Below, one piece after another: positions 1-64,000 of a stretch of DNA of 64,000 bases (its first letter is position 1; every line of letters starts with the position of its first letter). Under the pieces are notes generated by a model. It was not told the origin of the DNA, did no database searches, and saw only the letters and a program-made list of their open reading frames with translations. The position numbers and the translations under genes were made by a program. The DNA lies in NCBI GenBank assembly GCA_964344415.1, contig CAYFMS010000001.1, forward strand, positions 317,315 through 381,314. Reading direction: 5' to 3'. Origin of the DNA: an uncultured Gammaproteobacteria bacterium (GTDB taxonomy: Bacteria > Patescibacteriota > Patescibacteriia > UBA9934).

Positions 1-1
1 C

Positions 2-793
2 GATCTAAAGTCTTACAATTTTTACGACATTCCGTCCGATACTTCGACCCCGGAACCTAAGAAACCTATTCCTTGGCGTCTTATTCTTTGGGTATCAGTT
101 GGGGTTCTTGCGGTTTTCGTTGTGACGATTCTGCTTATGAATGCCATTCGAAATGCAAAGCCGGTTGCATCAGACATGGATCGAGCCATGTCGCGCATTG
201 AATCATGTAATGGTGATGAGGACTGCGAAGCAAATACAATTAGCATGCTGATTTCTGGCGGAGGTGATGCAGCACTTTGTCATCTACTCGAGGATGAAGA
301 TTTTTCTGATTGCATAACACTCCGCGCGATAGAGCAGCATGATCCAGACATTTGTCTCGATATTCCAAAGTCAGACAGGGTATCGTGTTTGGACGAAGCT
401 TATGCGGATGCAGCACATGAATTTATTGATATAGCTGTATGTGAGCAAATTACCGATGATGATGCACAGTCGAATTGTGGTACTTCCGTTGCTCGTTTGA
501 TTGCCCAAACGGGTAATTGTTCTTTGGCTGGCATGTGGGGATCTGATTGCGATGATGCATTGTCGCTTTCTTCAATTCCGTTTACACGTGATCCTGCAAT
601 TTGCGACGCATTTTTTGGTCAGCTTTTTGATGAATGCGAAGATCTTCTTGGCAGTTTAGATTCTGATGGTGATGGATTACTTCTTGGTGAAGAACTCGAA
701 CTTGGTACAAGCGATCAAAGTGCTGATACGGATGGAGATGGCTATGATGATTTAACAGAAGTGAATGCAGGCTTTGATCCGCTGGGCACATAA
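2..793 (+). CDS. Membrane-anchored Cys-rich surface protein with C-terminal calcium-binding DxDxDG (thrombospondin-type-3-like) repeats. The frame is open from the window edge, so it is probably 5'-partial; the alternative start is GTG at 122.
   Basis: Frame open from nt 2. TM helix ILWVSVGVLAVFVVTILLM. C-terminus DSDGDGLLLGEE...DTDGDGYDDLTEVNAGFDPLG. Paralog of the next two genes. Confidence 0.5.
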   Translation, partial: DLKSYNFYDIPSDTSTPEPKKPIPWRLILWVSVGVLAVFVVTILLMNAIRNAKPVASDMDRAMSRIESCNGDEDCEANTISMLISGGGDAALCHLLEDEDFSDCITLRAIEQHDPDICLDIPKSDRVSCLDEAYADAAHEFIDIAVCEQITDDDAQSNCGTSVARLIAQTGNCSLAGMWGSDCDDALSLSSIPFTRDPAICDAFFGQLFDECEDLLGSLDSDGDGLLLGEELELGTSDQSADTDGDGYDDLTEVNAGFDPLGT

Positions 794-823
794 TTTATAC
801 TATTAAAGACTTACAATATTTTT

Positions 824-1585
824 ATGTTTGATGATCAAAAAAAGAAACAACAAGAAAATGAGGTAGAGGACATCTTCGAAGGGCTTCATGATGCCCCAGA
901 TAATTTACCTGTTGCGCCAACCGCTGATGCACCTGCGGCGGCAGCGCCAGCAAAACAAGAGAATGATGCACCGAGTATGCCTTCGCCGAGTTTGCCAAAG
1001 CCTGAACCGGCAATGCCAAAAGCTGAAATGCCTGATTTGGATCCGGCGCCAGCTCCAGAACCTGAGAAAAAGATTGAATCCTCACCAAAACCTGCTGCGG
1101 TTCCTTCAATGCAAATGCCAAAGCATGAGCTTGGGAAGCCAGCACGAAAAAGTGGGGGAGGGAAAACGGCAATTATTATCATTATTTCCATTCTTGTCAT
1201 TGCTGTTGGAATTTACATTGCTTATCAGCTTGTACTACAAAAGCCTCTGGAGCAGGGTGGTGCACTTGATGCATTAAGGCAGGACGAAGTTGAGACTGTA
1301 GACGATGACGAAGAAGTGGAAGTATTGGATGAAGTGCAGGACATGACCGATACGGATAGCGACGGTTTAACCGATGTAGAAGAAGCTGAATATGGGTCAG
1401 ATCCAAATCTTGCTGATACGGACGCGGATGGACTTTTTGATCGTGAGGAGATTCGCGTATATGGAACTGATCCATTGAATCAAGATACGGATGGAGATGG
1501 ATTCCTTGATGGAGAAGAGGTGGCAAATGGATATTCTCCGAATGGTGAGGGGCGACTCTTTGTACCTCCGACATTAGAAAAATAG
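824..1585 (+). CDS. Pro/Ala-rich membrane-anchored protein with DxDxDG calcium-binding repeats (paralog 2)
   Basis: ATG with upstream AT-rich region. [23 protein letters not shown]. Repeats [34 protein letters not shown]...[12 protein letters not shown]. Confidence 0.65.
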
Positions 1586-2539
1586 TTGATACTCGTGAAA
1601 AAAAGTCGTGAACAACAGAAGAAAAAATCTATCGATGACAAAAAAGGTCTCGAAGGTTTTGATTTTGTTGTCATGCCTAAGGTTTTTGAAGGAAAGGCAT
1701 TTGAGGAGAGAAAAAAGAAGCCTGAGAAGGTGAAGGAAGTAAAACCAAAGCCAAAGCCTGAACCCAAACCAAAGCCATTGCCTGTAGCCAAGATTCAGAA
1801 GCCGAAGAGAAAGATGGGTGGATTCATGATGGCTATTTTTGCAGCCTTTGCTTTATTAATCGTGGGGGCAATTGTCATTGTTCTTACATTACCTGATGCC
1901 GAGGAAGAAATTGCTCAAGAGATAAATGAGCCAGAAATAAGCCCTGAACCAATCGAGCCTGAAATTATTATTCCGGGACCAGGTGAAGACACGGACAGTG
2001 ATGGCCTGACAGATATCGAAGAGCGGCTTTATGGATCGGAATACCGTAATCCTGACAGTGATGCGGACTCATTCCTTGATGGAAATGAGGTATTTCATGG
2101 ATTCGATCCTGTGAATCCGGATCCAGCTCTTTTGTCAGATTCAACTGCCATTGAGCTCTATGAACATGAAGGTGAGGATGGGTTTTCATTTTTACGTCCA
2201 AAGACTTGGCTTATTGAGCGCAGCTCGAGTGAATCTGGTGATTCTATTCGGCTGTCTTCTGGGACGGATGCTACATTTATAATCAATATACTTCCGAATA
2301 CAGATGAACTTGATTTTGAAGCATTTTTCAATCAGGAATTATCTACTGACTATGGGCCTCGAAATAGATTCATAGATTCAATGACAAAGCTTGGACTTAT
2401 TGGTATTGAAACGGCTAATGGACGGCTGGCTATATATGAATTCCAAAACTCAATTCTTGTCTTTGAATATGATTTGGGCTCTGATACATCGATTGAATAC
2501 TTGCAAACATTCAAGATGCTTATGAATAGTGTGAAGTGA
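1586..2539 (+). CDS. Lys/Pro-rich membrane-anchored protein with DxDxDG calcium-binding repeats (paralog 3). TTG start; GTG at 1595 is an alternative.
   Basis: KPKPEPKPKP low-complexity region, TM FMMAIFAAFALLIVGAIVIV, then [34 protein letters not shown]. Confidence 0.6.
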   Translation: MILVKKSREQQKKKSIDDKKGLEGFDFVVMPKVFEGKAFEERKKKPEKVKEVKPKPKPEPKPKPLPVAKIQKPKRKMGGFMMAIFAAFALLIVGAIVIVLTLPDAEEEIAQEINEPEISPEPIEPEIIIPGPGEDTDSDGLTDIEERLYGSEYRNPDSDADSFLDGNEVFHGFDPVNPDPALLSDSTAIELYEHEGEDGFSFLRPKTWLIERSSSESGDSIRLSSGTDATFIINILPNTDELDFEAFFNQELSTDYGPRNRFIDSMTKLGLIGIETANGRLAIYEFQNSILVFEYDLGSDTSIEYLQTFKMLMNSVK

Positions 2540-2540
2540 T

Positions 2541-2957
2541 ATGATTTCATTTGAAATTGATCAATCCATTATTCCGGAAGCGGATCAGCTGAGTCAGGAA
2601 ATATTACATGCATTTGAGAATGCTTTTTCTGATCGAGACGAAGAAGGGGATATCGCTATTCGATTTATTTCGGATCATGAAACAAAAAATTTAAATCGTC
2701 GATATCGCGAGAAAGATGAAGTAACGGATGTTCTTTCCTTTATGTATAAAGAAGATGGGAAATTTTCTGATCAAATTGGAGATGTCGTCATTTCCTATGA
2801 GCAGGCAAAAAGGCAGGCTCATGGGGATGTGCAAATTGAAATAATTGACTTAATGGTGCATGGTGTTTTGCATGTTCTCGGTTATGATCATGAGAAGTCA
2901 GAAGATGCAAAAATAATGTTTCCCATTCAAGATAAGCTCGTAAATGAAATTATATGA
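2541..2957 (+). CDS. ybeY: rRNA maturation endoribonuclease YbeY
   Basis: HGVLHVLGYDHE metal-binding motif characteristic of the YbeY/UPF0054 family. Length 138 aa. Confidence 0.85.
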   Translation: MISFEIDQSIIPEADQLSQEILHAFENAFSDRDEEGDIAIRFISDHETKNLNRRYREKDEVTDVLSFMYKEDGKFSDQIGDVVISYEQAKRQAHGDVQIEIIDLMVHGVLHVLGYDHEKSEDAKIMFPIQDKLVNEII

Positions 2958-3322
2958 TTCGTCCATCGTCCTTTTTTCAAAGCGTAAAACATGCGCTTCG
3001 CGGTTTGAAACTTGTTACCGTTCGCGAGCAGAATTTCCGTATTGAATTATGCATTGCGCTTATTGTGATTGTCATTGCTACAATATTACCTCTTGATGCT
3101 TGGGAAAAATTACTCCTTATTCTCATGACGGCTGCCGTGCTTGTTCTTGAAATCCTTAATACTATTTTTGAACGTATTTCAGATATCTTAAAACCACGTC
3201 TGCACCCCATTGTTAAAGAAATAAAAGACATGATGGCTGCGGCTGTTCTTTTGACAGCTATGACGGCGGTTATTGTAGCTGTTATTATTTTCTGGACATT
3301 CTTTCAAGAGAACCTCTCCTGA
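2954..3322 (+). CDS. dgkA: Diacylglycerol/undecaprenol kinase family membrane protein
   Basis: Three TM segments and the EILNTIFERISD motif typical of DgkA. ATGA overlap with ybeY. Confidence 0.7.
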   Translation: MIRPSSFFQSVKHALRGLKLVTVREQNFRIELCIALIVIVIATILPLDAWEKLLLILMTAAVLVLEILNTIFERISDILKPRLHPIVKEIKDMMAAAVLLTAMTAVIVAVIIFWTFFQENLS

Positions 3323-3341
3323 GTTATAATAGATCACATAT

Positions 3342-4589
3342 ATGGCGGATGAATTTATCACAGGTCTTGATATAGGGTCTTCTTCTATCCGTATTGTGGT
3401 TGGGCAAGAAGTTCCAAATGAGGATGGGAAAACAAATTTGCATATTATTGGAGCTATTGAAGTTCCATCCGAAGGAATGCATAAGGGGAGTGTTTCAAGT
3501 ATGGAAGATGCTGTTTCTTCTATTTCGAAGGCACTTGAGCGAGCCGAGCGCATGACGGGCCATGCAATTAATAATGCATGGGTTTCAATAGCTGGTCATC
3601 AAATTCTTGTTCAGGAAAGTAAAGGGGTGATTGGTGTTGCGCGTCCTGATGGTGAAATTCAAGTGGAAGATGTCGAAAGGTCCATTGAAGCAGCAAGAAC
3701 AGTTGCGACGCCTTCGAATTATGAAATTCTACATGTATTGCCAAAGAGTTTTACCGTTGATGGTCAGCGCGGGATTAAGGACCCGGTTGGCATGAATGGA
3801 ATACGTCTTGAGGTTGATGCTGTGATTATCCAATCCATTTCTTCGCAGATTAAAAATTTGACCAAGAGTATTTATCGTACAGGGCTTGATATTGATGATC
3901 TGGTTTTTGCGCCACTTGCAACGGCAGAATCGGTTTTGACACAAAGACAGAAAGAGCTTGGCGTCTGTGTTGTGGATATCGGTGCGACGAGTACATCTAT
4001 TGTTGTTTTTGAAGAAGGGGATATTTTACACACGGCAATTTTACCTGTCGGCGGAGATCATATTACAAATGATATTGCGATTGCACTTAGAACCTCTCTC
4101 GATGTAGCAGAAAGGGTTAAGCATGAAATAGGCTATGCTATTGCCGACGATGTTCCAAAGAAGGAAGCAGCATCTCTTGCTGAGTTTGGGTCGGCTGAAC
4201 AAGATGAATTTAAAAAGAGATTTGTTGCCGAGGTTATTCAAGCTCGTACGGAAGAGATATTCGAGGCTGTAGATGATGAACTGCGAAAAATTGACCGATC
4301 AGGGATGCTTCCTGTCGGCGTTATCCTTACGGGTGGTTCAATGAAATTGCCGGGAATGTCCGATATAGCAAAGAAGGTTTTACGTCTGCCGGCAAGCATA
4401 GGCGTTCCAACTGGTGTTAGCAGTGTTGTTGACGAGGTGCATGATGTTGGCTTTGCTTGTGCGATCGGTCTTGCGCTTTGGGGGCATTCCATACGGTCAT
4501 CTGTGAAACGACGCTTCAATTTCAATTTTGATAATTTTGGTGATATCACCGAAAAAGCAATGAAATTATTCAAGAAGCTCATCCCTTAG
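3342..4589 (+). CDS. ftsA: Cell division protein FtsA
   Basis: Actin-fold ATPase N-terminus ITGLDIGSSSIRIVVG. Sits immediately upstream of ftsZ. Confidence 0.9.
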   Translation: MADEFITGLDIGSSSIRIVVGQEVPNEDGKTNLHIIGAIEVPSEGMHKGSVSSMEDAVSSISKALERAERMTGHAINNAWVSIAGHQILVQESKGVIGVARPDGEIQVEDVERSIEAARTVATPSNYEILHVLPKSFTVDGQRGIKDPVGMNGIRLEVDAVIIQSISSQIKNLTKSIYRTGLDIDDLVFAPLATAESVLTQRQKELGVCVVDIGATSTSIVVFEEGDILHTAILPVGGDHITNDIAIALRTSLDVAERVKHEIGYAIADDVPKKEAASLAEFGSAEQDEFKKRFVAEVIQARTEEIFEAVDDELRKIDRSGMLPVGVILTGGSMKLPGMSDIAKKVLRLPASIGVPTGVSSVVDEVHDVGFACAIGLALWGHSIRSSVKRRFNFNFDNFGDITEKAMKLFKKLIP

Positions 4590-4740
4590 AGTAAACAAAA
4601 TGGTTTAAAATACAGCTCGGCTTATCCACGCCGTGCTTTTTATTATCCACAGCCCTGTGATAAGGTTTGAATACAAAAGTTGTCTATGCATTTAGGCATT
4701 GAACACTTATTGAGAACAGTTAAGTAATTCATGTATCCAT

Positions 4741-5982
4741 ATGGCAGAAGTAAAGCCGGAAATTGAAACATTTGCCAAGATAAAAGTTCTTGGTGTTGGA
4801 GGTGGGGGAGGATCAGCCATTACGCGCATGATTCAAGAGAATTTGCGTGGCGTTGATTTTGTTGCGGTGAACACCGATGTTCAGGCATTGCAACAGAATC
4901 CGGCTGGCGAGAAAATCTCGATCGGAAAAACCATAACTCGCGGTCTTGGAGCTGGGATGAATCCTGACCTTGGTCGTCGCAGTGCAGAAGAGAATGCAAA
5001 TGATGTTCGGAATGTTATTGGTGGTTCGGATATGGTGTTCTTAACAGGTGGACTAGGTGGTGGAACAGGTAGTGGAGCACTTCCTGAAATTGCTAAAATT
5101 GCAAGAGAGGCGGGCGCACTTACGGTTGCTGTTGTAACGAAGCCATTCAGTTTTGAAGGAGCGCAGCGTAAACGAATTGCTGAAGATGCATATGCTGATC
5201 TCGCAGAGCATGTCGATACAATAATCACTATTCCAAATGATAGGGTATTACAAATCATCGACAAGAAAACATCTCTCATGGAAGCTTTTCAAATTGTTGA
5301 TGATGTTTTGAGACAGGGCGTTCAAGGGATTTCAGAAATTATTACTCTTCCTGGACTCATTAATGTCGACTTTGCCGATGTAAAGGCGATTATGGAAAAT
5401 GCTGGATCGGCACTTATGGGTATTGGTTCCGCTTCCGGCGAGAATCGAGCAGTTGAAGCAGCGAAGCTTGCTATTGCTAGTCCACTTCTTGAATTATCGA
5501 TTGATGGAGCGAAAGGAATTTTGTTCACGGTAACGGGAAGTTCGGATCTTGCGATGTATGAGGTAGCTGAAGCAGCAAAGATTATTACAGGGTCCGCAGA
5601 CGATGATGCAAAAGTAATTTTCGGAGCCCATGTTGACGAGAATATGGAAGATGAAGTTCGAATTACGGTTGTTGCGACTGGATTTAATGGGCGTGAACGT
5701 CGTAAAGCGCCGACACTTGCTGGTGATGTAGAAGTTGCTCCTCAATCGAGCTGGAAACCAAATCCACCACTTGAAACAATGGGTCAGCCAAAAACTACAG
5801 CAATGGAAAATCAACCGGCATCTAATCCATTCGAGAAGCGACGTATTGCTACGAATGAGCCAAGTTTTGACCGGGCACCTATGCAGAGTCAGCCTCCAGT
5901 TCGCAATCCTGAGCCTACCAAGAAAGAAGAAGATGAAGATGATCTTGGGATTCCAGCATTTATTCGAAGAAAGATGATGTAG
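4741..5982 (+). CDS. ftsZ: Cell division GTPase FtsZ
   Basis: Tubulin signature GGGTGSG (GGLGGGTGSGALP) and VLGVGGGGGSAITRM, plus a C-terminal tail. Confidence 0.95.
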   Translation: MAEVKPEIETFAKIKVLGVGGGGGSAITRMIQENLRGVDFVAVNTDVQALQQNPAGEKISIGKTITRGLGAGMNPDLGRRSAEENANDVRNVIGGSDMVFLTGGLGGGTGSGALPEIAKIAREAGALTVAVVTKPFSFEGAQRKRIAEDAYADLAEHVDTIITIPNDRVLQIIDKKTSLMEAFQIVDDVLRQGVQGISEIITLPGLINVDFADVKAIMENAGSALMGIGSASGENRAVEAAKLAIASPLLELSIDGAKGILFTVTGSSDLAMYEVAEAAKIITGSADDDAKVIFGAHVDENMEDEVRITVVATGFNGRERRKAPTLAGDVEVAPQSSWKPNPPLETMGQPKTTAMENQPASNPFEKRRIATNEPSFDRAPMQSQPPVRNPEPTKKEEDEDDLGIPAFIRRKMM

Positions 5983-6013
5983 TGAACACAAATTGTGTTC
6001 ATCGAGAGTGAAT

Positions 6014-6481
6014 ATGCAATGTCCCGTATGTGCATACAAATCAACGCGCGTCGTTGACTCTCGAATTGCTCCCGATGGCATGTCAGTACGAAGAAGGAGG
6101 GAGTGCGAGAAAAAGCGGTGCAGATATCGATTTTCAACATCTGAGACTGTTGAGATGCTTGATATTAAAGTGGTGAAACGGGATGGTCGCAGGGAGCCAT
6201 ATATTCGCCAAAAGATTCTTTCTGGACTTTTACATTCACTTCAAAAGCGCTCATACACTGAAAAGCAATTGCAGAAGATGATTCAGGGGATTGAGCGCGA
6301 TATACAAAAAACTCGATTGCCAGAAATAGCTAGTGGACAGATTGGTGAATTGGTAGCGAAGCATTTACGAAAATTCGACAAGGTAGCGTATATACGTTTT
6401 GCCTCTGTTTATTATTCTTTCGAAGATATTGATACATTCGAAAAAGAGCTTGCCAAACTGTCTGAGAAAAAGAAGCGGTAG
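6014..6481 (+). CDS. nrdR: Transcriptional repressor NrdR. The ORF track begins at 5993; the start is moved to the conserved MQCPVC.
   Basis: N-terminal zinc ribbon MQCPVCAYKSTRVVDSR...C..C followed by an ATP-cone. Confidence 0.85.
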   Translation: MQCPVCAYKSTRVVDSRIAPDGMSVRRRRECEKKRCRYRFSTSETVEMLDIKVVKRDGRREPYIRQKILSGLLHSLQKRSYTEKQLQKMIQGIERDIQKTRLPEIASGQIGELVAKHLRKFDKVAYIRFASVYYSFEDIDTFEKELAKLSEKKKR

Positions 6482-6760
6482 CTAGGGTGTAGGGTGTAGG
6501 GTGTAGGGTGCCGTTACGGATTTACGGATAATACTGATATACGGATTTATGTGGAGGTAGAAGAGATTCAGGAGATTGAGGAGATTTTAGGAGCTTCGCG
6601 TCATTCCGGCCTCCGAGCCGGAATCCATCGTAATACGAAAGCGATGGATCCCTACCTGCCGGCAGGCAGGCCGGATCTCCGCCTCGCTCCGTCCGGGATG
6701 ACGACAAGTCCTTGTTTATGAATCATAAACGGAATTATCGTCAACTATTTTCTACTTACT
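6481..6760. repeat. Modular intergenic repeat element, copy A (inverted relative to copies B and D)
   Basis: Contains the (gggtgta)x4 heptamer run and gatatacggatt. gaagagattcaggagattgaggagatt is the reverse complement of the aatctcttcaatctcc module at 24350 and 46625. Also has the gtcattccggc hairpin and the module ggatccctacctgccggcaggcagg...gtccgggatgacgacaagtccttgtttatgaatcataaacgg, which is about 85 % identical to 40375-40465. Confidence 0.7.
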
Positions 6761-6783
6761 ACTTACTGCGCTATACTATCAGC

Positions 6784-8190
6784 ATGGTTTCGAAAGCGAG
6801 GACGAAAATTGTAGCCACGATTGGGCCTGCATCTTCTACCGTCACAATGCTAACCCGCATGATAAAAGCGGGGATGGATGTGGCGCGTCTTAATTTTTCC
6901 CATGGCACATATGATGACCATGAAATGCTCATGAAGCACATTCGAAGCGCGGCTCGAAAGACGGGGGAGCGTGTCACTATTTTGCAAGATTTACAGGGAA
7001 CAAAAATCCGTGTTGGGGTTCTTCCTGATGAAGGCATTGAATTAAAAAAGAACCAGGCAATTGAATTTGAATATAGCGAGAATCCATATGATGGTGACAT
7101 TATTCCAGTCACATATACCTTACTGCATCGCGACGTGAAAAAAGGGCATCGTATTTTTCTCGATGATGGACTCATCGAATTACATGTTATATCGATTCGA
7201 GGAAAAAAAGTGAAGGCAAAGGTTATTCTTGGCGGAACTCTCCTTTCAAACAAGGGAATTAATATTCCAGATTCCGTGCTTACATCAAAATCATTCACGA
7301 AAAAAGACCATGAAGATTTGCTTTTTGGAATGAATCATCATGTTGATTGGATTGCACTTTCTTTTGTAACAGATGTGAATGTTGTGACCGAGGTCAGGAA
7401 AATTATCCAGAACCATGCGAAAAAACATAAACTGCCAGAGCCAAAAATCATGGTAAAGATTGAGCGTAGGGAGGCAGTTGAATCATTTCTGAATTTACTT
7501 GAGGTTGTTGATGGTGTTTTGATTGCTAGGGGGGATTTGGGTATTGAAATACCTTTCGAGGAAGTGCCAATTATTCAAAAGGAATTTGTTGAGATTTGCC
7601 GTGCTGCTGGAAAGCCTGTCATTGTTGCAACACATATGCTCGATTCAATGACGAAAGTCAGGCGCGCAACACGCTCCGAGGTTTCGGATGTTGCAAATGC
7701 TGTTTTTGATCATACAGATGCCGTTATGCTTTCAGCAGAAACGGCGACCGGTGATTTTCCATATGCATCTGTTCAAGTCATGGAAACGGTGATTCGGGAA
7801 GCGGAGGCTTCGCGCATGGACGATATTTCTTTTTATCGCATGCATGAAATTCATTCGCCGGAACTTGCTATTGCACAATCTGTTCATGTCATGGCTGAGA
7901 ATGGACAAATCGACGCCATCGTTACATCGGCGAATTATGGAACAGCGCCACAAAAAATCAATGTATTCAGACCAAATGTGCCTATTTTTATGGCTTGCAA
8001 AGATGAATCGCAGGCGAGGCAGGTTATGATGAAGTCGGGTGTACAGAGTTTCGTACTCGATGACGCACCAGGGAGCTTTGTTCACCGGTCTATGAGCGCT
8101 CTTCGTAGAAAGAAATTAATACAAGCGAAACAAAAAATCGCCTTCGTGATCCGGGGACCAAAAGGCGATCTTCACTTGTCTATTCATTAG
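6784..8190 (+). CDS. pyk: Pyruvate kinase. The start is chosen at MVSKARTKIVATIGP; the ORF track begins at 6712, inside the repeat element.
   Basis: KIVATIGPAS, the MVKIERREAVE motif and overall PK architecture. Confidence 0.9.
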   Translation: MVSKARTKIVATIGPASSTVTMLTRMIKAGMDVARLNFSHGTYDDHEMLMKHIRSAARKTGERVTILQDLQGTKIRVGVLPDEGIELKKNQAIEFEYSENPYDGDIIPVTYTLLHRDVKKGHRIFLDDGLIELHVISIRGKKVKAKVILGGTLLSNKGINIPDSVLTSKSFTKKDHEDLLFGMNHHVDWIALSFVTDVNVVTEVRKIIQNHAKKHKLPEPKIMVKIERREAVESFLNLLEVVDGVLIARGDLGIEIPFEEVPIIQKEFVEICRAAGKPVIVATHMLDSMTKVRRATRSEVSDVANAVFDHTDAVMLSAETATGDFPYASVQVMETVIREAEASRMDDISFYRMHEIHSPELAIAQSVHVMAENGQIDAIVTSANYGTAPQKINVFRPNVPIFMACKDESQARQVMMKSGVQSFVLDDAPGSFVHRSMSALRRKKLIQAKQKIAFVIRGPKGDLHLSIH

Positions 8191-8533
8191 GTCCGAAGAG
8201 TGGAATTGGGAATCGTGATGATTGCTCTTCGACCACATTTTCAACGGTATTTTCAACTTGCTCGCCTAAGAAATTTTGGAATTGTGGTGAGCTGACGACT
8301 CTTTGAAGCACGAATACGAGCGCACCGATAAGGATGACCGACCCGATAAAAATCCCGATGGCTCGAAAAATACCAGAAATAATATCCATACCGGCTTTTT
8401 TAACTGCTCCGGGTGGTTTTAAATATTTACTGCGTTGCTCGATAATTTCGAGGCTTTCACGAATGTCTTGCAATTCGCGTAATATCGCTTTTGTTGTTGA
8501 TGCGCCTTTCGCGCTTCCTCCTACTTGTGGCAT
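8180..8533 (-). CDS. Small membrane protein, hypothetical
   Basis: 117-aa ORF with one TM (GIFIGSVILIGALVFVL). No recognisable family. Confidence 0.4.
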   Translation of the reverse strand: MPQVGGSAKGASTTKAILRELQDIRESLEIIEQRSKYLKPPGAVKKAGMDIISGIFRAIGIFIGSVILIGALVFVLQRVVSSPQFQNFLGEQVENTVENVVEEQSSRFPIPLFGPNE

Positions 8534-8612
8534 ATAAGGACAGTATACATCATGAGAGCATTGACTTGAAGGTATTTTTATGGTATTTCATTGATTGCCT
8601 AAGTGGAGGTAT

Positions 8613-9135
8613 TGTGAACAAACGTGTTCAAATATGCTCAATTACGTGGTGTGACCGAATCGTACATGCAAGGGGGTACTGCTCAACGCATTGCAGGAAA
8701 TGGTATCAAGAGGGTAGGCCGACTGATTGGAATCCTGATCCGCCAAAGGGCCGAAGCATCTGCAGTGTAACGGGCTGTGATTCTTACGTGCACGGTCATG
8801 GATATTGCAGTAAGCACTGGAAGCAGTGGCAGAATCAAAATCGTCCCGAACCCAAAGATTTTCAAGTGTTTCAGCGGCATAGTGGATGTGTGGTGATCGG
8901 TTGCACCGCATCGCATCATGCAAAAGGTTTTTGCAGAATCCATTATAAGAAATGGAAGAGGGGGACGCTTGTGAAGTTGAACGATGCTGATGGCATTTGC
9001 CAGTATCGTGAGAAAGTTGCTTCACGGAAAATCTGTAAATATCCGGGTTGTCAAAAAGAGTGGACCGGGCTCGGCTATTGCTGGGAGCATTTCATACAGT
9101 GGACTCGCGTCGGAGAGCCAGAAATCTGGCCTTAA
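8613..9135 (+). CDS. Protein built from four tandem Cys/His zinc-finger-like repeats (C-x4-C-x6-7-G[YF]C-x2-H-x3-W)
   Basis: GGAGG RBS at 8603 and GTG start at 8613. Repeats are CSITWCDRIVHARGYCSTHCRKW, CSVTGCDSYVHGHGYCSKHWKQW, CVVIGCTASHHAKGFCRIHYKKW and CKYPGCQKEWTGLGYCWEHFIQW. Confidence 0.6.
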
Positions 9136-9136
9136 T

Positions 9137-9895
9137 CTATCGCCGTATGGGCGATTTTTTTCTTGCCAAAGCTCGTTGTTTTTTAAGAGGCTCTTTTTCC
9201 GTCTTGCTCCACTTCTCTGTCGATGAACTGAAAGCGATACTGCTCAAGTCTAGAATATGCATTTTTATGAAATCCTTTGTTTTCTCAGGATAAACATTTC
9301 CGCATTCTCGAAGTGTCCAGCCAACAGCTTTTTGAACATAGGGATTGTCATCATGAAGCCGTGCCTTTATAAGCGGCAGGATTTTCATTACGGACAATAT
9401 CGTTTTTCTGCTATTTGAATAATACAGAAGGCTTGTCAGGGACAGGCGACGCTTCCACGGATTCCTATCCTGATTCCATAATGTAAAAACGGGGTATATT
9501 TCTTTTGGATATGCTTCGAGTAATGTCGCATATATTGAACTTAGCCAATCGCTATGCGCCCAATTATCAATTTTACCGGCCCATGATTTTAGAATACGCC
9601 AGTCGGCAAGGTTCAGGTCTTCTTTTTCAGAAAAAAACCAAAGAGGAATATGTAAAGCTTCAAAATTATTTGAAAACTTCCAAAGGTTAGCCATGATTCT
9701 TCGTAATTCACTTTGTGTGTAATTCCGCTCTAAATCTGTCAAAATTTCACGTGCAATTTTGCGAATGGACGGGATATTGCATCCGAGAATATCAAAAGAT
9801 GTATTCATATATCCAACGCTAAATTCAGCCCGCTTTTTGTCTGAAAACGGTTTCAATCTTTTTAAGATCTTCGTATGCAGATCTTGCGCCTGCAT
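9137..9895 (-). CDS. DNA alkylation repair enzyme (AlkC/AlkD-like HEAT-repeat glycosylase family)
   Basis: HEAT-like repeats and the WNQDRNPWKRRLSLTSL...DDNPYVQKAVGWTLRE motifs typical of the DNA_alkylation family. Confidence 0.7.
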   Translation of the reverse strand: MQAQDLHTKILKRLKPFSDKKRAEFSVGYMNTSFDILGCNIPSIRKIAREILTDLERNYTQSELRRIMANLWKFSNNFEALHIPLWFFSEKEDLNLADWRILKSWAGKIDNWAHSDWLSSIYATLLEAYPKEIYPVFTLWNQDRNPWKRRLSLTSLLYYSNSRKTILSVMKILPLIKARLHDDNPYVQKAVGWTLRECGNVYPEKTKDFIKMHILDLSSIAFSSSTEKWSKTEKEPLKKQRALARKKSPIRR

Positions 9896-9896
9896 A

Positions 9897-10658
9897 TTAG
9901 TCTCGCATGCGCCAGCCGATGCGGAATAAATGAATAACGAGAAGAAGTAATCCAATTCCGGCAGCTGCCAGTCCAATGGCTCCAATAATCAAGTTACTTT
10001 CAGAATAGTCAATCATGGAATAGCGGAGTCCATCTACCATGTAGAAAAATGGATTAACTCGCATAATGATTTGCATGGATTCTGGGAGCATATCGATGCT
10101 ATTGAAAACTCCACCAACATAAATGAGCGGCGTAATCACAAATGTCTGCAAGACCCCCAGATGCTCAAATTTCTTTGCCCAAAGAGCAATAATAAGCCCA
10201 ATCAGCGAGAAAATAACGGAAACGGCGATCACATAGAAGAGGAAGGGGATAAAATGCGCCATCGAAGCCTTGGTAAAGAAAAGAGCCAAGACATAAATAC
10301 CAGTTCCAACAGTCATAGCTCGGATAACCGCTCCGATAACATAACCAAGTACCATTTCCATATACGAAAGAGGGGAGGAAAGAATCTCTTCAATTGTTCT
10401 TCCAAATCGTTGGAAATAAAGTGAGCTTGAGCTCTGGCCATAGGCTCCTTGAACAATATTCATCATTAGAATTCCGGGGAGAACGAAATCGATATAGCTA
10501 ACGCCTTCAAGGAAGTTGATACGCTCACCGATGACGGATCCAAAAATGAAAATATACAGCATTGCGGAAATCCACGGTGAAACAAGTGTTTGAATGGGTA
10601 CGCGTCGAAAACGTTCTGTTTCTCTACGAATCGCGGTTTGTAAACGAATGAGATTCAT
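9897..10658 (-). CDS. ABC-2 type exporter permease. The start is chosen at MNLIRL, overlapping the ATPase stop.
   Basis: Six TM segments and ABC-2 family topology, downstream of the ATPase gene. Confidence 0.75.
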   Translation of the reverse strand: MNLIRLQTAIRRETERFRRVPIQTLVSPWISAMLYIFIFGSVIGERINFLEGVSYIDFVLPGILMMNIVQGAYGQSSSSLYFQRFGRTIEEILSSPLSYMEMVLGYVIGAVIRAMTVGTGIYVLALFFTKASMAHFIPFLFYVIAVSVIFSLIGLIIALWAKKFEHLGVLQTFVITPLIYVGGVFNSIDMLPESMQIIMRVNPFFYMVDGLRYSMIDYSESNLIIGAIGLAAAGIGLLLLVIHLFRIGWRMRD

Positions 10659-10659
10659 A

Positions 10660-11373
10660 TTATTTCTTTTTCGTAATTTCAAGATATTTGCGTTCCAAGT
10701 CTCCGCTTTTTTGCAATTCTCCATCCTGAATTTCGGTATGGATAATCCCTTCATGCAAAATAGCAACACGTGAGCAGAGCATCTGAACCTCTTCAAGATA
10801 ATGCGATGTCAGGATAATTGTCTTGCCATTTGAATGTAATTCGCGGAGAAAATCCCATAATTGATGACGTTGCTCGACGTCAATTCCTGCCGTTGGCTCA
10901 TCAAGGATAAGTAAGTCCGGGTCATGAATCATGGCTCTTGCAAGTGTTGCGCGACGTTTTAATCCTCCGGATAGAGCATTAAATGGTTTTTTACGATGAT
11001 CTTGTAATTCAAAGCGGTTTAGAACTTCTTCAAGGCGCTCTTTGCGCTCCTGCCTATTTAGACCGAAATACCCCGCAACATAATCAAGACTACTCTCAAG
11101 CGGTGCGAAATAATCCATATTAAAATCTTGCGGTGACAATCCGATTGCTGATCGCGTTTCTTGATAGTCATCTTTTACATCTTTTTCGAATACTTTTATC
11201 GATCCTTCGGTATATACTCCAATACCTGTGATGCAATGAATGGTTGTGCTTTTTCCAGCTCCATTTTGACCAAGCAAGCCAAAGAATTCTCCCTTTGGAA
11301 TTGTTAAATTTATTCCCTTTAACACCTCGGTTTCCCCGTAGTTTTTACGTAAATCTTTTATTTCTAGTGCATT
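10660..11373 (-). CDS. ABC transporter ATP-binding protein. The start is chosen at MNALEIKDL; the ORF track runs to 11457.
   Basis: Walker [10 protein letters not shown], signature [12 protein letters not shown] and Walker B LILDEPT. Confidence 0.9.
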
Positions 11374-11486
11374 CATACGCCCGCAGTGTAGCATATTATT
11401 TCGCATTGGTAGCTCTATGCGCTGACTCTTGCATTGAATGGGGATGTCTGTTACCATATGGCCACAATTCGACGATGAATTACCAA

Positions 11487-11563
11487 GGGCTGGTAGTTCA
11501 ATTGGTTAGAGCACCGCCCTGTCACGGCGGAAGTTGCGGGTTCGAGTCCCGTCCAGCCCGCCA
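11487..11563 (+). tRNA. tRNA-Asp (anticodon GTC) with encoded CCA
   Basis: Acceptor GGGCTGG/CCAGCCC, anticodon loop CTGTCAC, T-arm GGGTTCGAGTCCC. Confidence 0.85.
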
Positions 11564-11688
11564 CCGAGCTCAGCTCGGTTTCGTCCAGGGTGACGTGAAA
11601 GCTCAGCTTTCACTGTAGACGAAATCTCGACAAGCTGAGTGAAGGTGATCCAGCTTAGCTGGACATCTCGAGATGAGTTCGGTGGTGC

Positions 11689-11716
11689 AAAAAAGATCCT
11701 TTTGGGATCTTTTTTG
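11689..11716 (+). terminator. Rho-independent terminator after tRNA-Asp
   Basis: aagatcc-tttt-gggatctt hairpin followed by TTTTTT. Confidence 0.7.
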
Positions 11717-11730
11717 ATACACTTAATCAC

Positions 11731-12003
11731 ATGTATTTTGTTTATGTCTTAATAAGTATAAAGGATCGGAAGCTATACATAGGCTATGCGGCCGATTTAG
11801 AAAAACGTATCAAAAGGCATAATAGTGGCTATGTCACAGCTACGAAAAATCGATTGCCATTAGAACTGATTTATTACGAAGCTTATAAAACTTCAGTTGA
11901 AGCTAAGCGTCGAGAAAAATATTTAAAGGGCGGAAACGGCAGGGCTCAGTTAAAAATCCAAATCAATGAAATGCTCAAGCATTACAAGTACAATTATTTG
12001 TAG
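11731..12003 (+). CDS. Stand-alone GIY-YIG nuclease domain protein
   Basis: YFVYVLIS...KLYIGYAADLEKRIKRHN...LIYYEAY...KYLKGGNG. Confidence 0.8.
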   Translation: MYFVYVLISIKDRKLYIGYAADLEKRIKRHNSGYVTATKNRLPLELIYYEAYKTSVEAKRREKYLKGGNGRAQLKIQINEMLKHYKYNYL

Positions 12004-12133
12004 AAAAAGATTGCTCAGCTTTTGTGATCTCGGCTTTGGCTGAGTATCTTAAGATGCAAACCGATTTGTCAAAAATAAATCCCAGCCAAATAGCGCACCG
12101 AACGGTGGGTGAGTCTGTTGACAGGGATGAGTT

Positions 12134-12667
12134 CTAGTACGTGAACATTGACAGGACTGTTTCTTGCAAGGTCATTGCCGTTGGAGAAAGCACGTGAATT
12201 ACTTCCCAGAGAACTCCCAGCAGAACGACTGGCCAGAAGATAGCGGGCCATTTGCGGTAGATTTGAGAACCAACCACGGCCATGCCTACGTCGGCTATGT
12301 ACCGATTCGACCAATGCTCAACACCTGCCTTCCAGTGTGCAATAGATGAGCCGAAGTAACCCAGTTCCATCAGAAGCTCACTCACTTCCCAGAGGACAAC
12401 TGACGTGGCTAACAGTAGGAACCAGCGCTGCGTCCACCATCGACTTGCAGACTGTTCACGAGTGATTCGTTGCCACCCACCTGCCAGAATGACGCCGAAC
12501 ATGAAATGACCAATGAACCAAAGGTCGAACATGGACGAGGTCTTGTCGCCAAACAGGTGCGGAGTAAGCGTTGTGGGGGCGGTTTGTGCCTGGATGATTG
12601 CCGCAACAACCATCACAGTCACAAGTAGAACGTATACGATTACCCAAAAAGGGCCATTTTCTTTCAT
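12134..12667 (-). CDS. Integral membrane protein, hypothetical (in GC-rich island)
   Basis: 177-aa ORF with 4-5 TM segments, 55-58 % GC against the 42 % flanks. Confidence 0.5.
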   Translation of the reverse strand: MKENGPFWVIVYVLLVTVMVVAAIIQAQTAPTTLTPHLFGDKTSSMFDLWFIGHFMFGVILAGGWQRITREQSASRWWTQRWFLLLATSVVLWEVSELLMELGYFGSSIAHWKAGVEHWSNRYIADVGMAVVGSQIYRKWPAIFWPVVLLGVLWEVIHVLSPTAMTLQETVLSMFTY

Positions 12668-12740
12668 CTTACCCTCCTCAGAATATGCAAAAAGAGCTTA
12701 ACACGTCACAAAATAAGCTCCAACCGCTTCCAATAAAAAA

Positions 12741-12768
12741 GGCCGCCCTTGGGGTGGGCGGCATACGG
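12741..12768 (-). terminator. Terminator for the UbiA-like gene
   Basis: ggccgccc-ttgggg-tgggcggc hairpin. On the minus strand it is followed by a T-run. Confidence 0.55.
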
Positions 12769-12792
12769 GCGACGAGTAAATACATTTGATCA

Positions 12793-13626
12793 CTAAGTCA
12801 GCAGTAACACTAAGAGTGTTGTGACCACTACCCACTCAACCACCTTTTTTGCACGTGCGACGTATTCAGGCTGTTGTAGCATGGACGCTTGACTCAAAAC
12901 TAGGAGAGGCAGCCCTACGGAGGCTATCCAAAACACCCACTCGTTAGGGTGCAGCACCATTACCGTAGCGGGCACAGATACTAATCCGATTGAAATGAAC
13001 ACCGTCGTCTTGTGGCCATTTCTTACTGGAAGAGTAGCTTTGTATCCGTGATCTATTTCTGCGTCTTCGATATCTTTGTGAATCTCGTTGACGAACAGCA
13101 GGCCTGCAAACATGAGAAACGTGAGAACGCTTTCCGTGTTGAGTCTCTGGAAGTAGACCGCTGCACACAGCGCTGGCGAGCCACAAGACAGTGCTACAAT
13201 CAAGTTCTGACCAATGTACCAATGAGGAACGAACGAGTACAAGAGTCCTGCAAGCCAGACCAAGACGCAATAGAGCGCCAGCCATTCATCATGCAAGCCA
13301 AGAAGCAGAAGGATTCCGCACGTTACTGCACTAAGCACGACCCAATACGACCAGATTTCTTTCGGATGTTCGCTGGCAAAGAACTTACCCTTCTGACGGT
13401 CGTGATGGCGGTCCACCCAGTCATTGAACGTCATGATCGACATTGTCAGGCACATGAACCCAAACGCCGTCACGAGTAATGTACTCCACAGCACTTTTTC
13501 ACTATAGAAGCCGAAGCTCACAATAGGCAGTACAAGGCTGTAAAGCCCTGCGGTTACAGGACGTCCAGTCTGAAACAACGACCAGAAATCCACTTCGTTG
13601 TTCTTTCTGAACTGCTTACCAGACAT
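12793..13626 (-). CDS. UbiA-family aromatic/isoprenoid prenyltransferase (in GC-rich island)
   Basis: First Asp-rich motif NDxxDxxxD as FNDWVDRHHD, second Asp-rich motif KDIEDAEIDHG, and 8-9 TM segments. Confidence 0.7.
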   Translation of the reverse strand: MSGKQFRKNNEVDFWSLFQTGRPVTAGLYSLVLPIVSFGFYSEKVLWSTLLVTAFGFMCLTMSIMTFNDWVDRHHDRQKGKFFASEHPKEIWSYWVVLSAVTCGILLLLGLHDEWLALYCVLVWLAGLLYSFVPHWYIGQNLIVALSCGSPALCAAVYFQRLNTESVLTFLMFAGLLFVNEIHKDIEDAEIDHGYKATLPVRNGHKTTVFISIGLVSVPATVMVLHPNEWVFWIASVGLPLLVLSQASMLQQPEYVARAKKVVEWVVVTTLLVLLLT

Positions 13627-13866
13627 GAAGCCTCCTTGACCAAGACCTTAGCACGTTGCAAAATAAGTTCCAACCACGTTCACGCCGTCATGACATTACT
13701 TTTCTTGTAAATAAAAATCCCAACTTTGTTAAGTTGGGGTGATTCCCTGACGACTTTGCCGATAGGCGTCTACGATGAAGCCAAGAGAAATGATTTGCAT
13801 CTGATTCAGTCTTGATCGCTGTCATTGGCCTCAAGGCGAGTTATGATTTTGTGATAAGATTATCAT

Positions 13867-14094
13867 ATGACACTTCGCAGGAAAAAGCATCGCATGCCTC
13901 GATTTGTGAAAGATGCCATTGAAGCATCTAATTTGTGGTCTGCATATGAAGCTCGGCCGCCGTATCAGAGGAATGATTATATTGGTTGGATCAATCAGGC
14001 AAAGCGCGAGGAAACGAAACAAAAACGGTTACAGCAAATGATTACGGAATTGAAAGGCGGGAAGAAATACATGAACATGACATGGAAAAAATAA
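13867..14094 (+). CDS. YdeI/OmpD-associated family small protein
   Basis: C-terminal PYQRNDYIGWINQAKREETKQKRLQQMI..L..G motif. Confidence 0.65.
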   Translation: MTLRRKKHRMPRFVKDAIEASNLWSAYEARPPYQRNDYIGWINQAKREETKQKRLQQMITELKGGKKYMNMTWKK

Positions 14095-14120
14095 ACCCCC
14101 TGCGTTCAGGGGGTGTGTTG
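14085..14120. terminator. Bidirectional terminator hairpin
   Basis: aaaaaataaa-ccccctg-cgtt-caggggg-tgtgtt lying between convergent genes. Confidence 0.6.
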
Positions 14121-14136
14121 AGGGCGACTCGTATCG

Positions 14137-14490
14137 CTACGTTTTCTGCGAGTCCAGATGCAGTTCATGGGCGGTCATGGCGATGCTCGTCAGCCACTGT
14201 CTGACAGCATCGACTTCGATGCATTGACCATCGGCGCATTCGAGCAGGTCTTCATCGATCGCTTTTACCATGCCTTCTGCAGTCAGATGTTCATCGTCTA
14301 GTACTGCTTTTCTTAATGCCAGACGATGCTGGTCGAGGAGCATGCGGAAATCCAGCTGTCGTTTCGGGCTGAGTCTTCTTGGTATTGTGGTGTATGACGG
14401 CCTTTGCATGGCAATCATGCAGACGAGCTTCATTTCCAGGACATCAAGCAGATCTGCCTTCAAATCCTCTTCTATCATTTCTTCATGCAT
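14137..14490 (-). CDS. Hypothetical acidic protein (GC-rich). The start is chosen at MHEEMIEE, which has an AGGAGG RBS; the ORF track runs to 14550.
   Basis: AGGAGGTGTGAT precedes the ATG. No recognisable family. Confidence 0.45.
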   Translation of the reverse strand: MHEEMIEEDLKADLLDVLEMKLVCMIAMQRPSYTTIPRRLSPKRQLDFRMLLDQHRLALRKAVLDDEHLTAEGMVKAIDEDLLECADGQCIEVDAVRQWLTSIAMTAHELHLDSQKT

Positions 14491-14593
14491 ATCACACCTC
14501 CTATTGCATGAAAGAAAGGCAAATATACCGAAAAAATCGATTAAAGTCAATGTATTTTTGATTCGGATGGGTATGTTTTATCAATGCCTTGAG

Positions 14594-15415
14594 TTATGTA
14601 TTTTTCTCGAATTTTTTGAGACTTCTTTCCAGGCGGTCAAATTTTGCAGTCTCTTGTGCCTTCTCAAATATGGACTGTAATTTTTCTTCCTCGCCGGCGA
14701 TATCTAGATCTCGAACGGCTCGACTCATGCCGAAGACGGCCACTACTTCTGCATCAATATTGTCTTGCACGAATTGCAAGTCGGCATCATCGTATGACTT
14801 GTTTACAATAAGAAGATAAGGCGTTCCGTAATGATTGAGGAGATCGATGATTTGTTTTGCGGCCTTTACGCTATGTTCGGTGGGTTCAACGACAATCACG
14901 GCTATGTCCATGCCGCTACAGATTCCCGTACCTGCTCCGTCAGATCCAGCCTTTTCGTCCATTATGACGATTTCATTTTCCGCAAGTTTCAGAAGCGGAA
15001 GATATGCTTTGAGGGGAGTTGAAAGAATATGGCTGCATGCTTTGTCATTTAAGATGTCATCAGTATGCGGCCCAGTGATCATGAGACTCAGATTGTCATT
15101 CTGTATTGTTGTGTATTTTGTCGTGAACTCATCCGGTGAAGGTGAAAGATGAAATATTGGCATGTTTTCTGTTGTGAAAATGGCGCGGTATCCTTCTCCC
15201 TTTTCAAGCTTAGAGTATGATAATAGATCGTTCATTGCTGAACCGAGATAATTTGTTTTTTCAGACCCTTTGAATCCAAGATTATAGCTTAGGTCCATAT
15301 TGTGATCTGCATCAATAGCAAGAACGGAATAATTCTTGCTGAGTAAGTATTTTGCGAGGAGTGTACTCATGGTTGATTTTCCACTTCCGCCTTTTCCAAG
15401 GAATCCAATGATCAT
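14594..15415 (-). CDS. ParA/MinD/CooC-like P-loop ATPase (alternative TTG start at 15454)
   Basis: Deviant Walker A GKGGSGKST and the overall SIMIBI-class fold. AT-rich like the host genome. Confidence 0.75.
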   Translation of the reverse strand: MIIGFLGKGGSGKSTMSTLLAKYLLSKNYSVLAIDADHNMDLSYNLGFKGSEKTNYLGSAMNDLLSYSKLEKGEGYRAIFTTENMPIFHLSPSPDEFTTKYTTIQNDNLSLMITGPHTDDILNDKACSHILSTPLKAYLPLLKLAENEIVIMDEKAGSDGAGTGICSGMDIAVIVVEPTEHSVKAAKQIIDLLNHYGTPYLLIVNKSYDDADLQFVQDNIDAEVVAVFGMSRAVRDLDIAGEEEKLQSIFEKAQETAKFDRLERSLKKFEKNT

Positions 15416-15477
15416 AATTTGTAAAAATATTAGGCTTCGACTTGGTGTATTCAAGTCGAAGCCGAGAATGTGCCACC

Positions 15478-16260
15478 TCAGCCGAAGAGTACGTCAGCTT
15501 CCATGTGTGCATTTTCCCAGTTGATGGCGCGCGCGATTGATGCGCAAGCCTTGACTGCTTTGGAAAAGCGCAGGAAGCTATCGACTTCTGGCTCGCCGAA
15601 GTCGACGGCTCCAGCGAGTACGTAGCCAGGCAATTGCCCGATGCTGGGTGCCATCAAGTGACTCCCGAGCTCGGCCACGGTGTCACTGTCGAATTGATTT
15701 CCGACGCTCTGTCGAAGCCTGTAGTACGGGCTTGCCAGAAAATGGTCCAGGAACTCATCCGGTAGGGTGACTCCTCCGCAACAGTGTTCGAACACCATCG
15801 CGATGCCGAAGGTCGTCTTGAGCAGGGTATTGAGCTTCTTCAGCCCACCCGCTCGGAGCGGAATGCGCTCACCGAAGTGATGCATCAGCTCGGTCTCTGG
15901 CGACTTCACGCGCATGATGTGACCATCCTGCAAGCGTGTGAGTACCGAGAAGGTATTCACACTGACCGGGGGGCCATTCCAGAGCCGCTTCGGGAGAGCT
16001 GTGTAACTCTCCTCGATCTGCCGATGCACGATCTCCACGATGGTGACGATCTCGATCAGGCGTGGTGCATTGAAGCACTGCGCGATCTTTTGGATCTGCC
16101 TCGCGGTCAGATGCGGGTAGAGCTCATGGAGCACGTTCGCATCTTCTTGGTGGTACGGTCCGTACTGGGTACGAACCCAAACACCGTTTAGGGTCTTCAT
16201 TGCCGGATTGCTTGGCTTGACCGCCTCCATCAGGAGAGGGTGGTGGGCGTATTGCTGCAT
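15478..16260 (-). CDS. Hypothetical protein (GC-rich, about 58 %)
   Basis: 260-aa ORF, no family recognised. Distinct composition from the adjacent ParA-like gene. Confidence 0.45.
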   Translation of the reverse strand: MQQYAHHPLLMEAVKPSNPAMKTLNGVWVRTQYGPYHQEDANVLHELYPHLTARQIQKIAQCFNAPRLIEIVTIVEIVHRQIEESYTALPKRLWNGPPVSVNTFSVLTRLQDGHIMRVKSPETELMHHFGERIPLRAGGLKKLNTLLKTTFGIAMVFEHCCGGVTLPDEFLDHFLASPYYRLRQSVGNQFDSDTVAELGSHLMAPSIGQLPGYVLAGAVDFGEPEVDSFLRFSKAVKACASIARAINWENAHMEADVLFG

Positions 16261-16390
16261 ATATTCCTCCTTTCTCGCGCAAAGATTGAACGAGACCGTC
16301 GTATATTAACGCAATTTACTTGCGTTTGTCAATGGTGGTGCGCATAAATAAAATTATCATAGTGAATAGTTATAGGTATAATAAACGCAT

Positions 16391-16783
16391 ATGGAATATA
16401 TTGAATATGCGGAGTATGTGAAGCCGTTTTTTGCGCCGCCGGCATGGGTATTTGGCCCGGTTTGGACCGTGCTTTACATTCTGATCATTATTGGATTCGG
16501 ATATGTATTTTGGAAATGGGGAAGGGGAGATCTAAAAGCGCGACATGCGACGCCATTTGCACTTAACCTTGTTTTCAACCTTGCATTTACACCGATTCAA
16601 TTTGAATATGGGAGTTTGCTCCTTGGAAGTATTGATATTCTTTTGGTGCTTGGAACGCTTATTTGGGGAATAGTGGTTATTTGGAAAAAATATAAATGGG
16701 TTGCATTGTCGCAAATTCCATATTTGTTATGGGTGAGTTTCGCGACCGTTTTGCAATTGTCGATTCTCTTTTTGAATATGTAA
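16391..16783 (+). CDS. TspO/MBR-family tryptophan-rich membrane protein (short form)
   Basis: PPAWVFGPVWTVLYILIIIGFGYVFW matches the TspO N-terminal consensus. Four TM segments. Confidence 0.65.
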   Translation: MEYIEYAEYVKPFFAPPAWVFGPVWTVLYILIIIGFGYVFWKWGRGDLKARHATPFALNLVFNLAFTPIQFEYGSLLLGSIDILLVLGTLIWGIVVIWKKYKWVALSQIPYLLWVSFATVLQLSILFLNM

Positions 16784-16847
16784 ATGAAAATCCCGCGGGC
16801 GAGTTGAGTCTTGTTGACTCTTCTCGCTCGCGGGATAGACGACGCAT

Positions 16848-17690
16848 CTATTCGATGCGCCGAGCCCCGGGGCAGTCGTCGGTGGCATCGATGGTCTGTT
16901 GACTCATCATGCCTCCGAAGCAGCTGTCTGCCTGATCGTGACTGGTCACGCTGCCGACGACGGAGAGCAGATGAACTGCACCCTCGCCGTCACGGCAGTG
17001 GACGAGATCGCCCTCGTCCGACCACTGTCGGCACCCGGTCCAACTGAGCGTGGTATCGAGTTCGGCCGCCAGGGCTTCCGCGGACACCTTCCCGGTGGGC
17101 ATGGTCATGCCGACAATGCCGGCAAGTACCGCCAGGATCACCGCTGCTGCGATGCCGACTGGAACCCACCAGGGCGGCGTTTCGGTCACGGTGACGTCGC
17201 CGTGCACCTCCGCATCGGGCAGGGGTGCTTCCGGCTCATTCTCCTCCTCCAGTTCTTCCGGGGGAGGGGGCAGGTCGTTGCCATCCGGGTCGACGGCTTC
17301 ATTTGCAGGCTCTTCGCCTGCATTCTCGTTGCCGTTTTCGAGATCATTGTCCGCAGCAGCCGGCTCTTCGTCGACTTGCTCATCGACCTCGTGCTGGTCG
17401 ACGATGGCCTGATTGGCCGCCGCCTCGGCCTCGAGTCGCTCGCGATTATTTTGATCGGTGAGCAGCTCGCTGATCGTACCGATCAGATTGTCGTTGACGA
17501 CACGTTGCCAATTCGGACCGACGACAACATCGTCGCTATCGGGCCCGGGAACGGTCACGCCACCGTCATTGTCGACGGCAGCGAGTGCCTCATCGGCGTA
17601 CAGGTGGACTTCCACTTCACCGTCGGTGACGGTGTAGGTGTTCATGTTCTGCCGGATTTCTTCCGGCAAGGCACGGACTTCTGCACTCAT
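16848..17690 (-). CDS. Acidic membrane protein, hypothetical (GC-rich island)
   Basis: A very Asp/Glu-rich cytoplasmic part, one TM (WWVPVGIAAAVILAVLAGIVGM) and a Cys-containing extracellular tail. Confidence 0.5.
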   Translation of the reverse strand: MSAEVRALPEEIRQNMNTYTVTDGEVEVHLYADEALAAVDNDGGVTVPGPDSDDVVVGPNWQRVVNDNLIGTISELLTDQNNRERLEAEAAANQAIVDQHEVDEQVDEEPAAADNDLENGNENAGEEPANEAVDPDGNDLPPPPEELEEENEPEAPLPDAEVHGDVTVTETPPWWVPVGIAAAVILAVLAGIVGMTMPTGKVSAEALAAELDTTLSWTGCRQWSDEGDLVHCRDGEGAVHLLSVVGSVTSHDQADSCFGGMMSQQTIDATDDCPGARRIE

Positions 17691-17870
17691 TTTGTCTCCA
17701 ATGCGTATATTTCAACGCAAGAATGTACTGTTTCAACGCTAACCACCGTGGTTTGCGAAGGGTAAAAAGTAGCACAAAAAACCCATTTTGTCAATGCCTT
17801 TAAGTCCGACTAAAAAATTCTCATATAAGTGTCGATCGGTACTTATATGGATAATATGGCTAAAAATAAA

Positions 17871-17900
17871 CAAAAAAACCGCCAAAATTGGCGGTTTTTC
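17871..17900. terminator. Terminator of the infC-rpmI-rplT operon (bidirectional hairpin)
   Basis: aaaaaaaccgccaaaattggcggttttt. Confidence 0.7.
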
Positions 17901-17905
17901 ATGTT

Positions 17906-18250
17906 CTATTTGATTTCAGATACAACTTTTGCGAAAACTTCTGGATGCTTCTCTGCAATAACAGCGAGAACTTTACGATCTAGCTGTACATTTGCTTCTT
18001 TGAGTGCGTGAATGAGCTTTGAATATGTCATGTCATTCATACGCGCAGCAGCATTAATCTTCGTATTCCACAATTTTCGCATGTCGCGCTTTTTGCGTCT
18101 TCGGTCTCGGAATGCATGTGCTCCAGCCTTCAGCATGGCAGGTCTTGCAAGACGGATCTTACTTTTTCGACCCCACTTGAATCCCTTTACCTTTGAAAGC
18201 AAATTGCGTCGTCGTTTTGTATGTTGTGTACCTCTTTTAACTCTCGGCAT
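17906..18250 (-). CDS. rplT: 50S ribosomal protein L20
   Basis: MPRVKRGTQHTKRRRNLLSKVKGF... Confidence 0.95.
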   Translation of the reverse strand: MPRVKRGTQHTKRRRNLLSKVKGFKWGRKSKIRLARPAMLKAGAHAFRDRRRKKRDMRKLWNTKINAAARMNDMTYSKLIHALKEANVQLDRKVLAVIAEKHPEVFAKVVSEIK

Positions 18251-18251
18251 A

Positions 18252-18455
18252 CTATTTTACGTTATCGTATGGCAAAAGACTTCCGATTGTCTTACTTACA
18301 CTTTTTGGCATCGTAAGATCACGGCGTTTGTTTCGGCGAACTTTTCCAGACTCTTTCGCATTGAAATGGTCCTGTCCAGCCTTACGTTTCATAGCTTTTC
18401 CGCCTTTCGTGATTTTCACACGCTTAGACAGAGCTTTATATGTCTTTAGCTTCAT
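18252..18455 (-). CDS. rpmI: 50S ribosomal protein L35
   Basis: MKLKTYKALSKRVKITKGGK. Confidence 0.9.
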   Translation of the reverse strand: MKLKTYKALSKRVKITKGGKAMKRKAGQDHFNAKESGKVRRNKRRDLTMPKSVSKTIGSLLPYDNVK

Positions 18456-18508
18456 AGATTGAATTCGGGCGTATGGTAATTGAATTACCGTTTTTCGTCA
18501 AGTCGCAT

Positions 18509-19057
18509 TTATCCCGATCGTGCGATAATGGTGTGCATTCTATTTCCCGCTGATTTAATAGGGGATTCAACGCGAACGGGATAGGTTTCATTGAGTGATG
18601 CGATAAACTCATCAATAATCATCTTTGCTCGATCACGGAATGCCTTTTCGCGTCCACGTAGCATCATTTCAATACGGATTTTATTTCCCTTTTCTAGGAA
18701 TTTCAAAGCTTGCTTTCGACGAACTGCTAAATCATTTTTTCCAATGCGCATGGTGAGTCGAATACCTTTTACCTCAACTTCTTTTGAAGCAGCTCTCTGT
18801 TTGCGAGCTTCTTTTTCTTTCTGATATTTGAATGATCCAAAATCCATGATTTTACACACGGGTGGATTTGCCTTTGGTGATACCTCGATCAAGTCGAGAC
18901 CTTCAGACCGAGCCATTTCGAGTGCTTTTTCAAGCGGAAGAATATCTGCACCGCCTTCATGAACAACACGTACCTCTTCGGCCGTAATTTTTTCATTCAA
19001 TTTATATTGAGGGATGAGCTGTTTTGGCTTTCGACGCCGATGTCTATGTATGCGCAT
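18509..19057 (-). CDS. infC: Translation initiation factor IF-3
   Basis: INEKITAEEVRVV..GEQLGI-like N-domain and the C-domain motif IEVSPKANPPVCKIMDFGSFKY. Confidence 0.9.
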   Translation of the reverse strand: MRIHRHRRRKPKQLIPQYKLNEKITAEEVRVVHEGGADILPLEKALEMARSEGLDLIEVSPKANPPVCKIMDFGSFKYQKEKEARKQRAASKEVEVKGIRLTMRIGKNDLAVRRKQALKFLEKGNKIRIEMMLRGREKAFRDRAKMIIDEFIASLNETYPVRVESPIKSAGNRMHTIIARSG

Positions 19058-19059
19058 TT

Positions 19060-19722
19060 TTATTCGGTTAAAATGATTGGATAAGTAGAGTTATTTATAT
19101 AGTGTTCAATTCTTGTTTTAGAACTGTTTGCAATATTTTTAGGTAGTTGATGTGGGTCGAAGCACTTTATTTCTGCCGCTTCATTATTTTGTTTAAAGTC
19201 AATATCTATAAGATGGGATTTGTAGACAAATATCATTTGATTTTTTTCTACCTTCTGATGAATGATAACAAGTTCCGAGTCTTCGATGTTTGCTGAAATT
19301 TCTTCCCTTACCTCTCTTTTGAGAGCCACTTCAAGAGATTCATTGCTCTCAACACCACCTCCGGGGAGCATAAAATCACCCTTATCTGTATGCCGCATGA
19401 GCAGCACATTGCCTGATTTGTCTTGAATGATTGCATAGACTGCAATCTGGAATATGCTCTGCCACTGTTTTGAAGTGATAAGATGTTCCTTCTTTTTTCT
19501 CGACCAGCCTTTTATTTCTTTTTCCCGAAGCTGTGCCGTATTCAGATTCTCACATCTTTCATAATATACCAATTCAAGAGGTAATCTCTTCATTGTGTGC
19601 ACGGCGCCATTGCCTGATGCATGTTCGAGAAAACGCTCCTTGAGCCTCGTCGTTGATCCGATGTAGTAGCTATCGTCAGAGCATTTAATGATGTATATGT
19701 ATGCCTTCATAATTTTTGACAA
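19060..19722 (-). CDS. GIY-YIG nuclease domain fused to a NUDIX hydrolase domain
   Basis: N-terminus YIYIIKCSDDSYYIGSTTRLKERFLEH...LVYYE (GIY-YIG). C-terminus GGGVESNESLEVALKREVREEISA (Nudix box). Confidence 0.75.
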   Translation of the reverse strand: MSKIMKAYIYIIKCSDDSYYIGSTTRLKERFLEHASGNGAVHTMKRLPLELVYYERCENLNTAQLREKEIKGWSRKKKEHLITSKQWQSIFQIAVYAIIQDKSGNVLLMRHTDKGDFMLPGGGVESNESLEVALKREVREEISANIEDSELVIIHQKVEKNQMIFVYKSHLIDIDFKQNNEAAEIKCFDPHQLPKNIANSSKTRIEHYINNSTYPIILTE

Positions 19723-19839
19723 GGTACTTCGTCATCCTCAGTCAGAGACTTCGGATTTCTCAGCACACCATTCAAAAACTTCAGATGAGTCTTGTTGGCT
19801 TGCCATGAGAAAACTGAAGGCTCGGCCTGAAGTTTTCGA

Positions 19840-20220
19840 ATGGTGGACCTGGGGAGAATTGAACTCCCGTCTGGTCAGTGCTCGACCAAGAATGTTTTAC
19901 AAGTATATCTTACCTATATACATCTACCGATAAAGGCAAGAGAAAGACGATAGATGTTTCCGCGCAAACCTTTGACATTCACTCGCGGGGCATGAATGAC
20001 GCATCCTGCTATATATAACACCCAGATCGCTTTTGCGCAGGATCAAAAGCTAGGATGGCACTGCACAGTGTTAGGCAGTTGCGAATGCAGGTAGATTCAT
20101 TCGAATCAACCCACGTGAAGAGTTGTTTGCATGTATCTTCTTGTATGTGTTTTTACTGAGAACATACGGCTCAGACTTGGTTCTTGGAAGGTGCTGCTGC
20201 CATCGATTCCTGGCAGGCCC
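19840..20220 (-). ncRNA. ssrA: tmRNA (ssrA)
   Basis: 5' GGGCCUG pairs with 3' CAGGUCC-A-CCA and carries the tRNA-Ala G3·U70 wobble. T-arm is GGGAGUUCAAUUCUCCC. 5' region GGGGCCUGCCAGGAAUCGAUGG resembles the E. coli GGGGCUGAUUCUGGAUUCGACGGG. Lies directly downstream of smpB. Candidate tag ORF is GCA AAC AAC... TAA, giving ANNSSRGLIRMNLPAFATA. Confidence 0.75.
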
Positions 20221-20280
20221 CGAAATTTTTCAAGTGATTAAAAAATTTCGGGGCCTGTCCTCAGTCACCTGAGTACAAAA

Positions 20281-20739
20281 TTAGTTGCTAAATCGCGTTC
20301 GTTTTAACTCTTCCTGAATCTTGCGCTGAACATCACGTTTCTTAATCGTGTCGCGCTTTTCAAACTCTCGTTTTCCTCGCGCAATGGCAAATTCAAGCTT
20401 TATTAAATCGCCCTTAAGATAAACACGAATTGGCACAATTGTCAATCCCTGCGCCTGCTTTTTTCCAATGAGATATTTTAATTCCCGCTTATTTACAAGG
20501 ACTTTGCGATTGCGTGTTGGATTATAATGTTCTTGACTACCAGCGGGCGCATATTTACCCACAAACATATTTTTCACCCATAATTCACCGCGGTCAATAC
20601 TGAGGAATGACCCTTTCAACTGAGTATGACCCTTTTTGATCGCCTTTACTTCAGCGCCGGTCAGCACTAAGCCACCTTCATATGTTTGAAGGAGTTCATA
20701 ATCTCGTTTCGCGGATTTATTTACAGCGAGCGTGCTCAT
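20281..20739 (-). CDS. smpB: SsrA-binding protein SmpB
   Basis: KRDYELLQTYEGGLVLTGAEVKA...NRKVLVNKRELKYL. Confidence 0.9.
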   Translation of the reverse strand: MSTLAVNKSAKRDYELLQTYEGGLVLTGAEVKAIKKGHTQLKGSFLSIDRGELWVKNMFVGKYAPAGSQEHYNPTRNRKVLVNKRELKYLIGKKQAQGLTIVPIRVYLKGDLIKLEFAIARGKREFEKRDTIKKRDVQRKIQEELKRTRFSN

Positions 20740-20767
20740 GCGCGGATTATGCTATAATTTGCATTGT

Positions 20768-21826
20768 ATGAAAAGCCGAAAAGCGGAGGATGCGGCTGTG
20801 CTTCCAATAAAAATCACGACGGGGACCTTGCTTAGAATCTTGCTCGTTGCTGGAGCGGTCTTTTTGATTTTCTACTTGAGAGACCTCGTTTTCATGCTTA
20901 TTGCAGCAACACTTATCGCAGCGATCATAGACCCTGTCGCTGACAGATTGAAGAAATATCGTGTTCCAAGAAGTTTAACGGTTCTTCTTGTTTACCTCCT
21001 TTCTTTTGCCGTTTTAGCTCTTGCTTTTTTACTCATTATTCCTCAGGTGATCGAGCAATTTAAGCAGCTGTATACGCTCTATCTTCCGTATGTTCAAGAG
21101 GTGGCGCCTGGAAATGATTTGGGTCAATTGATCGTTGGCGGCGAGCTATTCACGCAAGACATCAATTCTATTTTCTCTGCTCTCGTCAGCTCGGGTGGTG
21201 GGGAAGCATTTGGGCAAGTATATGATGTGCTTATTGGCGCAATCGGGGGAGTCATTGCTTTGATTCTTGTCCTGATGATTGCCTTCTATATGGTTGTGGA
21301 AGAAAAATCCATGCATCATATGCTTATGCATTTGACGCCAAGTCGATATCAGAAAATGGTTGACTCGGTTGCATCTCAGGTGCGCGTTAATGCCGGAAAG
21401 TGGCTTCGCGGTCAATTACTTCTCATGCTTCTTGTGGGATTGCTTTCTTATCTTGGCCTGACATTGCTTCAGGTGCCGTATGCGCTCGCTCTTGCATTCC
21501 TTGCAGGACTTCTTGAAGTCATTGTCTTTATCGGTCCGCTCATTGCGCTTATCCCGGCTGCTATCATTGGTTTTTCTGTTTCTCCTGCTATCGGTGTTCT
21601 GGTAATGGTGCTTTACTTCATTGTGCAGCAGATCGAGGGCGATATTTTGACGCCAAAGATCATGCAGAAAGTCATTGGTCTGAATCCTGTCATCAGTATT
21701 ATCGCGGTTATTGCAGGATTTGAATTTCAAGGTGTACTTGGTGCTATCCTCGCAATTCCTATCGCGATGATTATTGGAATTATATTCCGCGAATGGCGCG
21801 CGGCATCAAAAAAACTATCTGTATGA
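20768..21826 (+). CDS. AI-2E family transporter (PerM/YdiK-like, UPF0118)
   Basis: Eight TM segments and the conserved GPLIALIPAAIIGF...QQIEGDILTPKIMQ region. Confidence 0.75.
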   Translation: MKSRKAEDAAVLPIKITTGTLLRILLVAGAVFLIFYLRDLVFMLIAATLIAAIIDPVADRLKKYRVPRSLTVLLVYLLSFAVLALAFLLIIPQVIEQFKQLYTLYLPYVQEVAPGNDLGQLIVGGELFTQDINSIFSALVSSGGGEAFGQVYDVLIGAIGGVIALILVLMIAFYMVVEEKSMHHMLMHLTPSRYQKMVDSVASQVRVNAGKWLRGQLLLMLLVGLLSYLGLTLLQVPYALALAFLAGLLEVIVFIGPLIALIPAAIIGFSVSPAIGVLVMVLYFIVQQIEGDILTPKIMQKVIGLNPVISIIAVIAGFEFQGVLGAILAIPIAMIIGIIFREWRAASKKLSV

Positions 21827-22194
21827 TGGCAAAAAAGCATTATAGAACTTGGTTTCCGCATATCGTTATTGGCCTGACAGTACTTCTTGCGATCGGTGTG
21901 TATATTCTTTTTTCGAATCGTGATGCAAATACGACTGACCATGATATAGCACAGAGCATTGTCATTCCGACTTCAGAAGAATATAGGGAGAATGTCTCGG
22001 CAATTATCGAAACATATTATGCAGATGAGAACAGGGAAGACGCTTTTGGTGATCTCTTGAATCAAATTGTTCCAGCAGAAGAGCGAGATATTCATGTTGA
22101 AATTATTTTACTTTTTGACCAACCTTCGGACACAAGGGCTAATATCGAACAGGGTCTTTTGGAATTAAAATCAGCCCACTCTTGGCTTCCATAG
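21823..22194 (+). CDS. Hypothetical protein with N-terminal TM anchor
   Basis: Start overlaps the upstream stop (ATGATG). Confidence 0.45.
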   Translation: MMAKKHYRTWFPHIVIGLTVLLAIGVYILFSNRDANTTDHDIAQSIVIPTSEEYRENVSAIIETYYADENREDAFGDLLNQIVPAEERDIHVEIILLFDQPSDTRANIEQGLLELKSAHSWLP

Positions 22195-22216
22195 TGAATT
22201 CGTCTACATTAGCCGC

Positions 22217-22981
22217 ATGATTCTATTACATCGCATCAGTGTTTTCGTCATTAGTGCCTGCGTGGCGGGTATTTTTGCCCTTCTGATTTTGGCGCCTTAC
22301 TCATTTAGTATACCGTTTGCCGTTCTTTCATTTATCGCCTTTTTGCTGCTTGGGCGCATGCTTGGATTTGAATATAAATCTCCAGCATTCTGGATTTTTC
22401 TTCTAACGCCATTTTTTATTCTGGCAACATCGCTCTTTTTCTTTCTTTTTCTCTCGGCTGATATAGCAAGAATCGCTCTCGCTGTCTTTACAACGCTTGG
22501 AATTTGGCTCTATCTTGAAAACCTATTCACCTTTTATCATTTGCCAGGATCCTATCAGGCCTATGCGCTTGAATATGTTTCTCTCACGCTCTATATTGCA
22601 TCGGTTTTCTTCTTCGCGAGTGGAGCATATGGCGCGCAGCTTTTCCTACTTTTACCATTCTGGGTTCCAGCACTCGCCGTGTTCTGGGTCATGCTTTTTA
22701 CGAGTATCAGTGTTTTTTGGGTGAGCAAGGTGAATATTGAAACAAGTATCAAATATGCGCTCAGCGGTGCGATTTGTTTAACAGAGCTCTATGTCGTGCT
22801 CAGTTTTCTTCCAACGGGCTTTGTGACAAATGCAACGGCATTTGCTGTTATGTATTATGTCTTCCTCGGACTGGCGCGGGCACATGTGCTCGATAAGCTA
22901 ACAAAACCAGTCTTGATCCGTTATGCGGGCATTGGAATGATCTTTCTGTTATTATTGTTTATGACAACAACATGGGTTTAA
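22217..22981 (+). CDS. Polytopic membrane protein, hypothetical
   Basis: 254 aa with 7-8 TM segments. Confidence 0.5.
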   Translation: MILLHRISVFVISACVAGIFALLILAPYSFSIPFAVLSFIAFLLLGRMLGFEYKSPAFWIFLLTPFFILATSLFFFLFLSADIARIALAVFTTLGIWLYLENLFTFYHLPGSYQAYALEYVSLTLYIASVFFFASGAYGAQLFLLLPFWVPALAVFWVMLFTSISVFWVSKVNIETSIKYALSGAICLTELYVVLSFLPTGFVTNATAFAVMYYVFLGLARAHVLDKLTKPVLIRYAGIGMIFLLLLFMTTTWV

Positions 22982-22982
22982 T

Positions 22983-24056
22983 ATGACCAGAAAACTTTTT
23001 TACGCCATTCTTATTCCAATTCTCGTAAGCGTTGCGGTGAGTATTGTCGCATCTGTTTATACGAATCAGGCGCTTGAGCGTTATTTAACGGGTCTCGACA
23101 CAGAATCTCAATTTAGAGATCAGACGGAAACAGTGACGCGTCCTTTGCCAGGGTCCTATGAAGAATCACTGAGCCAGATTGATACATTGATGACTGAATC
23201 TGTCGGCGTAATTCGCAGTACATCTATTTCACGTCAAGATGCGCTTATTCGGTCTGATGCGGATGGTGATCCGGGGGTTGTGATTACGAATGATGGATGG
23301 ATGCTATTCTCAAGTGAGTATACGCAGGGAATTGTTGGCGATGTTTTTGCATATGAAGTATGGATTGGTCAAAATGCATATTCAATTGAACAAGTGGTGA
23401 GTGATGAAATTTCAGGTCTTTCATTTGTAAAAGTGAATGCATCCGGTCTTGATCCCGTTTCTTTTGGAGATACAGTTTCAGCGACGGGCGGGGAATTATT
23501 ATTTGGTGCATCGCCAGTTCACGGTATTTCTCTTTCGGCGATTATTAATGCTCGTGAATTTTCTGGCGGTATTTCTCATGCAGATTACGATGTAAATTGG
23601 TTATGGGCTGTCGAGGAAATGCCTATTGGGTATCCAGTCTTTAATTCAGGAGCTCAGCTTGTCGGATTTGTTGATTCGAATGATCATGTTATCCCGCTTC
23701 TGAATGTGGAGAATCAAATTCGATCTTTCATTAGGCAGGGGAATATTGATCGCGTTGGTATGGGGGCACATATAGCCGAGGCACAATTTATCTTGAATAT
23801 TGATAGGGATGTGTACCCAGTTTCAGGCGCGCTTGTTCAGAATGTGATTATTGATTCTCCGGCATGGCAGGCAGGATTGCGTTCGGGGGATATGATTCTC
23901 TCCATTGATGGTTTGACGGTGACGGCTGAAGATACACTTGCACTTTTGCTTGGTCGTTATGAATCTGGTGATTCTATTCAAGTTGAATATATGCGTGAAG
24001 GTGAACGAAATGATGTGAAACTTGAATTGGCTTCGAGGGCCAGTTTGGGGTATTGA
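22983..24056 (+). CDS. Membrane-anchored trypsin-like (HtrA-type) domain plus PDZ domain protein. The Ser-protease motif is not clearly conserved.
   Basis: C-terminal PDZ GALVQNVIIDSPAWQAGLRSGDMILSIDG. The upstream region resembles the S1C fold but has FNSGAQL in place of GDSGGP. Confidence 0.6.
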   Translation: MTRKLFYAILIPILVSVAVSIVASVYTNQALERYLTGLDTESQFRDQTETVTRPLPGSYEESLSQIDTLMTESVGVIRSTSISRQDALIRSDADGDPGVVITNDGWMLFSSEYTQGIVGDVFAYEVWIGQNAYSIEQVVSDEISGLSFVKVNASGLDPVSFGDTVSATGGELLFGASPVHGISLSAIINAREFSGGISHADYDVNWLWAVEEMPIGYPVFNSGAQLVGFVDSNDHVIPLLNVENQIRSFIRQGNIDRVGMGAHIAEAQFILNIDRDVYPVSGALVQNVIIDSPAWQAGLRSGDMILSIDGLTVTAEDTLALLLGRYESGDSIQVEYMREGERNDVKLELASRASLGY

Positions 24057-24094
24057 CAGGGCTATTAATATCTGATAATGTCGCTCCAGATGCC

Positions 24095-24180
24095 CTTTCG
24101 GGTATGTCGTACGAAGCTATTGCAGCGCCTCCTCCTCGCTACAATGTGCGGAATATGACATACCCGAAAGGGCGTTTTTT
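24095..24180 (+). terminator. Long inverted repeat plus T9 run after the PDZ-protein gene
   Basis: gccctttcgggtatgtc ... gacatacccgaaagggc followed by ttttttttt. Confidence 0.55.
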
Positions 24181-24480
24181 TTTGCCGCTTGTGAGCTTGC
24201 GCTCTTGCATCTCCATGCTCCGCTCCTCGACAACGTACCTTTCAGTACGTCTTACTTCGGTGCTCGCATGTCAAAGCAATAGCATCAAGCTCACTTCGCG
24301 ACCCCATTTGAAATCCTGAGCCTGTCGAAGGATCTCTCAAATTGCGATGAGAATCTCTTCAATCTCCCAAATCTCTTCTATATCCTTTTGCACTTCTCTA
24401 TGTGCTATTTTCTACTAACTACTTACTTCGTAGCCGTCAATCCGTATATCCATACCATCTGTACATTCGTAATTATTTAC
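24175..24480. repeat. Modular intergenic repeat element, copy B
   Basis: Modules present are ttttttt-gccgcttgtgag, caacgtacctttcagtacg, gcgaccccatttgaaatcc, aatctcttcaatctcccaaatctcttctat and ccgtatatcc. Confidence 0.7.
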
Positions 24481-24519
24481 ACTTTTCGCTAATATTAGCC
24501 ATATTTCGCACCCAAGGAC

Positions 24520-24553
24520 TTGACAAATTGCCTATTTTTTGGTATAAATGTTA
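24520..24553 (+). promoter_or_regulatory. Near-consensus sigma70-type promoter
   Basis: TTGACA, 17 nt, TATAAA. Followed by an approximately 215-nt GC-rich, hairpin-rich 5' leader before the ATG at 24772. Confidence 0.55.
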
Positions 24554-24771
24554 ACCTTTCGGGCTGTAGCGGTCTGGCGTCCGGGAAACACCCCTCCTTG
24601 TTTTCCTGTCGATGTCGGACCACTAGAGAATGAAAGGAAGAGTAGAGCATTCGCCGTATGTGAGAGGGTATACGGCGAGTGCGCTGCGGCTGCAACGTTT
24701 AGGCCTTGTGGCCCTCGCATTCAACACTTTCACAAGATTCCCTGCGAGTCAGCGGGGTAAAGGAGACAGCG

Positions 24772-25875
24772 ATGTTCAAGAGCATCGTTTTTCACGCCAT
24801 GATGGCGTTGTTCGTTTGCGTGGCTCCGGTCGCGCAGGCGCAGGATCCGATTGGCCAGCAGGTCGGCGCGCTCGATGAGCGTGTCGAAGAGCTCGGCCGT
24901 GTGGTCGCTGATCGTGGTGAGAAGATCGCCACGATCGAGCGAGAGATCGCACGCATCGAGTCTGTCGGTGAATACAGCGAGAGCAATGCGTCTCGCATCG
25001 ACGAGTTGCAGCAGCAGCTCGATTCGATGAAGCCGACCGATCGTCAGAAAGCCGTCTATGCCCAGTGGGTCGAGATGGCCAAGCGCGTCGAAGAGCTCGG
25101 TATGACGTCCACGGAATTCGTGGATCGTGTCATGACCGTCACCGAGATGTCTGCGAGTCAGGAGGTGAAGATCACCGACCTGATGACCGGCCTCGCGGAC
25201 CTCGAAGAGAGGATCACGAAAGTCGAGCGTCGCGTCGGAGTGGTCGAAACGGATGTCGCTACGCTGACGGGAGCCGTGTACGGAACCGAAGAGTCCACTG
25301 GACTCATCGAGGATGTGCGCGACAACATGTCGGCGATCGACGATTTGTCGACTCGCGGATTCTGTCTGGACTTCAGTCTCGGCGGGTTCGCGGGCGGCGG
25401 CCCGTTTGGTCAGGCGGCCCAGGCGGTGTTTGCACCGCTGCAATTCCGGGGCGTTCGCGCCGGACTGCAGTTGGGCGCCGGTATCGGATACTGCACGGAC
25501 AAGTTTCGTGTGGGGTTCGAAGGAGGATTCATCTTCGATATTCCCGATCACTCGATTGGTGGATACGGTCAGGTGAGTGGGCTCTGGCGTGTCAGTGACT
25601 CCATGTTCTCGATCGGGCCGACCGGCAGGTTCGAATACCTGGAGCGTCGATACCGACATGGTCTGAAGGATGGGCAGGACGTCATCGTCCAGCTCGGGCC
25701 AAGGGTTCGTGTCGACTTCCTGCGCAAGCAGGATGGGGTCGACTTGGCGCTGAACATCGATGCCCTCATCGGCTGGCAAGGTACCAGCGTCGGACATTCC
25801 GGCGGCGGTACGGCCGGACGAGTGACTGGCGGGGCTGTTCTCGGTTTCACCGTTGGGTGGACCGACAGGCGCTGA
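24772..25875 (+). CDS. Secreted coiled-coil protein with a Gly-rich beta C-terminal domain (GC-rich island)
   Basis: AGGAG RBS, signal peptide MFKSIVFHAMMALFVCVAPVAQA, and E/R-rich heptad region. Confidence 0.6.
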   Translation: MFKSIVFHAMMALFVCVAPVAQAQDPIGQQVGALDERVEELGRVVADRGEKIATIEREIARIESVGEYSESNASRIDELQQQLDSMKPTDRQKAVYAQWVEMAKRVEELGMTSTEFVDRVMTVTEMSASQEVKITDLMTGLADLEERITKVERRVGVVETDVATLTGAVYGTEESTGLIEDVRDNMSAIDDLSTRGFCLDFSLGGFAGGGPFGQAAQAVFAPLQFRGVRAGLQLGAGIGYCTDKFRVGFEGGFIFDIPDHSIGGYGQVSGLWRVSDSMFSIGPTGRFEYLERRYRHGLKDGQDVIVQLGPRVRVDFLRKQDGVDLALNIDALIGWQGTSVGHSGGGTAGRVTGGAVLGFTVGWTDRR

Positions 25876-26063
25876 CTCCGAACTGGGGCGACCGCGATAC
25901 GCATAGCGTATTCGCGGTCGCCCTGACCTATTACTCAGAATGTACACAGATTGTAATTCAAGAATGAATTTCAGCCTGAGTACATGCTGCAAGGCTGTAC
26001 GAGAACCTTACAATTTTGTCCCATTCCGGGACATTCAACCCCCGGAATGGGGAAGGAGACAAC

Positions 26064-27584
26064 ATGAAGAACTTGTTTTTCGTCCTTCTCACGGTTTTTG
26101 CCGTGAGTGGCTGCGCCGAATGGGCGCCGCTCGAGGACATTCGATTCACTGATCGTGGTGATTCGGATACGGATACCGATGCGGATTCGGATGCAGACAC
26201 GGACACGGATACTGACGCAGACTCCGATACGGACACCGACACCGATACCGACGCAGACAGCGATACGGACACGGATACGGATACCGATGCGGATTCGGAT
26301 GCAGACACGGACACGGATACTGACGCAGACTCCGATACGGACACCGACACCGATACCGACGCAGACAGCGATACGGACACGGATACGGATACCGATGCGG
26401 ATTCGGATGCAGACACGGACACGGATACTGACGCAGACTCCGATACGGATACCGACACCGATACCGATGTGTCTCCTGACGCAGATGGCGACGGGTGGAC
26501 TGTCGATGCAGGTGACTGCAACGATAACCCCGTCTTCGGTTACTGGTACAATCCTGATCAGGAAGAGAGCTGTGGCGATGCCCAGGACTACAACTGTGAT
26601 GGGCACGACGATCCGCTTGCCGGGTGTGTCGAATGCTACTGGGATTCGGATGGTGACGGATACGGATCCTCCACCTCGTACGAGATGGAGGAATGTGATG
26701 GTCACTACTACGTGACTGTCGACGGAGATTGTGAGATCTTCGATGATAATTCCTATCCGGGTGCTGACGAAGACTGTGATGGCATCGACAATGACTGCGA
26801 TGGTGACATCGACGAAGGTTGCCTGATTTCGCCACCCGACAATGACAACGACGGTTACGATGTGTACAACGATTGTGACGACACCGACCCCTACCGGAAT
26901 CCTGGTGAGGACGAGGTATACGACATTCGTGACAACGACTGCGACGGAGTTCAGGACAATGTCCCCAACCAGGGGCATCGTGCTCTCTCCCGCTGGTACA
27001 AGATTCACGGCTACCAGAACCTCGACATCGACGGTGACGGTACTACGGGTCTGTACGAGGACATCGAGCATCGCTTCTCGGCAACTTCGCCGGGCAGTGG
27101 ATGGTACCAGGATGCCACCGAGCTCCTGACGTACCCGCTCGACATCTGCTCGAGCGGGTACGGTCCTTCGGACACTTGTATCGTCCGCAGCAATGGCGAG
27201 GTCGAGCTCTGGGGCGGGTACGTTCTCGTGCCACTCTACGAGTGCTACCGCGTCGACACCACCGGACTCCACACCACGGAGTACCACCCGCAGAACAGTG
27301 CGGGCTACATGGCGGCATCGAGTTGTGCATTCTCGCCAGTCGGTCTGGTTGTTCCCACGGGGACGAGTACCTCAATCGATCAGCAGGATTTGCTTCCGTA
27401 CTATCTTCATGCGTCGGCGCCGTATTACGGTGTCAGTGAGGTCGAGGGTGCTTCCGGCTACAATGCTGGCGACATCATGTACTCGGACCTCTGGGATGAA
27501 GGAGACGGAACGGGTCCGGGTGGATCCTACACGTACCACCAGACGGCCTGGTTCGCACTCAATCCGGACGATACTACCTACTGA
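26064..27584 (+). CDS. Lipoprotein with a (D-T/A/S)n acidic tandem-repeat region and MopE-type Cys-rich putative metal-binding motifs (GC-rich island)
   Basis: GGAAGGAG RBS and lipobox-like FAVSGC. About 110 aa of [10 protein letters not shown] repeats. DGDGYGS...CDDTDP...[22 protein letters not shown] matches the Cu-binding_MopE-type motif pattern. Confidence 0.7.
26170..26490 (+). repeat. Near-perfect 108-bp tandem repeat, about 3 copies, inside the CDS, encoding the DTD repeats
   Basis: gataccgatgcggattcggatgcagacacggacacggatactgacgcagactcc... recurs with a 108-nt period. Confidence 0.8.
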
Positions 27585-27589
27585 TCTCC

Positions 27590-27672
27590 TCAACGCCCGC
27601 CGGCTATTACAACTGCCGGCGGGCGACGAAAGGACCAACTCTCAAACGGAGAGCCCTGGTCCTTTTTTCTTT
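27590..27672 (+). terminator. Tandem GC hairpins plus T-run after the MopE-like gene
   Basis: cgcccgccggc...gccggcgggcg, then ggaccaactctc-aaac-ggagagccctggtcc followed by tttttt. Confidence 0.6.
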
Positions 27673-27889
27673 TCCATATTTTAATTTATGCTTCATGAAA
27701 ACCCATGATTCAGACGGACTTAAAATGCAAAAATATGAGATTGGGGGTTGACGGGAAGGAGGAAATCAGCTAATATTGCGCCATCGCAAATGCCCGAAAG
27801 GGCCCATAATAAAAATCAGGTTTGACGCGATCATGAAGTAACTCTCCCTTCGGGGCCCTTCATGCCAAACCGTCGTTAAAAGAGAAAAT

Positions 27890-28750
27890 ATGCCAAATAT
27901 TCCAAGTATTGAGGAATTACTCAAAGCCGGTGTTCATTTTGGACATCGCACAAGTCGCTGGCATCCAAAAATGGCTGAATATATTTTTGGAGCACGTCAG
28001 GGAGTTCATATTATTGACGTTGAAAAAACGCATGACATTTTGGAAAATGTTCTAGAAGAAATCAAGATGCTTATCGCAGCCGGTAAGGAAATCTGGTTTA
28101 TCGGAACAAAACAGCAAAATCAGTCAATTATTGAGAAATATGCGATTGAAGCAAAAGTGCCTTTCGTGAATCGACGTTGGCTAGGTGGAACATTCACAAA
28201 CTTTAAAGAGATTCAGAAGCTTATCAATGAATATCTTGATTTGCGCGACAAGCGTGAAAAGGGTGAGCTGAAGAAATATACAAAGCTTGAACAGCTTCAA
28301 TTCGACCGAAAAATCTCTGAGCTTGAAAATAAGATCGGTGGTATTTCAACAGCTGCAAAATTGCCAGATGCAATCTTTGTTGTGGACGTGCGAGCAGATA
28401 AGACAGCTATCGTAGAAGCAAGAAAGCAGGGGATTCGAATCTACGCACTTTGTGATACGAATGTGAATCCGGACCTTGTTGATACCGTCATTCCTGCAAA
28501 TGATGATTCTATTGCATCAACATCATTACTTACAAGACTTGTTGCCGACGCTGTTGTCGAGGGTCGTTCCGCGAAAGTAGCTCCAAAGCCGACTGCAAAA
28601 AAGGAAGTAAAAGAAGAGAAGGCAAATGATGTTGACTTGTCTGAGGATTCAAAAGCTTCTGTTGAAGAGCTTGATTTGGAACTCAATGAAAAGCTTGCTA
28701 AAGAAAAGGAAGAGGCTGAAAAGAGTGCTGCGCCAAAGCGAAAGAAATAA
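27890..28750 (+). CDS. rpsB: 30S ribosomal protein S2 with a Lys/Glu-rich C-terminal extension
   Basis: LLKAGVHFGHRTSRWHPKM. Confidence 0.95.
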   Translation: MPNIPSIEELLKAGVHFGHRTSRWHPKMAEYIFGARQGVHIIDVEKTHDILENVLEEIKMLIAAGKEIWFIGTKQQNQSIIEKYAIEAKVPFVNRRWLGGTFTNFKEIQKLINEYLDLRDKREKGELKKYTKLEQLQFDRKISELENKIGGISTAAKLPDAIFVVDVRADKTAIVEARKQGIRIYALCDTNVNPDLVDTVIPANDDSIASTSLLTRLVADAVVEGRSAKVAPKPTAKKEVKEEKANDVDLSEDSKASVEELDLELNEKLAKEKEEAEKSAAPKRKK

Positions 28751-28785
28751 TCTGTTATAATCACGATCATTAAAGACAAAATATT

Positions 28786-29379
28786 ATGAGTATTACAGCA
28801 GCAGATGTTGCAAAATTACGAAAAATGACCGGCGTCGGAATGATGGAAGCAAAAAGAGCTTTGACCGAGGCTGGCGGAGATACAGATAAGGCAATCGAGG
28901 AGCTTCGCAAGCGAGGAGCGGCGAAAGCTGCAAAGAAAGCGGACCGTGAAACAGCTGAAGGACGTGTTCATTGTTATACGCATTCAACTGGAAAGATCGG
29001 TGTAGCAGTGGAAATACAGTGTGAAACAGACTTCGTTGCTCGAAATGAAGCATTCGTAGAATTCTGTAATGACATTGCAATGCATATCGCTGCAATGAGT
29101 CCACTCTATCTTTCAAGCGAAGAGGTTCCTGAAGATGTAATCGCAAAGGAAAAGGATATTGTGAAAGAGCAGCTTTTGAATGAAGGAAAGCCTGAAGAAA
29201 TGCTCGAGAAGATTCTGGAAGGAAAAATAAAGAAATACTTTGAGGAAGTATGTCTTCTCAATCAGAAATTCATCAAGAATGAAGACCTAAGTATTGAAGA
29301 ATTTGTTCAAGAAAAGGTATTGAATCTTGGAGAGAATTTGAAAATCAGTCGTTTCGTTCGATTCGAAATTGGTGCATAA
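28786..29379 (+). CDS. tsf: Elongation factor Ts (short form)
   Basis: AADVAKLRKMTGVGMMEAKRALTEAGGD (UBA-like N-terminus). Confidence 0.9.
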   Translation: MSITAADVAKLRKMTGVGMMEAKRALTEAGGDTDKAIEELRKRGAAKAAKKADRETAEGRVHCYTHSTGKIGVAVEIQCETDFVARNEAFVEFCNDIAMHIAAMSPLYLSSEEVPEDVIAKEKDIVKEQLLNEGKPEEMLEKILEGKIKKYFEEVCLLNQKFIKNEDLSIEEFVQEKVLNLGENLKISRFVRFEIGA

Positions 29380-29388
29380 AACACAAGC

Positions 29389-29425
29389 CCCGCGATGCGG
29401 GGTTTTGTGTTTGGTGTATAATGTC
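29389..29425 (+). terminator. Rho-independent terminator after tsf
   Basis: aaaacacaagccccgcg-atg-cggggttttgtgttt. Confidence 0.7.
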
Positions 29426-29447
29426 TGCATAATACTAAACTCACTGT

Positions 29448-30449
29448 ATGGCGAGGATAGCAATTAATGGTTTTGGGCGTATTGGGCGGCAAATGCTCAA
29501 GGCGGCTTGGAATAAGCGAGGATTCAATATCGTTGCGATTAATGATTTAGGTGATGCTGAGTCATTGGCGTATTTACTTAAATATGACTCAAATTATGGT
29601 ATTTGGGACAAAGAGGTATCATTCGGTCCGAATTACATCATGATTGATCGTAAAAAAATACCTGTTCTGAATGAGAGTGACCCTGCACAGCTTCCATGGA
29701 AGAAGCATCGTGTTGACGTTGTTGTTGAGGCAACAGGCAGGTTTACCGATGAAGAAGCGGCAAGTCTGCATCTAAATGCCGGCGCGAAGCGTGTTGTTAT
29801 TTCTGCTCCTGGAAAGGGCGATATCCCTACATTCGTTCTTGGCGTAAATCAGAATGAGATGGATGGAAAAAAGCAGAAAGTGGTGAGTAATGCATCATGT
29901 ACAACAAATTGCACATCTCCGGTCATGAAAATTCTGAATGATACATTCGGGGTCGAGAAAGCTATGCTTTCAACGGTGCATGGATACACAGCAGCGCAGA
30001 ATTTAGTAGATGGTCCGCATAGAAAGGACCCAAGACGCGGTCGCGCGGCTGCCGAAAATATGATTCCAACGACAACAGGAGCGGCGAAAGCGACGGTGAA
30101 GACGCTCCCTGATCTTGAGGGGCGATTCGACGGGATAGCAATTCGAGTCCCTGTGCCGACCGTATCTCTTTCGGATATGACGGTGCTCTTGAAAAAAGAT
30201 GTCACGGTCGACGAAGTTAATGCAGCATTCAAGAAAGCAGTTTCATCTAGATGGTATAAGGGGATTGTTGCTGTGACGGATGAACCTCTTGTGTCATCTG
30301 ATTTTGTTGGTAGCCCTTACTCGGCAACTGTCGACTTGCAAATGACACGGGTTGTTAATGGTAATCTGGTCAAAATTGTCGCTTGGTATGACAATGAGTG
30401 GGGTTATGCTAATCGGCTCGCTGAATTTATAATTAATCATGTTAAATAG
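29448..30449 (+). CDS. gap: Glyceraldehyde-3-phosphate dehydrogenase (type I)
   Basis: INGFGRIGR and the active-site SNASCTTNC. Confidence 0.95.
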   Translation: MARIAINGFGRIGRQMLKAAWNKRGFNIVAINDLGDAESLAYLLKYDSNYGIWDKEVSFGPNYIMIDRKKIPVLNESDPAQLPWKKHRVDVVVEATGRFTDEEAASLHLNAGAKRVVISAPGKGDIPTFVLGVNQNEMDGKKQKVVSNASCTTNCTSPVMKILNDTFGVEKAMLSTVHGYTAAQNLVDGPHRKDPRRGRAAAENMIPTTTGAAKATVKTLPDLEGRFDGIAIRVPVPTVSLSDMTVLLKKDVTVDEVNAAFKKAVSSRWYKGIVAVTDEPLVSSDFVGSPYSATVDLQMTRVVNGNLVKIVAWYDNEWGYANRLAEFIINHVK

Positions 30450-30945
30450 TATGAAACAGAGAACATTATTTACATATTTATCTTCAGAAACGAATCAAAA
30501 GTGCTTCTCAATCACCCTCGTCGTACTCCGCGTTGTACTTGGTGTTCAGCTGCTTCTTGCCGGTATCGCTAAATTCGGTGATTGGTCGGCAGCAGGCTAT
30601 TTGAATGGTGCATCTGGTCCATTCGCTGGATTCTTTCAGTCGCTTGCGGGGAGTCCATTCGTTGATGCATTAAATGCATGGGGGTTGGTTTTGATTGGAT
30701 TGGCGCTTATTTTGGGATTAATGGTACGACCAGCTTCATTCTTCGGCGCTATTCTCATGCTTCTCTATTATTTTGCCCATTTCGAGCAGAATACCGCGCA
30801 TGGATTCATTGATTCACATATCATCTATATCATTGTATTTGTTCTCTTTATGTCGGGTGGTGTAGGTCATGTATTTGGGTTAGATAGCTTGGCTCGGCCT
30901 CGTATGAAAAAGAACAGTACGCTCGGCAATATCCTTTTTGGATAG
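30439..30945 (+). CDS. DoxX-family membrane protein
   Basis: LRVVLGVQLLLAGIAKF and four TM segments. Confidence 0.6.
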   Translation: MLNSMKQRTLFTYLSSETNQKCFSITLVVLRVVLGVQLLLAGIAKFGDWSAAGYLNGASGPFAGFFQSLAGSPFVDALNAWGLVLIGLALILGLMVRPASFFGAILMLLYYFAHFEQNTAHGFIDSHIIYIIVFVLFMSGGVGHVFGLDSLARPRMKKNSTLGNILFG

Positions 30946-32167
30946 TATGGCGAAGCAGCGCGTTGTTATTCTTGGTGGTGGTTTTGCTGGGCTCGGCACG
31001 GCATTACATCTGGCGAGACATGCACGCGGCATATTCGATATTGTCCTTGTTGATCGAGAAGAGCAGCACTTGTACACGCCTTGGCTCTACAAATTACCTT
31101 CGGATGTTTTTTTGGGTCGCGAGCATCAAAAGCATCGTGACTGTCATTTTTGTTTTTCTGAGCTCACCGAAAGATATGCTGATATTCGATTCAGACAAGC
31201 AGAAGTTGTGGGGCATAATAAATCAGATAAGCATATTCTCTTGAAAGATGGTCATACACTTGCATATGATTATTTGGTTGTCGCCATTGGTTCGGTAACA
31301 AATTTTTACGGTATTCAAGGGGCTAAGGAATATTCAGCATCGCTCAAGACAGTTGATTCCGTAAAGCATGTTGCAGATCTTTTTTCTGATTTTGCACAGG
31401 GAATATCAAAAACAAAAAAACAAATTGTCATTGTTGGTGGTGGTGCGACGGGTACTGAATCGGCTCTTGAAATTGGATATATCTCAAAGAGATTGGGATT
31501 ACAAGACAATATTTCGGTACACATTGTTGATGCAAGGCCAAGTCTCCTAGGTGCATTTTCAAAATTTGTTCAAAAAAGCGCAAAAAGACGGGCACGAAAA
31601 CTTGGCATACATGTACATGCTAGCGCTATCGCTACCGAGGTGTTGGAGCGGAAAATTGATCTGAAATATAAGGATGGTGATAAAGAGAGCCTAGCGTACG
31701 ATTTATTATTTTGGTCTGCAGGATGCAAACCTAGTCCGGTGCTTTCGCAAATGAAATTGCCCATAGATGAGCGAGGCCGCATTCTTGTTGATGGTAGCTT
31801 GGCGGTTCAGGGTGAGGAGTGTATTTTTGCGCTCGGAGATTCAAGTGCATTCTTTGATCATTACAATGACAATATGCTTCCTCCAGCAGCATGGGTTGCT
31901 GTTGATCATGCATCTATTGCAGCTAGAAATATCATAGGGCATCATCGCGGTCATACGATGACGAAATATAAACCCCCACGCATGTACCCTGGAGTTATTT
32001 CTCTTGGTGGTCCGCATGCTGTTGGCGGTGCGGCTGGGATTGAGGTATCGGGTCTATTTGGTTATTTGATAAAAACAGCAATCGATTTACGCTACTTTTT
32101 GTCGATCATGCCATTTTTTAAGGCATGGGGATCTTGGTTTTCAAAGAGAAAAACATGTGATGTATGA
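30938..32167 (+). CDS. NAD(P)H/FAD-dependent pyridine nucleotide-disulfide oxidoreductase (NDH-2-like)
   Basis: Two Rossmann GxGxxG motifs (VVILGGGFAGLG, IVIVGGGATGTE) and IFALGDSS. Confidence 0.75.
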   Translation: MDSMAKQRVVILGGGFAGLGTALHLARHARGIFDIVLVDREEQHLYTPWLYKLPSDVFLGREHQKHRDCHFCFSELTERYADIRFRQAEVVGHNKSDKHILLKDGHTLAYDYLVVAIGSVTNFYGIQGAKEYSASLKTVDSVKHVADLFSDFAQGISKTKKQIVIVGGGATGTESALEIGYISKRLGLQDNISVHIVDARPSLLGAFSKFVQKSAKRRARKLGIHVHASAIATEVLERKIDLKYKDGDKESLAYDLLFWSAGCKPSPVLSQMKLPIDERGRILVDGSLAVQGEECIFALGDSSAFFDHYNDNMLPPAAWVAVDHASIAARNIIGHHRGHTMTKYKPPRMYPGVISLGGPHAVGGAAGIEVSGLFGYLIKTAIDLRYFLSIMPFFKAWGSWFSKRKTCDV

Positions 32168-33291
32168 AATTACGAACATATAAAAAGAAAGATATACAGT
32201 CAAAGCGTGTTCTGCTTCGTGTTGATCTGAATATTTCCCAAGGCGTCGATGCTGGACATTATCGCTTTGAGCGTGCCATGCCTCAAATTCGAAAATTATT
32301 AGAAATGGAGGCTGAGAAAATTGTACTTTTAACGCATATCGGTCGTCCAAAAGGAAAAGAGAGGCATTTGAGTACTCAAAAATTGGTGCAGGAACTTGCT
32401 GAGGCGATTGGTCAGGATGTCGTTTTTGCGTCAACGATTGCGAAAGCAGAGAAGTCTGATTCGCGTATTGTGCTTCTTGAGAATACGCGTTTTTTTCCTG
32501 GCGAGATAAAAAATGGTCGGCGATTCGCAAGACAATTGGCCTCGCTTGGCGATGTTTATGTTAATAATGCATTTGGTGTTTGTCATCGCAAGCATGCTTC
32601 TATACATCGAATTACATCATTCATTCCATCTTTTGCAGGAGATCTGATTACTGAGGAGGTTAAAGAATTGTCACGCGCGCTCAAAAAACCACTCATTCTT
32701 ATTGTGGGCGGCATAAAAATAGCGACAAAAATCCCACTTATCAAGAAACTTGCAGGTCGCTCAAGGGCGGTTTTGCTTGGGAGCGGCATGGTACATGTTC
32801 ACCGCGCAATGCGTTTACAGGGTCGAAGCAGTGGTATGCAAATTCGTCTTCGCGATCGACTAGCGATGCATAAACTCATTAAGAAATTTGAAAATAAGAT
32901 TATTCTTCCAGATGATGTACGCGTGCATAATCGTGAAGATGAATCTGATGTGCAAATTCGTACATTTGATCAAATTCAGCCAGATGATGCGATTATTGAT
33001 ATTGGTCCTCAGGCGGAATTGTCTTTTGCAAAAAAAATTGAAGGCGCAAAAACGGTTATATTTAATGGTCCGATGGGTATTGTAGAGGATGCAGATGGTC
33101 GAGAGGGTACGGATAGTATTGTTGATATGATTTCGCGTTCAAAAGCTCGAGTGATTGTTGGCGGTGGCGACACAGTTGATTATGTGCTTCACAATACGGA
33201 TGCAAAGATTGATTTTGTTTCAACAGGTGGCGGGGCTATGCTTGCTTTTTTGTCTGATTCTGCAATGCCTGGCCTTGAGGTGTTACAATAG
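32164..33291 (+). CDS. pgk: Phosphoglycerate kinase
   Basis: RVLLRVDLN, IVGGGDTV and STGGGAMLAFL. Confidence 0.9.
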   Translation: MKLRTYKKKDIQSKRVLLRVDLNISQGVDAGHYRFERAMPQIRKLLEMEAEKIVLLTHIGRPKGKERHLSTQKLVQELAEAIGQDVVFASTIAKAEKSDSRIVLLENTRFFPGEIKNGRRFARQLASLGDVYVNNAFGVCHRKHASIHRITSFIPSFAGDLITEEVKELSRALKKPLILIVGGIKIATKIPLIKKLAGRSRAVLLGSGMVHVHRAMRLQGRSSGMQIRLRDRLAMHKLIKKFENKIILPDDVRVHNREDESDVQIRTFDQIQPDDAIIDIGPQAELSFAKKIEGAKTVIFNGPMGIVEDADGREGTDSIVDMISRSKARVIVGGGDTVDYVLHNTDAKIDFVSTGGGAMLAFLSDSAMPGLEVLQ

Positions 33292-33308
33292 ACATGTATT
33301 AGGGAGGT

Positions 33309-34571
33309 ATGAATGAAAAAATACATAGAATAGATGCACGCGAAATTCTGGATTCGAGAGGGAATCCCACACTTTATGTTACGGCTGTTCTGAAAGATGG
33401 AACTCAGGGAAGTGCATCTGTTCCATCTGGCGCGTCAACGGGTATTCATGAAGCGCTCGAATTACGTGACGGAGATAAGCGAAGATATCGTGGAAAGGGG
33501 GTTTTAAAGGCGGTAAAGAATATTGAGCAGAAGATTAGCCCGCATATTCGAGGCATGAATGCATTTGATCAACAGGGAATAGATAATGCTATTCGATTGC
33601 TTGATGGTACGCGTAATAAGCATCGCCTTGGGGCAAATGCGATTCTTGGTGCTTCTCTTGCAATTTTGCATGCATCGGCTAAACGGGCGAGTATGCCGCT
33701 TTATGTTTATATGCGTCATGCTTTTGCTCTGAAGGATGACCGTTATCTTCTCCCAACGCCACTGATGAATGTGTTAAATGGTGGCGCACATGCGGATAGT
33801 AATTTAGATATGCAGGAATTCATCATCATCCCGCATGCATTCCGCAGCTTTTCTCGGAAATTGCAGGCTGGCACTGAAGTGTTTCATGCACTTCGAGATA
33901 TTTTACTTCGCGCTAAGAAGGATACGGATGTTGGTAATGAAGGTGGATATGCGCCGAATCTTGGAAAGACAGAGGATGCTCTTGCATTTTTAAAAAAGGC
34001 GGTGATGAAGGCAAAATACAAGGTGGGCGGCCAAATATCTTTTGGTATTGATATCGCTGCAAGCGAATTTTTTAATCCAAAGATTGATAAATATATTTTG
34101 AAGACGGATCGACGAAAAATGTCTGCAGGTCAGATGATTGATTTGATTGAAGCATGGTCTAAAAAGTATCCATTAATGTCCATCGAAGATCCTCTTGATC
34201 AGGATGCGTGGCCAGATTGGTCGGAGTGTACCAAGAGACTTGGCAAGAAGATGATGATTATCGGCGATGATTTATATGTAACGAATCCTGAGCGCATTCG
34301 ACGTGGAATTGAAGACAAGGCGACAAATGCTGTTCTGATTAAAATGAATCAAATTGGTACTATCTCGGAAACAATGGAGGCTATTCGCATTGCGAAAAAT
34401 GCTGGGCAAAAGATTGTTATTTCTCATCGGTCTGGTGAAACATCGGATACGACAATTGCTGATCTTGCTGTTGCTGTAAATGCGGAGTTTATAAAAACGG
34501 GTGCGCCATCGAGATCTGAACGACTTGTGAAATACAATCGACTTCTCGCCATTGAAGAGGAGCTTTCCTAA
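33309..34571 (+). CDS. eno: Enolase
   Basis: AREILDSRGNPT, SGASTGIHEALELRD and IKMNQIGT. Confidence 0.95.
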   Translation: MNEKIHRIDAREILDSRGNPTLYVTAVLKDGTQGSASVPSGASTGIHEALELRDGDKRRYRGKGVLKAVKNIEQKISPHIRGMNAFDQQGIDNAIRLLDGTRNKHRLGANAILGASLAILHASAKRASMPLYVYMRHAFALKDDRYLLPTPLMNVLNGGAHADSNLDMQEFIIIPHAFRSFSRKLQAGTEVFHALRDILLRAKKDTDVGNEGGYAPNLGKTEDALAFLKKAVMKAKYKVGGQISFGIDIAASEFFNPKIDKYILKTDRRKMSAGQMIDLIEAWSKKYPLMSIEDPLDQDAWPDWSECTKRLGKKMMIIGDDLYVTNPERIRRGIEDKATNAVLIKMNQIGTISETMEAIRIAKNAGQKIVISHRSGETSDTTIADLAVAVNAEFIKTGAPSRSERLVKYNRLLAIEEELS

Positions 34572-34576
34572 TTGAT

Positions 34577-35842
34577 TTACGTTTCGTGATCATAATGCCA
34601 TCCCGACGTTCTTTCTTTGAAATGTGTTTTTAATGTTGCGGCTCGCAGCCAAATGCCAGATCCGTATTTTTTCTGGAGTATATCGAGGGCATGCAAGGTA
34701 TTTTGTGTTTTATTTTGCTTTTCAATGATAGACGGCATGTGAAATGTTGGCATGAGTGCTGATGTGCTAACACCTAAAAGGCGTACGGGTATATTCCTAT
34801 CCCATTTTTTCTTCAGAAGCTGCCATGCATTTCTGAAAATTTCCAGGCCATCATTCATGGGTTCATTATATTTTTTTCCAATGCCACATCCCCCAAAATC
34901 TTTATAGCGTGCATAGACGCTTATATGTGTCGCAAAAAACGATTGTTTACGCAATCTGTTCGCCACTTTGTCGCAAATAGCCAGTAACTGTTTTTTGATA
35001 TCTTTTTCATTGATAAGGTCATGAGGAAATGTATACGAATTTCCTACAGACTTTGGATTTTCTGATTCTGATAATTCATCACTTCCAATTCCTCGCGCGA
35101 CATCATAGAGGAAGAATCCATAACTATTAAATTCACGAACAAGGTGTTCAAGTTTTGCATTCCTAAGTGAGGGGAAATCGGTGATCCCCATCTTATTCAA
35201 ACGCTTTTCTATGCGCGGGCCAATACCACAGACAGCAGCAAGGTCCTGTTTGTCGAGAAAAGAGATAGCATGGTCTGGATGTATGACGGTAAGGCCATTT
35301 GGCTTGCATGATTCTGATGCTAATTTGGCAAGTGTCTTGTTATTTGCGACACCAATAGATACCGTAGCGAAGCTACCGCATTCATTTCGAATGTCTCGTC
35401 TAATTTGCTGCCCTATGAATGTTGCACCAAAATAATCTCTAGCTGCTACGGTAATATCAGCAAAGCCTTCATCGGTACTGAATCGTTCAACCTGACTTGC
35501 GTAACGTTCAAGTATATTCATAAATCGATTCGTGATGTCTCCATATTTTCTTGGGTCACCAGGAATGATAATAAGTTCAGGACACACTTTTTTTGCTTCC
35601 GTGCTGGCCATGGCTGTTTTTACTCCAAGGGCTTTGGCTTCTTTTGATGCCGTTGTCACGACGGTTCTGTAAAGTGATTGTCTGTGAACATCGATACGTG
35701 ATCGATTTTTTCTATAAATATCAATGCTATATTTCCCTTTTCCTGCAACGGCTATGGGTTTATTGCGTAAGAATGGATTTGCTTGTTGTTCAACGGAAGC
35801 AAAATAGGAATTGAAGTCAATATGGAGGATAATCTTTGACAT
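34577..35842 (-). CDS. dinB: DNA polymerase IV (Y-family)
   Basis: ILHIDFNSYFASVEQQ (UmuC palm) and SIGVANNKTLAKLAS. Confidence 0.9.
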   Translation of the reverse strand: MSKIILHIDFNSYFASVEQQANPFLRNKPIAVAGKGKYSIDIYRKNRSRIDVHRQSLYRTVVTTASKEAKALGVKTAMASTEAKKVCPELIIIPGDPRKYGDITNRFMNILERYASQVERFSTDEGFADITVAARDYFGATFIGQQIRRDIRNECGSFATVSIGVANNKTLAKLASESCKPNGLTVIHPDHAISFLDKQDLAAVCGIGPRIEKRLNKMGITDFPSLRNAKLEHLVREFNSYGFFLYDVARGIGSDELSESENPKSVGNSYTFPHDLINEKDIKKQLLAICDKVANRLRKQSFFATHISVYARYKDFGGCGIGKKYNEPMNDGLEIFRNAWQLLKKKWDRNIPVRLLGVSTSALMPTFHMPSIIEKQNKTQNTLHALDILQKKYGSGIWLRAATLKTHFKERTSGWHYDHET

Positions 35843-35874
35843 AATTTTCGGCGAAGATTAGTATTGATTTTATT

Positions 35875-36576
35875 ATGGAAAAAGACATAAAACATATAGC
35901 TTTTATTGCTGATGGGAATAGAAGATGGGCGAGGGAGCGCGGCATTCCTCAGCTTGAGGGACATAGAAAAGGATATGATCTTTTTAAAGATGTCGTTCTT
36001 TGGTGCAAGAATAGAGGGCTTGATGAGGTGTCTATTTGGGCATTTTCGACAGAGAATTGGAAGCGCACAAAAGAGGAGGTTGGGTATTTAATGGATCTGG
36101 CGCTATTTGCTTTGACTGAAGATTTAAAGAGTCTGCATGAAAAGAATGTGCGTATTCGTGTTATCGGACGGAGGCATGATTTGAGCAGAAAATTGCAGGA
36201 TGCAATTATTGCTGCGGAAAAAAAGACAGAAGGGAATACGGGAATTATTATGAATCTCTGTTTTAATTATGGTGGTAGGCCTGAAATAATTGAGGCAGTA
36301 AAATCTTTGATGCAGTCAGAAATTTCTTCAGATGACATTGATGAGGATGTCCTTCGTCGGCATATGTGGACGCGTGAAATGAGAGATCCGGATTTGATTG
36401 TACGTACTTCGGGTGAGCAGAGATTGTCCGGTTACCTTCTTTGGGCGGCCGCTTATAGCGAAATATATTTTTGTGATGCATTTTGGCCAGATTTTTCAGA
36501 GGAGGAATTGGATCAAGCCATTGCGTGGTTTAAAGGACGTGAGCGTCGTTTCGGTGGTGATTCGAAGAAAGGTTAA
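35875..36576 (+). CDS. uppS: Undecaprenyl-diphosphate synthase
   Basis: HIAFIADGNRRWA, LWAFSTENWKR and RTSGEQRLSG. Confidence 0.9.
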   Translation: MEKDIKHIAFIADGNRRWARERGIPQLEGHRKGYDLFKDVVLWCKNRGLDEVSIWAFSTENWKRTKEEVGYLMDLALFALTEDLKSLHEKNVRIRVIGRRHDLSRKLQDAIIAAEKKTEGNTGIIMNLCFNYGGRPEIIEAVKSLMQSEISSDDIDEDVLRRHMWTREMRDPDLIVRTSGEQRLSGYLLWAAAYSEIYFCDAFWPDFSEEELDQAIAWFKGRERRFGGDSKKG

Positions 36577-36818
36577 TCCGTGTAAATTTCAACCAATTTC
36601 CAATCAAGACTTACGGGGTCAAAGCGTAATTTCATAAAATTCACATCATCAGAAACCGAGATATAGACGATATTTCGATCACCTTCTCGGCTTCGATGAA
36701 TGAGATTAACCGAATTTGGTTTATAGATATTTCCATCCCATCGGATAAAGCGCGGCCGAATCTTTTTTTGTTCAAATTCCACTACAACATCCACGGCATC
36801 TTCTAATAGTTGATGCAT
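36573..36818 (-). CDS. Small hypothetical protein downstream of lexA
   Basis: 81-aa ORF, no family recognised. Position within the SOS neighbourhood. Confidence 0.35.
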   Translation of the reverse strand: MHQLLEDAVDVVVEFEQKKIRPRFIRWDGNIYKPNSVNLIHRSREGDRNIVYISVSDDVNFMKLRFDPVSLDWKLVEIYTD

Positions 36819-36819
36819 G

Positions 36820-37053
36820 CTAGGTCGTTTTATTGAAGTGATTTACCGCTGTTTGTAAGTACTGTTTTATTTTTCGGCGGCTTATTTGTGTGCGGAATCG
36901 TTTTTTAAATTCCTGCATTCTGCGATTGCGTACATTTTGCTGATAGGCAAGTGTTGAATGATAGTATTTGATGGTAGCTGTACTCATATACATATGATTA
37001 ATGTGAATAATTTTGGGAGAAAAAAGTGACGCGAAGGGGAGGGATCGCGTCAC
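36820..37053 (-). CDS. Small basic hypothetical ORF (doubtful; its start lies inside a hairpin)
   Basis: ORF track only. Confidence 0.2.
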   Translation of the reverse strand: MTRSLPFASLFSPKIIHINHMYMSTATIKYYHSTLAYQQNVRNRRMQEFKKRFRTQISRRKIKQYLQTAVNHFNKTT

Positions 37054-37185
37054 TTGGTCTCATTGTATTTCGCTTGCCGCGAAAGGCTCTAATGAGAAGC
37101 TGGATCCCGCTAGCTCCTCACCAGAAGAAAGGGGATCAGCTTTCTTCTGATGAGCAAAGGGGTGGGATCCGAATTGTATTATTCT

Positions 37186-37815
37186 TTATATTCTTGAATA
37201 TTTTCGTATAACAGCTCTGACAATTCCTTGAATATTTACATCTCCTTTTACGATAATCGGTTCCATGGTGCTATTTGCTGGCTGGAGTCGAATGAATCCA
37301 GCTTCGCGATAAAAGCGTTTCAGTGTTGCATATGCATTATCGAGAAGTGCGACGACAATATCTCCATTTTTTGGGGAGGGATTTCTTTCTATAACGACAT
37401 AGTCCCCGTTGAAAATGCCATCTTCAATCATGGACCGCCCTCGTACTTGCAGAACATATGAATTGCTTGCACTGACAACAAAGTCGGCTGGAATGGCAAT
37501 GGCTTCATTTTCTTCAATGGCTTCAATAGGTTCTCCCGCTGTAATGAGGCCCGCCAGTGGCAGCATGATGCTCATCGGTGAATGCAGTTCAGCATCAACA
37601 AGTTCTATTGAGCGCGCTTCGCCATCACCGCCCGTTTGTAATACCCCCTTTTCACAAAGTGCCTGAACATGTCCATGAATGGTTGATGGTGAGGATAAAC
37701 CAAGGCCACTCGCAATCTCGCGATAGGAGGGAGTATATCCACATTCACGAATGAAATTCTCAATAAAATCTAGAACTTCCTTCTGTTTTTTTGTTAGGGG
37801 AGGATTATTGTTCAT
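37186..37815 (-). CDS. lexA: LexA repressor
   Basis: N-terminal wHTH, then S24 peptidase with the VRGRSM Ser motif and the Lys of the dyad. Confidence 0.9.
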   Translation of the reverse strand: MNNNPPLTKKQKEVLDFIENFIRECGYTPSYREIASGLGLSSPSTIHGHVQALCEKGVLQTGGDGEARSIELVDAELHSPMSIMLPLAGLITAGEPIEAIEENEAIAIPADFVVSASNSYVLQVRGRSMIEDGIFNGDYVVIERNPSPKNGDIVVALLDNAYATLKRFYREAGFIRLQPANSTMEPIIVKGDVNIQGIVRAVIRKYSRI

Positions 37816-37844
37816 GTTTGTTCGGCTACATCTTTATTATATAA

Positions 37845-37859
37845 GAACAAAAACAGAAC
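37845..37859. promoter_or_regulatory. Candidate LexA operator GAAC-N7-GAAC (equivalent to GTTC-N7-GTTC on the other strand) in the lexA/metK-like divergent region
   Basis: agaacaaaaacagaaca lies 30-44 nt upstream of the lexA start. A second GTTC-N6-GTTC overlaps the lexA start codon (37809-37824). Confidence 0.3.
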
Positions 37860-37921
37860 ACAAGTTTCATTCTGTGGATAACATTTCATTCACGCGGCAT
37901 ACTTTCTTGCGGAAGGAACTT

Positions 37922-38971
37922 ATGTTAAAGTCGAGCCCTAGAACTATGCTGAAAACGACATGCATGCCGCTTGCCGGCCATCCGGATAAAGTGTGCGATC
38001 ACATTGTTGAAACGCTCCTAGATGAGTATTTGAAGCGTGACCAAAAAAGTCGTGTGAATATTCAAGCTCTTGGATCACATGGAATGGTTATGATTGGTGG
38101 TATTGCTGATTCGCGGGCAGATTTTGATGCAGCTGAGATCATTCGTCGTCTTTATAAAGAAATTGGACATGATGATGAAATTGAGCCATTCGTGAATATT
38201 GAGCGCCCAGGGGAAGATATGGCGCGCGTACTCGTAAAGGGTGCGAGTCAAGGAACGGTGATTGTATACGGTTATGCGACGAGTGAGACGCGTGAAATGC
38301 TACCGCGCAGCGTTGTGTATGCACATGATTTAGCTCGGCGTATTGATGATTTGCGTAAAAATGACAGTCAATTTTCTTGGTTAGGAGCTGATGGTTTTGT
38401 GCAGGTGACTATGGATGGCGATAGCCCAAAGCATATTGTTTTGCATGTTCAGCATATGCCAAGCATTGAAACGAGTAATGTGCAGTCCAGCCTTCTTGAG
38501 TCGGCCGTCAATCCTATTTTTGGAAATCATGAGCATGCGAAGATTTATATCAATGCGGCTGGTGAATTTACGCAAGGAGGACTTGCGGCGCATGCGGGTT
38601 CTTCGGGCCGTAAAATCTCATCTAGTTTATATGGTGGATTACTTCCAGCATCTGATGCGAGTTTTTTTGGAAAAGATCCTTGGCATCCAGCAAGATCTGG
38701 AACATATATGGCGCGGCATATTGCCAAGAAACTTACGGCTGACGGTGCAGGAAATGCGCTCGTAAAACTTGTGTATGTTATGGGGCAGCAGGATCCAATT
38801 TTAGTCGAGGCAGTAACGGGCCGAGGTGAAGATATGTCTGAAAAAGTAAAAGCATTTGATTTGCGACCCGAAGCTATTGTTGAACAATTTTCTCTCAATA
38901 AAGCAATGTTCAGGAATTACAGTGCCTATAATATGTTTGCGCGCACCGATGCTCCATGGGAAATGATATAA
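37922..38971 (+). CDS. Divergent S-adenosylmethionine synthetase (MetK) paralog with altered active-site motifs. The start is chosen at MLKSSP, which has a GGAAGG RBS; the ORF track begins at 37751.
   Basis: GHPDKVCDHIVETLLDEY (MetK N-terminal motif) but GASQGT replaces GAGDQG, and SDASFFGKDPWHPARSGTYMARH replaces [22 protein letters not shown]. Confidence 0.65.
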   Translation: MLKSSPRTMLKTTCMPLAGHPDKVCDHIVETLLDEYLKRDQKSRVNIQALGSHGMVMIGGIADSRADFDAAEIIRRLYKEIGHDDEIEPFVNIERPGEDMARVLVKGASQGTVIVYGYATSETREMLPRSVVYAHDLARRIDDLRKNDSQFSWLGADGFVQVTMDGDSPKHIVLHVQHMPSIETSNVQSSLLESAVNPIFGNHEHAKIYINAAGEFTQGGLAAHAGSSGRKISSSLYGGLLPASDASFFGKDPWHPARSGTYMARHIAKKLTADGAGNALVKLVYVMGQQDPILVEAVTGRGEDMSEKVKAFDLRPEAIVEQFSLNKAMFRNYSAYNMFARTDAPWEMI

Positions 38972-38978
38972 TGCGCGC

Positions 38979-46771: not shown

Positions 46772-47362
46772 ATGAAATGGAAAGTAATGTTGATCATCCT
46801 GTACGTGTCAGTACAATTTGGATGTGTTCCTAATGAGGAGTATGCGCAGGAATACATGGAGGAACATGAAGGAGTCACGTATTTTGGTCTGCTCGCGGAT
46901 GCGGACCTGAAAGAGACAATTCGGCTTCTCGATCACAGGAATGACTATCTGTCATTCAGTTTGTTCGAAGAGCCGCGAGATATGCGCAGTCGTCGGCGCA
47001 TGACGGTTGGGGCATGCCTCGACATCTCCATCCGCATCGACACACTCGTTGGTGAGAAGGCCGTATTTGCGGATGAATGCGTCCTGTTTGAAAATCAGGT
47101 CGTCAACAAGGACGGGGAGCTGTCGATTACTCAAGTCGTGAGTCTGGTCCATCTCGTGTACAACGGGGACTTGAATCGTGATGAATCGCAACTTGACGTC
47201 GAGGTGCTGGTATACGGAGGATGGCATGGAACTGTCGTCCTGCATCGATGTGACGAATATCGATGTCCAGACGAAATCAGTCATTTGGAAGAGTCGGAGG
47301 ATGACGAGGAACAAGACTCAGAATCCGAAAGCGTAGCATACGCTGACACTGATTCACACTGA
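46772..47362 (+). CDS. Putative lipoprotein, hypothetical. The ORF track's 46256 start lies in the repeat element; the start is moved to the ATG with a GGGAGGTG RBS.
   Basis: MKWKVMLIILYVSVQFGC lipobox and an acidic C-terminus. Confidence 0.5.
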   Translation: MKWKVMLIILYVSVQFGCVPNEEYAQEYMEEHEGVTYFGLLADADLKETIRLLDHRNDYLSFSLFEEPRDMRSRRRMTVGACLDISIRIDTLVGEKAVFADECVLFENQVVNKDGELSITQVVSLVHLVYNGDLNRDESQLDVEVLVYGGWHGTVVLHRCDEYRCPDEISHLEESEDDEEQDSESESVAYADTDSH

Positions 47363-47451
47363 GCGCCGCAAGGCGTTTTTTCTTTTGTGGACTTATTTTA
47401 TGTATTCTCGCATATGTTTAGTAGAATAGATGGGAACATGTCTATACTTCT

Positions 47452-50400
47452 ATGAAAAGAAAGATCGTATCTCTACTGGGGGTTTTTGGTTTTCTCATCC
47501 TTGTTGGGTCAGCTTATCATTTTGCATCTGCATATGTGGAGGGTGATTATACGAAGGATACGGTAGCGAATAATGTGGCTGAGGGCGAAACAAATGTGAA
47601 CTTTGCCTATCTTGAATTGCCGGATCCAACAACAGACACCATTGTCACAAATGGTGCGACGGCGGTTGTGGCAGCGACAGATGCTCTTTCAGCTTTTCCG
47701 GCAACGCATCAGTTTTTTGATAAATCCGACAACAATACATACGCTGATGGAAATGGAGTGATCAGTTCTGCAGATGTCATTATCGGTGCAGGGGATACCG
47801 TCTTAACGACTGCAACAGGGGTTCTGGAGGCATTTAGTGGCACATTTGCAGAAACGGGTAGCACAACTGGAATTGGATGGATTGACAATATAACTGACGA
47901 CAATATTTTGGAAGCAACAGAAGATATTGTTTCCATTGTTGCTAATTTGGCACAGGTCTCAAATGGTTTACTTGCGCGTACATTTGAGACGGATATCTAT
48001 TTCTTGGCAGATTCAAGCTCTACGACAGAATATAATGCTAGTGATGATAATGCGGTTGTTGAAGATGCGGATGCTGACGGGTATTTAACTGCCGGAGACA
48101 ATGTCTTAATTGCTGGAAAAGGGTCAGTTTACAATTTTGGTTCTTCTGGTGATGATGTTTGTTTCGACGGATCCGTTGTAAATGATGGGGAATATGATGA
48201 AGGTGAGGTGATTTGGTGGGATAATTCTGGTGGAAATGACTGTTCTTCATTCTTGTCTGGTACAGACATTATTTTGGTAGGATCGTCGGCTCCAACGGGG
48301 ACAAGTACGGAATTCTTTGGGAATGAAGATGAGGTGGGGTATTTGGACCAGAACGGAACAGGTGCTGATGGTTTTACTTGTTCAAGGGCGGGTGATTGCG
48401 AAGCTCTCGTCTATTCGGGTGCGGATGGAGTTGACTTGTCTGCGGATGCAACCCTTCCTGTGACGGCGGAATTCTTTGATTCTTCTTCAGAGGCGACGGA
48501 TGGAATTCGAACAACAGGAGATGCTTGGGATGAGTCTGGAAATGCTTTACAGACACATGTTCAGTTTTCGAGCGTAACAACAAATGGTGAGGTGGAATAT
48601 GTCTATCTTGATGCAGATACGAATACAGATTTTACTTCCACGGATCCAATCATGCAGGTAATTGATAAGGGCGCTGATAATATCGCTAGCGGTCAAGATT
48701 TTCGATCGTTTAAAGATAATGATTATCGTCTTTTCGACCATGATGATGACGGTGTATATGACGATGGAACGGATGGATTGGTTGGTTCTGATGATAATGA
48801 CCTTGATCCATCAGACACGCTTGTGAATACACAAGCGGCGCCGACGCCGGCTATGCTCGAAGCTTTCCCTTCTACGCATCGATTCCATGACCATGATTCA
48901 AGCGGAAGCTATGCAGATGGTGACGATGTCATTAATGATAGTGACGAGTCTACTTATTACAATGCGGATGATTTGCTTTCACTTGGTATTACTGTAACGG
49001 GCTCTACAACGGCCACGAATGGTGAAATTGATGACATTTATGTGTATGAGCGTGCTGGCGGGGCTTGTGCTGGTTCAGGTACGGACACGCTTCTTGGTTC
49101 TGTTTCTGGTGACGTTTTAGATGAAAATATTGCTATTACGCGCGCACCATTTACGGCGGCAGATGATATTACACTTTGCTTCTATCTGGATGCTGCAGCT
49201 GACTTTACGGCTGGAAGAACATTTCAAGCACAAACTGGTGCAACGAATCCAATAACGTATAGTTCTGGGGCAGATTCGGGAAGTATGGGATTGAAAACGG
49301 GGTCCGATGCTTTAACAGTCTTTTATGAAGATTTGACAGCGACAGTTTCCTCCTCTGATTTGAGTCCAAGTGCGACGGCTTCGTATACAATCTCGTATAC
49401 TGTTACGAATAATGTGCCTGCCAGTTCAAATATTATTAATACATTCCCTGCAGGATTTGATATTAGTGGCATGTCAATTGCCTGCACAGACGACGGCGGA
49501 GCGATTACAGGCTCATCAACAATACTTGGTCAAATCGCAGCTGTGGCAAATATTGGTGCTCAAGTCGATGCTGGATCTGCTGTTTCTTGTGTGGTTTCGG
49601 ATGTTGTAAATCCTGCAGCAGAGGGTGCTTCTGCTGCATTTGTAATAGGTCCTGCCTATGCTGGAACGAGTATTGCGGAGCGTGATGATGATGAAACTGT
49701 AACAATTGCTACGCCCTCTGCAGGGGGAGGATCTACTGAAGCGAGCAAACCAAAGACATGGGATGTGTCTCTCTTGTCGCCAAATGGTGGCGAGCAGGTC
49801 GCTGCTGGTGAAGCGATTGAAATCATGTGGCAATATCTCGGCACGGGAGCTATCAATTATGTGAACCTTGCTTATTCAATTGATGAGGGGGAGACATGGA
49901 CAGATATTGTGAAAAATACCGCAAATGACATGAAATATAGCTGGATAACTCCAATGGTGAATACGGCCAAGGCTCTTGTGCGTGTCGCTACAACTGATTT
50001 GGCACATGAGTTATTCACCGACGAATCCGATGCTGTGTTTTCAATTGGTGATATATCATCCGGCGGTGAGAGTACGGATGATGTCGAAGAATCTTCTGAC
50101 CCAGGTATCATCTGTAATGGAGATGAATTCCCGGCTGGCATTGAAATTGGTGATCATATACTTGGTGTAACGCCAGATGGAGTTCAGTATCCGGCAGTAT
50201 TTTATGTCGGTGAAGACTGTCGCAGGCATCCATATTTGAATGAGCCGCATTACTTCACTTACGGTTTCACGGATTTTTCAAATGTTGAAATATATTCAAC
50301 GCTTGATCTTGAGCGTATTTCCGTTGGAAAATCTATGCCAATCAAACCCGGAACGGTTCTAGTCAAAACGACGGATAATCCGACGGTCTACTATATTCAA

Positions 50401-50610
50401 GATACGGGCGATCCGCTGAATCCGGAACTTTACAGCATTCCAAGTGAAGAAGTCGCTATTGAATATTTTGGCGCTGATTGGGCGGAGAGAATCATCGACG
50501 TTGCCCCGCATTACTTAACAATTTTTGAAGATAATGGCCGTCCAGTAACCGACTTGCAGCCGTCCCTTGTTTCTAATATGTACCAAGCGGATGATTTGCG
50601 AGCTCGATAA
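47452..50610 (+). CDS. Large (1052 aa) secreted Thr/Asp/Gly-rich surface protein, hypothetical adhesin or S-layer-like
   Basis: Signal peptide MKRKIVSLLGVFGFLILVGSAYHFASA and low-complexity beta-rich repeats. Confidence 0.65.
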   Translation: MKRKIVSLLGVFGFLILVGSAYHFASAYVEGDYTKDTVANNVAEGETNVNFAYLELPDPTTDTIVTNGATAVVAATDALSAFPATHQFFDKSDNNTYADGNGVISSADVIIGAGDTVLTTATGVLEAFSGTFAETGSTTGIGWIDNITDDNILEATEDIVSIVANLAQVSNGLLARTFETDIYFLADSSSTTEYNASDDNAVVEDADADGYLTAGDNVLIAGKGSVYNFGSSGDDVCFDGSVVNDGEYDEGEVIWWDNSGGNDCSSFLSGTDIILVGSSAPTGTSTEFFGNEDEVGYLDQNGTGADGFTCSRAGDCEALVYSGADGVDLSADATLPVTAEFFDSSSEATDGIRTTGDAWDESGNALQTHVQFSSVTTNGEVEYVYLDADTNTDFTSTDPIMQVIDKGADNIASGQDFRSFKDNDYRLFDHDDDGVYDDGTDGLVGSDDNDLDPSDTLVNTQAAPTPAMLEAFPSTHRFHDHDSSGSYADGDDVINDSDESTYYNADDLLSLGITVTGSTTATNGEIDDIYVYERAGGACAGSGTDTLLGSVSGDVLDENIAITRAPFTAADDITLCFYLDAAADFTAGRTFQAQTGATNPITYSSGADSGSMGLKTGSDALTVFYEDLTATVSSSDLSPSATASYTISYTVTNNVPASSNIINTFPAGFDISGMSIACTDDGGAITGSSTILGQIAAVANIGAQVDAGSAVSCVVSDVVNPAAEGASAAFVIGPAYAGTSIAERDDDETVTIATPSAGGGSTEASKPKTWDVSLLSPNGGEQVAAGEAIEIMWQYLGTGAINYVNLAYSIDEGETWTDIVKNTANDMKYSWITPMVNTAKALVRVATTDLAHELFTDESDAVFSIGDISSGGESTDDVEESSDPGIICNGDEFPAGIEIGDHILGVTPDGVQYPAVFYVGEDCRRHPYLNEPHYFTYGFTDFSNVEIYSTLDLERISVGKSMPIKPGTVLVKTTDNPTVYYIQDTGDPLNPELYSIPSEEVAIEYFGADWAERIIDVAPHYLTIFEDNGRPVTDLQPSLVSNMYQADDLRAR

Positions 50611-50635
50611 AGGTTTGTTAGAATTTTGCCAGGTT

Positions 50636-50992
50636 ATGAAAATTATCCTTCGATTACTCATTAATGCACTTGCACTTCTCGTCATCACACAGATTCTCGA
50701 GGGGTTTGTTGTTGAGAGTTTTTACTTTGCCCTTATCGCAGCGGTCATCATTGGACTGATTAATGCGGTGATTCGGCCGGTTATTCTCTTTTTCACACTT
50801 CCGATTAATGTGATGACGCTTGGATTATTTACTTTCGTGGTAAATGCGCTGATTCTGTGGTTTGTGAGTACTTTTGTTCAAGGATTCGATATTGCGGGAT
50901 TTCTGCCCGCACTCCTTGCGGCGATTATTCTATGGGCTGTGAGTGTCATTACCAACTTAACCATAAAAGCTAAATCAAAAAGCGGGGCATAG
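50636..50992 (+). CDS. DUF360/YvlD-family (phage-holin-4-like) membrane protein
   Basis: IGLINAVIRPVILFFTLPINVMTLGLFTFVVNALILW matches the YvlD family core. Confidence 0.65.
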   Translation: MKIILRLLINALALLVITQILEGFVVESFYFALIAAVIIGLINAVIRPVILFFTLPINVMTLGLFTFVVNALILWFVSTFVQGFDIAGFLPALLAAIILWAVSVITNLTIKAKSKSGA

Positions 50993-51010
50993 GCCTCGTT
51001 TTTTCTTTCT

Positions 51011-51718
51011 ATGAATGATGCAATTCGTTTACCAAAATCAAAGCCACTTGTTTTATCTGTTGGCGGTTCGCTTGTTATTCCAAATGGAGGTCCGGATACG
51101 GGCTTTTTAAAAAGTCTTTATTCATTCGTAAATAAGCAAATAAAAGCTGGACGTAAATTAGTTATTGTTGTTGGCGGTGGGAAGACAGCGCGACATTATA
51201 TCGATGCAGCATCAAAAATTAGATCTATTGATAATGAAGATTTGGATTGGCTTGGTATACATTCAACTCGACTGAATGGGCATTTGCTTCGAACGATATT
51301 CCGTGATGTAGCCCATCCTACTGTTATAAAGAATCCAATGACGACACCGAAAAAGTGGAAGGGAAAGGTGTTGATTGCGGCTGGCTGGAGACCAGGGTGG
51401 TCAACAGATTATGTTGCCGCCCGCATTGCAAAACGCATTGGTTCGAGTACGGTACTGAATTTATCAAATATAGATCATGTGTATAGTGAGGATCCGGTGA
51501 AGAATTCTAATGCAGAAATTTTTGAAACATTGTCTTGGTCTGATTACAGAAAAATGATTGCAAGTGAATGGGATCCGGGGCTTTCTGCTCCTTTTGATCC
51601 AATTGCATCAAAGTTTTGCCATCGCAATAAAATGAAAGCGATTATTTTGAGCGGTGACCTGCGTAATGTTTCGAGTGTCATTGCCGGAAAGAGATTCCGA
51701 GGCACCGTCATATCATAG
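51011..51718 (+). CDS. pyrH: Uridylate (UMP) kinase, amino-acid-kinase fold
   Basis: LVLSVGGSLV and LVIVVGGGKTARHYI. Confidence 0.75.
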   Translation: MNDAIRLPKSKPLVLSVGGSLVIPNGGPDTGFLKSLYSFVNKQIKAGRKLVIVVGGGKTARHYIDAASKIRSIDNEDLDWLGIHSTRLNGHLLRTIFRDVAHPTVIKNPMTTPKKWKGKVLIAAGWRPGWSTDYVAARIAKRIGSSTVLNLSNIDHVYSEDPVKNSNAEIFETLSWSDYRKMIASEWDPGLSAPFDPIASKFCHRNKMKAIILSGDLRNVSSVIAGKRFRGTVIS

Positions 51719-51763
51719 TTATCCACAGACAATGTCCGACTTTGAATGTGGAAAATTTTTGTA

Positions 51764-51791
51764 AAGAAAAAACCGCAGAGTTTCTGCGGTT
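51764..51791 (-). terminator. Terminator after the FGE-like gene
   Basis: On the minus strand, aaccgcagaaactctgcggtt followed by ttttt. Confidence 0.65.
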
Positions 51792-51824
51792 AGGTCCGTT
51801 CTCGAGCTGAATTGCGAGAGCGGA

Positions 51825-52889
51825 CTACTCGATCGGTCTCACGAGTCGATGGCCCATAGGGCCGTACCTGTTGCCAATCGGCGTATTGTTGCGTCGGACA
51901 ATGGCCGAGACCTCGTCCGTATCGCCATCCCAGGCTCCGCCACAATCGCGCTTCGCGATCATGTTGCTGTCGGTGTCAGGGGCGATGAAGACGACCTCGT
52001 CGGGTCCGCTTGGATCGACTCGATCCATGTTCTCGTATTGGTACGGATCGTACCCACGAGACCCGTCCCAGACCCATTCCCATTGATTGCCTGTCATGTC
52101 GTGCAGGCCAAGGGCATTGGGCTCGAGCAGTCCGACTTTCTGAGGCCCATCTGGACTGTTTTCGGCGGTCCAGGCGACCTCGGAGAGATCGTTGCTCCCG
52201 GCGAATCGCGTATTCTGCCCAGCATGGGCAGCATAGCGCCACTCGGCCTCTGTCGGAAGGCGATAGCCATTGGCGGACCGATTCCACTCGACGGAAGCGA
52301 ATACCTCCGCGGAGGCATCTTGCCAGTGGGCGTTCACATCCCAGGGTTCATCCTCGTAGAGGCTCTCGATGATGTATGCTCGCTCGAGCCCGTCCCGTTC
52401 GGACATGGCATTCGCGAGAAGTACACCATCCAACCATGACATGGACATCATGGGACAGTCGTCCTCGACGCAGGGCGTATTGAACTTGCTCGAGACGGAA
52501 TTAGTGATTTCCTCACCAAAGACATCTTGGAACAAGCCACGCGTGACCTCGTAGCGCATCATCTCGAATGACTTTGAAATGGTGATGCAAGCCGGCGGGC
52601 CTTCGTCGAGGTCGCAGAACCCGTCGTCTCGTTCCGGCGTGCAACCGATGACGAAACTTCCGGCTGGGACATGAACCCAGTCTGACGGATTGTCGTGATT
52701 TACGCCCATCGTGGTGACGGCGCAATTCGCGACTTCATCCATTTCGACATCGGTCACATCATGGACGGAATCCATAATGTCTCCAGTCGAAAACTCTGCT
52801 TCCGTGATGGACTCTTCCACCACGGAATCCTCTGGCAAGCAGCCCATCAGGGCGACTCCCCAAAAACTCAACAAATAAAAGAACTTCAT
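51825..52889 (-). CDS. Formylglycine-generating-enzyme (FGE/SUMF1) family protein, secreted or lipoprotein (GC-rich island)
   Basis: Signal MKFFYLLSFWGVALMGC. FGE-sulfatase motifs HDMTGNQWEWVWD and RGGAW-like DCGGAWDGD. Confidence 0.7.
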   Translation of the reverse strand: MKFFYLLSFWGVALMGCLPEDSVVEESITEAEFSTGDIMDSVHDVTDVEMDEVANCAVTTMGVNHDNPSDWVHVPAGSFVIGCTPERDDGFCDLDEGPPACITISKSFEMMRYEVTRGLFQDVFGEEITNSVSSKFNTPCVEDDCPMMSMSWLDGVLLANAMSERDGLERAYIIESLYEDEPWDVNAHWQDASAEVFASVEWNRSANGYRLPTEAEWRYAAHAGQNTRFAGSNDLSEVAWTAENSPDGPQKVGLLEPNALGLHDMTGNQWEWVWDGSRGYDPYQYENMDRVDPSGPDEVVFIAPDTDSNMIAKRDCGGAWDGDTDEVSAIVRRNNTPIGNRYGPMGHRLVRPIE

Positions 52890-52962
52890 GTTCCCTCCTT
52901 GCCTGTTTAATACCATGTTTTGCTATAAATGTCAATCCAAAAACTCACGGATCTCACGCCAT

Positions 52963-53111
52963 TAAGTCCGACCTAAATTAGCCATTCTAAGTCCGACTTA
53001 AAAACATGTTCATTGACTATTATCCCGAAAAATCTGAATGTATATTACTTTTGTACTCTGAATCATGAAAATTAAGTCCGACTTAATTCATGCTATTTAA
53101 GTCGGACTTAA
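52963..53111. promoter_or_regulatory. Four copies of a 15-bp 7-N-7 palindrome TTAAGTC-N-GACTTAA (putative dimeric transcription-factor operator) in a divergent intergenic region
   Basis: Copies at 52963-52977, 52986-53000, 53072-53086 and 53097-53111, the last two perfect. Site 4 overlaps the -35 region of the probable TGcTATACT extended -10 promoter of the 53140 gene. Confidence 0.6.
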
Positions 53112-53139
53112 AATCTATACATGCTATACTTCCAGCAAG

Positions 53140-53583
53140 ATGGCAAAGAAAAAAACACAAAAACCTTGGTTTGAAATCAATGTAAAAATGGCTGAAATCA
53201 CCTTTGTTTTCGCCGCGCTTGCACTTGTAATGAGTTTAGGGCTTCTCTATATTTTTTCGCGTGGAATATTCGAGGGTCCAGCCGCGGCCGCGCAGACATA
53301 TATACTCACCCTTGCTGAGGATGAAGAAAAAGCATATATGCAAAGCTCTTCACTATTCAAAGAATCTACATCTCAGCTTGAATTCGAGCTATTCATTGAA
53401 AGCTATCCAACCCTCGATTTCGCAGAGCGCGCCGTATTCGAATCAAATTATTCCGATGGAAAAACGCATGTGCTTTCCGGCTTTGCATCAGATGATTCCG
53501 GATCATTGCCACTCCTTATAGAAATGACAAGGGAAGATGGCGCTTGGCGCATGACATATATGGCCATCGAACAAGATAATTAA
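53140..53583 (+). CDS. Hypothetical membrane-anchored protein
   Basis: TM ITFVFAALALVMSLGLLYIF. Downstream of the palindromic operator cluster. Confidence 0.5.
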   Translation: MAKKKTQKPWFEINVKMAEITFVFAALALVMSLGLLYIFSRGIFEGPAAAAQTYILTLAEDEEKAYMQSSSLFKESTSQLEFELFIESYPTLDFAERAVFESNYSDGKTHVLSGFASDDSGSLPLLIEMTREDGAWRMTYMAIEQDN

Positions 53584-53585
53584 GT

Positions 53586-54143
53586 ATGAAAAAATTTCTC
53601 CTCCCGCTCTTTATTATTCTCGCAATTATTGTTCTCATTTTTCTTTTTCTCCCAACATCAGACAAACAATTAGTCTATTCTGAGCAGCAAGATATTGTGT
53701 ACCGCGTTCCTGAGGAAATTGATGAATATTTTGAAGAGCAAGTTGAGGGCGCGGGCATTGCAACATTTCTCGATGCCGAAGTTGGTATTTTGACTGTCAC
53801 GATTGCTTATGACTCTCCCGAAATTGATCTTACACCCGAGGAATTCATGCAATTACGCATTGACACGGGACTTGCTGCTTTTGATGATCAGAGCGAGGTG
53901 CTAAACTTGAACCGGACCATTGACGGCTATGCATTTAATTGTTTCGAAGGAATTCAGGAGGGGGTGCCGAGCTCATTTTGCATTGGTCAGGTCGCCGATG
54001 ACGGAATAGCACTTCTCATTCAGGCTGGAAAAGGCGAAAGTCTTTCCCGCATGATGGCATCGATTGATTTTGACCCAAGTCCTGGTGATATTTCTCGGGC
54101 TCTGCCAATGCCGAGCGGGTCCATTCTTGATCTTGTGCCTTAA
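53586..54143 (+). CDS. Hypothetical membrane-anchored acidic protein
   Basis: TM LLPLFIILAIIVLIFLFL. Confidence 0.5.
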   Translation: MKKFLLPLFIILAIIVLIFLFLPTSDKQLVYSEQQDIVYRVPEEIDEYFEEQVEGAGIATFLDAEVGILTVTIAYDSPEIDLTPEEFMQLRIDTGLAAFDDQSEVLNLNRTIDGYAFNCFEGIQEGVPSSFCIGQVADDGIALLIQAGKGESLSRMMASIDFDPSPGDISRALPMPSGSILDLVP

Positions 54144-54153
54144 TTATTCATTT

Positions 54154-55974
54154 ATGTGTGGAATTGTTGGATATGTTGGAGGGGCGAAAGCGCGGGAAGT
54201 GCTTCTGTCTGGTTTGAAAATTTTAGAAAATAGAGGGTATGACTCTGCTGGAATTGCCACAATTGGGAATGCGAGCATTGATATTACGAAATTTGCGAGC
54301 GTTGATACTTGCGATGCGCTTGAACAGCTTAATTCGGCGTCGCAGGGGCATGATGGGCGGATGATCGGTATTGCTCATACGCGCTGGGCAACACATGGAG
54401 CGAAAACGGATGAAAATGCGCATCCTCATGTCGATGCAGGGAATCGCATAGCCCTTGTTCACAATGGTGTTATTGAAAATGCGGGGGATTTGCGACGCTC
54501 GCTTGAAGCAGCTGGAATTACATTTGCTTCGCAAACTGACACCGAAGTTATTGCGCAGCTCCTTGGAAATCATTTGAGCGGCGGCAAAAGCATGATGGAT
54601 GCATTTCGATCAACGCTTGCGCAATTGCGTGGAACATGGGGGCTCGCCGTCATTCACAAAGATAATCCAGACAAATTATTTGTGGCGCGCAATGGAAGTC
54701 CCATCGTGATTGGAATCGGAGAAAATCAGGCTTTTGTCGCTTCTGAACCGGCGGCTTTTGCTCGATATACAAAAGAATATATTGCGCTCAAAGATGGGGA
54801 AGTAGCGATGGTTGAGCCGGGGGCGAATGGGCTCGATTTATCTCGTATTGAAAAAGCGGCCGATGAAGATATCCCGCTTTCGCCGGACCCATTCACGCAT
54901 TGGACGATCAAGGAAATTTTTGATCAACCGGGTGCGCTTTCGAGCGCGATGAATCATGGTGGCCGCATTCGTGATCAATATTCTGTGAAGCTTGGTGGGC
55001 TTGATGTGAATGAATCTGAACTTCTTGGCATAAAACATCTGATCATTGCCGCTTGCGGAACTTCCTATCATTCTGGATTATATGCAGCGCAAATTATGCG
55101 AGATTTGCATGCCTTTGAAACGATTCAGGTGGTTGATGCTTCGGAATTGACGGATGCTCATTTTGCGGCCGAGGGATCGGGGCTGCTTGTGATCTCTCAA
55201 TCCGGGGAAACGAAAGATGTGCATCGAGTATTAGCCGCTGCCAAGGCAAAACGCATTCCAGCCTTTTCTGCGGTGAATCGCGTTCGGTCTTTAATTGCTC
55301 GCACGACAGGTTGTGGTGTGTATTTGAATGCCGGTTATGAACATGCCGTTGCTTCGACAAAAGCATTCACTTCGCAAGTTACCGTTTTGATTTTGATGGC
55401 GATTTGGTTTGCACAGCATGGGGAAAATGGAAAGCAATTGCGCGGGGAACTCATCGAGTCCCTTCAGCGACTTCCGACGCTTGTTCAGCATATTTTACGC
55501 GCCGAGGACCGTTGTCGCGCTGTGGCAGAGTCTCTTCGAGATGCATCGAAAATATTCGTTCTTGGGAAAGGGGATGCGATGCCAATTGCTTATGAGGGCG
55601 CGCTGAAAATTAAAGAAATTACCTATGTGCATGCTGAGGGGTATCCGGGTGGAGCTTTGAAGCATGGTCCATTTGCACTCATTGAACAGGGAACGCCGAT
55701 TATCATGATGATTTTTGACGATGAGCATGGACATTTCATGCGAACGGCGGCTGAAGAGGTTCGGGCGCGCGGAGCTCGCACCATTGTCATTACCGATCAA
55801 TCTAGTTTTGTGCAGGACATTGCGGATGAAATTATTGAAATACCGTCGAATGGGCGTCTGACGGCACTTTTGTCTATTATTCCTATTCAGCTAATTTCCT
55901 ATTATCTGGCTACTGCGCGGGGGATTAATCCCGACAAGCCTCGAAATCTCGCCAAAGCCGTGACGGTTGATTGA
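54154..55974 (+). CDS. glmS: Glutamine--fructose-6-phosphate aminotransferase
   Basis: N-terminal MCGIVGYVG (Ntn amidotransferase Cys1) and two SIS domains. Confidence 0.9.
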   Translation: MCGIVGYVGGAKAREVLLSGLKILENRGYDSAGIATIGNASIDITKFASVDTCDALEQLNSASQGHDGRMIGIAHTRWATHGAKTDENAHPHVDAGNRIALVHNGVIENAGDLRRSLEAAGITFASQTDTEVIAQLLGNHLSGGKSMMDAFRSTLAQLRGTWGLAVIHKDNPDKLFVARNGSPIVIGIGENQAFVASEPAAFARYTKEYIALKDGEVAMVEPGANGLDLSRIEKAADEDIPLSPDPFTHWTIKEIFDQPGALSSAMNHGGRIRDQYSVKLGGLDVNESELLGIKHLIIAACGTSYHSGLYAAQIMRDLHAFETIQVVDASELTDAHFAAEGSGLLVISQSGETKDVHRVLAAAKAKRIPAFSAVNRVRSLIARTTGCGVYLNAGYEHAVASTKAFTSQVTVLILMAIWFAQHGENGKQLRGELIESLQRLPTLVQHILRAEDRCRAVAESLRDASKIFVLGKGDAMPIAYEGALKIKEITYVHAEGYPGGALKHGPFALIEQGTPIIMMIFDDEHGHFMRTAAEEVRARGARTIVITDQSSFVQDIADEIIEIPSNGRLTALLSIIPIQLISYYLATARGINPDKPRNLAKAVTVD

Positions 55975-55995
55975 TGTGATAAAATACCTTCCACT

Positions 55996-56871
55996 ATGTC
56001 TGACTATTATAGAATTCCTCGAGGAGGAAATTGGAATTATGGAGGGAGAAATTGGAAACTAAGCCGAAGTAAAATTGATTTATTTCAGCAGTGCCCGCGC
56101 TGTTTTTGGCTCGACAATAAAAAAGGGCTAAAAAGGCCACCTGGATATCCTTTTAATATTAACTCGGCTGTTGATAATTTGCTGAAAACGGAATTTGATG
56201 GGCATCGAGCGAATGGTGAGCCTCATCCGCTGATGAAGGAATATGGTTTGTCTGCGGTGCCGGCTCAGCATGAGAAAATCGATACGTGGCGCGAGAATTT
56301 TGAGGGTGTGATTTGTCAGCATGATCCGACGGGGATGACGATTAGTGGGGCGATTGATGATTTGTGGGTGAATGATGCGGGTGAGTATATCGTTGTGGAT
56401 TATAAGGCGACGGCGAAAAGTGAGCCCGTGAAGAGTTTGGATGCGCCTTGGCAGGACGGGTATAAGCGGCAGATGGAGGTGTATCAATGGTTGCTTCGCC
56501 AGAATGGATTGAAAGTTTCTGATACGGGGTATTTTGTGTATTGCACGGGGCGGCCGGATGCGGAGGCATTTGACGGGAAGGTTGAGTTTGATGTGCATTT
56601 AATCCCGTATACGGGTAGTGATGATTGGGTCGAGGATCGGTTGATGGAGATTAAGGCCTGCCTTGAAGTAGATGAAATGCCAGAATCTGGCGCTGATTGT
56701 GATTATTGCAAATACCGCCGCGAGCTCGCGAAAGTTGAAATTTCTTCTGAGCCGGATTTCAGTGCTGGAGATCTTGGCGCGGGCGATAATGCCGTGTTCG
56801 AGGACATGCCTCAGCTCGCCGCAGCGGAAGAAGCCCCTGCAAAAAAGCCAGAACAGGGGAGTTTGCTCTAG
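55996..56871 (+). CDS. Stand-alone Cas4/RecB-like PD-(D/E)xK nuclease with an Fe-S Cys cluster
   Basis: QQCPRCFW, then IDDLWVNDAGEYIVVDYKAT (D-D/E-K) and QMEVYQW, and a C-terminal C-x12-C-x2-C. Confidence 0.6.
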   Translation: MSDYYRIPRGGNWNYGGRNWKLSRSKIDLFQQCPRCFWLDNKKGLKRPPGYPFNINSAVDNLLKTEFDGHRANGEPHPLMKEYGLSAVPAQHEKIDTWRENFEGVICQHDPTGMTISGAIDDLWVNDAGEYIVVDYKATAKSEPVKSLDAPWQDGYKRQMEVYQWLLRQNGLKVSDTGYFVYCTGRPDAEAFDGKVEFDVHLIPYTGSDDWVEDRLMEIKACLEVDEMPESGADCDYCKYRRELAKVEISSEPDFSAGDLGAGDNAVFEDMPQLAAAEEAPAKKPEQGSLL

Positions 56872-56892
56872 TGTGGTACAATGAAAATACAA

Positions 56893-57025
56893 TTGAATAT
56901 ATCAAGAGATAGTTAGGGAACGAGCCCATTGATCTGTCCGCAACCTGCCATTGGTAAGGTGCGAATTCTCGCCCAAAGGGAAAGATAAATTTTAACCACT
57001 CTTTTCCCGGAGTGGATTTTCATTT
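56893..57025 (+). promoter_or_regulatory. SAM-I (S-box) riboswitch with terminator expression platform upstream of metK
   Basis: aUAUCAAGAG..AGGGA..GAGCCCaUUGA..CGCAACC..GGUGCGAAUUCuC..GGAAAGAUaAA matches the S-box consensus blocks. This is followed by ccactc-ttttcccg-gagtgg then attttcattt (terminator). Confidence 0.7.
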
Positions 57026-57027
57026 CT

Positions 57028-57981
57028 ATGAATCAAGAATATTTTACGGCCGAGTCCGTGACGATTGGTCATCCAGACCGTATGTGCGATCAATTTTCAG
57101 ATGCTATTTTAGCGGCATATGTTGCTCAAGATCCAAATGCGCGTGTTGCGGTCGAATGCATGGGAGGGCATGGGAAAGTGTGGGTATGCGGGGAAGTGAC
57201 CTCGAATGCAGAGATTAATATCCCGTCCATTATTCAAAAAACATATCGAGACATTGGTTATAAAGATGAATTGCAAATTGAGGTTCATTTGGTGAAACAG
57301 TCGCCGGATATTGCACGCTGCGTTGATACGGGCGGGGCGGGGGATCAGGGGATTGTGATTGGGTACGCTTGCGATGAAACGCCTGAATTTTTACCGTTAG
57401 AGGCTGCACTTGCTCATCGTTTGACGGATGCGCTCACCGAGGCTCGGGTTTCGGGGCGATTGCCTTATTTGGGTCCAGATGGAAAATCGCAGGTGACGGT
57501 GAATCCTGCGACGGGTCATGTGAAGGCGATTGTTTTGAGCGCGCAGCATGATGCGAGTGTTTCGATTGATCGGGTACGTGCGGATCTTCGCGAGCTTTGT
57601 TTCTCTGTCATCCCGGGCTTGCATGTCCGCTGTAGCTCGCAGAGCGAAAGCGGGACCCGGGATCCAGCGTATTTCATTTCTGAAGATACACAATTCTTCC
57701 TCAATCCCGCCGGTCCATTCATTCAAGGAGGATTCGAGGCAGATACCGGCCTTACGGGCCGAAAGCTTGTTGTAGATTTTTACGGTCCGCGCGTACCAAT
57801 TGGCGGTGGAACAACGCACGGAAAAGACATGACAAAAACCGACCGATCAGGCGCCATGAAAGCAAGAGAAAAAGCGATTGAGATTTTGCAGGAAAAAGGC
57901 GCAAAAGAGGTGACTGTTGTGTATAGCTATGCGATTGGAATTGCGGGTCCGATTGATGAGAGGGTGGTGGTGAATATATAA
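57028..57981 (+). CDS. metK: S-adenosylmethionine synthetase (short, 317 aa; canonical motifs retained)
   Basis: GHPDRMCDQFSDAIL, GAGDQG and GGGTTHGKDMTKTDRSGA. Preceded by the SAM-I riboswitch. Confidence 0.8.
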   Translation: MNQEYFTAESVTIGHPDRMCDQFSDAILAAYVAQDPNARVAVECMGGHGKVWVCGEVTSNAEINIPSIIQKTYRDIGYKDELQIEVHLVKQSPDIARCVDTGGAGDQGIVIGYACDETPEFLPLEAALAHRLTDALTEARVSGRLPYLGPDGKSQVTVNPATGHVKAIVLSAQHDASVSIDRVRADLRELCFSVIPGLHVRCSSQSESGTRDPAYFISEDTQFFLNPAGPFIQGGFEADTGLTGRKLVVDFYGPRVPIGGGTTHGKDMTKTDRSGAMKAREKAIEILQEKGAKEVTVVYSYAIGIAGPIDERVVVNI

Positions 57982-58054
57982 ATATTGTTTGGCAGCGATT
58001 GTTATGAAGTTATGCACATTGTTGCAACTGTAAACTATTGTAAAATATCAATGT

Positions 58055-59503
58055 ATGAATCAAAATTATCTACTTGTCGAAGAGATTGCTGATGAATTGC
58101 GAGTTAGCAATATGACCGTTTATCGCTATATAAAATCCGGATCACTTCCTGCATATAAGCTTGGAAAAGAGTATCGTATCAAATCAGACGATTTTATAAG
58201 TTTTATGAAAGATGCTCGTACAGTTGGGCAACTTAAATTTATAGATTTGTTTGCCGGATTGGGCGGAACCCGAATAGGATTTGAACAAGCCTGTGTGGAT
58301 CTAGGAATTGAGGCGAAATGCGTTTTTACTTCTGAGATAAAGCCACATGCTGTCGATGCGTATTCAACCAATTTTATCGGTGAGAAGATTTCTGGTGATA
58401 TTACTAAGATCGATTATACTACCTTGCCTGACTTTGATTACCTGTTAGGAGGATTTCCTTGTCAGCCATTTAGCTCTGCCGGTAAAAGGCTGGGTTTTTT
58501 TGATACAAGAGGTACACTTTTTTTTAATATAGAAGAAATATTGCGTGTAAAAAAGCCGGTAGGATTTTTGCTGGAAAACGTTGAAGGGTTGGCTAATCAT
58601 AACCAAGGCAAGACATTACAAGTTATTATAAGTAATTTGTCGGCTCTAGGATATCATACGTCCTGGCGTGTCCTGGACGCAAAAAATCATGGAGTCCCGC
58701 AATCAAGGCGCAGAACCTATATTGTGGGACGGAGAGACTCATCGGTAAATATAAATCAGGCGAACTTCAAGAAGAGGTGTCCTAGAATGAAAGATATTCT
58801 TGAAGATGGGTTGGAGGTTATGAATACAGACTTTACTAAAAAATTACTTCATCACTATTCAGTGTCTGATGTTATTGGGAAATCTATCAAGGATAAGAGG
58901 GGTGGTCCGAGTAATATCCATAGCTGGGATATACATTTAAAGGGGCGTGTCAGTAATGTTCAGAAAAAAATTCTCAATAAGCTTTTACGAGAAAGGCGCA
59001 AGAAGCATTGGGCGGAAAAGAAAGGGATTAAATGGATGGATGGAATGCCACTTACGCTCAACGAGATCCTGACGTTTATTGATTGTAAAAAAGATTTACT
59101 TCAATTGCATCTCGATGATCTTGTTGTAAAGGGATACTTACGACTTGAGTATCCAAAGAAGGTAGTTGAGCAGAAGAATGGAATACAAAAGCGAGAATAC
59201 GATACAGAAAAAGAAAGAGGATATAATATAGTCGCTGGGAAATTAAGTTTCGAAATTAGCAAGATACTGCACCCGGAAGGTATTGCGCCTACACTTGTAG
59301 CTACGGACTCAACAAAGTTGGCTGTGCCCGATGGGTGTGGCGTGCGACGTCTTACTGTGAGAGAGGGACTTCGTTTGTTTGGATTCCCTGAAGATTACAA
59401 GCTAGAGGTCTCATATAGTAAGGCATTTGACTTGCTTGGAAATACCGTAGTGGTGCCGGTTATAAAGGATGTGGCTTCCGTCTTACTTAATTCAGGCAGG
59501 TAG
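58055..59503 (+). CDS. DNA (cytosine-5)-methyltransferase with an N-terminal excisionase/MerR-like HTH
   Basis: HTH LRVSNMTVYRYIKSGSLPAYK. Motif I DLFAGLGG, motif IV GGFPCQPFS, ENV, QSRRRTYIVG and GNTVVVPV. Confidence 0.85.
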   Translation: MNQNYLLVEEIADELRVSNMTVYRYIKSGSLPAYKLGKEYRIKSDDFISFMKDARTVGQLKFIDLFAGLGGTRIGFEQACVDLGIEAKCVFTSEIKPHAVDAYSTNFIGEKISGDITKIDYTTLPDFDYLLGGFPCQPFSSAGKRLGFFDTRGTLFFNIEEILRVKKPVGFLLENVEGLANHNQGKTLQVIISNLSALGYHTSWRVLDAKNHGVPQSRRRTYIVGRRDSSVNINQANFKKRCPRMKDILEDGLEVMNTDFTKKLLHHYSVSDVIGKSIKDKRGGPSNIHSWDIHLKGRVSNVQKKILNKLLRERRKKHWAEKKGIKWMDGMPLTLNEILTFIDCKKDLLQLHLDDLVVKGYLRLEYPKKVVEQKNGIQKREYDTEKERGYNIVAGKLSFEISKILHPEGIAPTLVATDSTKLAVPDGCGVRRLTVREGLRLFGFPEDYKLEVSYSKAFDLLGNTVVVPVIKDVASVLLNSGR

Positions 59504-60268
59504 TTACAGGACTCTCCCTGTCCACTCTTTGTAATTTTCTGATACGATACTAAACCAAGTGTCTGAGTCTATTTCATCTGACAAATGACTATAATTCTGT
59601 ATTACTTTTTCCAGTGCTAAAACAAAATCTTTTCTTTGTGCAAAAGGCTTGAACTTTGAATTATCAGAAAACCACGAAGCCGGTCTAATATTGATGATCT
59701 TTCCTTGCTTCCTCTGAACCTTTAGTGGAAGGTTATTGCTGGGACAACAGAGTTCCCATACTTTTTTGAGCCAAAGATTTCGAATTTTGATGGTTGAGTT
59801 TGTGAGCTCGTATGCGAATATAAGGTAGTCTGAATCTAGTTTATATGCCTCATGCATCAAGGTTCTGGCATAGGCGTCAAAATTGGCGATGTCAAAGTTA
59901 GCCGATGCGGTGTGGTCGAATGCTTTGACTTCAAGTAAATCCTCGTGGTCACTGATCGACAGGAAGAAATCAGGTGCTTCTTGACTATTGGGATTTGGCC
60001 TATGGTATATCTTATGTTTCACCATCCAATTTTTTAGCCATTCTTCAAGGATGTTGCCCATCGCACTTTTTTCGTTCATTTTGAAGCGGACATCCAAGAG
60101 CTTCATCTGAATCACGCCTTCAGCGCCAATGATTCCTTGAGAAAGAAGTTCGGAATAGATTGAGTTGGCGCGCATACTGATATTCATATTAACTAAATGA
60201 ATCTTACACATAAAAGATGTCAATTGCAAAGAAGTTGGTGCAATATAGGGGTATATGATTATATGCAA
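59504..60268 (-). CDS. Putative type II restriction endonuclease, convergent partner of the methyltransferase. Start uncertain; M20, M28 and M32 are alternatives.
   Basis: Convergent and adjacent to the C5-methyltransferase. ISDHEDLLEVKAF resembles a PD-(D/E)xK core. Confidence 0.45.
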   Translation of the reverse strand: MHIIIYPYIAPTSLQLTSFMCKIHLVNMNISMRANSIYSELLSQGIIGAEGVIQMKLLDVRFKMNEKSAMGNILEEWLKNWMVKHKIYHRPNPNSQEAPDFFLSISDHEDLLEVKAFDHTASANFDIANFDAYARTLMHEAYKLDSDYLIFAYELTNSTIKIRNLWLKKVWELCCPSNNLPLKVQRKQGKIINIRPASWFSDNSKFKPFAQRKDFVLALEKVIQNYSHLSDEIDSDTWFSIVSENYKEWTGRVL

Positions 60269-60308
60269 TCATTGGCGTCTAAGCTCTGGTCGGGTAAGGT
60301 TGTAGAGT

Positions 60309-60983
60309 ATGAGGTTCTCGAAGCGATATTATAGACTATTTCTAACATATGAAGATTGGGTAGATTTACTCAAAAAATCACTATTAAAACGTGCTTATAA
60401 ATCTGGGATTGGAATTAATATTTTGATATCTGATAAAGATGTCTTTAAGGCATTTCGGGATTCATATTGCAAGGAATTATCTTGTAAGAGCACAGACTTT
60501 GCTGAATGCTTTTTAGCTTTTGAATCTCTGTATAAATTTTATGACGAAGATGTAGAGATAGGCTTTGAGGCTAAATCAAGTTTTAAACTAAATGAATCAG
60601 TTATTGATGATTTGGATGCACTCTTTTCATTTTGTAGAAAGGATACTGATGTAGATGCCATTGTGAGGCATCCGAATGGTGTGGTTCGAGATTTTCAGTT
60701 TAAAAGTTTTGTAGAATCGCCCGATAAACTGACATCAGAGAATCTAGCTGAGTATATCTGCGAAAAGGTAAGCGGTGGATACTTGCGTGTAAATTGGCTC
60801 GTTAATCTAGTGGTGCATGGTGGAAGTACGGATGAGGTCGATTTTGGTGAGTTGAGTAGATTGATCAAGAACTACTTGTCAGGAAAGAGAGAAGTCTTAA
60901 TTATTTTTAATGAGAATAATGAGTTTAATACCATGATAAGGGTGTATCCAGATTTGGCTATGCTTCGTGTCGAGAGGTCTTGA
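60309..60983 (+). CDS. Hypothetical protein adjacent to the R-M pair
   Basis: 224-aa ORF, no family recognised. Confidence 0.45.
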   Translation: MRFSKRYYRLFLTYEDWVDLLKKSLLKRAYKSGIGINILISDKDVFKAFRDSYCKELSCKSTDFAECFLAFESLYKFYDEDVEIGFEAKSSFKLNESVIDDLDALFSFCRKDTDVDAIVRHPNGVVRDFQFKSFVESPDKLTSENLAEYICEKVSGGYLRVNWLVNLVVHGGSTDEVDFGELSRLIKNYLSGKREVLIIFNENNEFNTMIRVYPDLAMLRVERS

Positions 60984-60999
60984 CACTCCCACCAAAAAA

Positions 61000-61460
61000 T
61001 AGTAATATCTTGGCAGTTGAATAACCGTAGAAAACGGGTTGCTGATTCTTTCGGCGCTGGATACCGGATCAAGTCCGGTATGACGAGTGGCGATGATGAA
61101 GCATAAGTCCCGTCGAGGTAATACAGTTCGATTATCAAGGGATCCCGGATCGGGGTCCGGGATGACGAATTGAATATACATCTCTCGGTTTCAACACCGG
61201 GATTTATTTTTTGACAGAATGACTGTTTCTGATCCAGAAACCAAGGAGTTCTGTCATCCGTCCGTAGCTCGAAGAGCGAAGGCGGACACTCCTATCAATT
61301 CACCAAATCATTCTGCACTGGATCCCAGATCGGGGTCTGGGATGACGAAGTGGAGCGAAGGCGGATATCCCATTTAATTCAAACGTATTGATTGCGCTGG
61401 ATTCCCTGCCTGCCGGCAGGCAGGCGGCTCGTGGGCCGGAATGACAATGCAAGAGATGCA
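61000..61460. repeat. Modular intergenic repeat element, composite copy E
   Basis: Two copies of ggatccc(a/g)gatcggggtc(c/t)gggatgacgaa, then attccctgcctgccggcaggcagg and gggccggaatgacaatg. Confidence 0.6.
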
Positions 61461-61471
61461 AATGACTCTTT

Positions 61472-61993
61472 ATGGCAAAAACTCGAGAGCAAAAACAGCA
61501 AATCGTGGCCGGTCTTACGGACAAGTTCCAAAATATGACATCGGCAACATTCGCTGAAGTATCGGGGCTTACCATGTCTCAGTCGGACGAACTCCGTCAG
61601 AAAGCAAGAGAATCAGGAGCTGAAGTCTTCATTGCGAAGAAAACGCTTCTGAAACTAGCGATTGAAGGTGCGAAGATCGAAAATATCGATCCGAAGCAGC
61701 TCAATGGTTCCGTCATTACGGCGATTGCTGACGACGAAGTGGGAGCGGCGAAGTTGATCAAGGACTTTTCGAAGGACTATGAATCACTTACCATTCTTGC
61801 TGGAGTCCTTGAAGGCAAGGGAATTAGTGCCGAAGAGGTGAATCAGCTTGCGGCTCTTCCTGGAAAGGAACAGCTACTTGGACAATTGGTTGGTACATTG
61901 AATGCTCCTATTTCAGGATTTGCAAATGCGCTTGCCGGTAATATCCGAGGTCTTGTGACCGTTTTAGGTCAAATTCAAGAACAAAAAGCTTAG
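61472..61993 (+). CDS. rplJ: 50S ribosomal protein L10
   Basis: MAKTREQKQQIVAGLTDKFQ...AEVFIAKKTLLKLA. Confidence 0.9.
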   Translation: MAKTREQKQQIVAGLTDKFQNMTSATFAEVSGLTMSQSDELRQKARESGAEVFIAKKTLLKLAIEGAKIENIDPKQLNGSVITAIADDEVGAAKLIKDFSKDYESLTILAGVLEGKGISAEEVNQLAALPGKEQLLGQLVGTLNAPISGFANALAGNIRGLVTVLGQIQEQKA

Positions 61994-61999
61994 ACGTTC

Positions 62000-62110
62000 T
62001 ATTCGGTCCATTTTCGGCTCACGGGTCCCTTGTTTCTTCTCAACGTACGTTTTAGTACGTCTGCGAATAAACATTTCCGTTCACCAAAACTGAATCCAAA
62101 TATATCCGTC
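62000..62110. repeat. Intergenic repeat fragment, copy F, between rplJ and rplL
   Basis: ctcacgggtcccttgtttcttctcaacgtacgttttagtacg is highly similar to 62668-62722. Confidence 0.55.
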
Positions 62111-62195
62111 TATAAGACAAGTATTCACTATCTAAAAATAATGTTAAATGCGTTCCATAACATTTGAACACGTTTAACAATTTAAACATACATAT

Positions 62196-62651
62196 ATGTC
62201 AGAAGAAACAAAAACAGCGGAAGCTGTAGAGGAAACTGTGGCTGCAGAAGCTACGGAAACAAAGGTAGAGGTTCCTGCAAAGTTTGAAAAGCTTGTTGCA
62301 GAAATCGAACAGATGTCTGTGATCGACCTTTCAGAGCTTGTGAAAGTTTTGGAAGATAAGTTCGGAGTAAGCGCTGCCGCGCCTGCAATGATGATGGCTG
62401 CGCCAGCTGGTGGAGCTGCTGAAGGTGGAGCGGAAGAAAAGTCTTCATTTGATGTAGAGCTTACAGCTGCTGGAGATTCAAAGATTAACGTGATTAAGGC
62501 TGTTCGAACCATCACTGGTGAAGGTTTGAAGGAAGCAAAGGGTCAGGTTGATTCAGCTCCAACGGTTATCAAGGAAGGTGTTTCTAAGGAAGAAGCAGAG
62601 GAATTGAAGAAGACGCTTGAGGAAGCTGGAGCTACAGTTACTCTAAAATAA
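62196..62651 (+). CDS. rplL: 50S ribosomal protein L7/L12 with an acidic N-terminal extension of about 22 aa
   Basis: [24 protein letters not shown]...[52 protein letters not shown]. Confidence 0.9.
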
Positions 62652-62654
62652 AGA

Positions 62655-62790
62655 TTCCAGAATCAGACCATCTGCGTTGTTACGGGTCCCGTCGGTCTTC
62701 ATCATCGTACGTTTCAGTACGACTCTTCGACCGCCACCCGTGCCTAGCATCTGATCCAATTCTGAAACTTTATTGGCAGAATGCCTAGAA
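62655..62790. repeat. Intergenic repeat fragment, copy G, after rplL
   Basis: gttacgggtcccgtcggtcttcatcatcgtacgtttcagtacg. Confidence 0.55.
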
Positions 62791-62829
62791 AAAGCCCCGA
62801 TTGGGGCTTTTTCTGTTACCAACAAACTA

Positions 62830-63060
62830 AGGCCGTCAGGCCTCGAGTACCCCGCAGAAGCCCCTGTCATTCCCGCGAAAGCGGGAATCCACCGATTGTC
62901 GAAATACAGGGGATCCTCCGCCTTTGCTCTTCCCCCTTCGCTCGGCTAGCCGAGCGAAGGGGGACATGCCGAGCTTCGGCGGACAGGCGGGGCGGATCAA
63001 GTCTGGGATAACGAATGGTGTGTGTATTGAGACAGGGGGCAAGCAGCACTTGAAATATAA
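62830..63060. repeat. Intergenic palindromic repeat cluster, copy H
   Basis: gtcattcccgcgaaagcgggaatcc hairpin, cgctcggctagccgagcg hairpin, and gtctgggataacgaatgg. Confidence 0.5.
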
Positions 63061-63217
63061 AGATACCACGGCCGCGAGACCTCGAATTTCATTTGTGGAT
63101 AGGGAAAATTCGCCACGACATGCCGTGATATTATATCTCTGTAAAACATAATCCGTGAGATGCTTGTCTCTCGCTTAACCCCCAATTATGTATAGAGGAG
63201 TTTACGGCCTACGCGTC

Positions 63218-64000
63218 ATGGCGCGCGGTCGATTTTTGCGTATAACAGCAACATTACTTTTATTCACGCTTATTGCATTTTCTTTAGCAGCGACGCTTTC
63301 CGTGCCGTCCGCGCATGCAGCGGCACCAACGCTCTCGATGGGAGGATGGAAAGATGGTCAAACAAAAGTTATCGTGGAGTTTGATCAGTCGGTCGACAAT
63401 GGTTCTGATGGTGCTTTGGACGCATCAGACTTTGCCGTTGCAGGTGCAAATGCAATCAGTATTACATCTGTAGAGCATTTTCCATTTTCGCATCAGGCTA
63501 TTTTGACTCTCTCTGGAAATTTGAATTCAGCTGGTGGAACCGACTTCACGATCGCTTGCGCGAGCAATGCCGTGTTCAATCCAGCAGATGAGGCTTGCGG
63601 TGCTGGAACGGTTAATGTGTATACGGCTATTTCGGAAGACACGACAGGCCCTTCCGTGGAAGATGTCGGTATCATTAGCGGCACAACCGTATTTGTGGAT
63701 TTCAATGAAATTATGGATCCAGATACATTAACGGCGGGAAATTTTACATTGACAACATCAGATGGTGATGACGATTCATCGATTACGAGCACATTGGCCT
63801 TTGATCACGGCGTTGATTTGGTAGCAGGGGGTGCTACTATCGCAGCGGGTGCTGGGAATACGGTGCAAGTGAGTTCAAGTGTAACGGATATTTTTGGTAA
63901 TGCTTCCGCGGGGGAAACGGTAGCAATTTACCCACCTATCAAAATTTCTGAAATTCAAGCGGCAACATCGACAAATTCAAAGAATGAATTTATCGAACTG
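63218..64000 (+). CDS. Secreted protein, 3'-partial. Ends with the beginning of a lamin-tail-domain-like ISEIQ...EFIEL segment.
   Basis: Signal peptide MARGRFLRITATLLLFTLIAFSLAATLSVPSAHA. Frame open to the window end. Confidence 0.55.
   Translation, partial: MARGRFLRITATLLLFTLIAFSLAATLSVPSAHAAAPTLSMGGWKDGQTKVIVEFDQSVDNGSDGALDASDFAVAGANAISITSVEHFPFSHQAILTLSGNLNSAGGTDFTIACASNAVFNPADEACGAGTVNVYTAISEDTTGPSVEDVGIISGTTVFVDFNEIMDPDTLTAGNFTLTTSDGDDDSSITSTLAFDHGVDLVAGGATIAAGAGNTVQVSSSVTDIFGNASAGETVAIYPPIKISEIQAATSTNSKNEFIEL

What the first reader, a model, noticed from the sequence alone, without database searches (positions are those of the whole stretch)
55996..60983. Defence-like cluster: stand-alone Cas4-like nuclease, riboswitch-controlled metK, HTH-fused Dcm methyltransferase with convergent REase, unknown gene
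The C5-methyltransferase carries an N-terminal excisionase/MerR-like HTH, likely acting as its own controller. It is tail-to-tail with a 254-aa candidate restriction endonuclease. It is flanked upstream by metK, the SAM supplier, and a Cas4-like Fe-S nuclease, and downstream by a 224-aa unknown protein and a repeat element. The arrangement suggests a mobile R-M/defence island that may have captured the metK locus.
Basis: partly seen in the sequence, partly recalled or inferred. Interest (0 to 1): 0.5.

Follow-up and report, generated by a model that had tools for sequence, protein, structure and literature searches.

The report
NlaIV-type restriction-modification island abutting truncated metK
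A small foreign DNA island carrying an ordinary NlaIV/NgoBV-type restriction-modification pair, whose methylase has an unusual fused DNA-binding domain, plus an uncharacterised nuclease-like gene, sits exactly where the host's riboswitch-controlled metK gene ends about 70 codons early.

Summary

Window 57,982-60,983 is a 3-kb low-GC segment (38.5% vs 45.3%) with three genes:
- A C5-MTase with an N-terminal HTH_17 domain.
- A convergent REase homologous to the solved R.NlaIV (E 4.6e-43), which recognises GGNNCC. The PD...ExK motif is intact.
- A 224-aa protein from an unannotated family. Its model (pLDDT 93.6) and invariant E/D/QxK residues indicate a PD-(D/E)XK nuclease fold.

The HTH fusion is absent from all 119 closest MTase homologues. 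MTase-fused repressors are already known (SsoII, Ecl18kI, EcoRII).

The Cas4-like gene, the SAM riboswitch and metK have host composition, so they were not "captured". metK instead stops exactly at the island's left edge. It lacks about 70 C-terminal residues that are present in all 156 homologues examined. A second, catalytically degenerate metK paralogue lies 19 kb upstream.

The "stand-alone" Cas4-like gene scores below the Cas4 cutoff and lies 12 kb from a type V-F CRISPR-Cas locus.

Verdict: an ordinary R-M system with a variant control architecture, plus two side points of moderate interest (the truncated metK and the ORF224 family).

The parts
55996..56871 (+). RecB/Cas4-family PD-(D/E)XK nuclease (291 aa). 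Host backbone, not part of the island.
   Evidence: PF12705 at 9.7e-14. Cas4 models are sub-threshold (TIGR00372 33.7 bits vs cutoff 65; PADLOC Cas4 2e-10). GC 0.484, host-like. Cys residues at 33, 36, 222, 235 and 238. No homologue sits next to metK in 160 other loci.
56896..57024 (+). SAM-I riboswitch aptamer (56896-56991) plus terminator-type expression platform (56996-57015 and T-run).
   Evidence: RF00162 at 61.6 bits vs gathering score 44.4, model positions 1-108 of 108. Terminator-like hairpin followed by a T-run.
57028..57981 (+). metK, C-terminally truncated (317 aa). Catalytic motifs are kept, but the last ~70 residues are missing.
   Evidence: TIGR01034 positions 2-306 of 377, 281 bits against a cutoff of 309. 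All 80 genome homologues and all 76 complete metagenome homologues continue beyond this point (median +69/70 residues). All 15 conserved columns (>=95%) that lie beyond its end are absent. No 3' remnant lies next to the island.
57982..58054 (+). Left edge of the island and M-gene upstream region, with four same-strand ATTGT repeats (57984, 57998, 58018, 58037). Candidate operator for the fused HTH.
   Evidence: 4 copies observed vs 0.128 expected. It is the only such cluster in the 64 kb. GC falls from 0.50 to 0.37 here.
58055..59503 (+). C5 cytosine DNA methyltransferase (482 aa) with a fused N-terminal HTH_17 (excisionase/MerR-type) domain at residues 8-53 (58076-58213).
   Evidence: PF12728 at 1.6e-12 and PF00145 at 8e-81; TIGR00675 at 325 bits. 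M.HhaI matches at 3e-51. Motifs FAGLGG, PCQ, ENV, QxRxR and GN are present. The HTH is an add-on missing from the 4 syntenic relatives and from 119 closest homologues.
59504..60175 (-). Type II restriction endonuclease of the NlaIV/NgoBV family (223 aa; alternative ATG start at 60211; longest ORF reaches 60268).
   Evidence: PF09564 at 1.9e-46. R.NlaIV structure 6qm2 matches at 4.6e-43 over residues 3-218. Family-conserved P68, D69, E82 and K84 are present. 1088 homologues of 220-229 aa.
60176..60308 (.). Divergent promoter region between the REase gene and ORF224. Contains ATTGCA-N10-TGCAAT (60223) and ATGATT-N6-AATCAT (60255).
   Evidence: No ATTGT motif occurs here.
60309..60983 (+). ORF224: member of an unannotated ~230-aa family with a predicted PD-(D/E)XK nuclease fold. 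Lowest-GC gene in the window.
60980..61450 (+). Right flank: promoter-like TTGACA-17-TAATAT (60980-61008), then host-type dispersed hairpin repeats upstream of rplJ (61472).
   Evidence: Copies of the CCTGCCGGCAGGCAGG hairpin also occur at 6645 and 40195.

Best explanation
A ~3-kb horizontally acquired segment (about 57,976-60,983) carries a Type II restriction-modification system of the NlaIV/NgoBV family and one extra gene.

The REase is a PD-(D/E)XK enzyme predicted by homology to cut unmethylated GGNNCC. The convergent C5-methyltransferase protects the host's own sites, about 1.6 per kb in this window. The methyltransferase has acquired an N-terminal HTH_17 domain. By analogy with the dual-function MTase repressors M.EcoRII, M.SsoII and M.Ecl18kI, this domain most likely binds its own promoter region to autorepress M expression. 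The ATTGT x4 cluster at 57,984-58,041 is the candidate site. This role is filled by a separate C protein in at least one related system (L088). The R and M genes abut tail-to-tail with no terminator between them, so transcriptional collision or antisense effects may also tune the R:M ratio.

The third gene, ORF224, is a separate predicted PD-(D/E)XK nuclease. It belongs to an uncharacterised family found in variable defence and mobile-element neighbourhoods. It is probably an independent cargo or defence gene rather than an R-M subunit.

The segment lies between host metK and rplJ. Its arrival, or an associated deletion, most likely removed the last ~70 codons of the riboswitch-controlled metK.

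Shown: gene identities, domain architecture, uniqueness of the fusion among close homologues, the composition break, the metK truncation, and the ORF224 fold.
Inferred: GGNNCC specificity, HTH autoregulation, insertion as the cause of the truncation, and nuclease activity of ORF224.
For: - REase: PF09564 at 1.9e-46. R.NlaIV structure 6qm2 at 4.6e-43 with PD...EVK aligned. Family-conserved P68, D69, E82 and K84 present. NlaIV is a GGNNCC blunt cutter (PMC3388099).
- MTase: PF00145 at 8e-81 and all motifs present.
- Gene order: the same convergent R/M arrangement occurs in four related loci.
- HTH: PF12728 at 1.6e-12 and TIGR01764 at 8.9e-13. It is a clean 55-residue N-terminal addition and is absent from 119 closest homologues. 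L088 has a separate HTH_3 gene upstream of its REase. MTase-fused repressors are established (PMC3978073, PMC2760811, PMC12707154).
- Candidate operator: ATTGT x4 vs 0.128 expected, unique in the window.
- Foreign composition: 0.385 vs 0.453 GC. The three genes rank 1st, 4th and 5th lowest of 53 ORFs.
- metK truncation. Homology runs to within 1-2 codons of the stop, which lies in AT-rich island-type sequence.
- ORF224. Neighbourhoods of its relatives.
Against: - No integrase, transposase, or significant flanking direct or inverted repeats mark the segment. Only a 7-bp TTGGCAG occurs near both edges, which is compatible with chance.
- The GC deviation is moderate (gene z-scores -1.0 to -1.8).
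- No relative closer than 49% MetK identity exists in either collection. There is therefore no empty-site comparison, and the truncation could predate the island.
- GGNNCC shows no avoidance beyond that of the control CCNNGG (z -2.5 vs -1.6 to -2.2), so nothing speaks to long-term activity.
- The ATTGT cluster was found post hoc, it is direct rather than palindromic, and it is absent from the REase promoter.
Confidence: 0.7

Rival explanations
1. One reading: the whole 55,996-60,983 stretch (Cas4-like nuclease, metK, R-M pair, ORF224) is one mobile defence island that captured metK as a SAM supplier for the methyltransferase.
For: The genes are adjacent, and metK's product is the MTase cofactor. 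PD-(D/E)XK/Cas4-like nucleases do occur in defence islands. PADLOC Cas4 models give weak hits.
Against: The Cas4-like gene, riboswitch and metK have host GC (0.48-0.50), whereas the island genes have 0.35-0.40. metK is truncated at the boundary rather than intact. Four related NgoBV-type loci carry no metK or Cas4-like gene. There are no mobility genes. MetK's best matches are other small-genome uncultivated lineages, consistent with a native gene.
Confidence: 0.07
2. The short metK is a native, functional short form or an old lineage-specific truncation. The R-M segment merely inserted in the intergenic space downstream of it.
For: The 317-codon ORF, its riboswitch and its terminator are intact. 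GHPD, GAGDQG and DTGLTGRK are kept. Saccharibacteria MetKs are also short overall at 319 aa. No 3' remnant was found.
Against: All 156 complete homologues extend at least 18 residues, and typically ~70, beyond this point. Even the 319-aa Saccharibacteria proteins keep the RPIY...YGH(Y/F)G tail. 15 of 15 conserved terminal columns are missing. The stop codon lies exactly at the composition break. The score is below the NCBIfam equivalog cutoff.
Confidence: 0.25
3. ORF224 is a functional third component of this R-M system, for example a second nuclease subunit, a methyl-dependent back-up nuclease, or a Vsr-like repair enzyme for 5mC deamination. It would be co-regulated from the divergent promoter shared with the REase gene.
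For: It has the same foreign composition and sits immediately next to the REase gene, with a 133-bp divergent promoter region. It has a predicted nuclease fold. One relative (P0243) lies next to a HinfI REase fragment.
Against: None of four NgoBV-type loci has an ORF224-like gene. Five sampled ORF224 relatives have no NgoBV pair or C5-MTase nearby and have varied neighbours. There is no profile similarity to the REase family. Vsr-type models do not hit it.
Confidence: 0.12
4. The pair is a decayed or orphan system: an active MTase with an inactive REase, or both inactive. The HTH-MTase would then act mainly as an epigenetic or transcriptional regulator.
For: Activity cannot be tested here. There is no site avoidance signal. 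The fused HTH could give the MTase a regulatory role.
Against: The REase ORF is full-length relative to its family, with all invariant and catalytic residues kept. The MTase motifs are intact. Identical copies persist across five sister assemblies.
Confidence: 0.1

Closest known systems
NlaIV / NgoBV Type IIP restriction-modification systems (Neisseria; REase family PF09564, structure 6qm2)
   Same: The REase is homologous over its full length (E 4.6e-43) and has the same PD...EVK motif. The partner is a C5-MTase, and the gene pair is convergent as in other family members.
   Different: The system is in an uncultivated small-genome bacterium. The best non-self REase homologue in the database is 58% identical, and identity to NlaIV itself was not calculated. 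Specificity is therefore inferred, not shown. The MTase carries an N-terminal HTH_17 domain that none of the 119 closest homologues has.
Dual-function MTase repressors: M.SsoII / M.Ecl18kI and M.EcoRII (PMC3978073, PMC2760811, PMC12707154)
   Same: A C5-MTase is translationally fused to an N-terminal HTH region that controls transcription of the R-M genes. As reviewed, M.EcoRII represses only its own gene, which is the behaviour expected here because R and M have separate promoters.
   Different: SsoII and Ecl18kI have divergent R/M genes with an operator between overlapping promoters. Here the genes are convergent, and the candidate operator (ATTGT x4) occurs only upstream of M. The HTH here is the excisionase/MerR-type HTH_17. 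Homology to the SsoII or EcoRII N-terminal regions was not tested. The catalytic core belongs to a different MTase subfamily.
C-protein-controlled Type II R-M systems (e.g. PvuII; related locus L088)
   Same: An HTH protein is dedicated to timing R versus M expression. The related NgoBV-type locus L088 has a 69-aa HTH_3/HTH_31 gene directly upstream of its REase.
   Different: There is no separate C gene in the window. The HTH is fused to the MTase and belongs to a different HTH family.
PA4535 / DUF1780 (PDB 1y0k) and other minimal PD-(D/E)XK nucleases (CdiA-CT toxins, NucC, Mrr-like domains)
   Different: There is no sequence-level relationship. ORF224 has an extra N-terminal helical region (~60 residues) and a QxK rather than (D/E)xK motif. 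Its function and substrate are unknown.
Cas4 (TIGR00372) / RecB-family nucleases
   Same: The 291-aa protein at 55,996 has the PD-(D/E)XK_1 domain, a D...DYK and QxxxY-type motif by inspection, and Cys pairs near both ends.
   Different: It scores 33.7 bits against a cutoff of 65. It is not adjacent to cas1 or cas2, and the type V-F locus is 12 kb away. The Cys pattern is CX2C...CX2C rather than the canonical C...CX2CX5C.

Membership tests
Type II R-M, NlaIV/NgoBV family | REase matches PF09564 above the gathering score | tested here: met
   158.9 bits vs 25. PADLOC REase_II 1.2e-43.
Type II R-M, NlaIV/NgoBV family | Homology to a characterised or solved member, with catalytic PD...(D/E)XK residues retained | tested here: met
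   6qm2 (R.NlaIV) at 4.6e-43 over residues 3-218, with PDFF...LLEVKAF aligned. P68, D69, E82 and K84 are conserved in a 32-sequence family alignment.
Type II R-M, NlaIV/NgoBV family | Adjacent cognate C5-MTase with complete catalytic motifs | tested here: met
   PF00145 at 8e-81. FAGLGG, PCQ, ENV, QSRRR and GNTV are present. The same convergent pairing occurs in 4 related loci.
Type II R-M, NlaIV/NgoBV family | Recognition of GGNNCC, with restriction and methylation activity | not testable with these tools
   Inferred from family membership only. GGNNCC counts (104 vs 121-133 expected) show no specific avoidance.
Dual-function MTase repressor (SsoII/Ecl18kI/EcoRII type) | DNA-binding HTH region translationally fused to the N-terminus of a C5-MTase | tested here: met
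   HTH_17 at residues 8-53, followed by motif I at residue 63.
Dual-function MTase repressor (SsoII/Ecl18kI/EcoRII type) | Operator for the HTH in the system's own promoter region | tested here: inconclusive
   ATTGT x4 cluster upstream of M (expected 0.128; unique in the window). It was found post hoc, there is no strong palindrome, and binding is untested.
Dual-function MTase repressor (SsoII/Ecl18kI type specifically) | Divergent R and M genes with overlapping promoters sharing one operator | tested here: not met
   R and M are convergent and abut at 59503/59504. Their promoter regions are 2 kb apart and share no motif of 8 nt or more.
Dual-function MTase repressor (SsoII/Ecl18kI/EcoRII type) | Sequence homology of the N-terminal region to the SsoII or EcoRII regulatory regions | not tested
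Cas4 (TIGR00372 equivalog) | Score at or above the curated cutoff | tested here: not met
   33.7 bits vs 65.
Cas4 (TIGR00372 equivalog) | Encoded within a cas operon next to cas1/cas2 | tested here: not met
   Its neighbours are glmS and the metK riboswitch. Cas1 and Cas12f-type genes lie at 41.7-43.8 kb, 12 kb away.
Cas4 (TIGR00372 equivalog) | Four-Cys Fe-S cluster (C...CX2CX5C) | tested here: inconclusive
   Cys residues at 33, 36, 222, 235 and 238 give CX2C...CX2C, not the canonical spacing.
MetK (TIGR01034 equivalog) | Full three-domain protein scoring above the cutoff | tested here: not met
   281.3 bits vs 309.4. Model positions 2-306 of 377, and C-domain positions 2-78 of 138. 15 of 15 conserved terminal columns are missing.
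SAM-I riboswitch (RF00162) | Aptamer above the gathering score, followed by an expression platform | tested here: met
   61.6 bits vs 44.4, full-length match. Terminator hairpin at 56996-57015 plus T-run, 13 nt before the metK ATG.
PD-(D/E)XK nuclease superfamily (for ORF224) | Alpha-beta-beta-beta-alpha-beta core fold | tested here: met
PD-(D/E)XK nuclease superfamily (for ORF224) | Conserved acidic residue and Lys at the canonical beta2/beta3 positions | tested here: met
   D116 is invariant at the start of beta2. Q130 (95%) and K132 (invariant) lie in beta3. E66 is invariant in alpha1.
PD-(D/E)XK nuclease superfamily (for ORF224) | Recognised by a sequence profile of a known family | tested here: not met
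   No consistent Pfam, NCBIfam, PADLOC, PHROGs or PDB-sequence hit. HamA is hit by only 2 of 65 members at 2e-4.

The most novel reading that the evidence does not exclude
ORF224 represents a previously undescribed family of small stand-alone PD-(D/E)XK nucleases (E...D-x13-QxK). The family rides in defence islands and mobile elements as an independent anti-phage or addiction module. Here it would be co-resident with, and possibly co-regulated from a divergent promoter with, an NlaIV-type REase whose MTase has independently evolved a fused excisionase-type repressor. A further reading not excluded: the island's arrival inactivated the only catalytically competent metK, which would make this small-genome bacterium dependent on imported SAM while it carries a SAM-dependent self-protection system.
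Probability: 0.2. Interest if true: 0.5.

Novelty: new variant of a known kind. Interest (0 to 1): 0.3.

Why it matters
The core finding is ordinary: a Type II R-M system of a well-characterised family. Three aspects have some value.

1. It shows that the "MTase fused to its own repressor" solution has arisen again. The MTase subfamily is different, the HTH is an excisionase/MerR-type HTH_17, and the genes are convergent. A related system uses a separate C protein. This makes a useful natural comparison for how R-M systems solve the establishment-timing problem.

2. The island boundary coincides to within a few codons with a truncated, riboswitch-controlled metK, while the only other metK paralogue has lost catalytic residues. 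If the truncated enzyme is dead, this reduced-genome organism cannot make the cofactor on which its own R-M self-protection depends.

3. ORF224 defines an unannotated, confidently modelled nuclease-fold family (~70 cluster representatives) that recurs in defence-type neighbourhoods. It is a cheap candidate for defence-gene screens.

Tried and rejected
- **ORF224 as an orphan.** The word-indexed homologue search for ORF224 found only itself. This was overturned by the exhaustive HMMER search.
- **Single-sequence AF2 of ORF224.** Unusable at pLDDT 45.
- **Foldseek on the ORF224 model.** No significant hit against PDB or BFVD. AFDB50 was unavailable.
- **metK 3' remnant beside the island.** None found. 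The only tail hit was the distant paralogue at 38.7 kb.
- **Synteny or empty-site test.** Neither genome contigs nor metagenome contigs holds a MetK above 49% identity. None of the 160 loci shares glmS, the Cas4-like gene or the island, and only one (L074) has rplJ/rplL nearby.
- **Flanking target-site duplications or terminal inverted repeats.** Nothing above chance.
- **Shared operator between the M and R promoter regions.** No shared word of 8 nt or more.
- **GGNNCC avoidance as a proxy for activity.** Not distinguishable from control palindromes.
- **ORF224 as a diverged copy of the REase.** hhalign probability 0.4%.
- **Source names and project.** No names in the protein clusters, and no paper mentions PRJEB17505.

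Full report
**1. Observation**

- 55,996-56,871 (+): a 291-aa PD-(D/E)XK_1 protein (PF12705, 9.7e-14). Its Cas4 matches are sub-threshold (TIGR00372 33.7 bits against a cutoff of 65).
- 56,896-56,991 (+): a full-length SAM-I riboswitch (RF00162, 61.6 bits against 44.4). A terminator hairpin at 56,996-57,015 plus a T-run follows it, 13 nt before the metK ATG.
- 57,028-57,981 (+): metK.
- 58,055-59,503 (+): a 482-aa protein with HTH_17 (residues 8-53, 1.6e-12; TIGR01764 'excise' 8.9e-13) followed by a C5-MTase domain (PF00145 8e-81; TIGR00675 325 bits).
- 59,504-60,268 (-): a REase ORF abutting the MTase stop codon (PF09564 RE_NgoBV, 1.9e-46).
- 60,309-60,983 (+): a 224-aa ORF with no hit in Pfam, NCBIfam or PADLOC.
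- 61,040-61,450: hairpin repeats, then rplJ and rplL.

The window comes from a 768-kb metagenomic contig (PRJEB17505). Exact copies of these proteins occur only in sister assemblies.

**2. The R-M pair is real and ordinary**

The REase has 1,088 homologues, all PF09564 and mostly 220-229 aa. This supports the 223-aa start at 60,175 rather than the mechanical 254-aa ORF. It matches the solved structure of R.NlaIV (6qm2) at E 4.6e-43 over residues 3-218, with PDFF...LLEVKAF aligned. P68, E82 and K84 are invariant and D69 nearly invariant across a 32-member alignment, and all four are present here. NlaIV is a blunt cutter at GGNNCC (PMC3388099). PF09564 is listed as a PD-(D/E)XK Type II REase family (PMC3424549).

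The MTase has motifs I, IV, VI, VIII and X and matches M.HhaI at 3e-51. Four related loci show the same convergent REase/C5-MTase arrangement. GGNNCC specificity is an inference from family membership. Site counts in the window (104 against 121-133 expected, z about -2.5) do not differ from the control CCNNGG, so they say nothing about activity.

**3. The HTH fusion**

Aligned with the four syntenic relatives (57-65% identity), residues 5-59 of the window's MTase are a clean N-terminal addition. The relatives begin directly at motif I. Among the 119 best non-self homologues (56-65% identity), none carries PF12728 and all cover only 84-90% of the query. One related system (L088) has a separate 69-aa HTH_3/HTH_31 gene immediately upstream of its REase, which looks like a classic C protein.

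MTases fused to their own repressor are established. M.SsoII residues 1-71 regulate transcription (PMC3978073). M.Ecl18kI binds an operator between divergent R and M genes (PMC2760811). M.EcoRII represses only its own gene (review PMC12707154).

Here the genes are convergent, so the two promoters are 2 kb apart. The 73-bp M-upstream region holds four same-strand ATTGT copies (0.128 expected) and is the only such cluster in 64 kb. The motif is absent from the REase/ORF224 promoter region. That region instead has ATTGCA-N10-TGCAAT and ATGATT-N6-AATCAT.

My reading is EcoRII-like autorepression of M, possibly combined with convergent-transcription effects across the terminator-less 59,503/59,504 junction. 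This is inference. The ATTGT cluster was found post hoc.

**4. Island boundaries and metK**

GC drops from about 0.50 to 0.37-0.42 at 57,980 and recovers after 60,983. The segment averages 0.385 against 0.453 for the rest of the window, and its three genes rank 1st, 4th and 5th lowest among 53 gene-sized ORFs. The Cas4-like gene (0.484) and metK (0.498) are host-like. No integrase, transposase or significant flanking repeat was found. The downstream hairpins belong to a dispersed host family with copies at 6,645 and 40,195.

metK ends exactly at the left boundary.
- It covers TIGR01034 positions 2-306 of 377 and falls below the equivalog cutoff (281 against 309 bits).
- In 80 genome-derived homologues the ORF continues 44-100 codons beyond the end of the alignment.
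- In 76 complete metagenome-derived homologues the protein extends a median of 69 residues beyond the window protein's end, with a minimum of 18.
- Of 127 columns that are at least 95% conserved, all 15 beyond its end are missing. It keeps 89 of the 112 within its span, including GHPD, GAGDQG and DTGLTGRK.
- Homology runs to within 1-2 codons of a stop codon embedded in AT-rich sequence (AATATATAAATATTG).
- No 3' remnant lies beside the island.

The most economical reading is that insertion, with an accompanying deletion, clipped metK. The island did not 'capture' it. Because no relative closer than 49% identity exists in either collection, an older, independent truncation cannot be excluded.

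The tail search also revealed a second metK paralogue at about 37,946-38,971 (+), next to a lexA-like gene. It is full-length (C domain 2-137 of 138) but keeps only 62 of 112 plus 8 of 15 conserved columns. GAGDQG has become GASQGT and DxGLTGRK has become HAGSSGRK. One copy therefore has the catalytic motifs but no tail, and the other has the tail but degenerate motifs.

**5. ORF224**

The word-indexed search found only the protein itself. The exhaustive HMMER search found 70 relatives at 25-36% identity, almost all 205-260 aa. The alignment has invariant E66, D116, K132, N201 and P214, and near-invariant F129 and Q130.

With this alignment AlphaFold gives pLDDT 93.6 and pTM 0.87. E66 lies in a helix. 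D116 opens the next-but-one strand. Q130-x-K132 sits in the following strand, and a helix and a strand follow. This is the canonical PD-(D/E)XK core.

Neighbourhoods of five relatives vary but look like defence or mobile-element settings:
- an integrase/HTH_17 element with HEPN and HATPase/DUF4325 genes;
- a HinfI REase fragment;
- a Cap15-like domain;
- a caspase-like peptidase with GIY-YIG, SocA and Fic.

None has an NgoBV pair, and NgoBV loci have no ORF224-like gene. I conclude that ORF224 is a predicted nuclease of an uncharacterised family and is probably independent cargo.

**6. The 'stand-alone Cas4-like' gene**

It is a RecB/Cas4-family PD-(D/E)XK protein with a D...DYK and QxxxY pattern and CX2C pairs near both ends. 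It fails the Cas4 equivalog cutoff, has host composition, and sits between glmS and the riboswitch. I found nothing linking it to the R-M island. It is not in a cas-free genome: the window carries a type V-F CRISPR-Cas locus at 41.2-44.3 kb (see Noticed in passing).

**7. Verdict**

This is a genuine but ordinary NlaIV/NgoBV-type R-M system on a small foreign segment. Three points are of modest interest:
- a lineage-unique HTH_17-MTase fusion, which is a variant of the known dual-function MTase repressor theme;
- a riboswitch-controlled metK truncated exactly at the island edge;
- an unannotated nuclease-fold family.

Interest 0.3. Novelty: new variant of a known kind.

Noticed in passing
window 41209-44505: Compact type V-F CRISPR-Cas locus. 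A 429-aa Cas12f-type effector lies at 41732-43021 (-) (PADLOC Cas12_x1, 1.3e-103). An N-terminally short Cas1 lies at 43095-43799 (-) (PF01867, 3e-25, profile positions 85-259 of 283). They are flanked by two arrays of a ~40-nt repeat (GTAGCATACCACTCCCTCTCCCGAAGGAGGGGTGTGAACC) with ~31-nt inserts: 3 copies at 41209-41397 and 6 copies at 43852-44254. Each array is followed by a 297-nt duplicated flank (93% identical). No cas2 or cas4 is adjacent. Alternate spacers show some similarity to each other (TRF period 143, 81% matches).
   Followed up: partly
window 37946-38971 (+): Second, full-length but degenerate metK paralogue, divergent from a lexA-like gene at 37186-37815 (-). It has all three Pfam MetK domains but keeps only 70 of 127 highly conserved columns. 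GAGDQG has become GASQGT and DxGLTGRK has become HAGSSGRK. It may be a pseudo-enzyme or neofunctionalised.
   Followed up: partly
window 6645-6746, 40195-40467, 61040-61450, 62780-63070: Dispersed intergenic hairpin repeat family (CCTGCCGGCAGGCAGG; GGATCCCGGATCGGGGTCCGGGATGACGAA; a 92-nt unit that is 90% identical between 6655 and 40376). The elements are REP- or MITE-like and fill the spacer upstream of rplJ and the region after rplL.
   Followed up: partly
window 60980-61008 (+): Near-consensus sigma-70-like promoter TTGACA-17-TAATAT (10 of 12 matches) overlapping the ORF224 stop codon and reading towards rplJ. It may be the rplJL promoter or an outward-reading promoter at the island edge.
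   Followed up: no
window 62652 onward; L001 16191-20954: rplJ-rplL is followed not by rpoB but, after a repeat-rich spacer, by a 2378-aa Big_5/CarboxypepD_reg surface-type protein. This is an unusual gene order for the ribosomal-protein/rpoBC region.
   Followed up: no
window 26128-26523: Long in-frame tandem array of 12- and 18-nt units (17 overlapping copies of a 144-nt register), probably a low-complexity coding repeat.
   Followed up: no
window 24180-24472 vs 46497-46700; also 40024-40097, 62037-62062, 62699-62724: Several short sequence blocks recur at these places: TTTTGTCGCTTGTGAG..., a CGTACGTTTCAGTACG hairpin, and a 45-nt block that is 89% identical between 24343 and 46616. They may be shared terminator or regulatory modules, or remnants of a duplicated element.
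   Followed up: no
L088 4790-7826: The closest long-contig relative of the R-M pair has a separate 69-aa HTH_3/HTH_31 C-protein-like gene upstream of its REase, an IS1595-family transposase immediately beside the MTase, and a second C5-MTase 2 kb further on. This is direct evidence that the R-M family travels with mobile DNA.
   Followed up: partly

What the first reader, a model, noticed from the sequence alone, without database searches (positions are those of the whole stretch)
56893..57981. SAM-I riboswitch controls the short MetK, while a second, motif-divergent MetK paralog sits next to lexA
The gene at 57028, preceded by an S-box aptamer and terminator, is almost certainly the functional SAM synthetase despite being only 317 aa. 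The paralog at 37922-38971 keeps the GHPDKVCD N-terminal motif, but GAGDQG has become GASQGT and the GGGAFSGKD phosphate-binding loop has become SDASFFGKD. It may be catalytically impaired or repurposed. It is divergently arranged with lexA and shares its putative operator region.
Basis: partly seen in the sequence, partly recalled or inferred. Interest (0 to 1): 0.6.

Follow-up and report, generated by a model that had tools for sequence, protein, structure and literature searches.

The report
Riboswitch-gated mini-MetK plus degenerate MetK relative
A small candidate-phyla-radiation bacterium carries two SAM-synthetase-like genes: a shortened but catalytically intact one behind a SAM-sensing riboswitch and next to a restriction-modification system, and one beside lexA that belongs to a lineage-wide family that kept the enzyme fold but lost the residues needed to make SAM.

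Summary
Rfam places a SAM-I (S-box) aptamer at 56896-56991 (61.6 bits, cut-off 44.4). A terminator hairpin follows at 56996-57015, then the ATG of a 317-aa MetK at 57028. That protein keeps every catalytic residue but lacks the last 55-70 residues. It belongs to a Patescibacteria clade of short MATs; all 9 distinct loci checked carry the riboswitch. It is not a recent paralogue. It is the positional descendant of the lineage's ancestral metK (metK-PPIase synteny) and belongs to a family found in at least 351 species genomes, mostly Uhrbacteria. The family folds as a MAT (pLDDT 93.7) and is under strong purifying selection (dN/dS 0.02-0.08). It has replaced the methionine-, Mg2+- and K+-binding residues E42, E55, Q98, D118, D238 and D271. 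It is therefore very unlikely to make SAM. The lexA neighbourhood is ancestral synteny: the GAAC-repeat operator stays with lexA when the two genes are separated. Unexpectedly, the C-terminally truncated MetKs lie beside restriction-modification genes in 5 of 7 informative loci, against 0 of 158 control loci. Whether genomes carrying the degenerate form usually hold another MAT could not be determined.

The parts
56874..56882 (+). Candidate extended -10 promoter (TGgTACAAT) for the riboswitch-metK transcript
   Evidence: Read directly from the sequence. The consensus scan found no full sigma-70 site. This assignment is an inference only.
56896..56991 (+). SAM-I (S-box) riboswitch aptamer
   Evidence: RF00162 at 61.6 bits against a gathering score of 44.4, full model 1-108. 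The same family was found upstream of all other A-clade MAT genes checked.
56996..57027 (+). Expression platform: terminator hairpin 56996-57015 (7 bp, -8.9 kcal/mol) plus U-rich tail 57016-57027. A possible antiterminator pairs GGGAAAGA (56977-56984) with UCUUUUCCC (57000-57008).
   Evidence: Terminator scan. MFE folds show aptamer plus terminator. The hairpin and U-run are conserved in four orthologous leaders. The antiterminator is weaker (-6.8 kcal/mol) and is inferred.
57028..57981 (+). Short MetK ('A', 317 aa): all catalytic residues kept, C-terminal 55-70 residues missing, 16-aa insert at about residues 196-212
   Evidence: Pfam N/M/C domains. TIGR01034 at 281 bits, below the 309 cut-off. 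Residue table. Truncation at E. coli position about 315 is shared with P0122 and P0123. AlphaFold pLDDT 80.6, low at 198-206 and 240-271.
58055..59503 (+). HTH-fused C5 cytosine DNA methyltransferase, 73 nt downstream of metK-A on the same strand, with no terminator detected between them
   Evidence: PF00145 at 272 bits plus HTH_17. PADLOC type II MTase. GC 0.40 against 0.45 for the window. The terminator scan found none after 57981.
59504..60268 (-). NgoBV-like type II restriction endonuclease, convergent with the methylase
   Evidence: PF09564 RE_NgoBV at 158.9 bits. PADLOC REase_II. GC 0.39.
55996..56871 (+). PD-(D/E)XK / Cas4-like nuclease directly upstream of the riboswitch
   Evidence: PF12705 at 52 bits. 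PADLOC Cas4 models, E = 2e-10.
37946..38971 (+). Degenerate MetK-like protein ('B', 341 aa; alternative start at 37922): MAT fold kept, methionine-, Mg2+- and K+-binding residues replaced
   Evidence: Pfam domains. TIGR01034 at 225 bits, below the 309 cut-off. Residue tables. AlphaFold pLDDT 93.7. Foldseek finds MAT structures at TM 0.93. Family in at least 351 species genomes. dN/dS values.
37186..37815 (-). lexA
   Evidence: PF01726 plus PF00717. 64-87% identical LexA lies next to B-type genes in 67 of 80 related loci.
37819..37881 (.). lexA promoter/operator module. It contains TGTTCG (37819-37824), -10 TATAAT on the lexA strand (37836-37841), two GAAC half-sites 11 bp apart (37845-37848 and 37856-37859), -35-like TTGTGT on the lexA strand (37858-37863), and TGTGGATAA (37873-37881), the reverse complement of the DnaA-box consensus.
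   Evidence: Conserved in 46 adjacent-gene intergenic regions. The module keeps a fixed distance from lexA even where B is 0.5-8 kb away; TGTGGATAA with at most 1 mismatch occurs in 64 of 67 loci. Coordinates were checked.

Best explanation
The window comes from a Uhrbacteria-like Patescibacteria (CPR) genome.

(1) Riboswitch and gene A. Bases 56896-57027 are a SAM-I riboswitch with a transcription-terminator platform. When SAM is abundant the aptamer closes, the 56996-57015 hairpin forms, and transcription stops 12 nt before the ATG. When SAM is scarce the 3' side of P4/P1 can pair with the 5' arm and loop of the terminator. RNA polymerase then reads into metK-A and probably on into the adjacent C5 DNA-methyltransferase gene. 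The read-through into the methyltransferase is inferred. MetK-A (317 aa) is the active SAM synthetase. It keeps all residues for ATP, Mg2+, K+ and methionine binding. It belongs to a CPR clade of short MATs that always carries this riboswitch, although its subclade has lost the outer C-terminal helices.

(2) Gene B. The lexA-adjacent gene is the in-place descendant of the lineage's original metK. It belongs to an order-wide family that keeps the MAT fold and most triphosphate- and adenine-contacting residues: H14, D16, D163, F230, R244, K245 and K265, plus K165 in most members. The family has replaced the residues that hold methionine and the metal ions: E42, E55, Q98, D118, D238 and D271. It no longer makes SAM and persists, under strong purifying selection, as a ligand-binding or otherwise repurposed pseudoenzyme. 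The window copy is one of the most eroded members: it also has K165F, K269H and GG to SD.

(3) lexA. The divergent lexA arrangement is inherited synteny. The GAAC-repeat operator is lexA's own.
For: Riboswitch:
- RF00162 scores 61.6 bits.
- The terminator is predicted.
- Aptamer and hairpin are conserved in 4 close leaders. The aptamer is present upstream of every A-clade MAT gene checked: 10 fetched loci, 9 distinct. It is absent from 4 canonical and 2 B loci.

Gene A:
- It matches E. coli at 21 of 22 tabulated active-site positions; the exception is the conservative K17R. The same sites are invariant across 12 truncated relatives.

Gene B:
- Family-wide substitutions across 120 proteins and 80 loci.
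- The conserved-but-different positions V10P, T11L, T57D, Q98P, D118G, Q119T, T242S and V270P all lie beside catalytic residues in the sequence.
- Confident MAT fold.
- dN/dS is 0.02-0.08 within the family and about 0.18 for window versus L001.
- A monophyletic long-stem clade, sister to canonical CPR MATs.
- metK-PPIase synteny is shared with the fully canonical L079 and L087.
- The window copy deviates at 14 of 123 family-conserved columns; the median is 3.

Co-occurrence and lexA:
- A and B co-occur in a second genome, JBDRFP01.
- The lexA module stays with lexA.
Against: - There are no biochemical data for either protein.
- A fails the metK equivalog cut-off. It lacks about 55-70 C-terminal residues. 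Its catalytic 240-271 segment is modelled at pLDDT below 50 as a monomer.
- The predicted antiterminator is weaker than the terminator.
- I could not find out whether the hundreds of B-bearing genomes have another MAT. If they do not, either they import SAM or B still makes it.
- The retained basic residues are compatible with some residual chemistry.
Confidence: 0.6

Rival explanations
1. B is still the housekeeping SAM synthetase of Uhrbacteria, with a remodelled active site. A is an accessory enzyme that travels with restriction-modification genes.
For: - B occupies the ancestral metK locus.
- It is present in at least 351 species genomes.
- It is under very strong purifying selection.
- No second MAT lies within 10 kb of any of 80 B loci.
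- Close relatives of A are rare: only 3 at 68-75% identity.
- 'Intermediate' members keep E55, Q98, D118, D238 and D271 and may be active.
Against: - Core-B members, the window copy included, lack six residues that are invariant in all 240 canonical CPR MATs examined and in E. coli. These include the Mg2+ ligand D271 and all four methionine contacts.
- From my own knowledge of the E. coli MetK mutagenesis literature (Taylor and Markham; not retrieved here), single substitutions at such sites cut activity by orders of magnitude.
- The window copy additionally lacks K165 and K269.
Confidence: 0.12
2. A and B work together as a heteromer. The truncated but catalytically complete A is stabilised or regulated by the full-length but catalytically dead B. 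This would resemble enzyme-prozyme pairs such as trypanosome AdoMetDC and its prozyme.
For: - Both proteins are aberrant in complementary ways: A lacks the C-terminus and B lacks catalytic residues.
- They co-occur in at least two genomes.
- From established MAT structures, active sites lie at the dimer interface.
- A's P-loop segment is poorly modelled on its own.
Against: - B is far more widespread than A.
- The two genes are 19 kb apart and not co-regulated.
- The residues B retains and lacks do not separate cleanly into the two half-sites of a composite active site. This is my reading from recalled structures and was not tested.
- No multimer model could be run.
Confidence: 0.1
3. B is a DNA-damage (SOS) gene. 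It is co-repressed with lexA through the shared intergenic operator, and its new function relates to DNA repair or replication.
For: - The divergent lexA-B arrangement occurs in 67 of 80 loci, and 46 have a gap under 450 bp.
- Conserved GAAC repeats and a DnaA-box-like TGTGGATAA lie between the genes.
- In the window these sites lie 65-100 nt upstream of B.
Against: - The module keeps a fixed distance from lexA, and its -10 and -35 read on the lexA strand.
- It stays with lexA when B is 0.5-8 kb away, in about 20 loci.
- The adjacency also holds for 'intermediate' members with near-intact active sites, so it predates the functional change.
Confidence: 0.12
4. The 317-aa gene is a truncated, non-functional remnant, and the organism imports SAM.
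For: The missing C-terminus, the sub-threshold equivalog score and the low-confidence P-loop model.
Against: - The truncation is shared by orthologues that are 68-75% identical, with intact ORFs.
- All catalytic residues are invariant across 12 truncated proteins.
- The riboswitch is conserved in front of all of them.
- There is no downstream coding remnant: only 73 nt separate it from the next gene.
Confidence: 0.05

Closest known systems
S-box (SAM-I riboswitch) leader of metK in Firmicutes such as Bacillus subtilis
   Same: Same RNA family (RF00162). Same layout of aptamer, intrinsic terminator and metK. Same logic: SAM feedback on its own synthetase.
   Different: The host is a CPR/Patescibacteria genome. 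The regulated enzyme is a C-terminally truncated MAT. The transcript probably continues into a restriction-modification methyltransferase (a 19-nt gap to hsdM in L091; 73 nt in the window). The terminator is short (7 bp) and the antiterminator is only weakly predicted.
Canonical bacterial methionine adenosyltransferase (E. coli MetK, TIGR01034; PDB 1RG9, 7LOO and others)
   Same: Both window proteins have the three-domain MAT architecture. B's model superposes on MAT structures at TM 0.93. A keeps the full catalytic residue set.
   Different: A ends at E. coli residue about 315 and has GGGTTHGKD in place of GGGAFSGKD. B lacks E42, E55, Q98, D118, K165, D238, K269 and D271 and the GAGDQG and GGG loops. 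Both score below the equivalog cut-off.
Catalytically dead enzyme paralogues (pseudoenzymes), for example the trypanosome AdoMetDC prozyme (PMC5201418, PMC6221367)
   Same: A conserved, selected homologue of a SAM-pathway enzyme that has lost catalytic residues but keeps the fold.
   Different: No partner or activating role has been shown for B. B is the positional orthologue of the enzyme, not a tandem duplicate. In most genomes that carry B, no active counterpart has yet been identified.
Autoregulated lexA promoter with GAAC-type (Cheo-box-like) LexA sites; Patescibacteria SOS network (Sanchez-Osuna et al. 2017, cited in PMC8565304 ref. 9; not readable here)
   Same: lexA is preceded by conserved GAAC/GTTC half-sites that overlap its -10 and -35 elements.
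   Different: The half-sites are arranged as two pairs of 11-bp-spaced direct repeats flanking the -10, not as the classic GAAC-N4-GTTC palindrome. I recall that palindrome from memory. A DnaA-box-like nonamer accompanies them.

Membership tests
SAM-I riboswitch (Rfam RF00162) | Covariance-model score at or above the curated gathering threshold over the full four-helix model | tested here: met
   61.6 bits against 44.4, model positions 1-108.
SAM-I riboswitch (Rfam RF00162) | An expression platform that can switch between terminator and antiterminator | tested here: inconclusive
   The terminator is clearly predicted and conserved. The antiterminator is only an 8-bp, -6.8 kcal/mol alternative, with partial covariation in L083.
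SAM-I riboswitch (Rfam RF00162) | Binds SAM | not testable with these tools
   Needs in-line probing or ITC.
Methionine adenosyltransferase (MetK, TIGR01034 equivalog): short protein A | Score at or above the NCBIfam equivalog cut-off (309.4 bits) | tested here: not met
   281.3 bits. The match covers profile positions 2-306 of 377.
Methionine adenosyltransferase (MetK): short protein A | Catalytic and ligand residues H14, D16, E42, E55, Q98, D118, D163, K165, F230, D238, R244, K245, K265, K269 and D271, plus the GAGDQG and GGG loops | tested here: met
   All are present; only K17 changes, to R.
Methionine adenosyltransferase (MetK): short protein A | Complete C-terminal domain | tested here: not met
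   The protein ends at E. coli position about 315. Pfam S-AdoMet_synt_C is matched at profile positions 2-78 of 138.
Methionine adenosyltransferase (MetK): lexA-adjacent protein B | Score at or above the NCBIfam equivalog cut-off | tested here: not met
   224.9 bits against 309.4. NCBI names relatives only 'methionine adenosyltransferase domain-containing protein'.
Methionine adenosyltransferase (MetK): lexA-adjacent protein B | Catalytic and ligand residue set | tested here: not met
   E42Q, E55I, Q98P, D118G, K165F, D238H, K269H, D271A, and GGG changed to SDA. Six of these losses are family-wide.
Methionine adenosyltransferase (MetK): lexA-adjacent protein B | Three-domain MAT fold | tested here: met
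   pLDDT 93.7, pTM 0.91. Foldseek top hits are all MATs, E = 2e-38, TM 0.93.
Methionine adenosyltransferase (both proteins) | Makes SAM from ATP and methionine | not testable with these tools
   Needs an enzyme assay or complementation.
LexA repressor | N-terminal LexA DNA-binding domain plus S24 autopeptidase domain | tested here: met
   PF01726 at 68 bits and PF00717 at 105 bits.
Type II restriction-modification system (neighbour of A) | Adjacent DNA methyltransferase and restriction endonuclease genes | tested here: met
   PF00145 at 272 bits. PF09564 RE_NgoBV at 159 bits. PADLOC MTase_II and REase_II.

The most novel reading that the evidence does not exclude
In Uhrbacteria-like CPR bacteria the ancestral metK has been converted, step by step, into a conserved non-catalytic or re-specialised protein. 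The series runs from canonical, through 'intermediate' and core-B, to hyper-degenerate. SAM synthesis in some lineages is instead supplied by a laterally moving, SAM-riboswitch-gated, C-terminally truncated mini-MetK. That mini-MetK travels with, and is probably co-transcribed with, restriction-modification systems. An R-M cassette would thus bring its own SAM supply into SAM-poor hosts.
Probability: 0.25. Interest if true: 0.75.

Novelty: new variant of a known kind. Interest (0 to 1): 0.55.

Why it matters
A SAM-I riboswitch in front of metK is textbook, so that half of the finding is ordinary. Two things are not.

First, a whole order of CPR bacteria keeps, under strong selection, a MetK-fold protein whose methionine and metal sites are gone. 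Either these organisms depend on imported SAM, or the fold has been put to a new use. The clade contains a graded natural series from intact enzyme to pseudoenzyme, which could be studied biochemically.

Second, truncated riboswitch-controlled MetKs sit beside unrelated R-M systems (C5 type II, type I, Eco47II, Bsp6I). This points to a link between local SAM supply and DNA-methylation-based defence. I could not find such a link described in the papers searched.

Tried and rejected
- Co-occurrence of B with another MAT. I tried matching 'longest contig' lengths between the B list and the two canonical lists. Only the window's own 768,188-bp contig matched. The lists are capped at 120 entries, so absence proves nothing. 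The only cross-genome link found was JBDRFP01.
- Canonical MATs labelled 'Uhrbacteria' (P0301, P0309) lie in unrelated contexts. Whether those genomes also carry B is unknown.
- Metagenome scan with the truncated-MetK alignment. It was useful only as a negative control for R-M adjacency.
- Viral scan. Many phage contigs encode MetK, some only 311-330 aa long, but all keep the C-terminus. A phage origin for the truncation is therefore not supported.
- PADLOC has no model matching either MetK.
- Literature searches for CPR MATs, MetK pseudoenzymes, Uhrbacteria SAM metabolism and MetK-R-M linkage found nothing specific. The Patescibacteria SOS paper (Sanchez-Osuna 2017) is not held.
- The classic GAAC-N4-GTTC palindrome is not present in the lexA-B spacer. 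The half-sites have a different geometry.
- DnaA-box matches are not enriched in the window as a whole: 19 observed against about 17 expected. Only the cross-genome conservation of the 37873 site is meaningful.
Full report
**What is at the coordinates**

A scan of the whole window against Rfam gives three hits above curated thresholds: a tmRNA, a tRNA, and a SAM-I riboswitch (RF00162) at 56896-56991 on the plus strand. The riboswitch scores 61.6 bits against a gathering score of 44.4 and matches the full model. Four bases later a 7-bp G+C-rich hairpin (56996-57015) is followed by ATTTTCATTTCT. The ATG of a 317-aa ORF follows at 57028. The minimum-free-energy fold of the leader shows the aptamer helices plus this hairpin. 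An extended -10 element, TGgTACAAT, lies at 56874-56882 and is the likely promoter (inference).

The family consensus and the database entry P0001 start at 37946 rather than 37922.

**The two proteins**

Both carry the three Pfam S-AdoMet-synthetase domains. Both hit every solved MAT. Both fall below NCBI's metK equivalog cut-off of 309.4 bits: 281.3 for the short protein (A) and 224.9 for the lexA-adjacent one (B).

Against E. coli MetK (literature numbering):
- A keeps H14, D16, E42, E55, Q98, GAGDQG (D118), D163, K165, F230, D238, R244, K245, GGG, K265, K269 and D271. It stops at about residue 315, so it lacks the last 55-70 residues. It also has a 16-residue insert.
- B is full length but has E42Q, E55I, Q98P, GAGDQG changed to GASQGT, K165F, D238H, GGGAFSG changed to SDASFFG, K269H and D271A.

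**Organism and families**

The closest database proteins come from Patescibacteria. For B they are mostly 'Candidatus Uhrbacteria', and NCBI calls them only 'methionine adenosyltransferase domain-containing protein'. Both window proteins are recorded on a 768,188-bp contig.

B has more than 100 relatives at 47-63% identity. A has three close relatives (68-75%) and then a large set of CPR MATs at about 50%. A scan of one genome per species found B-type genes in 351 genomes, and 80 loci were fetched.

**B is a conserved, remodelled descendant of the ancestral metK**

- *Residue losses are family-wide.* Across 120 family proteins E42 is Q or K, E55 is V, T or I, and Q98 is P. GAGDQG has become GAQGT, so D118 is G and Q119 is T. 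D238 is N, G or S, and D271 is A, S or G. In contrast H14, D16, K17, D163, K165, F230, R244, K245, K265 and D266 are mostly kept.
- *The changes sit around the active site.* Positions conserved in both B and 240 canonical CPR MATs but carrying different residues are V10P, T11L, T57D, Q98P, D118G, Q119T, T242S and V270P. All lie beside catalytic residues in the sequence.
- *The 80 loci show a graded series*. L079 is fully canonical. An 'intermediate' group keeps E55, Q98, D118, D238 and often D271, but has E42N, xTDN in place of GAGDQG, and GDx in place of GGG. The core group has lost the methionine and metal ligands. The window copy, L001, L037 and L074 have additionally lost K165 and, in L001, L037 and L074, also R244 or K245.
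- *The clade is coherent.* In an NJ tree the whole B clade is monophyletic on a long stem, sister to the canonical roughly 345-aa CPR MATs. A falls in a separate clade with about 336-aa MATs of Komeilibacteria and others.
- *B occupies the original metK locus.* B loci share the order lexA - B - (small ORFs) - PPIase. The canonical L079 and L087 genes also sit directly upstream of the PPIase gene, and in L087 the order is queA-metK-PPIase.
- *The fold is intact.* AlphaFold gives pLDDT 93.7 and pTM 0.91. Foldseek returns only MAT structures, at TM 0.93.
- *Selection is strong.* dN/dS is 0.02-0.08 for pairs with dS of about 1.0-1.9. It is about 0.18 for the window copy against its nearest relative, where dS is near saturation.
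- *The window copy is unusually eroded.* It departs from the family consensus at 14 of 123 highly conserved columns, against a median of 3.

Taken together, B is not a decaying pseudogene and not a normal MAT. The pattern is clear: the acidic methionine- and metal-binding residues are gone, while the basic triphosphate-binding and adenine-stacking residues are kept. That pattern points to a protein that still binds a nucleotide or polyphosphate-like ligand but does not make SAM. This last step is inference.

**A is the plausible enzyme, and the riboswitch belongs to its clade**

RF00162 is found upstream of every A-clade gene examined: L081, L082 and L083, L089, L091, L092 and L093, and L174/L175. 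It is absent upstream of four canonical CPR MATs and two B genes. The hairpin CCACUC...GGAGUGG plus U-run is conserved in the four closest leaders.

The truncation at about residue 315 is shared with P0122 and P0123. Less extreme truncations occur in a dozen relatives, and all of them keep every catalytic residue together with a modified GGG(A/T)T(A/H)GKDMTK loop.

Some caution is needed. As a monomer, A's model has pLDDT 80.6, with residues 240-271 below 50.

**lexA**

LexA is the divergent neighbour in 67 of 80 loci, and the gap is under 450 bp in 46 of them. The spacer holds a conserved module: GTTCG-N6-GTTCG, then TATnAT, then CGAAC-N6-CGAAC-GCAAG, and about 8-12 nt further on TGTGGATAA. 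The -10 and -35 elements read on the lexA strand.

The module stays 20-40 nt from lexA in the roughly 20 loci where B lies 0.5-8 kb away. It is therefore lexA's own promoter and operator. Where the genes abut, as in the window, LexA could influence B, but nothing requires it. The adjacency also predates B's loss of catalytic residues, because it holds for intermediate members.

**An unplanned finding: truncated MetKs sit beside restriction-modification genes**

The R-M neighbours of the truncated MetKs are:
- Window: an HTH-fused C5 methyltransferase (58055-59503) and an NgoBV-like endonuclease (59504-60268, minus strand). Their GC is 0.35-0.40, against 0.45 for the window and 0.50 for metK-A.
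- L082: an IS200-type transposase, then metK, then an Eco47II endonuclease.
- L091: metK, then 19 nt later hsdM and hsdS. No terminator lies between them.
- The P0130 locus: DUF2779, an N6-MTase/S fusion and a helicase.
- L174: a Bsp6I endonuclease, a LexA-fused C5 methylase and Vsr.

L092 has a toxin-antitoxin pair and DUF2779 but no R-M. L093 shows nothing recognisable. L081 and L083 end too soon to judge.

A tblastn panel of these MTase and REase proteins found no C5-MTase or HsdM-type hit in 1.29 Mb around 84 B or canonical loci. It also found none in 0.60 Mb around 74 full-length MAT genes from metagenomes. That is 5 of 7 against 0 of 158, Fisher p of about 2e-8.

Three caveats apply. The panel was built from the R-M genes found next to the truncated MetKs. 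The controls are partly conserved housekeeping neighbourhoods. The sample is small.

**What could not be settled**

A and B co-occur in the window genome and in MAG JBDRFP01 (A on contig 27; B on contig 37). Whether the other B-bearing genomes have any intact MAT could not be tested, because only 10-kb flanks are retrievable and the homologue lists are capped. This one fact decides between 'SAM auxotrophs with a repurposed MetK' and 'extra copy with a new job'. It also bears on the rival that B is still a MAT.

**Verdict**

The riboswitch-metK unit is a known kind of regulation. The degenerate MetK family and the R-M-linked truncated MetKs are new variants worth a targeted follow-up.

Noticed in passing
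window 37873-37881; same position in L001-L080: TGTGGATAA, the exact reverse complement of the DnaA-box consensus TTATCCACA, lies about 27 nt beyond the first GAAC half-site upstream of lexA. It is perfect in 39 and within one mismatch in 64 of 67 Uhrbacteria loci. It stays with lexA when the neighbouring gene differs. This suggests DnaA, or another factor, acts on the lexA promoter.
   Followed up: partly
window 37819-37864 and L001-L080 intergenic regions: The presumed LexA sites are four GAAC/GTTC half-sites: two 11-bp-spaced direct-repeat pairs in opposite orientation flanking the lexA -10. They do not form the classic GAAC-N4-GTTC palindrome.
   Followed up: partly
L174 3418-4995 (-) and L175 2582-4159 (-): A 525-aa protein fuses a complete LexA (DNA-binding plus S24 peptidase domains, 42-45% identical to Uhrbacteria LexA) to a C5 DNA methyltransferase. 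It lies next to a Bsp6I endonuclease and Vsr. It could be a methylase that is cleavable on DNA damage or that regulates itself.
   Followed up: no
window 58055-60983: A low-GC (0.35-0.40) island holds the HTH-C5 methylase, an NgoBV-like endonuclease and a 224-aa ORF with no family match. It is wedged between metK-A and the rplJ-rplL operon and looks recently acquired.
   Followed up: partly
L091 3866-8344: A SAM-I riboswitch, a truncated metK, hsdM and hsdS lie on one strand. Only 19 nt separate metK from hsdM, and no terminator is predicted between them. This looks like a type I R-M methylase operon placed under a SAM riboswitch.
   Followed up: partly
L054-L080 (for example L057, L067, L073): 'Intermediate' Uhrbacteria MetKs keep the methionine and Mg2+ ligands but have E42N (the K+ site), xTDN in place of GAGDQG, and GDK in place of GGG. 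They may be active MATs with altered cation or loop chemistry.
   Followed up: no
window 51825-52916 (-): A 363-aa ORF has GC 0.54-0.58, well above the window's 0.45. By eye it contains a formylglycine-generating-enzyme-like motif (RLPTEAEWRYAA). This is probably horizontally acquired.
   Followed up: no
window 19841-20220 (-) and 11487-11560 (+): A tmRNA (86 bits) and a tRNA are the only other Rfam hits above threshold in the window.
   Followed up: no
window 4622-4651: Two DnaA-box matches lie 12 nt apart: TTATCCACG and a perfect TTATCCACA. They could mark a dnaA or oriC region.
   Followed up: no
viral loci L094-L173: At least 479 IMG/VR viral contigs encode MetK homologues 41-49% identical to protein A. 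About a third are compact (311-330 aa) yet keep the C-terminus.
   Followed up: partly
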